From Candidatus Moanibacter sp. (GTDB lineage Bacteria; Verrucomicrobiota; Verrucomicrobiia; Opitutales; UBA2987): a stretch of 64,000 nucleotides of DNA. The DNA is taken from NCBI GenBank assembly GCA_965215885.1, contig CBDCEW010000102.1, forward strand, positions 96,001 to 160,000, written 5' to 3'. The translations under genes and the position numbers were made by a program. Positions 1 through 64,000 of this stretch are shown one piece after another (within the stretch, counting starts at the first letter, position 1; every line of letters begins with the position of its first letter). Below the pieces are notes generated by a model, which was not told the origin of the DNA, made no database searches, and saw only the letters and a list, made by a program, of their open reading frames with translations.

Positions 1-2
1 TG

Positions 3-275
3 GCCACGGTTTACAATTGCCTGGAGGCGCTGGTTGAATGCAAGCTGGTAAAGCAGGTGAATTTCGAGCGGGAACCCTCTCGATTCTGTCCGAACCTGGC
101 CGAACATGCTCATTTCTACGATGAGGATAGCGGTAGCGTATTTGACATAGATCTACCGGAGGAACTCTTTGAAAAGCTAAAAGGAGTCCTGCCGAATGAC
201 CTCGAGGCAACCACCGTGGAACTCAGTTTTCGAGGCAAGAACAAGGCCTTATTGAGCAGAGCGGAGGCAGATTAA
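3..275 (+). CDS. Fur-family transcriptional regulator (Irr/PerR-like), 5' truncated by window edge
   Basis: Frame is open from position 3: ATVYNCLEALVECKLVKQV (Fur HTH ATVYN-x-L), then HAHFYDEDSGSVFDI; no CxxC pairs; sits directly upstream of sufC. Confidence 0.85.
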   Translation, partial: ATVYNCLEALVECKLVKQVNFEREPSRFCPNLAEHAHFYDEDSGSVFDIDLPEELFEKLKGVLPNDLEATTVELSFRGKNKALLSRAEAD

Positions 276-353
276 TTCACTTTCCTGGAAATTCAACGAC
301 ACCAGCATAGGGAAGTTACCTCCGATTGCATAACAAAGCGAAAGCACGAACTC

Positions 354-1112
354 ATGAGCGCCTTTGAAATCAACAATCTGAATATTGAAGTGGGAGAGAA
401 ACTCATTGTAAAGGACCTGTCGCTCAGGGTGCCTAAAGGGGAGGTCCACGCTCTGATGGGCCCAAACGGTTCGGGAAAGAGCACGCTGGCAAAGGCTCTT
501 GCCGGTCACGAGGATTATGTGATCAAAGGAGGTGAAGCCCTACTCGACGGCCAGAACATCATCGGCTGGGAACCGGATGAGATCGCCCGAGCCGGACTCT
601 TTATGGCCTTTCAATACCCCAATGAGATTCCGGGTGTGAGCATTGCCAATTTTATCCGAGCCGCCATCACGGCCCGCCTAGAGGAGGGCGAGGAGTTGGA
701 TGTCGCGCAGTACTATCGACGTCTTTACGAAAAGATGGACATGCTCCAAATTGATCGCAAGTTCACTTCCCGTTCCGTTAACGAAGGCTTTTCCGGTGGG
801 GAGAAAAAGCGCGGCGAAATCCTTCAAATGGCGATGCTGGACCCCAAGTACGCCATAATGGACGAAACCGACAGCGGGCTCGATATCGACGCTTTGAAAA
901 TCGTCGCCGCGGGGGTCAACGCCATGCGGGGACCGAATAGAGGCATGCTTGTAATCACGCACTATCAGCGGCTCCTGAATTATATTGAGCCGGAGGTTGT
1001 CCACGTGATGTGGGATGGCGGCATCGTCCTCAGTGGCGGCAAAGAGCTTGCTTTGGAACTCGAAGAAAGGGGATACGACTGGGTGAAGGAAGAACTCGTC
1101 GCTGCCGTTTAA
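354..1112 (+). CDS. sufC: Fe-S cluster assembly ATPase SufC
   Basis: GPNGSGKST Walker [34 protein letters not shown]. Confidence 0.97.
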
Positions 1113-1195
1113 TCGCTTCGGGTTTAATTCCCCGAAGCTTGCTTCGTTTCTAATTCATAAATTAATATCAAATGCCTCGGGGCTTCTCTTTACTC
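1109..1195. repeat. Palindromic repeat resembling an IS200/IS605-type end remnant (PATE-like), copy 1
   Basis: Near-identical to 58539-58636; contains CTTCGGG..CCCGAAG hairpin; second hairpin truncated in this copy. Confidence 0.75.
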
Positions 1196-1232
1196 CACAG
1201 GATATTAAACGTTCTAAGAGAATAGGGAAAAA

Positions 1233-2639
1233 ATGCTAGAGACACCTACCATAGACATTGATCGAGAGAGAGGAAACTTCCGGTATGCCGAGGACTACAG
1301 CTTCGACGCGGGATACGGCCTCAATGAAGATACGATTCGTTACATTTCCGATGTTAAAAAAGAGGATGATTGGGTACGGGACTTCCGCTCCAAGGCGCTG
1401 CGAATCTTTGAAAGTAAGCCCATGCCGACACACTGGGCCTCCAGGGACCTTGAGAATATCGAATTCTCCAAGATCCGCTACTATCTGGCCAAAGGGCAAC
1501 AACCGAGCCGAAGTTGGGAGGAGGTGCCCGACGATGTAAAAGAGACTTTTGAGAGACTTGGGATTCCCGAGCAGGAGCGTAGGTTTCTAGCTGGGGTGGA
1601 GGCCCAATTTGACAGTGAGGCGGCCTATTCCAACGTAAAAGAAAGACTGACTAAGCAAGGGGTGATTTTTATCGGATCGACGGAAGGGTTGAAGGAACAT
1701 CCGGAAATCTTCCGTCGCTTCTTCGGCAAAGTTATCCCTATTGCCGACAACAAGTTCTCCGCTCTAAACAGTGCTGTCTTCAGCGGGGGCAGCTTTATAT
1801 ATGTGCCGCCCGGCGTTAAGGTGGATCAACCCTTGCAGGCCTATTTCCGGATAAATGCGGAGAACTTTGGCCAATTTGAAAGGACTCTGATTATCGCTGA
1901 TGAAGGCGCCGAAGTTACCTATATGGAAGGGTGCACGGCGCCGAAATTTGAAACGACGACCCTGCACAGCGCCGTCGTAGAACTTGTCGCTCTGAGAGGT
2001 GCTAATATTCAGTATATCACCGTGCAGAACTGGTCCAACAATGTCTTCAACCTCGTGACCAAGCGCGGACTGGCAATGGAAGAGGCGAAAATCAAATGGA
2101 TAGACTGTAACATTGGAAGTCGCCTCACTATGAAATACCCGGGAGTCGTTCTAAAAGGGCGTAAATCGCGTGGCGAAGTGCTCTCGATCGCTCTCGCGAA
2201 CGATGGCCAACACCAGGATACAGGCGCCAAAATGGTCCATGCCGCAGACGAAACGACTTCGAATATTACCTCAAAGAGCATCAGTGTGGGAGAGGGGCGT
2301 GCCACCTATCGCGGAGTCGTTCATATGCCGAAGCATCTGAAGAATTGTAGGAATAACACCGAATGTGACGCGCTTCTCATAAACTCAAACAGCCGAACAG
2401 ACACCTATCCGGCAATAACGGTTCGAGGAGATGGTAATTCCGTGCAACATGAAGCGAGCGTCTCGAAAATGAGCGCTGAACAGATCTTTTACATGATGCA
2501 ACGAGGGCTTAATGAAGGTGAGGCCATGAGCCTGGCCGTAAATGGATTTGTCAATGACCTCATTCGCCAATTCCCGATGGAATACAGCGTCGAACTCAAG
2601 AGGCTGATCGACATCGAAATGGAGGGCTCGGTAGGGTGA
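1233..2639 (+). CDS. sufB: Fe-S cluster assembly protein SufB
   Basis: [44 protein letters not shown]-terminal MEGSVG. Confidence 0.97.
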
Positions 2640-2700
2640 GTTAACTCTCCCTCTGTCCCGGCGTTCCTATCCCCTCAAGGCGGGGTAATGAGATTCCAAA

Positions 2701-4047
2701 ATGGCTCACATTAAGGTGGGGGAGGGTAGATCATCGGCGACGACCGGCGAGATTTTAAGTGCGGATGCGTTCCAGCGCCACCTTGCCTGCTTGCGAAATG
2801 CTCCCGGATGGGTCGCCCGATTAAAGAAAGAACAGCGGGAACGGTTTGACGAGCTTCCGCTTCCCGTCCGAACCGACGAAAAGTGGCGTTTCTCCAACAC
2901 TCGTAATCTCTCTTTAGACGGCTTCGAGCTAGCAAATGAAGGTTGTGCCATCGAAAAATCCTCCCTCCTGGATATCTCACCCTACTCCGCGAAATCGGCC
3001 GGGAGACTCATCTTCGCAGACGATCAACTCATCTTGGAAGAGGCCCCGACGAAAGAGTTGCTGGGAAAAGGGGTAATTTGGACGAGCCTGAAGAAGGCAT
3101 TTTCCCGAGAGGGAGACCTTCTCCAGAGTTTTCTCATGAAATGGACACCGGACCTCGGTTCGGAGAAATTCCAAGCCCTCCATGGCGCCTTCTTGAGCAA
3201 CGGCACCCTGCTCTACGTGCCGAAAGGTGTTGAAATTGAATTGCCGTTCATCATTCGACATTGGGGATGTAATGACGGAGTGGCGCTCTTTCCCCACACC
3301 CTCGTGATCGCCGAAGATAACGCCCGGGTCACCCTAGTCGATTATTTCGAGAATCGAGTAGCCGACACCCGCCATTTCGTTTGCGGGTTGGCTAGTATCA
3401 TCGCCGGTCGCGGCTCTCAGGTATTTTACAAGGCCGTCCAGGATTGGAACCTGAATACCTTGTCCTTTCACCTGAACTCCGTGACTGCCAAGCGTGACTC
3501 TAACGTAAAGACGGTTATGTTGAATCTGGGCTCCCGGCAAACACGGAATGAACACCACACCCGTATCGTGGGAGAAGGCTCTAACGTGGAGAGCTATTCC
3601 TTAAGCATACCAACCGGCACACAGGAATTTGACCAGCGCACTCTTCAGACACACAGCGCCCCCCATGCCCGTTCCGATGTCCTCTACAAGAATGCCCTCA
3701 TGGAAGACTCCCGTACCATATTTTCCGGTCTCATTCATGTGGACCGGATCGCTCAGCAGACCGACGCCTACCAGACAAACCGAAACCTTCTTCTTAGTGA
3801 TACCGCGGAGGCCAATTCCCTACCCGGCCTCGAGATTTTAGCTAACGACGTGAAATGTAGTCATGGCGCCACTACTGGAAAACTTGACGCAGATCAGCTC
3901 TATTACCTTTTAGCGCGAGGAATCCACAGGCCGGTGGCGCAGCAGCTTCTTGTCTTTGGATTTCTCGAGGAGATCATTGATAAACTGGACAACGAACAAT
4001 TGAGGGATAACGTGCGAATACTCATTCAACAGAAATTGCGAAAGTAA
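2701..4047 (+). CDS. sufD: Fe-S cluster assembly protein SufD
   Basis: [39 protein letters not shown]; start uncertain. Confidence 0.95.
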
Positions 4048-4048
4048 G

Positions 4049-4609
4049 ATGAACTCAGCGGAGAGCAAGTTACTGACCAGGGATTGTCATGCTACGGTTG
4101 TTCCTTCCGGGGAATCGGTAACCATTCCGGAAGGGACCAACGTCTACATAACCCATCGGCTTGGTGGGAATTACACTGTACAGTGGGCTATGGGAATGGC
4201 TCGCATTTCAGGGGAAGACGGTGATGCCCTGGGAGAGGAGATCATGACTGAGGCGAAACCCACTGCGGCGTCCGGAGAGGCTCACCAGGGTCCTCCAGAT
4301 GGCGCCGCGGTTTGGGATCGGCTGAAAGAAGTTTTTGATCCCGAAATTCCTGTGAACATTGTCGATCTGGGACTCATCTATTCGATGGAAGTCAAGGAAC
4401 ATGACGAAAATGGTGAGTATGAAGTCGAAGTGCAGATGACCCTTACCGCTCCCGGGTGTGGGATGGGTCCGGCAATCGCGGAGGACGCTAGGTCCAGGGT
4501 TATGCAGGTGCCGGGAGTTGACCGCGCTTCCGTCGATCTCGTCTGGGACCCCCCTTGGCATCAGGATATGATATCGGAGGAGGGCAAGATGCAATTGGGT
4601 TTGATCTAA
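4049..4609 (+). CDS. sufT: Fe-S cluster assembly protein SufT (DUF59 domain)
   Basis: [33 protein letters not shown] plus typical N-terminal domain. Confidence 0.93.
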
Positions 4610-4653
4610 TACCCGTTCATGTAGTAGATAATACCGATAAAATACGTAATCGA

Positions 4654-5256
4654 ATGAACGATTTCAAAAATATGCTTAATGAGGATGCCGGGGAGAAGGA
4701 CCTACAGAAGGGCATTGACCAAATAATGCAGAAGAAATTCCTCGAAGAGAGGAAGATTTTTCTTTGGGGAGAAATCGACGATAAGACCTGCCAGGATGTC
4801 ACCGAAAAGCTTCTCTATCTGGAGACCACGGATCCGGGGAAAGAAATTACTGTGTATCTGAATACTCCGGGTGGATCGGTCACCGCTGGAATGGCTGTGT
4901 ATGATACCATGGAACTCATCGGTTCACCTGTTAAGGTTGTTGTTACAGGCATTGCCGCAAGCATGGGTGCCATCCTGCTCTGTGCAGCTCAAAAGGGGAA
5001 GCGATTTTTATTTCCCAACTCGCGTTTACTCATCCATCAGCCACTCATGCACGGACGTATGATGGCAGCGGCAATCGACATTCACATTCAGGCTCAGGAG
5101 TTCGAAAAGACACGCGAACAGATCAACAGAATCCTTGCCGACGCTTCTGGACAACCTTTGGAGAAAATCCAGCAGGATACTGACCGAGACTTTTATATGT
5201 CAGCTGAGGAAGCCATCGCCTACGGACTCGCGGACTCCATCGTGGCGGAAATCTAA
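4654..5256 (+). CDS. clpP: ATP-dependent Clp protease proteolytic subunit
   Basis: NTPGGSV, GIAASMGA (catalytic Ser), LIHQP (His), DTDRDFYMSAEEAIAYGL; ATG 4654 preferred because the ORF-track start overlaps sufT. Confidence 0.95.
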   Translation: MNDFKNMLNEDAGEKDLQKGIDQIMQKKFLEERKIFLWGEIDDKTCQDVTEKLLYLETTDPGKEITVYLNTPGGSVTAGMAVYDTMELIGSPVKVVVTGIAASMGAILLCAAQKGKRFLFPNSRLLIHQPLMHGRMMAAAIDIHIQAQEFEKTREQINRILADASGQPLEKIQQDTDRDFYMSAEEAIAYGLADSIVAEI

Positions 5257-5273
5257 GTCCGACAGATTCCTAG
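5253..5273. repeat. Solo terminal repeat of MITE family B (perfect IS110 target motif on minus strand)
   Basis: CTAAGTCCGACAGATTCCTAG, identical to 60223-60243. Confidence 0.85.
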
Positions 5274-5710
5274 ATCCAGAACTGCCACCACTTTTTCGTC
5301 GCTCGCTTCCTCCGGACCTCGCGGTACCATTCCTGCCCGCTCATCAATTCTCCAACCCATGAGGAGAAAGAGAATCCCTGCCTGAAACGATCGATTTCTT
5401 CAGGGTCGAATTGTTCCATTTCGTGAGTAATTGCGAAAACCGGGGAATCGTCTCTCGCAAGATCGACGAAATAGACATCCCCTGCGCGATTTCCCCCGAT
5501 GACGAAGAGTGATTCCGGCCAATTATTGCCCCGAAATCCAGATTCCCTGAATTCCCGGTTCACGCGGTAGATTAGATCGAGATCCTCGTAGAGCAAGGGT
5601 TCCTCCCCATCTCCGGTAAGAGGGAAATCCAGCAAGGTCGATTTGTAGTCTTCCGGCAACCGGATTCTCAACCCCGATTCTATAGCCGATAACTTTTCCT
5701 CGTTGTTCAC
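5270..5710 (-). CDS. SMI1/KNR4 (SUKH) family protein
   Basis: IESGLRIRLPEDYKSTLL, FVIGGNRAGDVYFVDL, SFSSW; C-terminal KKWWQFW tail. Confidence 0.85.
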   Translation of the reverse strand: MNNEEKLSAIESGLRIRLPEDYKSTLLDFPLTGDGEEPLLYEDLDLIYRVNREFRESGFRGNNWPESLFVIGGNRAGDVYFVDLARDDSPVFAITHEMEQFDPEEIDRFRQGFSFSSWVGELMSGQEWYREVRRKRATKKWWQFWI

Positions 5711-5711
5711 G

Positions 5712-5812
5712 TTAGCCCGCTTTTCTCACAGATTTCCTAGAACACTGTCACGACAAATGGTTCTTTGCGACACTCCGCAGTACGGCAGAGCCAGCCGAGA
5801 AAAGCGGGCTAG
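5712..5812. mobile_element. MITE with CCCGCTTTTCTC terminal inverted repeats
   Basis: 12-bp perfect TIR at 5716-5727 and 5797-5808, flanked by TTAG/CTAG; related mini-element at 61817-61855. Confidence 0.7.
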
Positions 5813-7428
5813 GGCGTGCTGAGGCGTGCGCTCCACTCCACCGATAAGGGGAGATCTCCGATTCTGCGGGCTAGTTCCTTGCCTTTTTTCATGAATTCGT
5901 CTCTCAGCGGCTTTGGAAGGCCGGGACTGTCGATCAGATTTCGATAGATCACGACGGCGACGCGAACCTCTCCGTGGGCAACTAGCAGGTCGGCGATTCC
6001 CTTTGCCGGCAACCAATCGTCACTCGAAAAGTAGGAGATATACTCGGCAAAACGCAAAGTGCTTACTGCCTGATTTCTTTGTCCCGAAGCGAGATAGGCT
6101 TTGCCCAATTCCAATCCGAGAGCGAGACCCGGACTCTCACGGAACCCCCTCTCTCCCCATTCGATCGTCTCCGTGAACCTGCCTTCGGCACGCAGCAAAC
6201 GCATTTTTCGAATAAAGGCATACTGGCCAAGCGCCATTTGTTCTTCACCAAGTCGGGCAAGCTGTTCCTCGAGGTCGACTTTAAATGGTTGATAAAGTGG
6301 GTCTCCTAAAAGCACTGCCTGCCAACTCAATGTGGGGAGGGCGTAATAGGCAGCGTCTCCCAAATTCATCCCCTCGACTATTGCGCTTACGAATGCGTCC
6401 AGGTGGTGCGTAAACTCGAGGTAAGGTTCAGCGACATTTCCCAAAGTTGCGGTGACCCCCCGTGAGATAAACGGACCACACCAGGATTTTTTCGGATCTC
6501 TTAGGGTAGAGGCCGACGTGCTGTGAATATGAACGGCGATGGCGCCGGGTGGAAAGCGAAAGCCCGGGTTGAGAAAGGGCCCGTTGACGCTATGCGCGTA
6601 CCAGCCGAAATAGAGGGCCGGCGCATCGAACCGATCTGTCTGACCAAAGTTTCGCGCAGACGTCTCCGCGGAGTGGTCGTAACCGAGAGGCCTGATGGTC
6701 GAAGCAACCGTGTCCAGCCACTCGTCGCCCTTTCGGTGACGTCCGCCACTGTCGACATAAGTTCTCCCCATTAATCCCTTTTTTTCAGCAATCAAAGCTC
6801 CATCAATCATTCCTTTCACCGCGGTTACGCTGGGACCATCCAAACGGGCAACCTTTATGACCTGTTGTTGCTCGTAGATACTTGGATTTCTTCTGCGAAA
6901 CAGCGGATTCGCCACCAATCCGGTTATCGCGTGTTCGGACATTGCCATCAACGCGAGTTCAGCATCAACAGAAGAGCGATTTATTCTGAATGCCTCCTGG
7001 ACTTCGCTCGCGGCTTCCCGCTTTAGTCGCTCCGGATCATTTTCAATCTTCAGAGGCACTCCTCGGCAAAGAACCAGATATCCGATTCTGTGCCCCGTAA
7101 TTCCAAACCTCCGGCGACCAACGCTATCGAAAAGATCGCTCGCTACGGCTTCAATCCATTCTTTTTCGACGAGCTCGGACAACAATGGATTGTAGATTTC
7201 AGCGAGAAATGTTGACCAGCTTATGGTCTCATCTTTGGGAGTCGATATGAGCAGAAGATTAGCCTTTGGGATCTTGCGCTTCTCCTGATAATGCCGGGCC
7301 AGTAGAATGGAATTCTCGTCGTCCTCGTTGGCAACAATTACGACGTTCTCTTCATTCCCTGCCTTCCCGAGTAACGGAATCAGAACCAATATCAATGTGA
7401 TTGTTTTCCTCGGCACGGCGATTCTCAT
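5809..7428 (-). CDS. TIGR03790-family exported protein
   Basis: Signal peptide, YLVLCRGVPLKI, SVDAEL, VARLDGP, YFGWY, GAIAVHIHS, GNVAEPYL, GDPLYQPF; TPR-like C-terminus. Confidence 0.85.
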   Translation of the reverse strand: MRIAVPRKTITLILVLIPLLGKAGNEENVVIVANEDDENSILLARHYQEKRKIPKANLLLISTPKDETISWSTFLAEIYNPLLSELVEKEWIEAVASDLFDSVGRRRFGITGHRIGYLVLCRGVPLKIENDPERLKREAASEVQEAFRINRSSVDAELALMAMSEHAITGLVANPLFRRRNPSIYEQQQVIKVARLDGPSVTAVKGMIDGALIAEKKGLMGRTYVDSGGRHRKGDEWLDTVASTIRPLGYDHSAETSARNFGQTDRFDAPALYFGWYAHSVNGPFLNPGFRFPPGAIAVHIHSTSASTLRDPKKSWCGPFISRGVTATLGNVAEPYLEFTHHLDAFVSAIVEGMNLGDAAYYALPTLSWQAVLLGDPLYQPFKVDLEEQLARLGEEQMALGQYAFIRKMRLLRAEGRFTETIEWGERGFRESPGLALGLELGKAYLASGQRNQAVSTLRFAEYISYFSSDDWLPAKGIADLLVAHGEVRVAVVIYRNLIDSPGLPKPLRDEFMKKGKELARRIGDLPLSVEWSARLSTP

Positions 7429-7446
7429 ATTTGGAGATTAACACTC

Positions 7447-8472
7447 TCAGTCCTTCGATTCCGCTCCAACCGATTTTCCCCTGAGTCGGTTAATTGTCCT
7501 CTGATACCGAAAAACCCCAGTTGCAATGGCTTGAGCGATGCGCTGGCGATAGGCCTGCGTCTTCAACATGCGCGCTTCTTTCGAATTCGTCACAAATGCG
7601 GCCTCGATGAGTAAACCCGGACATTCCAATGTGCGGAGGACATCCCAGCGACCACGCTTGAGGCCGCGATCGGGAGTCTTGAGGCTATTCGTCAGCTCAC
7701 GCTGCACGTAATAACCGACGAGCGTGCTCCATTCATTGTTGCGGTTTCCAGGATAGAACCTGCGGTCGCTGGCGCTTAACTTTGAGTTCTTCGTCGAGGG
7801 CTGGTTTCGGGGTGTAAAGGCATAAGTTTCCGATCCGTTCACACTCCCGGACGCAGTGCCGTTTAGGTGGACGCTCAGAAAAAGATCCGCCTTCAGTCGA
7901 TTTGCCAGACGTGGTCGCTCGTCGAGCCTGATAAAACGGTCGCTCTTTCGAGTATACTCCACTTCATAGCCCATATTCTGGAGAAGCAGCCCCAAACGCT
8001 GCGAGATATCGAGTACTAAGGTCTTCTCTTCCAATCCTTGCTTCTTGTTTTGCGTCCCCGGATCCTTTCCACCATGTCCGGCGTCAAGGACGATGCGGTA
8101 GAGTTTGGGCACCTTAGAATAGATCTGCGGTGTCAGGACTGGCGAAACTGTGTATTCCAAATCGAGCTTGCTGATATTGAGATCTCCTTGACGAAAGGCG
8201 ACCGGCGATCCGAGGTATACCCGTATCCCATTGATTCTGATATCGCGGTCATTTACTCGAAATTCCATCCGCGTCCAATCGCTCCGCAGGATCATCTGCT
8301 TTCCCATAACAACCCATTGCCTTTTCATCCCGAGTCGCTCGGCCACCGTCCGCAGACTCACATATTCCGTTCCATTTACTTTCAGGGTCGCACCATCGAG
8401 TGCTCCTATCAATCCCGCTATCGAGAATAGTAACACCGACCCATACCCGAGAACTTTCAGCTCTGTTCGCAC
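7447..8472 (-). CDS. N-acetylmuramoyl-L-alanine amidase (Amidase_3)
   Basis: VLDAGHGGKDPG, EK, FLSVHLN, LIEAAFVTN. Confidence 0.93.
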   Translation of the reverse strand: MRTELKVLGYGSVLLFSIAGLIGALDGATLKVNGTEYVSLRTVAERLGMKRQWVVMGKQMILRSDWTRMEFRVNDRDIRINGIRVYLGSPVAFRQGDLNISKLDLEYTVSPVLTPQIYSKVPKLYRIVLDAGHGGKDPGTQNKKQGLEEKTLVLDISQRLGLLLQNMGYEVEYTRKSDRFIRLDERPRLANRLKADLFLSVHLNGTASGSVNGSETYAFTPRNQPSTKNSKLSASDRRFYPGNRNNEWSTLVGYYVQRELTNSLKTPDRGLKRGRWDVLRTLECPGLLIEAAFVTNSKEARMLKTQAYRQRIAQAIATGVFRYQRTINRLRGKSVGAESKD

Positions 8473-8548
8473 TTATCCACCTTCAATATCAACCGTCTCC
8501 TCTTGTCTCTTGACTCGGAAACTCGATCTCAGTTTCATTTTCTTAATA

Positions 8549-8617
8549 CTAGGAGCCTGTCGGACGAGATTTGTCACTTGCACAGAAATCCGAAGACAAA
8601 GTCCGACAGTCTCCTGG
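8549..8617. repeat. Degenerate family-B inverted-repeat element
   Basis: TAGGAGCCTGTCGGAC ... GTCCGACAGTCTCCTG arms. Confidence 0.6.
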
Positions 8618-8742
8618 CGCGGGTGGGACTTCACCCAACCGACACCCGGGTGGCTTTCCGGATAGTTTTCTCATCCGGGTGGTAGAAACGGTCGCAAGAA
8701 AAAGTCTGGGAGAATCAAATAGGGGCGGTCAGCTGCACCGGC

Positions 8743-9348
8743 TTATTCCTCTTGCCGTTCGTTATATTTTAGCGTGCGTCGGGCGACCGGCAAAGGACTC
8801 ACGAGCAGAATGATATTTCGACCTGCCATTTTCGGCTCTGCTTCCCCGCTACCGATGTGGGTAAGATCCTTTACCGCGCGATTAATTACGTCGAATCCCA
8901 ATTCCGTATGCTCCAACTCCCGCCCCCGAAACGACAGCGTCAATTTTACCTTATTACCTTTGTCGAGGAAATCTTCCGCCCGCCGCAACTTTACCATATA
9001 ATCATGCTGCTCGATACGAACGCGAAACTTTACCTCCTTTATCTTCGAAGTGGGATGCTTCTTGTTTTCTCTCCCTTTCTTCGATTGCTCATACTTATAC
9101 TTACCGAAATCCAGAATGCGGCATACCGGCGGCCTCGCGGTAGGTGAAATCTCGACCAAGTCCAGCCCCACCTGTCGGGCCAATTTGAGAGCTTCGGAAG
9201 TTTGCAGGATGCCTATCTGCTTCGCATCTGGCCCAATTACACGCACTTCACGGGAACGAATCCTCTCGTTCTTTCGAAGATACGGTTTCCGATGGTGACG
9301 CCGCCTGCCTCTGAAGCGGCCACCTGCGTGGGGAAATTTTGCCATCAA
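8743..9348 (-). CDS. infC: Translation initiation factor IF-3
   Basis: NERIRSREVRVI, LDLVEISPTARPPVCRILDFGKYKYE, KEVKFR, FRGRE. Confidence 0.97.
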   Translation of the reverse strand: MMAKFPHAGGRFRGRRRHHRKPYLRKNERIRSREVRVIGPDAKQIGILQTSEALKLARQVGLDLVEISPTARPPVCRILDFGKYKYEQSKKGRENKKHPTSKIKEVKFRVRIEQHDYMVKLRRAEDFLDKGNKVKLTLSFRGRELEHTELGFDVINRAVKDLTHIGSGEAEPKMAGRNIILLVSPLPVARRTLKYNERQEE

Positions 9349-9515
9349 CGCGTGATCACGTAATTAACTCATACCGCGTCTTCAGGCTACCCGTGCGTTC
9401 CGGGTTTTGTAATTTGCGAAATGTAAGCAGCGATAAAGTCTTCTCCTTAAGACCATGGGAAAGCGTCCTATTAAGATTCCCTCTCCATCGATTTACAACC
9501 TTTTTCATGAACGAA

Positions 9516-10979
9516 TCATTTCGCGCCCACACCGCTCAATACCACTGGTATGGTGCGAAATATTATGACCATGTCTAACCATAGACTCCACGAGTCGATG
9601 TATTCCAAATCGAGCTTTACCCACTCCGAAAAATCCGCGATCTCGTTTCGGCCTGAAACCTGCCACAATCCTGTCAGACCGGGCAACACACTATAACGGC
9701 GGTGATCCTTAAAAGCCTCGAAATTCTCGGTCTCGTATACCGGAAGTGGTCGCGGCCCTACCAAACTCATCTCTCCCTTTAAGACATTATGCAGCTGCGG
9801 CAATTCATCCAAACTGTAACGTCGAAGAAAACACCCCATCACTGTAACACGGGGATCGTCACTCAATTTGTATACAGGGCCCTTCATCTCGTTTCGCTGC
9901 ATGAGATCAGACTGTTCATCCTCCGCACCAGCTTTCATGGTGCGGAATTTATACATACTGAACGATTTCCCCCTCAACCCGGTCCGTCTCTGTGCATAAA
10001 CTGCCGGGCCTTTCGAAGTCGCTCTGATGAGAAATGCAATTAGAAGCAAGAGTGGACATAACAGCACGAGGAAAGTGGAGGAGACGACGACATCAAAAAG
10101 CCGTTTTGCGAAAACCTTTCCACCCAAATTGGGGGTCGTCTTGAATATGATCACGGGTTTGCCTCCGTATTCATCCACTTCCGGCCTTGAAAGAATTGGT
10201 GTCAAGATCTCCGCGAAATACCAGACATCTATTCCTTGCTCCTCCGCCGCGTTGAGAACTTTCTGCGTATTCTTCGACTCACTCACGAGCAGTCCCAGAA
10301 AAACAAAATCGTAGCTCCCTTTGGACAAAATATCGGCAAACTCATCGAGATTTCCAACTACGAGATTGCCCAGGTGGGCCGGCAGTTCATTCTTCGACCC
10401 CTCGGACAGCACTATTCCCTTAATCGTTATACCGGAGAGTTGCCGATCGGAAAACTCGGTCATTCGCGCTTCCGCGCTCTCGGTCGAACAGACTAACAAC
10501 GCCTCCAGCGGTCTTTTGCGATAATGCCTGTTCAAAAGATAGCTGCGCAGAAGGGTTTCCTTCGTGATGAGGTATAATAAAAATACGCCCGCAAATCCGA
10601 AAAAGAGGGAACGATTGACCTGAATTATGGAGAAAAAATAGAAAAAGACGGCTGTCATTCCCATCCCAATAGCCACACATTTCAAAGACTGAAAAACCAG
10701 TTTCGGCCATTTCGCAAACAGATCTATTTGATAGAAGCGGTTGAGCTTCAAAGCCGCGAACAGATTCAAGAGAATCACCAGAAACAGCCAGCCCTGTTCT
10801 TGCAAATGGGTTACCGTCTGGATATTAAAGGGGTAGCCGGTTGCCGCTCGCAGAAACTGTTGCCATTCTCTTCCGAATAAATGGAGGAAGAAGTAGACCG
10901 CTATCATCACCAGGATTCCACCCAGCACATCGATCAGGAAACTGATCTCTTCCAGCAATCGCTTTCTCCGTCCCAGCAT
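9516..10979 (-). CDS. Undecaprenyl-phosphate sugar phosphotransferase (WcaJ/CpsE-like priming transferase)
   Basis: N-terminal TM segments; KRLFD, YKFRTM, DPRVT, SLDELPQL, GEMSLVGPRP, PGLTGLWQVSGR. Confidence 0.93.
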   Translation of the reverse strand: MLGRRKRLLEEISFLIDVLGGILVMIAVYFFLHLFGREWQQFLRAATGYPFNIQTVTHLQEQGWLFLVILLNLFAALKLNRFYQIDLFAKWPKLVFQSLKCVAIGMGMTAVFFYFFSIIQVNRSLFFGFAGVFLLYLITKETLLRSYLLNRHYRKRPLEALLVCSTESAEARMTEFSDRQLSGITIKGIVLSEGSKNELPAHLGNLVVGNLDEFADILSKGSYDFVFLGLLVSESKNTQKVLNAAEEQGIDVWYFAEILTPILSRPEVDEYGGKPVIIFKTTPNLGGKVFAKRLFDVVVSSTFLVLLCPLLLLIAFLIRATSKGPAVYAQRRTGLRGKSFSMYKFRTMKAGAEDEQSDLMQRNEMKGPVYKLSDDPRVTVMGCFLRRYSLDELPQLHNVLKGEMSLVGPRPLPVYETENFEAFKDHRRYSVLPGLTGLWQVSGRNEIADFSEWVKLDLEYIDSWSLWLDMVIIFRTIPVVLSGVGAK

Positions 10980-11034
10980 ATTTTATGCGCCCTTGTATGC
11001 AAACACGCTTAACAGATATTCGACCGACACGCTC

Positions 11035-11412
11035 CTAGAGGCTGAAACTCTCCCCACAGGAGCAGCTGCTCTTCGCATTGGGGTTTGCGAATTTAAACCC
11101 ACCTGTAATCAGTTTTTGCGAATAGTCGAGTTCAGTTCCCTTTAGATAGAGCGCACTCTTGGAGTCAATCACCACACGGGCTCCGGCGGAGTCCACCATA
11201 ATATCGCCTCGCTTCGGTTCCTCAATGAATTTCAGCCGATAGGACAAGCCATTGCAACCGCCCCCCGTAATGGCAACCCGCAAGAGATCTCCTTCTCTCT
11301 CCCGTGCAGCGAGTTCACCGATTTTCTCCCCTGCAGCTGCAGTCAACAGGATGAGCTTTTCGTTTCCCTTACGGACGCCCTCAGGTAGGACCCTGGAATC
11401 TGACTCATTCAT
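11035..11412 (-). CDS. A-type Fe-S carrier (HesB/IscA/SufA family)
   Basis: GGGCNGLSY, FANPNAKSSCSCGESF. Confidence 0.93.
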   Translation of the reverse strand: MNESDSRVLPEGVRKGNEKLILLTAAAGEKIGELAAREREGDLLRVAITGGGCNGLSYRLKFIEEPKRGDIMVDSAGARVVIDSKSALYLKGTELDYSQKLITGGFKFANPNAKSSCSCGESFSL

Positions 11413-11461
11413 TACTGAAAAGAAACAAATATAGGGAACTGATCGTGGATTTGCAATCTAA

Positions 11462-11734
11462 GTACTCGAATTCGTAAATACGGTGATGTATGTGGGAGCG
11501 CCGTTGGGGGTAGTGCAAGGCGCGCCGGCGACGGACAGCCCTGGCGGGCTCTCCTCGTCGGCGCAACGCCGCAATACCCTCAATGCCGCCCCATCCCCTT
11601 GGGACCGGGCGCTTTTGGCGCTGGGCAGCGTTGGTCGAGTCGCCCAAGGCCTAATGGCCTGGCACGACTCGACCGCCTCCCCCAGAATCCAAAATCGCCT
11701 CGGCATACATCATCGTATTTACGAATTTGAGTAC
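11462..11734. mobile_element. MITE, ~273 bp, ~31-bp TIRs, TAA flanks
   Basis: GTACTC(G/A)AATTCGTAAATACG(G/A)TGATGTATG inverted at both ends; TAA at 11459-11461 and 11735-11737. Confidence 0.85.
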
Positions 11735-11749
11735 TAAATTCGCGCACCG

Positions 11750-12376
11750 TTACCTCTTGCGCGCACCACCCGCATCTGGAAACAGTTCCATTTGAGGTTC
11801 TTTTATGAGGTCGTAGTTCTTTAAGATTCGCAGTATCTGTAGAATATCCGACTTCTGGTAATTGAGGTTTGTTTCCACTTTGGCGAGGATATCCTGCAAC
11901 ATCGAACGGAAAGATATAATTCCATCGACCCCGTGTTCCTTTAACAGCCGGATGCTCTCTGAGCGATGGGGTTCAGTTATCGGCAGGCCGGGTAGGACTA
12001 TGATCTTCAGGAGACCGGATCCATCATCAAAATCCTCCTCGTCAACGAATAGATCTTCAGCCTTCTTAAGGACGTTTTTTCCCAGAAATTTCAGGACTTC
12101 GGAACTGTTTTTCAGCATCGCCGGCGTAAACCTCAAAGTCGTATGCCAGCCTTTAACTACCACAATGGCCCGGTGAATATAGCGTAATTCACTGGAAAAG
12201 AGCAGGAACTCAGGCTTCCTCTCGCTCCGCACGAAGGCCGGATTGAATACCATAAGGTCGATCTCCTCTTCGGCCAGCTTCCTGCGCGACTGCACCTGAT
12301 ATTTGCGCAATTGGCGAACGAGGAATCCGTGCAGCTCGAAATACTCGCGAACGATATTTTCGTCAAATCCTGCCAT
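11750..12376 (-). CDS. Hypothetical protein with a PD-(D/E)xK-like fold signature
   Basis: ENIVREYFELHGFLV ... EIDLMV ... VVVKGW resembles the YraN/Hjc motif order. Confidence 0.55.
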   Translation of the reverse strand: MAGFDENIVREYFELHGFLVRQLRKYQVQSRRKLAEEEIDLMVFNPAFVRSERKPEFLLFSSELRYIHRAIVVVKGWHTTLRFTPAMLKNSSEVLKFLGKNVLKKAEDLFVDEEDFDDGSGLLKIIVLPGLPITEPHRSESIRLLKEHGVDGIISFRSMLQDILAKVETNLNYQKSDILQILRILKNYDLIKEPQMELFPDAGGARKR

Positions 12377-12414
12377 TCTCAGAAGAGTGAAATGCTTTTA
12401 GTTCCTAAAAGTTT

Positions 12415-13897
12415 GCCTCGTCAGCAGAATCTGTGGGTTATTTCGGGTTCAGGCAAGTCGCCCATGGTATGAAATAGGGCGATCTTAAGCACTTCGAAGC
12501 TCTTAAAGCCGTATGCTTTTCTGATAGTGAGATTTATATTGCGGTTAAAGCCCTCCACAATGCCGCAGGAAAAGGCCTTTTTGGCCCGAAACCAGTTGAG
12601 GATGAGCGGCTCGTGTTTGCGCACCGAGCGCACGAACCTTTTGATCGGTTTGAGGCGCGAACGCATGGCGCGCGTGCACCATTTTTTCAGATACCATTGG
12701 GCCCAGTAGGGACTTTTATAATGCCACAAGAGCTGAAAGCTCTCCTTTAGTAGATAGGCCCGCACGCTCTTCAGATCGTATTGGAGCACCTCCTTGAGGC
12801 GGATCTGTTGGGTGGGGGTGAGATTTTGCGGATTTTTCAAGAAACAGTATTTGCTTTTGACCAGCACGTTGATGTAGCCGTCCCGTTGCAATCGCCTGGC
12901 TTCCGCAGCACGAATCTCATTGAGGGCCTTGTTCAGGTTGGCTACCAAGTGGAAGCGATCGAGGATGTGCAGCGCCTGGGGTGCCTTTTTCTTGATCACT
13001 TTGAGGTAAGGCTTCCACAGATCCGAGCAGACGTAGAGGATCTGGCTGCTCTTTTGCGCTCCCAATTCCCAGAAAAAACGCAAGAGCGATTTTACGTTGC
13101 GCTTATTGAATACGCCCAATAGCCGCCGCCGCCCCTCGTCAAGCTGGTAGACCACGGTGAGATAGTGATGGCCTCGATGATACTGCACCTCATCGACTCC
13201 GATCGCCTCAATCCCGCTCATATCGCGCCGTTTGAGCCCCCAACGCACCATCGCCTCGACCGACTCGAAGACGTTGCGCCAGTTCGTGCGAAAAACCCTT
13301 GCCGTCTCTTCCCAGCTCAAGCGCCTCGCCCACTGGGCCAGAAACCATTGCATTGGCCAACTCAGATGACTCTTGCCCTTGGCCCAGGGCACCTCTTCGA
13401 CCTTCACCCCGCACCGCCGGCAATTGACCCGCCGCATGCGGTAACGAAAATACACCTTCATCCCCCACAAGGGCACAAATTCAAAATGCCTCGCCTCGCT
13501 CATGTGGTCGTAGCCGCTGGCCGTCCGGCCACACCCCGAACAGCACACCCGACTATTCTTGCGCGGCTCAATCTGCACCACAATCGCCTCCTCCGATTTC
13601 ACCATTTCCATACTCGCCTTTGCGTAAACAAAGCTCTTGAGCCAATAGCACCGATTCAGTAGCGTTTTGATGAGCACTGGGTCCTCCGTGTTCAGGATGT
13701 ATTTTCGGTACTACTTTCATCCTCGGAACGGCCCGGTGCTTCAACCTTTCAATCCCATATGCAAAGAAAACACCGACCAGCCCCTCCGGCTGTGGAGGAG
13801 CGGGATTCAGGGCAGCGCCCTGACTTCTCCTTGTGCTCACCGACTCTATTTCCTCTTGTAAGCGACGTTACCCACCCACAGATTCTGCTGTAGACCC
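12415..13897 (-). mobile_element. ISL3-family insertion sequence
   Basis: Imperfect 24-bp TIRs sharing CAGCAGAATCTGTGGGT; 8-bp TSD AAAAGTTT at 12407-12414 and 13898-13905. Confidence 0.95.
12421..13677 (-). CDS. ISL3-family transposase
   Basis: Zinc finger CSGCG...CRRCG, IGVDE, CSDLWKPY, LDRFH, AYLLKE, VEGFN, RKAYGF. Confidence 0.96.
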   Translation of the reverse strand: MLIKTLLNRCYWLKSFVYAKASMEMVKSEEAIVVQIEPRKNSRVCCSGCGRTASGYDHMSEARHFEFVPLWGMKVYFRYRMRRVNCRRCGVKVEEVPWAKGKSHLSWPMQWFLAQWARRLSWEETARVFRTNWRNVFESVEAMVRWGLKRRDMSGIEAIGVDEVQYHRGHHYLTVVYQLDEGRRRLLGVFNKRNVKSLLRFFWELGAQKSSQILYVCSDLWKPYLKVIKKKAPQALHILDRFHLVANLNKALNEIRAAEARRLQRDGYINVLVKSKYCFLKNPQNLTPTQQIRLKEVLQYDLKSVRAYLLKESFQLLWHYKSPYWAQWYLKKWCTRAMRSRLKPIKRFVRSVRKHEPLILNWFRAKKAFSCGIVEGFNRNINLTIRKAYGFKSFEVLKIALFHTMGDLPEPEITHRFC

Positions 13898-13903
13898 AAA
13901 AGT

Positions 13904-14998
13904 TTAATCATCCACCGCGCCGGCCTCCATCCACAATTCTCGGACTAATTCCGAAGGTGCGTCGTTTCTCGAAACGGCCGAGCCTATTTTATCCAGGACA
14001 ATGTAACGCATGGTTCCATACCTCACTTTCTTGTCTCGCTGCATTGCTTCGAGGAGCCGCCCAACCGATAGGGGATTCGCAAGCCGCACGGGCAAATCGT
14101 ATTTCGCGATCAAAGTCGATATCGCGCCCACCTCCGCTTCCTTCAATAACCCAATCCTGCAGGAAAGCCTAGCCGCCAGAACCATACCAACCGCCACTGC
14201 TTCCCCATGCAGATATTCGGCATAATTGGTCACCGCCTCGATCGCATGACCAAAAGTATGGCCCAGGTTTAAGAGTGCTCGCCCTCCTGAGGGGGCATTC
14301 TCCCTCTCATCATCCATAACAATTCTCCCCTTGATTGCGCAACAGGAATGGATGATTCGAGGCAGTTCCTTGTGTCCCGGTTCAAGCCTGTCCAACGACT
14401 CCAGTGTAGTAAAGAGTTCCACGTCGGCAAGCAAACCGGACTTGATCACCTCCGCCATACCCGACGAAAATTCACGGGATGAAAGCGTGCGCAAAAGATC
14501 CGTGTCGGCAAAGACGGCTTTCGGCTGGTAAAAGGCCCCCACAAGGTTTTTCCCCCTCCTCAGGTTTATGCCGGTCTTTCCGCCTACCGAGCTGTCCACC
14601 ATCGCCAGAAGGGTAGTGGGAACCTGATAGTAGTCGATTCCTCGCATGTAACTGGCTGCGGCAAAACCTCCTAAGTCTCCTACTACCCCTCCTCCAAAGG
14701 CGAAAAGATAGCCTGTCCGATCGACCTTTCTCTCGGATAGAAAGTCGTAAACTCTGCCCAAATGTTCAAGGGCTTTTGTCTCTTCGCCCGATGGCAGCAC
14801 AAGTAAGGGCAAATCGGGAAACGCTTTCTCGATATACTCCCTCTGGTGGGAATAGACTCCCTCATCCGTCAAAACAGCGCCGTTGCGATTCTCCGCGCGC
14901 AGCACATCTACCGCTTTGTGAACCCGGTCGAGTAGTTCCTCACCTACCAGAATCCTGTAGCCGCGCTCGCCAAGATCAACCTCCAGATCATAGCTCAT
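13904..14998 (-). CDS. aroB: 3-dehydroquinate synthase
   Basis: GGGVVGDLGGF, PTTLLAMVDSSVGGKTG, LNLGHTFGHAIE, HGEAV. Confidence 0.97.
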   Translation of the reverse strand: MSYDLEVDLGERGYRILVGEELLDRVHKAVDVLRAENRNGAVLTDEGVYSHQREYIEKAFPDLPLLVLPSGEETKALEHLGRVYDFLSERKVDRTGYLFAFGGGVVGDLGGFAAASYMRGIDYYQVPTTLLAMVDSSVGGKTGINLRRGKNLVGAFYQPKAVFADTDLLRTLSSREFSSGMAEVIKSGLLADVELFTTLESLDRLEPGHKELPRIIHSCCAIKGRIVMDDERENAPSGGRALLNLGHTFGHAIEAVTNYAEYLHGEAVAVGMVLAARLSCRIGLLKEAEVGAISTLIAKYDLPVRLANPLSVGRLLEAMQRDKKVRYGTMRYIVLDKIGSAVSRNDAPSELVRELWMEAGAVDD

Positions 14999-15007
14999 TT
15001 GGAGTGT

Positions 15008-15199
15008 TTAGCCGGGACATTTCACACACTTCGTAGCGAGAGTACGTAGATTGCTGCATATCAAAGCCTTTCCGCAGCACGGCGGGCGATCCCGGCGTGC
15101 CGGGATTGGGACCCTCTGAAGTCGGCGGGCAAGGGAACGCTTTGATAGGTACCGGCGCGCCGGGATCGTAGTAGAAGGTTTGTGGCATGTTCGGGCCAG
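15008..15199. mobile_element. MITE family A, long form
   Basis: CC(G)GGACATTTCACAC ... GTAGAAGGTTTGTGGCATGTTCGGG; homologous to 21362, 48079 and 59461 copies. Confidence 0.8.
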
Positions 15200-15249
15200 A
15201 TCATGTCAAATTAAGGAGTGTCTAAGCAAGCCAAAGGGAGAAAAGCGGA

Positions 15250-16167
15250 TCAGTCACGACCGAGAATTGCCTCGACGTAGTTGCGTGTTGAAAACGGCTG
15301 CAAATCCTCCGCCTGTTCGCCAAGCCCTACAAAGTAGATCGGTAACTTGAGCTCCCGATAAATGCCGACCAGTGCACCCCCTCGGCTTGTCCCATCGAGC
15401 TTCGTGATGACAATGCCTGTGAGACCAAACTCGCGATGAAACACCCTTGCCTGCTCAATCGAGTTCGAGCCGACCGTTCCATCTATGACGATCCAGCTGT
15501 GGTGCGGCGCAGCTTCTTCGTGTTTCTGCAGCACCTTTCGAATTTTCTGCAGTTCCGCCATGAGGTTACTCCGGGTGTGTAACCGCCCCGCCGTATCCAA
15601 TATTAACGCATCGCGCTTTCGGCTTCTAGCTGCCTCATAGGCATCAAAGGCAACAGCTGCGGCATCCGCCCCAGAATGGCTTGAAATGAGCTCCAGACCC
15701 AGACGATCCGCCCATATCTGTATCTGCTCGTTGGCGGCAGCTCGAAAAGTATCGCACGCCCCTAGGATGGGTTGATACCCCTTTCCCTTTAATCGAAATG
15801 CAAGCTTTGCCGCCGTAGTTGTTTTTCCCGATCCATTTGCCCCTACCAGACAGAAGACTTCGGGTCTTCCATCACCCACTTCAAACGCTCCTTCGGCGCC
15901 TTCCAGGATCCGATTTAAGACAGCTGCTCCGATCTGCCTCGCATCCTTTCCCAGCAACCCCCTGTCCTCTTGCACCGCGCTACGAATCTCATCGATTATA
16001 TCCGTGGTTGTCTCCACTCCGAAGTCGGTGCTGTAAAGTGCCTCTTCAATCTGCTCTATGGCCGCATTATCAAGTTTTTCTGTTCCTAAGACCCCCGCGA
16101 TCGCCCCGAACAAAGACTCTTTGGTGTGTGCCAATCCCCTCTTGAATCTGGAATACACACCGAGCAT
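15250..16167 (-). CDS. ftsY: Signal recognition particle receptor FtsY
   Basis: GANGSGKTTT, DTFRAAA, DTAGR, TKLDGTSRGG. Confidence 0.97.
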   Translation of the reverse strand: MLGVYSRFKRGLAHTKESLFGAIAGVLGTEKLDNAAIEQIEEALYSTDFGVETTTDIIDEIRSAVQEDRGLLGKDARQIGAAVLNRILEGAEGAFEVGDGRPEVFCLVGANGSGKTTTAAKLAFRLKGKGYQPILGACDTFRAAANEQIQIWADRLGLELISSHSGADAAAVAFDAYEAARSRKRDALILDTAGRLHTRSNLMAELQKIRKVLQKHEEAAPHHSWIVIDGTVGSNSIEQARVFHREFGLTGIVITKLDGTSRGGALVGIYRELKLPIYFVGLGEQAEDLQPFSTRNYVEAILGRD

Positions 16168-16220
16168 ATTATCGGTCTCAAATCTTAGTAATATATCCTT
16201 GCCGGGAAACGGTAAGGTTC

Positions 16221-16655
16221 CTAATCCCCCGATGCCTCCCGTAAGGGCCTCTTCAACTTCAGTTTGTACTCGTCGAGTATTCCATTTATAAAGCGCTTGG
16301 AATCCTCGATCGAAAACAGCTTACTGAGCTCAATGGCTTCGTTTATCGAGACGATGGGAGGTATGTCATTGCGAAACATCATCTCGTAGATAGCCAGGCG
16401 GAGAATGGAAAGATCGATCTTTGCGATTCGTCGAAAATCCCAATTTTTGGCGTATTCATTAATCACTGCGTCGATTTCACTACGACTTTCAATAACGCCG
16501 TTCACCAGATCTTCCGCGAAACTGTAATAGTCTCGAGGGTGCTCCTGCTTCTCGAGGAACTCTCGGATGTCGCCGGCAAAGTCTTCGGAAGGGTTTATCT
16601 CCCACATATACAGTAGTTGAATCGTAGCAATACGGTTGTCTCGCCTGCTGCTCAT
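16221..16655 (-). CDS. nusB: Transcription antitermination factor NusB
   Basis: IDLSILRLAIYE, INEAIELSK, FINGILD. Confidence 0.96.
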   Translation of the reverse strand: MSSRRDNRIATIQLLYMWEINPSEDFAGDIREFLEKQEHPRDYYSFAEDLVNGVIESRSEIDAVINEYAKNWDFRRIAKIDLSILRLAIYEMMFRNDIPPIVSINEAIELSKLFSIEDSKRFINGILDEYKLKLKRPLREASGD

Positions 16656-16676
16656 AACGATACTTAGCGACCCCGA

Positions 16677-17243
16677 TCAGGACTTCCATTGGTCCGAATC
16701 ACGATCCTCTTCCAGGAAAATATCCCGCAATTTTCCTTCTTCTTCATACTCCTCGTGAATTTCCCCAAACTGTTCCGCAAACTGATTTGAGAGGCTCGCC
16801 ATTTCAAGCGCGGCGAAAGCAAATTCTTCGCCCCGGTTAATCTTCTCTCCGCATCGCGCCTCCGCTTGTTCAGGGGTTTCAGCCACGATGATACCGTTTA
16901 TAACCGGTACTCCTGTCTCCAGTCCGATTCTAATAAAGGCCTCACTGGTGTTATTCGCAATTATCTCATGATGCTGCGTATCACCGGCAATCAAAACACC
17001 GAGCGCGATGATACAATCAAAGAAGCCCGTTCCCGCAAGCATACCGACAGCGTAGGGAACTTCGTGCGATCCCGGAACACGAACTGTCTGCAAATCAAGT
17101 TTGTCGACCATGGATGCATGCAGCGTCTTGAGGACATTTTCCAGCAACCGATCGACATACTTCTGATTGTAGCGTGCCGCCACGATGCCGAGATTCAAAT
17201 ATCCACCTTCGTATGATGTCCCTTTGGGAGAATCCTGACTCAT
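16677..17243 (-). CDS. ribH: 6,7-dimethyl-8-ribityllumazine synthase
   Basis: VRVPGSHEVP, IALGVLIAGDTQH, VPVINGI; acidic C-terminal extension. Confidence 0.93.
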   Translation of the reverse strand: MSQDSPKGTSYEGGYLNLGIVAARYNQKYVDRLLENVLKTLHASMVDKLDLQTVRVPGSHEVPYAVGMLAGTGFFDCIIALGVLIAGDTQHHEIIANNTSEAFIRIGLETGVPVINGIIVAETPEQAEARCGEKINRGEEFAFAALEMASLSNQFAEQFGEIHEEYEEEGKLRDIFLEEDRDSDQWKS

Positions 17244-17268
17244 CGGTAGTCGATCGTTGCCTGGTGTT

Positions 17269-18399
17269 TCAGCTCAGTGGAATTTGCTCGACGATTTCCA
17301 ATCCGTAACTGTCGAGACCAATGATATGTCGAGGGGTACTCGACAGAAGACGAACTTTGCCGAGACCGAGTTCAACCAATATCTGTGCACCAATACCGTA
17401 GTCTCTAAAATCAAGCGGTACTGATGAAGCCTCTGCCGGCTTCTCCTTGTGGGCATTCAGCAGGTTCAAACCACTATTCCGTTTTTCCAGGTAAACCACC
17501 ACGCCCTGTCCCTCACTCACAATCATTTCGAGTGATTTCTCCAGGTTTTCGTGGCTCCTCACTGCCTTCGACTTGAAGATGTCTCCTAAGAGATTTTGTC
17601 TCTGGACCCGAACCAACGTGGGGCTCTTATCCAGGGCACCTTTGACCAGAGCAACATGATGTCGCCCGTCCACCTTGCTGCGAAAAATATGCAGGTCGAA
17701 TTCACCGTATTCGGAAGAGAAAGGTTGAGAGGAAACACATTCGATTAATTTCTCTCTCTGATGGCGGTAAACGATCAACTCCGCGATCGCCATCAACTTC
17801 AACCCGAATCGCTCCTTGTATTCAATCAGTTGTGGAAGATGCGCACAAGATCCGTCCTCATTGAGAATCTCGCATACTACAGCACTGGGATGGAGCCCTG
17901 CCAATGCCGCGAGATCGACGCTGGCTTCAGTGTGCCCGGCTCGTTCGAGAACACCTCCGGAACGGGCGCGTAGGGGAAAGACATGGCCAGGCTGAACCAG
18001 CATGTCTGACGTCGACTTGGGATCACCAAGAATATTGATTGTTCTCGTGCGGTCATAAGCACTGATTCCCGTCGTGATCCCATCTGCAGCATCGACCGAT
18101 ACCGTGAAATCCGTCCGATGGGATTCGCGATTCTGTTCGACCATCGTGTTGATACCGAGTCTTCTTAACTGGTTGTCCGTAGTAGGCACGCAGATTAGCC
18201 CGCGGGCGTGCCGGATCATCATATTTATTGTCTCAGTTGTGGCCTTGGAAGCCGCCATCACCAGGTCGCCTTCGTTTTCACGGTTTCTGTCATCGGTAAC
18301 GATGACTAACTTTCCCGCGGCAATATCGGCGATTGCCTCTTCTACCGAATTAAACGGTGATGATAATGATGATGGCATAGCTGAAAGAGCGCAGATCAA
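17269..18399 (-). CDS. ribB: DHBP synthase fused to a degenerate GTP cyclohydrolase II domain (RibBX-type)
   Basis: RENEGDL, TTGISAYDR, PGHVFPL, RAGHTEA; C-terminal DFRDYGIGAQIL but no Zn-binding cysteines; start may be the second Met. Confidence 0.92.
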   Translation of the reverse strand: MICALSAMPSSLSSPFNSVEEAIADIAAGKLVIVTDDRNRENEGDLVMAASKATTETINMMIRHARGLICVPTTDNQLRRLGINTMVEQNRESHRTDFTVSVDAADGITTGISAYDRTRTINILGDPKSTSDMLVQPGHVFPLRARSGGVLERAGHTEASVDLAALAGLHPSAVVCEILNEDGSCAHLPQLIEYKERFGLKLMAIAELIVYRHQREKLIECVSSQPFSSEYGEFDLHIFRSKVDGRHHVALVKGALDKSPTLVRVQRQNLLGDIFKSKAVRSHENLEKSLEMIVSEGQGVVVYLEKRNSGLNLLNAHKEKPAEASSVPLDFRDYGIGAQILVELGLGKVRLLSSTPRHIIGLDSYGLEIVEQIPLS

Positions 18400-18535
18400 T
18401 TTGCCTACGCCATATTTCTACCGTTAACAACTTTAAAATCGGCGCTAGTCCCGGCCAGCCGGGATCGGATTTTATGCTTCTTTCGAAGGATTTACTCGGT
18501 CCTTATGAACATGCTACCGAAGAGACTCAGGTAAA

Positions 18536-19513
18536 TTGCATAAAGATCAAAAACAAAGTGAACCTTTCGCGGTAGACTTCGAGTCGCTCCAATGTCGACT
18601 CGGGGCTGATCTGTTGGGTCGCCGGATGCGAAAACAGGCCGAGTTATGGGCCCGTCTCGTGCATCAGGGCCAAGGCATCCTTTCCCTTGAGAGATATCTT
18701 CCCATCGACAGGATACTCAATTCGTGCTTACGCGTTTTCGGGTTTTACGAAAGGGGAAACCGGAATTTTCGAGATTTGGGCCTTGTCGAAAATCACGTAT
18801 CACTTGCGAACCTTCCACTCCCCTTCGACGGATATCGCATTCTGCAGATGAGCGATCTCCACCTTGACCTCGATACTTCTCTCACTCCCGCTATTATCGA
18901 AGTTCTAGGCAAAGCCGATTGCGATCTGGCTGTCATAACGGGTGACTTTCGCAATACCACTACGGATTTTCACGGCGAGGCCCTTCGACAGTTGAAAAGA
19001 ATCATGAAGCATCTACCGATGCCGGTTTACGGTGTTCTCGGCAATCACGACTTTATTGAAATGGTCCCGGAACTTGAAGCATTAGGCCTGCGTATACTGC
19101 TGAACGAGAACGTTGTCCTCCAACTAAAGGATTCCACTATTCGCCTGGCCGGAGTCGACGATCCTACTTTCTACGAAACGCACGATTTGAAGGCAGCCGG
19201 CCGTAACAGAGCGAAACGCGAGTTCACCATCCTCCTCTCCCACGGACCGAAGATCTACCGTGATGCCGAAGGAGCGGATATTGATCTCATGCTATGTGGA
19301 CATACGCATGGTGGCCAGATTTGCCTCCCTGGTGGTTGGATTGTCGTCCGCAACGGCGAATGCCCTCTTCGAATGATCTCCGGTGCCTGGAGATACAGGG
19401 AGCTTTCCGGCTACACTTCCCGAGGCACCGGATGCACCGGAATCGCCATCCGGTTCAATTGTCCGCCCGAAATTACCGTGCATGTCCTCCACGCGAAATC
19501 TGTCGGATCCTAG
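18536..19513 (+). CDS. Calcineurin-like metallophosphoesterase
   Basis: SDLH, TGDF, GNHD, LSH, GHTHGGQ, SRGTG, PPEI. Confidence 0.92.
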   Translation: MHKDQKQSEPFAVDFESLQCRLGADLLGRRMRKQAELWARLVHQGQGILSLERYLPIDRILNSCLRVFGFYERGNRNFRDLGLVENHVSLANLPLPFDGYRILQMSDLHLDLDTSLTPAIIEVLGKADCDLAVITGDFRNTTTDFHGEALRQLKRIMKHLPMPVYGVLGNHDFIEMVPELEALGLRILLNENVVLQLKDSTIRLAGVDDPTFYETHDLKAAGRNRAKREFTILLSHGPKIYRDAEGADIDLMLCGHTHGGQICLPGGWIVVRNGECPLRMISGAWRYRELSGYTSRGTGCTGIAIRFNCPPEITVHVLHAKSVGS

Positions 19514-19564
19514 CAGCCTGTCGGACTCTTTTCATCAGGCTGCTAGGAATCTTATAGTAGCTCC

Positions 19565-19856
19565 AGGTTATTCATCCAAGGGGCCGAGTGGAGCCGCAGG
19601 AAAAACTCGGCGAGGCCCCTTTGTGAATAACTTGGCCGATCAGTGGTTGGCGATGGGTCAAAGAGTTTGTTTGGCTAAGGGTGAAAATATTCAAAGGCAG
19701 CCGTCCACTACGAACTTAGGAATCAGTCCGAAGAGGACTTCCGACAGAATTTCGAGTGGACGGCCTGCCTGGATGACCGAAAACGAACACTCAGTTTACA
19801 TCCTCATAACAGGATCCAACTATAAGGACTTCGCCTGGACATCCAGTGCCTTTGAA
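19565..19856 (+). ncRNA. Predicted IS110 bridge RNA
   Basis: Target loop guides TAGGAATC (19717-19724) and TCCGACAG (19740-19747); donor loop guides CTCAGTTTAC (19790-19799) and ACTATAAG (19819-19826); closing stems GCCGTCCACT/AGTGGACGGC, CTGGATG/CATCCAG, TCAAAGGC/GCCTTTGA; ends approximate. Confidence 0.88.
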
Positions 19857-19889
19857 AAAAGCAAAAAGACAAACTAAAGGAACAAAGGG

Positions 19890-43812: not shown

Positions 43813-44573
43813 TGAGCGCCGGGAACATTTTCCGTCTGTCCAACCTTTTAGAGGAGGGACGCGAAATTCTCATCTTTACGGGAGCGGGAATTTCCACCGG
43901 CAGCGGTATCCCTGACTTTCGGGGTCCCGGCGGGGTATGGTCGCGCAGACAGCCGGTCTACTACGACGATTTCATGACTTCCGAAGCCGCTCGTATCGAG
44001 CATTGGGACTATAAACTGGAATCGTGGGAATCTTTCCGGGACGCCGTGCCTAACGCAGTGCACAACGCCTGCGTCGAATTGGAGAAGTCCGGAAGACTGC
44101 TCAAGCTCGTCACGCAGAATATTGACGGTCTCCACCAAAAGGCCGGCACTTCGAGAGATCTGCTCGTCGAACTTCACGGGACCAATGCGCAGGTGGAATG
44201 TCAAAGATGCTTAAAGCGCAGTAACCCGGACGATCATTTCCGGAAGTTTGCCAAAACGAAAAGCCCACCTTTCTGCGAGTGTGGAGGGTTTCTGAAGCAG
44301 GCCACTATCAGCTTCGGCCAAAACCTGAGGCAGGAAGACATCAACGCTGCCGAAAAAGCCGCCATGGCATGCGATCTCGTCATCGCTCTCGGCTCCAGTC
44401 TCTCTGTCTACCCGGCCGCTTCTTTCCCTCTGATCGCGGCCCAGAGAAGTGTCCCTTACGTCGTTATTAACCGCGGGACCACCGAGCATGACGGTAATCC
44501 CGCCGTGACACTTCGTCTCGAAGGCGATGTCGTGGATATCTTCCCCGCCGCCGTCGAGCATTCGCTAGCCTGA
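43812..44573 (+). CDS. Sir2-family NAD-dependent deacylase
   Basis: GAGISTGSGIPDFRG, TQNIDGLH, ELHG, CxxC..CxC, GSSLSVYPAA. Confidence 0.95.
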   Translation: MSAGNIFRLSNLLEEGREILIFTGAGISTGSGIPDFRGPGGVWSRRQPVYYDDFMTSEAARIEHWDYKLESWESFRDAVPNAVHNACVELEKSGRLLKLVTQNIDGLHQKAGTSRDLLVELHGTNAQVECQRCLKRSNPDDHFRKFAKTKSPPFCECGGFLKQATISFGQNLRQEDINAAEKAAMACDLVIALGSSLSVYPAASFPLIAAQRSVPYVVINRGTTEHDGNPAVTLRLEGDVVDIFPAAVEHSLA

Positions 44574-44588
44574 AAATCCTACGGATTT

Positions 44589-45845
44589 TCAGGCTAAGGG
44601 CACTTCGTTCTCCAAAATCTGATCCAACGTCTGGCGTTTGCGGATCGCAGCGATGCGGCCCGATTCGCGCAATAGGGCCTCGGAGGCTTCTGGGAAGGAA
44701 TTATAGTTTTTCGCTGGCATTGAGGAACAGTAGGCCCCCGCGCCCTCAATAACGCAGAGGTCCCCGATCGAAGCATCCGCCAGCTCCCGCGGTGCCAGCA
44801 ACTCAGGATCACCCTGGGCCGTAGTAAGTAGGTCACCCGATTCGCAACAATGACCCACTACAACATATTCTCGGGTCTCTCCGGTGGGATTCGCGGAAAT
44901 CACAATTATGGGGTGCTCCGCTCCGTAGTGGCTGGGCCTCAGAATTTCGCTCATTCCGGAATCCAGCTTCAAAAAGGTGTAACCCTCCTCACCAGTAGTC
45001 ACGATATCTTGAATCGTGGTGAGCAGGGAACAGGCGTTGGCTACCAGATAGGTGCCTGGTTCTATTTCGAGTTGGAGCTTCCTGCCCGTCTCCTCGAAAA
45101 GACTAACGAATGCCTCTCGTACTGAGCGCCCGATTTCGATCAAGTCCGAGTGTTCCTCATGTGCCATTCGCGCAACCTTGTATCCCCCTCCCAGGTTCAG
45201 CGTGTCTACTGCGGGAAAATGAGCTGCCAGATCGAGACTCAAGCGAGCGGCGCGCTGCCATGCTGTCGGATCTACTCCGGAACCGATATGTGTGTGCAAG
45301 CGAACCGCTGTCAGGTTAAATTCGTTGAGCAGGGCATGGACTTCATCGACATACTCATACCAAATCCCGAAACTGGAGGATGGGCCTCCCGTATTTGTGC
45401 GATTCGTGCTGCCTGACCCTAATCCTGGGTTAAGCCGGATACCGAGCTCTCCGCCCGGATGCAGTTCGCCGAAACGACTGATCTGGTTCAATGATGAGGC
45501 GTTGAAGGAAATTCCCTTCTCACAAAGCTCGCCTAGATTTCGCGGAATTTCCTGACTGCTCAGGCTTATCTTCTCAGGCGCAATTTCCGCCCTCAATGCC
45601 CGCTCAACTTCAAAACCACTACTCGCGTCAATATATAGACCGAGATCCTCAAATGTCTTCAATATTGCGGCATTGGAGCTGGCCTTCATGGCGTAGCGGA
45701 CGGTCAGTCCATAAGCATTGGGAAATCTCAAACAGTTCTCTGCATTCTTTTTCAGCGTCCGCTCGTCGTACACGAAAACGGGTGTGCCGAATTGATCAGA
45801 GATCGTTCCTGCCTGCTCAGGAGTGAGAAATCGGAGAGTTTCCAT
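44589..45845 (-). CDS. lysA: Diaminopimelate decarboxylase
   Basis: TPVFVYDE, YAMKA (PLP Lys), HIGSG, LGGG, EPG, CESGD, GAY; start reassigned to METLRF. Confidence 0.92.
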   Translation of the reverse strand: METLRFLTPEQAGTISDQFGTPVFVYDERTLKKNAENCLRFPNAYGLTVRYAMKASSNAAILKTFEDLGLYIDASSGFEVERALRAEIAPEKISLSSQEIPRNLGELCEKGISFNASSLNQISRFGELHPGGELGIRLNPGLGSGSTNRTNTGGPSSSFGIWYEYVDEVHALLNEFNLTAVRLHTHIGSGVDPTAWQRAARLSLDLAAHFPAVDTLNLGGGYKVARMAHEEHSDLIEIGRSVREAFVSLFEETGRKLQLEIEPGTYLVANACSLLTTIQDIVTTGEEGYTFLKLDSGMSEILRPSHYGAEHPIIVISANPTGETREYVVVGHCCESGDLLTTAQGDPELLAPRELADASIGDLCVIEGAGAYCSSMPAKNYNSFPEASEALLRESGRIAAIRKRQTLDQILENEVPLA

Positions 45846-45921
45846 TGCGGTTGTCTCAAGGAGCTTGCCGGACCTTGTTGTCGGATTGCTGTGCAAGTGC
45901 CAAAATTCGACCGGCAGGCTC

Positions 45922-46317
45922 CTAGACTGGTCGACCCAACGATCGGGGATTCTCTCCCGCTCGAAGCGACAAGAGGGAGCCCTCCTGACCCCTTTCAAGG
46001 CATTCGAATAAGTTGCGGACACACTGACCGATACGATCGCTGCCAAGTTCGTTTCTCTCAATTTCTTCAACCACCGCCCGGCCCAGTCCAGCGGCTCGGA
46101 CCGCGATGCCAGAACTCTCGGGAGATCGCGGGTTTTCGCCTACTTCGTAAACGGGCATCAGCAGATGAAAGAGCTGATTGCAAGTAAAGATCAGTCTCCG
46201 ATGTTCCGGATTTTCCGGATTCACCCTTCTATTGAGCAGGGTATTTAATCGATTGCTGATCTTACCGGCATGAGGCAAGTTCAGCGGTATCTTAAACTGC
46301 GGTACTTCCGGCGTCAT
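45922..46317 (-). CDS. Hypothetical protein
   Basis: ATG ORF fitting between co-oriented neighbours. Confidence 0.6.
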   Translation of the reverse strand: MTPEVPQFKIPLNLPHAGKISNRLNTLLNRRVNPENPEHRRLIFTCNQLFHLLMPVYEVGENPRSPESSGIAVRAAGLGRAVVEEIERNELGSDRIGQCVRNLFECLERGQEGSLLSLRAGENPRSLGRPV

Positions 46318-46332
46318 TTGGAAAGGAATCCA

Positions 46333-47034
46333 TCATACTTCGCCACACCGAGATGACAAGCCTCTAGGTAATTTCCTGGCAAGCGTAACACCGTCACCGA
46401 CCGACAGCATGCTCACACAGACCCGCGTGTCCTTATGAAGTTTTGCATTCATCACGCGTATCGCTTCCGTGTCCTCGTCCTTCGATTCTGCCTGAGTTAC
46501 ACGTCCACCCCATAGCATGTTGTCAAAGATGATCAGACCGCCCCTTCGCACCAGTTCTAAGGAACGCTCGTAATAATGGGCGTAGTTCGTCTTGTCCGCG
46601 TCAATGAAGGCAATGTCAAATTTGCCGCTTTCACCTCCTGCGATAAGATTTTCGAGGGTGGCGAGCGCTGGTCCTAATCGCAGATCAATTTTGTTCGCCA
46701 CACCCGCTTCGTTCCAATACCGGCGTGCTACCCTGGTCCACTCCTCACTTTCGTCGAGAGCGACTAGTTGTCCGTCCTCTGGAAGATTCAGAGCAAAACA
46801 AAGAGAACTGTAGCCGGTAAAGACACCAATTTCGAGGATCCTGCGGGCTTCCAGAATTCCCGCCAGCATAGCCATGAATTGCCCCTGATCGGGTGAGATC
46901 TGCATGCCGCGCTCCGGCATTATTGCAGTTTCTTCGCGCAGCCGTCTCAGTATATCCGGTTCATGCAACGAAACCGAGAGAAGATACTCGTAAAGATCGG
47001 AATCCAGGGAAATGAATTTGTCAGTCACTGCCAC
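46333..47034 (-). CDS. Caffeoyl-CoA-type O-methyltransferase
   Basis: MQISPDQGQF, LEIGVFTGYS, FIDADK, DNMLWGG. Confidence 0.93.
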   Translation of the reverse strand: MAVTDKFISLDSDLYEYLLSVSLHEPDILRRLREETAIMPERGMQISPDQGQFMAMLAGILEARRILEIGVFTGYSSLCFALNLPEDGQLVALDESEEWTRVARRYWNEAGVANKIDLRLGPALATLENLIAGGESGKFDIAFIDADKTNYAHYYERSLELVRRGGLIIFDNMLWGGRVTQAESKDEDTEAIRVMNAKLHKDTRVCVSMLSVGDGVTLARKLPRGLSSRCGEV

Positions 47035-47116
47035 AGTGCAGGTTTGAAGAGCTTGAGAGGTAAGACAAGCGCGAACCTATCACTTTTCCAGCGCGTGAGC
47101 TTGGTCCGAAGCCGAG

Positions 47117-47476
47117 TTAATCGGTTTCGCGCATTTGAGAAATGCTCAAGGCAACTCCGTCGGGATCGGTTGTGGTGGCTAATGTGCCCAGGCCTCGGTA
47201 TTCCTCCGGACCCTCCACTTTGTAGCCCTGCCTTCGTAGCTTCCGGCATGTGTCAGCGAGAGAACTCACCTCGATGCACAGGACGACTACCCTTGACGCC
47301 TTGTCGCCCGCACCCGAATCCTGGATGTGAAGACCGAGCTTGATCCCTCCCTCATCAAACTCGCTCCAGCGATTTCCTGTCTTAATGCAGGGCAGGCCAA
47401 GGATGTCCCTGTATAGCTCGATCGATGCTTTCATGTCGTCAACACAGACTAGTACCGTGGGTATTCTCGATTTCAT
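47117..47476 (-). CDS. VOC/glyoxalase family protein
   Basis: VDDMKASIELYRDILGL, DPDG. Confidence 0.85.
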   Translation of the reverse strand: MKSRIPTVLVCVDDMKASIELYRDILGLPCIKTGNRWSEFDEGGIKLGLHIQDSGAGDKASRVVVLCIEVSSLADTCRKLRRQGYKVEGPEEYRGLGTLATTTDPDGVALSISQMRETD

Positions 47477-47478
47477 CC

Positions 47479-47997
47479 TTACTCCCTCCTATCATATTCA
47501 TCCAGTTCAACGAGGCGGTCTTCCGGATCGCGCACCTTTGCGGAACGCCCGTAAGCGACGTCGACGATTGGATCTTCTACCGTAGCTCCAGCCTCGGTAA
47601 ACGCTCGAACCCCCGCCTCCAGATTTCCAAAGTGAAATCCGAATTTGGCCGTGTCTTTGTCCCCGTGCTGGGTTTCTGTAACTCTATGGAGAGCAAATAC
47701 TGCGTTTGGCGCTATCGAATATGCGCACCAGTTCTTTCCTTTCTTGCCGGGAATCCCCAAGGCAATCTCATAAAATGCACAAAGGGCGTCATATTGATCC
47801 GTCATGTAAAACACTGTCATGCCCGTCTCTTTCAAGCCGACTTCGGTTCGACCCCGTCTCGAGAGATACTCGCCTAAGATCTCTTCCACCAGGTGATTCA
47901 AACGAACGTCTTCTTCGATGCATGCATGCTTGATTTCCCGAATCAAATGGCGGTCCAAGTAAACGTTGAATTGCTTTCGGTTCTTTTTCTTTTCCAT
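47479..47997 (-). CDS. Ribbon-helix-helix plus VOC fusion protein
   Basis: KQFNVYLDRHLIREIKHACIEEDVRLNHLVEEIL followed by FYEIALG...YGRSAKVRDPED. Confidence 0.75.
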   Translation of the reverse strand: MEKKKNRKQFNVYLDRHLIREIKHACIEEDVRLNHLVEEILGEYLSRRGRTEVGLKETGMTVFYMTDQYDALCAFYEIALGIPGKKGKNWCAYSIAPNAVFALHRVTETQHGDKDTAKFGFHFGNLEAGVRAFTEAGATVEDPIVDVAYGRSAKVRDPEDRLVELDEYDRRE

Positions 47998-48078
47998 TTT
48001 TAATTACTATAATCCTAGAATTCTATTATTCAAGTATTACTTGGCACTTTTTACAGGTGCTACTGATAATGCCGGGAT

Positions 48079-48137
48079 TTACCCCGGACATTACACGCTC
48101 GGATCGTAGTAGAAAGTCTGTAGAATTCTCGGATTGG
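48079..48137. repeat. Degenerate MITE family A copy
   Basis: CCCGGACATTACAC...GATCGTAGTAGAA.GTCTGT. Confidence 0.55.
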
Positions 48138-48175
48138 CCTCGCAATTTTTTGAAAATGGGTGAATTTATGTTCAC

Positions 48176-49252
48176 ATGAACCGGAAAATATCATCCCCTC
48201 TCTTTCCGCCTGGCCCGCGCGGTCGCGGAGCGGCGTCAAATCCGCGTGTTCGTTTCGAGAAGCTGGAGATGGTTCCGGATCCTGAATTCGATGAACTTGT
48301 CCGTCCCCAACCCACCCAATACCTGGCTGACCATTCCGTAAGTATCATTGCCCAGAATAACAGTCCCGACATCAATTTCGACAAGAGCATCAATCCCTAT
48401 CGTGGCTGTGAACATGGATGTATCTACTGCTACGCGCGTCCCACGCATGAGTATCTGGGATTCTCGGCGGGGCTGGATTTCGAAACAAAAATTGTGGTCA
48501 AGCGAGATGCCTCACAGTTACTGGAAAGAGCCCTCTCATCACCCCGCTGGAAACCGGAAGTCCTGGCCATGAGCGGAGTTACCGATCCCTACCAGCCAAT
48601 CGAGAGAAAGCTCCAGCTGACTCGCCAATGTCTCATAATCCTGGAACGTTACCGGAATCCGGTGCAGATCGTGACTAAGAACAGTCTCGTCACCCGAGAC
48701 ATCGACATTCTTGAGAAGCTGGCGGAGTCTGAGGCCGCCTCTGTTACCCTTTCCATAACCTCTCTGCGCGAGGAACTTACTCGAATCATGGAACCTCGAA
48801 CCGCCGCGCCGCGCCGACGACTGAGAGCCGTTTCTGAATTGGTGGCAGCCGGCATTCCTGTTGGTGTAATGATAGCTCCGGTCATACCCGGTCTTAACGA
48901 TGAGGAAATCCCCGCCATCCTGGCTGCCGCAAAGGAAGCGGGCGCTTCCTACGCGAGCTACACTGCGCTTCGGTTGCCTTATGGTGTCAAAGATCTCTTT
49001 CTCGAGTGGCTGGAAAGGCACTTTCCCGGGAAAATGGAGAAGGTCGTATCGCGGATTCTGGAGATGAGAGGAGGAGCGCTCAATCAAAACGAGTTCGGAC
49101 TGCGGATGCGTGGCGAAGGAATCTGGGCAGACCAGATGAGAGCCGTCTTTGAAATGGGCTGCCGGCGCTGCTGTTTTGAAAATAAGGCTCCCATGCTTAC
49201 CACGAAAGGATTTCGGCGGCCGGGCGGAAACCAATTAGAGCTATTCAGTTGA
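48176..49252 (+). CDS. PA0069/Rv2578c-family radical SAM protein
   Basis: SINPYRGCEHGCIYCYARPTH, TDPYQPIE. Confidence 0.93.
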   Translation: MNRKISSPLFPPGPRGRGAASNPRVRFEKLEMVPDPEFDELVRPQPTQYLADHSVSIIAQNNSPDINFDKSINPYRGCEHGCIYCYARPTHEYLGFSAGLDFETKIVVKRDASQLLERALSSPRWKPEVLAMSGVTDPYQPIERKLQLTRQCLIILERYRNPVQIVTKNSLVTRDIDILEKLAESEAASVTLSITSLREELTRIMEPRTAAPRRRLRAVSELVAAGIPVGVMIAPVIPGLNDEEIPAILAAAKEAGASYASYTALRLPYGVKDLFLEWLERHFPGKMEKVVSRILEMRGGALNQNEFGLRMRGEGIWADQMRAVFEMGCRRCCFENKAPMLTTKGFRRPGGNQLELFS

Positions 49253-49385
49253 GTCCACGCACTGCCACTCCCGGCTTGCGGGTATTAGGAAGATGTCGGT
49301 GGTCGAAACCGCGGCAGTGCGGAATCACACCCGGACAGTGGAATCTTTCCGCGAATTCCGAGAACTTGATCCGACAGATTCCTGG

Positions 49386-49859
49386 TCACACCCCGACTTC
49401 CAACGGGCGCTCCGGCGGACCACTTCGCGCGATGGAGTCCAGCAGTTCCGCGATCCGTCTCGGCGCAAAGATCTCCGAAGAGGCCTTTATCTCGGCAATT
49501 GACCACCATCGAAAACCGCGAAAGGCTGATTTTTCTCCCATTGCCGGGTTGCCATCCATGGTCGGTTCGAATCTTTCCGTTTTAACGACGTAGAATTGCT
49601 CGTGTTGACGGACTTCATTGCCATTCCACTCGAAGGTATGCCTTCGCTTCCAAATGAGCGGTCCTACGCGAACGTCTCGAAGACCCGTTTCCTCATCCAG
49701 TTCCCGGATTAGACACGCTACAACACCTTCACCTGTATTGCGGGCGCCCCCTGGCGTGATCCAGAACTGCCGGCGGCTCGCCGGCTCTTCAAACTTCATC
49801 AACAGAATCTCATTTTCCGATGTCAAAAGCACCGCCCGCACCGCTTCTCGTATCCTCAT
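49386..49859 (-). CDS. NUDIX hydrolase
   Basis: PGG...GE....CLIRELDEETG Nudix box. Confidence 0.9.
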   Translation of the reverse strand: MRIREAVRAVLLTSENEILLMKFEEPASRRQFWITPGGARNTGEGVVACLIRELDEETGLRDVRVGPLIWKRRHTFEWNGNEVRQHEQFYVVKTERFEPTMDGNPAMGEKSAFRGFRWWSIAEIKASSEIFAPRRIAELLDSIARSGPPERPLEVGV

Positions 49860-49919
49860 TGGATTATTCGACGGATATTAGATGTGTGATGCCAACATCA
49901 AATTTTCCGACACTATCCG

Positions 49920-51860
49920 CTACTGCAGGACACGAGCGTCCCCGTGGCGCTGGGTGAGGCCGTCGCGGTCGAATTTTTCCAGGAGAGGCACCACAATGCG
50001 GCGGCTTGAACCGAGTTCCTGGCGGATTTGGCTCACCGTAGCCGGTCCTTGCCTTCGCAGGAAATCGACTACCTTCTCCCGGGCCTGGGAATACGCTCTT
50101 TCTGAAATCACGACAGATTCGCTGATTTCGACGGCTTCGCCGGTTTGGAGTAGGAAGCGCAAGGCCTGTTGAGTAAGAGGCTCGGGTGCCAACTGCTTTA
50201 TAGAAGGGGGATCAAGAGTTCGTTTGTTGAGCACTGCGCGAATCCTGGTAGCGGCATCTTCAAGATGTGGTGGCAGAGAGGGGCGATGTGATTCTCTTTG
50301 GAAAAAGATCCCCATTTTGCGGAACCCATGTTCGATGAGGTGCGAGACCAAGGCATTGAATGTAGGGGAGGTGAGGCGTTCGTTCTGCAATTCCTTGCGA
50401 AACTTGCTTAGGGTCAATCCTGCCCGTTCCGGATGCTCCCTGTGTTCTGCGTCTATGGCGTCAGCAGCCCGTTTCCGCAGTGTCTTCCACCATTCTCCAT
50501 CAACAATAAGATCGTCAACGATGATCAAATGATCCGATTCATCGAATGACTCTAATGCGCCTGAGATTTCTGATTCGCTGAAAACGGTTTGAACGAGAAG
50601 CTCCGATCGCGATACCGCCTTGGCACGCGAGATCTGAGTTTCAATCCAGGTTTGAACGCTCGCGAGGTTTTCCGCCCGCTCGGTCAAGAACGTAATATTG
50701 GCGCTGTCTCGATGAGGTCGGGCGTCGGCAGCTACATTAAGGACGATACCCCCGGCGAGAGTGGCCTGTTCTGACCAGTCGCGCAAGATGAAGTGATCGC
50801 CCTCATAGGCGAATAAAGGCGCCTCCATGCGCAGTTGTGCGAGCGCATTCTGACCCGGATGGAGTTTCTCACACTGCCGGAGAAGGACACGTGCCGGAAT
50901 GTTGCTTGTGCCGTGATGGATGCGGACGCGCGTCCCACTCTTGAGTGGTCGTGCCGCCTTCGTTTTCGCCGTCTTGAGACGCGTCGATTTCTGGAGTATC
51001 ACGTCGACAATCTCAAAAGGGCTTCCCAGACCGGGCAGGGTGATGACGTCGCCACGTCGGATTTCATCCATCTGTTCTGTCGAAGCTCTGGAGACTTTCG
51101 GCAGGTTCAATGCCGTGCGTGTGCCTGGATTACTGAGTTCAACATCTTGACCGTGGGACTGCAGATTACGTATCCGGATCTCTCTCCCACGCGGTTGTAT
51201 CACGACCGACTGACCGCGACGGAACGAGCCACCGGTGAGAGTTCCGGTAACGACTGTTCCAATACCATGCATGGAAAAGACACGGTCTACCGAAAGTCGT
51301 GGTTTACCGATGTCGCAGGCAGGCGTAATCGCAGTCAGAACCTCAGCGATGGTGGATTTTAATTCCTCTAAACCCTCTCCGGTCTCGGTCGATGTCTTTA
51401 CGATTGGTGAACCGGCTAACGGAGTGTCGTGGAGGCGCTCTTGCAGTCTCATGACCAGAGGGCCTTCCTTACCGTCCACAATATCCCATTTCGTCAGTGC
51501 GATAACTGCGTGCTTCACACCGAGATAGGTGAGGATTTGAAGATGCTCTTCACTCTGCGGCATCCATTCGTCGTCAGCCGCCACGACGAAAAGCGCCAGG
51601 TCTACGGAGCCGACACCCGCTACCATGTTTTTGACGAAATCCTCGTGGCCGGGCACGTCTACGATACCTAGACGAAATAGCGTTGAAGGATCATGAGGCG
51701 ATCGAACTTCGAGATGGGCAAAGCCGAGATCGATAGTAAGACCCCGTTTCTTTTCCTCAGGTAGCCGATCAGGATCGGTCCCGGAGAGCGCTTTAATCAG
51801 GGAACTCTTGCCGTGGTCGACGTGACCGGCGGTGGCGAGGATGTGATGCTTGGTCGGCAT
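49920..51860 (-). CDS. selB: Selenocysteine-specific elongation factor SelB
   Basis: [36 protein letters not shown]-terminal winged helix [11 protein letters not shown]. Confidence 0.97.
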
Positions 51861-51920
51861 GTGACGTTGAATCTACTCTAGCAGCCAGATGAAACGAGTC
51901 CGAATTAGTCCGGCTGGCTG

Positions 51921-53294
51921 CTAGGGTTCTACAGCTTCCCGTTCAAGAACTGAGCGGATGGCGTGGATCAATTCGTGGTCCTGCTCCAGAAAAATCGTGC
52001 GCAGATCGAGTCTATAGCAACCATCTGATATGTATCCGATGACCGGCGGGATTCCGGTTCGCAACTGCATGGCTAACTCATCCAACTCGATATGCTGAGG
52101 AACGAGGTCGACAGTGACTGAGGAGATAACTGAGCGTGGCAAGGCACCGCCCCCAATTTGCGCTTCACCTTTCCCGACGCTTGTCTTCAAAGGCAGACCC
52201 TTGAGGGCACCGACAATATTCTCGGCGCGGGATTTTAATTCATCGTTCGATACCCTCAACATGGTGAGGAGAGGAATGTTTTCATTGGCACTATTACTAA
52301 GATAGAGATCAACCGTGGTTTGCAAAGTGGAGAGAATCAGTTTGTCACACCGGAGAGCTCGAAAGAATGGTTCGCTCTTGAGGGCGGCCACGAGGTTCGC
52401 TCCCCCGGCTATGATGCCGGCCTGGGGGCCCCCCAGAAGTTTATCTCCGCTGAAGCAGACTAGATCTACTCCACTTCTCAGAGTCTCTTCGGGAGTCGGC
52501 TCATGCTCCAGGCAGGCGTAGTTTTCGGTGGCGATTACAGCGCCGCTCCCCAGGTCTTCGACAAAGGGAATGCGCTTCTCATTTGCGAGTGCGCTGATCT
52601 CCTTTGTGGACGGCGATTGGACAAAACCATCCATTGAGAAGTTACTGCGATGTACTTTCAGGATCAGCGCGGTCTTGCGGTTAATGGCCTTTTCATAGTC
52701 GGAGAGAGAAGTCTTGTTTGTGGTGCCGACTTCGTGGAGAACCGCCCCTGTGGATTCCAGAATGTCCGGTATACAAAATCCTCCTCCGATCTGAATGAGT
52801 TCCCCGCGTGAAATAACGACTTCCCTATTTTTTCCGGAAGTAAAATGGCGCAGAATCAAAACGAGGGCGGCAGCGCAGTTGTTTACCGCAGTGGCGGATT
52901 CTGCGCCACAGAGAAGAGCAAGATTGTTCTCGAGGTATTCGGCGCGTTTGCCGCGTTTGCCTGTGGCGAGATCGATTTCCAGATTGTTGTAGTTCGAGGC
53001 AATAGCGTTGAGCTCCGCCACTGCGGTTGCGGCGATGGGAGCGCGGCCCAGATTCGTGTGAACGAGTATGCCGGTTCCATTTATTACTGCTTGAATGCGT
53101 CTTTGGCAGAGGGTATCCAGGGAGGCGCGGACCCGTTTGAGCACTTCTTTGAAATCTGGAATAGCCTCACGCTTCCGCAAAGAAGCCAGTTCGCTGCGAA
53201 CCGTAGCGACTACGGTAGGGCGCGGTAGGTCACACTGACTGAGCGCTTGTAATACCTTCTCAACAGATGGGATTGCACGTCGCGATTCTCTCAT
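51921..53294 (-). CDS. selA: L-seryl-tRNA(Sec) selenium transferase
   Basis: INGTGILVHTNLGRAP, VNNCAAA, EVGTTNKT, FSGDKLLGGPQAG. Confidence 0.97.
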   Translation of the reverse strand: MRESRRAIPSVEKVLQALSQCDLPRPTVVATVRSELASLRKREAIPDFKEVLKRVRASLDTLCQRRIQAVINGTGILVHTNLGRAPIAATAVAELNAIASNYNNLEIDLATGKRGKRAEYLENNLALLCGAESATAVNNCAAALVLILRHFTSGKNREVVISRGELIQIGGGFCIPDILESTGAVLHEVGTTNKTSLSDYEKAINRKTALILKVHRSNFSMDGFVQSPSTKEISALANEKRIPFVEDLGSGAVIATENYACLEHEPTPEETLRSGVDLVCFSGDKLLGGPQAGIIAGGANLVAALKSEPFFRALRCDKLILSTLQTTVDLYLSNSANENIPLLTMLRVSNDELKSRAENIVGALKGLPLKTSVGKGEAQIGGGALPRSVISSVTVDLVPQHIELDELAMQLRTGIPPVIGYISDGCYRLDLRTIFLEQDHELIHAIRSVLEREAVEP

Positions 53295-54340
53295 AGGATT
53301 TGAATTTCCGCTTTCGGCGAATGGACGATTCGGCCGATGACGGTGGCACAGGGAGTGCGGTGCTTTCTGAGGATCTTCAGGACCCTATGCAGATTCCTGG
53401 AGGAGACACATAGAAGAAGGCCGCCGCTCGTTTGCGCATCTGTTAAGAGGACTTTTTCCGAATCCGTAGCGTTGCCCCAATCCGTGAAGGCGTCGGCGGT
53501 TGATTGATTTTCGCGGCTTCCCCCAGGTATGCAGTCCTCTTCCATTAATTTGTAGACTCCCATACCGATTGCAGGGACACGTGGGGAAGTGATTTCAGCG
53601 CCAACGCCACTAGCCTGGCACATCGATCGGAGATGGCCCAGAAGGCCGAAACCGGTGATGTCAATGCCGGCGCGGACCAGGCCGCGTTCCGCTACTTCCG
53701 CACCGACAGTATTGAGATGACGCATGCTCGTTATCGCTTTTTTTGCCAGGTAAGGCGTTGTGCGGTCACGTTTGATTCCGGTCGTGACAATACCGGTTCC
53801 GAGCGGTTTCGTGAGGACGAGCAGGTCCTCAGGTCTCGCGGCGGCGTTTGTGATTATTCGGCTCTGTGATACCAGTCCTGTTACTGCCAATCCGTAGATC
53901 GGTTCCGGGTTGCGAATCGTGTGGCCGCCCACTATTGTGCACTTCGCCCTTTTCGCTGTGGCGGCGCCTCCACGCAGGATAGACACAACTGTCTTCTCAG
54001 AGACGGTATCCTTCGGTATCCCAAGGAGATTCAAAGCGGTAATCGGACGGCCACCCATAGCGAATACGTCCGAGAGTGCGTTCGCGGCGGCAATCTGCCC
54101 ATAGGTCCTAGGGTCGTCCACAATGGGCGTAAAAAAGTCCACCGTCTGAACGAGCGCACGGTCGCGGTCGATGCGATAGACGCCCGCGTCATCCGATAAA
54201 ACGGAACCGACCAGTAAGTTCTGGTCATCCGTAGTTGGTAACTGGCGCAAGACTTGCCCCAGAGCCTTTTGGCTGAGCTTAGATGCTCACCCGGCAAAGG
54301 ATGAAAGCGAAGTCAGCTTGAGAATCTCCTCGCGCGACAT
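53291..54340 (-). CDS. selD: Selenide, water dikinase SelD (selenoprotein, Sec18)
   Basis: SD AGGAGGTG and ATG 54340; MSREEILKLTSLSSFAG-U-ASK with TGA at 54289-54287; DFFTPIVDDP, DITGFGLLGH, DAQTSGGLL. Confidence 0.96.
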
Positions 54341-54367
54341 ATCCTTCACCTCCTTTCTCTAAATGGG

Positions 54368-54461
54368 CGGAGAGGGTAAGAATCGAACTTACCTCGACCT
54401 GCGAAACAGACCGACAACGGTTTTGAAGACCGCGGAGGCCACCAGGCACCCTTCACTCTCC
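54368..54461 (-). tRNA. selC: tRNA-Sec(TCA)
   Basis: Anticodon loop CTTCAAA, long variable arm, T loop TTCGATT, G discriminator; adjacent to selD. Confidence 0.95.
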
Positions 54462-54679
54462 GGTAAAATGCTACCAAATTCAGCAAAAAAAGTTGACCTC
54501 TTGATTGGCGGATTGCGCCCTGTGAGGATGAAATTGCCGGTTCCCCCCAGCCTCGCGCCGGGGGAACCGGCAATTGGTTAGACAGGCACCTCAGAATACC
54601 AGGAGAGAAAGTAATAGGAGGAACGGGAGGGCTACACCGCCTCAGGAACCCGTACCTAACAAAACTGTCAGTCGCAAAT

Positions 54680-54910
54680 TTAGAGTCTCTTCTTGACCGT
54701 TTGGAAGATCGAATCCGGATCGGGGAATTCTCCCGTCTCCAGCTTGGAGTATATTTTATCTCCATCGACACTGACTTCAAAGGCGCCTCCGCTGGACGGA
54801 ACCAGCTTAAGTGCAGCTATATCCTGCTTGAGAGTCAAAAGTCTCTCCGCCAGACCGACGGCTTTTGGCTCATAGCTTCAAGCTGCGCAATATTCGATCC
54901 TTATCTCCAT
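54680..54910 (-). CDS. SelW/Rdx-family selenoprotein (CxxU), 76 aa
   Basis: MEIRIEYCAA-U-SYEPKA...GGAFEVSVDGDKIYSKLETGEFP; TGA at 54880-54878; absent from the ORF track. Confidence 0.93.
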
Positions 54911-54969
54911 TTCTCTTTCCCGGGCTACAGTGGTAACAGTGCCCTCATGAGTCAAGATTGCATTTACGC

Positions 54970-56425
54970 TCAGCTCGGCCTACTATGAAACTCGGAACCG
55001 CGTAGTATGATGTTTCCGGCCAACACCAGAGCGACGAGCACCGCGACAAAGTACCAGGGAAACCAAAGGAGCGCCGCTTCAAAGGCCTCCTCCTCGCCGC
55101 CTCCCAGTGATGCGGCCCTGCTTTCGGTGTGTCGCATGACGATGGCGAACATAATTCCGATTGCGCCGTAGCCGAAGTTCATCGCCAATCCCTTAAAACT
55201 CAGAATTGTGGCGCGTTTCGATGAGTCGACGACCGCGTTGAGATAGTGGGATGCGAAGAAGCTGAGCAGTGACATGCATACGAAGATGAGGACAACGAAA
55301 GCGAGTCCGAAATGCCCATTTTGGACGGCTCCACCTTCACCTTCGACGCCATGCATAATCAAAAAGAAACTGCCCACATCGTCGTCGAAGGGTCCACGCC
55401 CGGGCCGCTCCGAATAGGCCGACCAGGAGAATTATCGCCATCAACCAGAAGTTGAAGAGCGGAGACCGGTTTTGAGCCATGTTCCGCGCGATCGAAGGTA
55501 CAAAGAATCCCATCAGCGCGAGGCCGGCGTTGATGAGACCGAAAGAAGCCTCCGGAAGCTCGATGAGCCGGAAAAAGTTACTCGAGACCGTGATGAAGAG
55601 TCGAATGATGCTGTCGAAGCCGATCACGGATAGGATTATTATGAAAGCCGGCGGAGTCTTCAGAATCCACATGCCCGCTCGCAATGTTTGCAGCCAGGTC
55701 TCCTTCACAGAGGGTGATCGCACGAATGATCGCACTCCGGAGTCGGTGGAGTCCCTTGGTGGCACTCCGGAGTCGGTGGAGTCCCTTGGGGAAGCAGTCT
55801 CTTTGAGCTGCAAGGCTGCAATGAAGGTAAGTGCTGCAGTCACGAAATTCAGGTATAAGGGAAAGCGCATCGTGATCTGTTGATTCAGTTCCACGTCGAT
55901 TCCCAATGAGATCGCGCATCTCTGCATCACCTGAGGATCGTAGAGGACCGCTCCGATTCCCATGGCGACGAGAAATCCAATCGATTGAGCGCGCATGAGA
56001 AACTCCAGCACGCGAGGCCACAGTTCCTCTCTCTCGCTTTCCGGCATGGAATCATAGGCCAGTGCCTCATCCGCCCCGCTCGCAGCGGCTTCCGAAACTC
56101 CACTGATGATGCGGTTTACGAGAAAGGCGCAGAAGACGAGAGATACGTTGCCTAGTGGGACAAAGCACAACACGGCCATTTCAATAACCATCAATCCCGC
56201 CGAAATCAGAACGAGACGCCGGCGCCCGATGAGATCTGCCAGGGCGCCTGAAGGCACTTCGAGCAAAACAATCGTCACCGCCCACGCCACGTTGAGGAGC
56301 GCAAATTGCTCCATGCTCAGGCCGAAGTCCAGAAAGAGAATAGCAAATACCGGGTAGTAAAAGCGAGAATTGAAGAGAATTCTAAATGCGATAAACCACC
56401 GGATGTTTCTAGGAAATTGGTTCAT
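54970..56425 (-). pseudogene. MFS transporter split by a single frameshift near 55390
   Basis: EVPSGALADLIGRR, SGADEALAYDS in ORF1; KRATILS in ORF2; overlapping frames. Confidence 0.75.
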
Positions 56426-56693
56426 GTCGAGCGCTCGATTCGGGGCCTGATTCTTTCCGAAACGGGACTAGACAGAATCCGATGGCGAATGGCAACCGCT
56501 GAGCGGGACTATTGCAGATCGGCGAGTGCGGTTGTGCAAAGGAGAAATATGAGGTGGAGGAGATATCCGGGTGGTCGTGTAAATGGCATGGGAGTCAGAT
56601 TTTACTTGGGAACTTGAGGGAATTACAATTATTGCATGGAATTTTAGCCCATAATTGTTGTCAGGGCATCCTTGATGCGTGCATGATCGGGCT

Positions 56694-57467
56694 ATGAAGC
56701 TGAAAAATCGAGTCGCGATAATAACCGGGGGCAGTTCGGGTATCGGCCGTGGGATTGCATTGGAGTTTGCTCGAGAGGGAGCGAGGGTGTGCATAGCGGA
56801 TATTCAAGAGGAGCCGAAACGTGGAATATACCATGAGCAGGAAACTGTTATTCCTACTGTTGAGGAAGTCGAGAAATTGGGTGGCGAAGGCTATTTTGTG
56901 CAGACGGATATCGGTCAGGAAGAAGCCGTCCAAAGTATGGTCGATGAGACCATGGAGCGCTTTGGAGGGATCGATATTCTTGTGAATAACGCGGGTATCT
57001 ACAAGGTAGGCGACAGTCAGGAAATCTCTCTCCGGGATTGGGATCGGATTATCGGAGTCAATTTGCGAGGGGTCTTTGTGGCGATAAAGTTCGCTCTTCC
57101 CCTTTTGAGAAGTTCACAGTACGGACGAATCATCAACATTGCATCGGTGCATGCATTCGGCGGGGGCGGCGGTCCTCCCTACGCATCGGCTAAGGCTGCC
57201 GTTGTTAACCTGACCCGCGACGTCGCCATCGAAGCGGCCGGAGACGAAGTCACGGCAAACGCAATTTGTCCCGGATACATCGAGACCGCGATCCAGGATT
57301 ACTTGACGGAAGAACAGATCTCCTGGGCCCGCGAACACACTCCTTTACCCCGTTTCGGAACGCCCGCCGATATCGGCCGAGCGACGGTCTTTCTAGCATC
57401 GGATGATGCCGCCTGGATCACAGGCGTTGCCCTTCCCGTAGATGGTGGCTGGTTGGCTCCGGTATAA
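56694..57467 (+). CDS. Short-chain dehydrogenase/reductase
   Basis: TGGSSGIG, NNAG, YASAK, VDGG. Confidence 0.94.
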   Translation: MKLKNRVAIITGGSSGIGRGIALEFAREGARVCIADIQEEPKRGIYHEQETVIPTVEEVEKLGGEGYFVQTDIGQEEAVQSMVDETMERFGGIDILVNNAGIYKVGDSQEISLRDWDRIIGVNLRGVFVAIKFALPLLRSSQYGRIINIASVHAFGGGGGPPYASAKAAVVNLTRDVAIEAAGDEVTANAICPGYIETAIQDYLTEEQISWAREHTPLPRFGTPADIGRATVFLASDDAAWITGVALPVDGGWLAPV

Positions 57468-57471
57468 CCCG

Positions 57472-58254
57472 TCAGGTCTTTTGGATGGAGCGGATAAAGA
57501 ACCTGAAGATTACGGAATTGAGATAGCGGGGAAGGAGGCGGGCGGTGAAGGCGGCGAGTTTACTGGGAATGCCGGGTATAAGAAGCGACTTTTTCCCGAG
57601 ACTCTTGATAGCGGATTCAACGACCTTTTCGGCTTTCATTGAGACCACCCTTCCGAATGCCGTTACATTCATAAACTCAGTAAGGGTAGTTCCAGGGCAG
57701 ACGGCGAGGACGTCAACGTTGTCGGATTTCAATTCGTGAGCCAGGCCTTCGGCGAGGAGGAGAGCGTAGGCTTTGGTGGCTGCGTAGTTTGACCAAACAG
57801 GAATTCCGGCGAATGCGGTAATAGAGGAGAGGAAGATTATACCTCCCTTTCGGCGCTTGCGCATCCGCGACCCATAGGCATGGGCCAACTGCATGGAGGC
57901 CTCGCTATTGAGGCGAAGCATCTCCAATTCAATCTGCGGATCGTTATCGAGAAAATCCCCGGTGAGTCCCCTGCCAGCGTTATTTACGAGCAAGCCGATT
58001 TCGATGTCGCTGGTCGCTTCTGCTATTTTGTCCAGGAATCCGGTTTTGGTGAGATCCGCAACAGCGATCCGCACTTCCACACCGGAGGAGAATTCGAGCT
58101 CTTGGGCGAGGTTTTCAAGATTCTCTTTACGCCTTGCCACAAGGACGAGATTGAGTCCAATTGCTGCAAGCTGACGGGCAAATTGCTCACCCATTCCAGA
58201 AGAGGCACCTGTTACCAGAGCCCATGGACCATATTTCTCGGTGTGGTAATTCAT
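57472..58254 (-). CDS. Short-chain dehydrogenase/reductase
   Basis: TGASSGMG, NNAG, YAATK. Confidence 0.94.
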   Translation of the reverse strand: MNYHTEKYGPWALVTGASSGMGEQFARQLAAIGLNLVLVARRKENLENLAQELEFSSGVEVRIAVADLTKTGFLDKIAEATSDIEIGLLVNNAGRGLTGDFLDNDPQIELEMLRLNSEASMQLAHAYGSRMRKRRKGGIIFLSSITAFAGIPVWSNYAATKAYALLLAEGLAHELKSDNVDVLAVCPGTTLTEFMNVTAFGRVVSMKAEKVVESAIKSLGKKSLLIPGIPSKLAAFTARLLPRYLNSVIFRFFIRSIQKT

Positions 58255-58538
58255 ACTACAATCCGGCAGAATCTTCTTTTTCTAGCAAGTTTCTGCGTAG
58301 AAGAAGTTGGTATTCAATGAAATGCAGTCGACCCGTCGCCGCTTCGCTTTGCCGAGGCAGGCAAGGTTTGGGATCCCGCTCAGCGGGATTCGCGACGAGG
58401 TTTCCAAGGGAAGTAGGAATTTCCTTCTGCATTCGCGTCCATCTGCGTGGTCTGCCGTACGGCAGACCGGTTCTCTTTTTCCTTTTTGGTTGCGGCTTTG
58501 CTTCCCTAAAATTTCCGTGTCATATTCAGGAAACGCTA

Positions 58539-58636
58539 TTAATCGCTTCGGGTTTAATTCCCCGAAGCTTGCTTCGTTTCTAATTCATAAAGTCTAATAT
58601 CAAATGCCTCGGGGCTTGCCCCGAGGATCTTTACTC
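58539..58636. repeat. PATE-like palindromic repeat, copy 2
   Basis: Matches 1109-1195; has the full CCTCGGGGC-TT-GCCCCGAGG hairpin. Confidence 0.75.
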
Positions 58637-59411
58637 ATTTTTTGAATTTCTCAAAGGCCGCCGCAATGTTCATCATCCCGTTTGTCACCAAAGCACCGTC
58701 CGAGCCAAGGGCGACGAAGGTGAAACCCGTTTCCAGGGTACTCTCAATCTGGTCGATGCTCGCGAGGAGGATGCCTGCCGCCTTTCCCGCCTTTCGAGCG
58801 CTTTCCACGACCTTTGCGTATGCCTCCCGCTGAAGAGGGTGGTCGAACTGTCCGGGGTTTCCCAGGCTGACGCTTAGATCCATCGGTCCGATAAAGAGGA
58901 CGTCAACACCGTCGATGGCCGCGATTCGATCGATATCCTCGATGGCCTCAGCGCGTTCGATCTGGATCACGGTCAGGAGCAGTTCGTGGTTTCTTGCGAA
59001 ATAATCGTCGAAGTTACGGCCGAAGCCTATCGCTCGCGGCGACTTCGCGACACCTCGAATTCCCCGTGGTGGATAACGCATGGCTGCGACTGCCGCCTCC
59101 GCCTCCTCGGCATTGCGGACCCAGGGCACCATGATGCCGGAGGCTCCCAGATCGAGGGCCTTTTTGAAGCGGGTGGGTTCGTTGAATGCGATGCGAACAA
59201 TTGGCGCTGCGGGTGTAGCTGAAGCCGCCTGCAGGTGGTGCACAAGGCTGTCGTGGTCGCCGGGACCGTGTTCCAGATCGATTAATATCCAGTCGAATCC
59301 GCTGTCACCTGCTATTTCTACGGTGAGGCTGGATCCGATATTGAGAAAGGTCCCTGTGAGCAGTTCTCCATTGAGGACTCGATCCCGTATACTTTTTACC
59401 TCGACTGCCAT
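58635..59411 (-). CDS. HpcH/HpaI aldolase family protein
   Basis: IDLEHG, LDLGASGIMVP, RYPPRGIRG, QIE, FIGPMDLS. Confidence 0.93.
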   Translation of the reverse strand: MAVEVKSIRDRVLNGELLTGTFLNIGSSLTVEIAGDSGFDWILIDLEHGPGDHDSLVHHLQAASATPAAPIVRIAFNEPTRFKKALDLGASGIMVPWVRNAEEAEAAVAAMRYPPRGIRGVAKSPRAIGFGRNFDDYFARNHELLLTVIQIERAEAIEDIDRIAAIDGVDVLFIGPMDLSVSLGNPGQFDHPLQREAYAKVVESARKAGKAAGILLASIDQIESTLETGFTFVALGSDGALVTNGMMNIAAAFEKFKK

Positions 59412-59460
59412 GGAACGGAGCCTAGGGAAACTTCCCCGTTCCGGTCAACCCGACAGTTTC

Positions 59461-59642
59461 CTAGCCCGGACATTTCACACACTGCGTAGCGAGACGGCGT
59501 AGATCGCTGCGTGTCGATGCCTTTCCGATGCACGGCGGGCGACAGTGTGTTAAGACCCTCTGAGGTCGCCGGGGAAGGGAAGGCATTGACACGCGGTGAG
59601 ATCCGTCGTCGTAGCAGAATATTTGTGAAATGTTCGGGCTAA
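59461..59642. mobile_element. MITE family A, long form
   Basis: TIR CCCGGACATTTCACA / TGTGAAATGTTCGGG, flanked by CTAG/CTAA. Confidence 0.85.
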
Positions 59643-60130
59643 ATATCGCGCCCCTCTGCATCGTCGGGCTCTACGATCCAGATAATTGTGAGGCCCGTCT
59701 CGCTGTCCACGTATACAACCGGCGTTGCGTCGGGAATCTCGGTCTCGACGTATTCCACCCTGGTGATTCCGTATTCGATTTCCTGTTCGTCCGTCCGATT
59801 TGAAATCCAGAAATATACCCCGGTACTAAATACGAGGAGAGCCGCGGCGGCCCCTGACCATACGAGATTCCCTCCGCCCGGAATGGAGGATCGCGTTGAC
59901 GAACGCTCCTCGTCGATGCGTTCGCGAATCTCCGCCCAGGCGCCGGTCGAATCAACATTTTTCGGAACAGGGGAGGCTCTAAGGAGCGAGCCGTATTCTC
60001 GCCACTCTTCGAGTTGCTCCCGACATGCGGCACATTCGGCAAGATGCTCCTGCATCTGCAGTCTGTCGGACTCCGCAATTTCGTCATCCAGCAGTGCACT
60101 TAATTTCTGTTCGGCCTCAGCGCAGTTCAT
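59639..60130 (-). CDS. Zinc-binding (ZAS, zf-HC2) anti-sigma factor
   Basis: LSALLDDEI...HLAECAAC, single TM segment. Confidence 0.9.
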   Translation of the reverse strand: MNCAEAEQKLSALLDDEIAESDRLQMQEHLAECAACREQLEEWREYGSLLRASPVPKNVDSTGAWAEIRERIDEERSSTRSSIPGGGNLVWSGAAAALLVFSTGVYFWISNRTDEQEIEYGITRVEYVETEIPDATPVVYVDSETGLTIIWIVEPDDAEGRDI

Positions 60131-60143
60131 ATTTCCTGAGTCT

Positions 60144-60243
60144 CCAGGAATCTGTCGGTCTCATCTGCGTTGGAATGTCGATCTGCCATAATGACATTTT
60201 CACCACTGGGATGTTAGGATTTCTAAGTCCGACAGATTCCTAG
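60144..60243. mobile_element. Intact family-B MITE (empty IS110 target element)
   Basis: TIR AGGAATCTGTCGGTCT / AGTCCGACAGATTCCT; colinear with 19543-19552 joined to 21255-21345. Confidence 0.9.
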
Positions 60244-60659
60244 TAACGTCTCCTGTAGTTCGTCGCGTAGTGGTCACCACGATAGTGATCCACCCAGACC
60301 CTGGTTTTCCGATAGACGTAGTGGCTTGGTTTCCAATACCTGGTTGTGTACCCGCATTCATCGGTTTCGTAAATCCAGCGACCGGAGATCCAAGTCTTGA
60401 CCGAACGGTATTCGTAATGACCCGATGGCCTCTTGTGGTAGGACGACCTCGAATCACGATAGGTATCGCACTGCCGATAGGATCCTCTGTATCGTTGCCC
60501 TTTACCGTAGTTATTTTGGTGCTTGATGCTGGTCACGATCGAACCTGCGATGAACCCACCCAACGCGGCCCAACCTTCGTCGCCCGCCCGTGCCACTGGC
60601 GCTGTGCCGGCAAATTCAGCCGCTGCGATCAGAATCCATGCTATTTTTTTCATTTTCAT
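60240..60659 (-). CDS. Secreted Tyr/Arg/Trp-rich protein with YXWGXW-like repeats
   Basis: Signal peptide, glycine-zipper-like segment, PSGHY, WISGRW, WKPSHY. Confidence 0.7.
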   Translation of the reverse strand: MKMKKIAWILIAAAEFAGTAPVARAGDEGWAALGGFIAGSIVTSIKHQNNYGKGQRYRGSYRQCDTYRDSRSSYHKRPSGHYEYRSVKTWISGRWIYETDECGYTTRYWKPSHYVYRKTRVWVDHYRGDHYATNYRRRY

Positions 60660-60722
60660 TCTCCTCCTCTCAGTGATTCTTCGATTGTTATGGCACCTGA
60701 ATGCCTTACCTCTTCAGCCGTA

Positions 60723-60749
60723 TAGACGAAACTAAGCTGTACTTATTCA
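60723..60749 (-). promoter_or_regulatory. Candidate ECF-sigma promoter
   Basis: TGAATA-N15-CGTCTA upstream of the 60659 gene. Confidence 0.4.
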
Positions 60750-60756
60750 TCTTTTT

Positions 60757-61206
60757 TTATTCCGCCTCCAGGACGAGAATCAGGTTTCCCCGTTCGAAGG
60801 ATGGGCCACCCAGAATCGCCGGAGTTTCTCTACCCATGACGATTGTCGTTTGAATCAATGCTTTTCCGCCCTTGAGCCATCGAACCCTGGCTCTGACCTT
60901 ATTCCGTTCCACCGCTGATGCCTGAATCTTGACGCGATGAGCCTTGCCCAACGAGAGCGTTAATTGACCGGGCAGATTCGTGCTGCCCGTGCCCTCAGTA
61001 AGGTACCTGTATGACTTGAAGCGAAAGATCTTTCGGAGCTTCCGCTCGTATCGCCCATCGCGACTGGTGGAGGTCGAGGCATCGTTAGATGCGATGATCA
61101 GGATGGCTTTGAACGTGACCCTGTTCTCCCCGGGTGGTTGGGCGGCCAAAGAAATCAAGCAGATGAAATTTATCAGGGCGATGCCGATCAGATGTAAACG
61201 CTTCAT
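60757..61206 (-). CDS. Exported hypothetical protein
   Basis: Signal peptide; overlaps the sigma stop codon (ATGA). Confidence 0.75.
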   Translation of the reverse strand: MKRLHLIGIALINFICLISLAAQPPGENRVTFKAILIIASNDASTSTSRDGRYERKLRKIFRFKSYRYLTEGTGSTNLPGQLTLSLGKAHRVKIQASAVERNKVRARVRWLKGGKALIQTTIVMGRETPAILGGPSFERGNLILVLEAE

Positions 61207-61769
61207 CGAAAATCCTTCATGTGAGTTTGTATTCGCTTGCGGGCGTTAAAGATTCGCGACATCACGGTACCAGTCCGGCAGTTCATAATTCGTGCGATTT
61301 CGCCGTATGACAATCCCTCAATTTCTCTGAGGACGAGGGCCGTCCGATGTTTCTCTGAGAGAGAGTTGAGCGCCAGTTGAAAGTGCTCCATGATCTCCTT
61401 GCGTTCAAAGAGTATGTTGGGTTCGGGGCTTTTGGATGTGGATATTTCGTGCTCAACGGCGCCGAATATGTCGCTCTCCTGGAAAGGAATTACGTCTGCC
61501 TGTCGGTTCTTTTTTCTAAGAAAGTCCCAGGCCGTAAAGGTTGCGATTCGGTAGACCCAGGTTTGAAAGGATGCCTCGCCTCGAAAAGATCTCAGGCTCT
61601 TCCAGACCTTGATCCAGGTCTGTTGAGAGAGGTCTTTAGCATCCGCGTCGTTCCTGACGATTTGAAAGATCAATCGGTAGACGCTCTCGTACTGGGATTT
61701 GACCAGTTCTCCAAACGCCTCCTCATTGCCCCTCTGTGCTTTGGCTACAAGGCGACGGCTCTCGTCCAT
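61203..61769 (-). CDS. ECF sigma-70 factor
   Basis: DAKDLSQQTW, FRGEASFQTWVYRIA, LREIEGLSYGEIA, GTVMSRIFNAR. Confidence 0.95.
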   Translation of the reverse strand: MDESRRLVAKAQRGNEEAFGELVKSQYESVYRLIFQIVRNDADAKDLSQQTWIKVWKSLRSFRGEASFQTWVYRIATFTAWDFLRKKNRQADVIPFQESDIFGAVEHEISTSKSPEPNILFERKEIMEHFQLALNSLSEKHRTALVLREIEGLSYGEIARIMNCRTGTVMSRIFNARKRIQTHMKDFR

Positions 61770-61816
61770 CGTACTGACTTACTAACAGAGCTCGTCTTTC
61801 GTCAAGTAGCGAGTAC

Positions 61817-61855
61817 CTAGCCCGCTTTTCCAAACTTGTGAGATTTCCGGGCTAG
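61817..61855. repeat. Mini inverted-repeat element bounded by CTAG direct repeats
   Basis: CTAG-CCCGCTTTTC...TTTCCGGG-CTAG. Confidence 0.6.
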
Positions 61856-63051
61856 TCCATCTGTGCCCCGAAGCGCACGACTAAACGTTCATTTTCATAG
61901 CTGGCGTTGTCGATGTCGACGCGGGACAGAGTATCAGGGAGCTGAAGAACCCGGGTGTAACCTCCCGCTTTTATAATGAGTTCACCCTCTTTCCTGCCGA
62001 TGTCGAGGCTCTCCCTGTCAAGATTCGGCAGAGTGAACGTCAGGAGGACGCGATCGTCCTCCTTTTCGAATCTGACCGCATTCGGTTCGGAGAGTACATC
62101 GAGGGGCATCTCGTCACCGTAGATTGTCTCTCCGAACCCCCTTAGCATGTTGTGGCCGAGAGGTGCATTATCGAGATAGGGAATAAGAAAAATACGCGTC
62201 TCCATAAACGACGAGTGTATCGCCATCAATTCTCTTTGCTGGTGCCGATACGTCTCGCTGAAGTAGCCTGCGGATACTTCTTCCGGTAGGAGCTTGTTTA
62301 CGAATATGCCGTCGACTGGAAATCCGAATAGCGCCAGGTAGATATAGGTGCGCCGGGTTTCCGCGATTGCGATCGGATCGGGATTCAAGACCAGCCTGAT
62401 TGAGGATTTCCCGGCGTCTTTAAGGAGATCCCCCAGGCGACCGATCTTTTGAATTATGGTTCCGAACGTTTCGTAGAGCTCGTCTTCAGGGAGTAACTCT
62501 CTTCCCAGTTGCGTGCGGCGCGCAAATGGTCGAACCAGTTTCAATATTTGTCTTTCCCAGTTGAGAATCCGATTGAGCTTCTTCGTGGATGAATCGCTGA
62601 AAGTGAGAAGTCGGAGGGTGCCCGCGGTAGGGGCGGCATCAATGATCACCGCGTCGTAGTTACCGCCCTCGATTTCCCGCAGAATTCGAGTCAAAAGAAA
62701 CAGCTCCTCAATGCCTGGAATAAGCGCTACCTCCTCTGCTATGACCGCTTCGACGCCCAGATATGCCATGAATTGTGTGAGGTAACTTTGCACCGAATCC
62801 CAGTTCTCCGTGATCTCGTCCAGAATGTTCACTTCGAGAAGCGACAGGTTTTCGGACACCTCTATGGCCCGATCGGCCAGGTCTATTTGAAAGATGTCGC
62901 TGAGATTGTGAGCAAAGTCGGAACTCACGAGCAGAGTCTTTGCTCCGCCAACTGCCGATTTTGCCGCTGTCGCCGCCGCAATACTCGTTTTGCCAACGCC
63001 TCCCTTGCCTGTGAAGAGGAGCACTCGACCTGACGAATCCTGCTCGCTCAT
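61852..63051 (-). CDS. ArsA/GET3-family ATPase with C-terminal HSP20-like domain
   Basis: GKGGVGKT, SSDFAHNLSD, DAAPT; C-terminal GELIIKAGGYTRVLQLP. Confidence 0.92.
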   Translation of the reverse strand: MSEQDSSGRVLLFTGKGGVGKTSIAAATAAKSAVGGAKTLLVSSDFAHNLSDIFQIDLADRAIEVSENLSLLEVNILDEITENWDSVQSYLTQFMAYLGVEAVIAEEVALIPGIEELFLLTRILREIEGGNYDAVIIDAAPTAGTLRLLTFSDSSTKKLNRILNWERQILKLVRPFARRTQLGRELLPEDELYETFGTIIQKIGRLGDLLKDAGKSSIRLVLNPDPIAIAETRRTYIYLALFGFPVDGIFVNKLLPEEVSAGYFSETYRHQQRELMAIHSSFMETRIFLIPYLDNAPLGHNMLRGFGETIYGDEMPLDVLSEPNAVRFEKEDDRVLLTFTLPNLDRESLDIGRKEGELIIKAGGYTRVLQLPDTLSRVDIDNASYENERLVVRFGAQMD

Positions 63052-63578
63052 ACTATCTGGATCTTCTTTACGATCGCTGAGGTGATCTTGCCCTTCTGCA
63101 TCAGTAGACCGAGGAAATAGTCGACCGCTTCAAGATACTCCTTGATCTCAGCGAATCGCGCCTTGATTTGGGTGATGTCCTTTTTCTCTTCGCTGCTCTT
63201 ACCTTCGATACCCTTCAGGTCCACTTCGCCTCTCGCGATCAGCTTGTTGAAGCGGTCCAGTTCGTCCCGTACCAGTGTCGATACGATCTCCGTCTCAATC
63301 TCCCATATGTCTCCCGCAATCTCGTAAAAATTCTTCCGCTCTCCACGGTGATATATCCTGCGGACTACTTTCCAGCGCTCCAAGTACCGGATGTTCGTCG
63401 ATACCGACGCTTTCGATACTTCCAGCCGCGCTGCCATGTCGTCCAGCGACATCGCTTCGCGTGATAAATATAACAGCCCTTCCAGTTGGCCCGCTATTCT
63501 TGGGAATCCAAACTTCTCCGCCTTTTCTCCTATGTGGTCAATCCACTCGTTCTTTATGTCTTCCAGTATTCTTGCCAT
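63048..63578 (-). CDS. GbsR/MarR-family transcriptional regulator
   Basis: GFPRIAGQLEGLLYL, SKASVSTNIRYL, GERKNFY. Confidence 0.9.
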   Translation of the reverse strand: MARILEDIKNEWIDHIGEKAEKFGFPRIAGQLEGLLYLSREAMSLDDMAARLEVSKASVSTNIRYLERWKVVRRIYHRGERKNFYEIAGDIWEIETEIVSTLVRDELDRFNKLIARGEVDLKGIEGKSSEEKKDITQIKARFAEIKEYLEAVDYFLGLLMQKGKITSAIVKKIQIV

Positions 63579-63615
63579 CGCTTTCTCCTCTCCTTAGCAT
63601 TAAAAATATTCGGTT

Positions 63616-63665
63616 TGTTAAATATATATTGAACATACTATACGCCATTGAATTTGAATTGTCAA
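63616..63665 (-). promoter_or_regulatory. Sigma-70 promoter with downstream palindromic operator
   Basis: TTGACA(63665-63660)-N17-TATAGT(63642-63637); palindrome TGTTAAATATATATTGAACA at 63616-63635. Confidence 0.85.
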
Positions 63666-64000
63666 GGAAAGTCCGATAATTTACTTTTGGGCAAGGACCG
63701 GTGGAGGGGTTAGTAGAGGCACACGGTTTATAGCAGGGAACGCGCACCACCCCGGCACAAGACCCATCGTTCTGAATTTCGGTTGGCACGCAAATTGCGT
63801 GGAGTTCTCTGGTTAGAGCATGAAGAAAATGGGGAGCAGAGGGAGGGCACTGGAGTCGTTGTCAGGAGGCAATCCGATGGGGTTGCGGGTTTAAGGATTG
63901 ATCCTGGCGATTACAGACTTCGAAGAGTTCCTCAAGGAAGTTTTCTTTTCGCAGGAGCTTTTTGGGCAATCGACCCACGGCGAGGGTTTTTCTGTTCGCC

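Follow-up and report, generated by a model that had tools for sequence, protein, structure and literature searches.

The DNA analysed here, referred to as the window, is a stretch of 64,000 nucleotides from Candidatus Moanibacter sp. The genome carrying the window is designated G000 and its assembly is 90% complete. G006 designates a genome from another genus of the same family, C the contigs of G000 and L the individual loci. The window contains a 1.7-kb element at 19553-21254 which splits a repeat in two and has CT at both junctions. An rRNA operon with two tRNAs (27362-32970) and a tRNA-Sec (54369-54461) also lie in the window. G000 is very rich in insertion sequences (IS) and has 151 DDE_Tnp_1 and 29 Y1_Tnp matches. 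The features of the element and of the repeat copies are given in Table 1.

Table 1. Coordinates of the IS110 element, its predicted bridge RNA and the repeat copies in the window
Feature	Position	Strand	Remarks
Left part of occupied composite	19510-19552		Outer end (CTAG + CAGCCTGTCGGACT variant), short hairpin, inner arm
CT core, left junction	19551-19552	+	Repeated at 21253-21254; 10/10 full copies start and end at CT
Non-coding left end of IS110 element	19553-19889	+	
TATAGT	19553-19558	+	-10 box of predicted circle-junction promoter
Predicted bridge RNA	19690-19850	+	Two stem-loops (target-binding, donor-binding)
Left target guide TAGGAATC	19717-19724	+	Reads duplication TAG and first 5 bases of repeat end
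Right target guide TCCGACAG	19740-19747	+	Pairs with CTGTCGGA; AA next
Left donor guide CAGTTTAC	19792-19799	+	
Right donor guide ACTATAAG	19819-19826	+	Pairs with CTTATAGT
IS110 recombinase, 436 aa	19890-21200	+	Both IS110 Pfam domains
Right end of IS110 element	21201-21254	+	TTGACG at 21232-21237 as -35 box
Right part of occupied 98-bp module	21255-21345		Ends in perfect outer arm (21330-21344, minus strand)
Solo perfect arm, empty target	5258-5273	-	
67-bp two-armed module, same repeat family	8549-8617		
Weak copy, 4 mismatches	22299-22313	+	Within 5' part of ORF 21441-22328
99-bp two-armed module, same repeat family	49285-49385		
Degenerate solo arm	59449-59464	-	CTAG common to second repeat family
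Empty 98/100-bp module	60144-60243		Inner-type arm left (CAGG...GGT), perfect outer-type arm with CTAG right

The recombinase matched PF01548 (DEDD_Tnp_IS110) with 64.5 bits and PF02371 (Transposase_20) with 38 bits, both exceeding the cut-off. The best NCBIfam match was NF033542 (IS110) with 119 bits, under the cut-off of 140, and the structures of IS621 and ISCro4 were matched weakly (E 2e-4 for IS621). Of the catalytic D-E-D-D and serine residues, D17, D111, D114 and S328 are kept in all the 13 sequences aligned, while the second acidic residue (position 70) is Asp in the three closest sequences and Glu in the other ten. The element is an IS110 bridge-RNA insertion sequence. The CT...CT arrangement of the ten full copies found in G000 is that of dinucleotide-core insertion, and no duplication extends beyond the core. 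When the ends are joined as a circle, TTGACG and TATAGT become separated by 17 bp, and a sigma-70-like promoter is predicted at this junction which would be active by analogy with IS621. Promoter scan of the linear element found nothing, as would be expected of a junction promoter. In public contigs, the left junction is supported in three runs (one reaching just 15 bases beyond) and the right junction also in three. The depth of the IS in these contigs is 4-21 times that of the left flank. The joints listed for four sets of public contigs include no circle joint.

The left end is predicted to encode the bridge RNA. This region folds with -59 kcal/mol (z -5.86) and none of 200 shuffles was as good; the scaffold is conserved in five relatives and the four guides lie in loops of this strongly folding RNA. 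The target loop spells TAGGAATC/CTGTCGGA, and the two bases AA after the right target guide are predicted to be the handshake bases for the donor TT, as judged from the available text of PMC11208158. CTATAAG of the right donor guide is invariant in the five relatives. At position 7 of the left donor guide, the element's own end has T and an off-target site on contig C84, described below, has A. A contig from an RNA library spans 19606-19839, which is a weak hint as contigs cannot show starts or levels. Expression of the bridge RNA and formation of the circle would be expected from the likeness to IS621, which in the available text of PMC11208160 has the same layout of a two-loop left-end RNA with target and donor guides, a CT core and a sigma-70 promoter at the junction.

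In the first-pass annotation, the target of the element was proposed to be the terminal repeat of a non-autonomous miniature element (MITE) of 100 bp with an empty copy at 60144-60243. The flanking segments 19543-19552 and 21255-21345 join to 101 bp which align over the whole of this copy, with 84 identities in 98 aligned columns and 5 gap positions. The interior alone scored 72, exceeding the maximum of 28 in 2000 shuffles, and the proposed colinearity is thus confirmed. The perfect guide matches (TAGGAATCTGTCGGA) were located on the minus strand at 5258-5272, 21330-21344 and 60228-60242, as had been reported. At three or fewer mismatches, the window has 12 matches to this 15-mer where 1.9 are expected, and none of 100 shuffles reached 12. 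The degenerate copies reported around 8549, 19511 and 49370 were recovered at 8550 (2 mismatches), 19511 (3) and 49370 (1), but the one reported around 22300 is weaker and falls in a coding region. The occupied site has T for A at position 15, in agreement with the reported mismatch at the outermost right-guide position. The left half of the inner arm at 19510-19552 is the target of the IS (TAGGAAT-CT). Without the IS, the occupied composite is 134 bp long (19510-21345) with the ends CTAG...CTAA, and the IS sits in its inner arm, around 40 bp inward from the outer end. The view of the target as a MITE terminal repeat is retained as far as a non-autonomous derivative of a DDE element is concerned, but the window IS occupies an inner arm and not the terminus.

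G000 possesses ten full copies of the IS with 99.9-100% identity, along with one partial copy at a contig end and two fragments. Nine of the ten are inserted at the CT of the motif, four in perfect sites, three in sites with C at position 1 and two in sites with T at position 15. The earlier claim that perfect sites are empty is true within the window, but genome-wide four of the nine on-motif copies occupy such sites. The empty sites are 124 perfect and 165 one-mismatch sites. In all nine copies the core is spanned by the 13-mer AGGAATCTGTCGG; this word is present without an insertion 256 times among 743,633 CT sites. Only 16 of 289 motif centres fall in ATG ORFs of at least 200 aa, though such ORFs make up 68% of the genome; the proposal of a guide tuned to a multicopy, mostly intergenic repeat is well borne out by these counts. 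A preference for mismatched sites, such as those with T at position 15, was considered and rejected by Fisher tests, with p = 0.12 when the comparison was made with the position-1 and position-15 variants and 1.0 when it was made with every one-mismatch site. The term safe harbour, used in the first-pass annotation, is a description of the outcome. One of the copies (L046, C104:324316-326019) lies in a solo arm which is flanked by the genes for tRNA-His and tRNA-Arg.

Judged by the base following the core and by the flank read, the arm is of the outer type for seven of the on-target copies and of the inner type for two. If the IS and the repeat travelled together as a composite, the common flank would result from duplication and not from repeated targeting. 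The copies on C59 and C25 are in line with such passive association, as their right flanks are alike in 526 of 528 bases; the left flank of the C59 copy is 77% like that of a copy on C104. As the C59 copy is possibly chimeric in the assembly, it is safer to count eight independent events. The other flanks differ past the arm and come from different modules, some with the outer and some with the inner type of arm; identity is around 68% between the repeat interiors, against 99.9-100% between the IS copies. Passive association is contradicted for eight of the nine on-target copies and is very improbable as a general explanation.

Among 60 other genomes sampled, the perfect motif and a close relative of the IS (79% amino acid identity) were both found in G006 alone. 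The left guide of the G006 element is TAGGAGGC, and the left ends of all 23 copies read TAGGAG-N-CT (20 T, 2 G and 1 C), while the right ends have GTCGGA in 21 of 23. The empty sites in G006 comprise 222 TAGGAAT, 198 TAGGAGT and 50 TAGGAGG. TAGGAAT is thus used by none of the 23 copies despite its 222 sites, with p about 4e-7 if the copies are independent; some of them share flanks, so that the counts and this p overstate the number of independent events. Guide and target change together between the elements of G000 and G006, as read from their sequences. At position 7, the ratio of 20 T to 2 G fits the availability of sites and not the guide (p = 0.29), and an explanation of this T by handshake pairing is unneeded. 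Guide positions 2-6 and 8-14 decide the targeting, and positions 1, 7 and 15 are tolerant. In three G006 copies (L039, L050 and L207), the left guide is absent within the expected distance of the left end, and two of these have the same foreign sequence inserted in the left end. Further IS110 relatives with 70% and 59% identity were found, and a metagenome scan gave one relative with 42%. The relatives at L174, L176 and L178 (38-42% identity) possess other guides at the same scaffold positions, each matching its own flanks. Two of these distant relatives, L174 and L176, appear to be directed by their own guides to repeats rich in CTCGT.

The IS could need the hairpin of the repeat besides the guide match, in which case the folded structure would be the target. 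Such a stem-loop requirement is reported for ISPpu10 in the available text of bioRxiv 10.64898/2026.03.19.712850, and most of the G006 copies lie in perfect hairpin units of 66-67 bp. Nevertheless, two G000 copies (C96 and C104) and some G006 copies have no second arm in the flank read, and a need for the hairpin is considered unlikely.

In the repeat family, inward-facing arms make units of 37, 66-67, 90 and 98-99 bp, which are connected by linkers into composites measuring around 345 bp or more. Among 571 motif hits, 130 inward-facing pairs of less than 200 bp were found, mostly outside long ORFs, as in terminal inverted repeats of a non-coding, multicopy family. Forty 98-bp units showed a median identity of 78%, falling to 68% in the interior. 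Eighteen of them continue into a linker, ten into a second hairpin and twelve into other sequence, and since 28 of 40 thus run on, the 100-bp unit is probably one module of diverged composites and may not be a whole MITE. The unit at 60144-60243 ends in CCAG/CTAG, which is not a direct repeat. On C105, a 344-bp composite has TTAG at either border, whereas TTAG occurs just once at each of three empty paralogous sites; a 99-bp unit provides a second, weaker case. Of the 50 elements whose two ends are both of the outer type, 19 have CTAG/CTAG, which fits a duplication and an inverted repeat alike, and none of the other 31 has direct repeats. The sequences indicate, with one informative insertion, that the repeat inserts with a 4-bp target duplication (YTAG). 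The left guide would consequently read the TAG of the duplication together with the first bases of the terminal repeat, and the target motif is, on this sequence comparison, made up of the YTAG duplication and the initial bases of a terminal repeat of the IS1182 type.

A second repeat family beginning with TAGCCCGGACATTTCAC was observed at 21363-21435, 59462, 59641, 61854 and 15009 of the window, with 354 hits in the genome at two or fewer mismatches. It often has CTAG in common with the first family and may be a further MITE family that nests in the duplications of the first. The tetranucleotide CTAG is rare in G000 (4068 against 41550 GATC). At 60115-60143, beside the empty unit, the start of a zinc-finger gene (59639-60130) is like the repeat linker (AAATGAAC), a likeness which may be due to chance.

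The link of the repeat to IS1182 came from other genomes. Scan of species genomes with the repeat end gave at least 114 loci in many phyla. Among the matches listed, 76 loci have the second end in view, and of these 47 measure 167-169 bp and 61 end in CTAG. NF033551 (cut-off 270) was matched with 327 bits by the full-length IS1182 transposase at L112 and with 303 bits by that at L226. Both adjoin an end nearly identical to that of the repeat, their elements beginning or ending in CTAG-GAGTCTGTCGGACT. L116 is a frameshifted 1.58-kb element with the same end on both sides. An autonomous IS sharing the terminal repeat, for which a search had been suggested, is thus represented by IS1182 elements L112, L116 and L226 in other genomes, while G000 and G006 hold relics alone; no intact IS1182 with such an end was found in G000, at its 90% completeness, or in G006. 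In G006, a 99-bp two-armed unit of the repeat family lies around 100 bp past the conserved C-terminal segment of a 3' IS1182 relic. The relic in G000 ends differently, with CTAG-TAGCCTGTTAAAC. Position 6 is G in the IS1182 ends found, but A in most of the G000 arms. The IS1182 family (NF033551) and its MITE derivatives share with the G000 units the terminal CTAG-GA(G/A)TCTGTCGGACT and the YTAG duplication, but in G000 the units are nested into composites that contain inner arms and linkers, and an intact transposase was not found. The best reading of these comparisons is that the repeat is an old IS1182-derived MITE family, which in G000 is probably now immobile.

Other partners for the repeat were also considered. 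A 516-aa transposase between two arms on C102 belongs to an unrelated high-copy IS with its own ends, which is inserted in a composite. This 1.9-kb IS (C102:83424-85343) occurs in more than 100 other places and is often beside TAG. An ORF inside a 99-bp unit on C68 presumably resembles an IS1380 transposase. DUF772 was rejected, as its two hits in G000 lack the exact end and G006 has none. Self-BLAST families with at least three copies in G000 included none with such ends. Search of plasmids with the repeat gave only four short hits at chance level, and Rfam search found only rRNA and tRNA.

Even with real targeting, the repeat could be a mosaic of the REP/REPIN or BIME type, spread by an HUH (RAYT) transposase or by recombination, and its likeness to IS1182 could be incidental. 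The fixed unit lengths, the diverged interiors and the mosaics joined at CTAG are compatible with such an origin, as are the 29 Y1_Tnp matches in the genome and the missing intact IS1182 partner. However, at 20 Y1_Tnp loci, one of which stands for nine near-identical top hits, no close copy of the motif occurred within 1.5 kb, with hits at 2-3 mismatches alone, and no RAYT gene flanked by the repeats was found there; a RAYT origin was rejected on this ground. A 4-bp direct duplication was seen, the arm matches the ends of three IS1182 elements, and the two-ended form of around 167 bp is common across phyla. A REP-like origin is accordingly held to be improbable and the IS1182-derived MITE family is preferred.

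The tenth full copy (L034, C84:54652-56355) lies in the site CAGTTTA-CT-TATGGG, which is unlike the target motif. The expectation that all IS110 copies sit in the motif at CT is thus true for nine of ten copies, and the tenth is elsewhere, though also at CT. Taken formally, it is the copy in unrelated sequence that would speak against the targeting, but the site matches the donor loop and so is not unrelated. It agrees with this loop at 11 of 13 positions, jointly the best among the 743,633 CT sites. The two flanks form one membrane-protein gene, which is colinear across the core with an intact homologue of 53% identity and has a frameshift around 25 bases further on. This is the sole copy seen to interrupt a protein-coding gene; a single gene-breaking copy fits the safe-harbour idea, without proving selection. 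On the sequence of the site, the insertion is probably a natural donor-donor event, represented by a single case. In the available text of PMC11208158 and PMC11208160, IS621 performs donor-donor recombination in vitro and has donor-like off-targets in E. coli. Alternatively, the C84 copy could be a chance off-target or a product of rearrangement. There is one event alone, and the region is present in inverted duplicate on the contig with one copy running off the contig end. The joint best donor-loop match, which includes the A of the guide at position 7, and the rejoining of the flanks into a reading frame colinear with the homologue across the core make this alternative quite unlikely and favor the donor-donor event.

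Taking these results together, it is very probable that a recently expanded IS110 bridge recombinase is aimed by its guide at old IS1182-derived MITE ends across the YTAG duplication. By analogy with IS621, the IS110 element would excise as a circle, and its joined ends would form the TTGACG-17-TATAGT promoter from which the left end would be transcribed as bridge RNA. The target loop matches TAGGAATC-T-GTCGGA and the insertions are at the CT core, as can be read directly from the sequence. The target would be made up of the YTAG duplication and the first 12 bases of the IS1182-derived terminal repeat, and copies in inner arms are used too. The diverged MITE family, for which no intact partner transposase was found, would now offer several hundred intergenic landing sites as a static field, much as REPs do for IS621. 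Rarely, the donor loop would be used on both sides, resulting in landing in a donor-like chromosomal site, with one such event in a gene.

Several known elements show similar habits, as described in the available text of the papers cited. IS621 has 144 of 173 sites in REPs (PMC11208160, PMC11208158) and resembles the present element in its multicopy intergenic target, in a natural target which differs from the guide at one position and in rare donor-like insertions. It differs in the length of the recombinase (328 aa against 436 aa here), and in the present element the right guide reads 8 bases and the target is an IS1182-type end with its duplication, not a REP. IS1383 of the IS110 family inserts into the inverted repeats of IS1384, and IS4321/IS5075 of the IS1111 group insert into the terminal repeats of the Tn21 family (cited in PMC11208160, PMC11187229). 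These are likewise IS110-family elements specific for the terminal inverted repeat of another mobile element, but their hosts are autonomous elements, whereas the hosts here are diverged non-autonomous composites. ISEc21, also of the IS110 family, targets codons of an IS3 transposase, and ISMch6 provides a natural redirection by changed guide bases in a relative of 72% identity (PMC11187229). A target inside another IS family and redirection via guide change are features in common with the present case; the evidence for ISMch6, however, comes from a single copy, while for the shift described here 23 copies could be set against counts of the alternative sites. Multi-copy IS110 elements in intergenic palindromic repeats are also known from Pseudomonas putida (ISPpu9 and ISPpu10), but their targets are REPs and a need for the stem-loop is reported for ISPpu10. 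A partial literature search, without ISfinder or paper supplements, found no IS110 element in MITE or IS1182-type ends, and the word MITE is absent from the available text of PMC13626964 and bioRxiv 10.64898/2026.08.14.744561. Homing of the IS110 family on repeats of other elements is already known, and the target described here is apparently undescribed.

A bolder view, which is regarded as possible but doubtful, is that this IS110 lineage reads a junction existing only after IS1182-type insertion and is a hyperparasite which follows and disables the ends of a multi-phylum transposon family, adjusting one or two bases of its guide to whichever end variant is local, with Asp in place of the catalytic Glu and with an insertion by the donor loop on both sides fixed in the chromosome. 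Independently of this bolder view, with the repeat read as an IS1182 derivative, the fossil ends of one element serve as the landing field of another. The surprise is limited, as the general habit is already known. Two related elements with 33 copies and hundreds of counted empty sites provide a natural data set on the specificity of bridge RNA, in which position 6 of the guide is seen to matter and positions 1, 7 and 15 to be tolerant. The set apparently includes a natural donor-donor insertion, a type of reaction which IS621 shows in assays and which is of concern for bridge editing.
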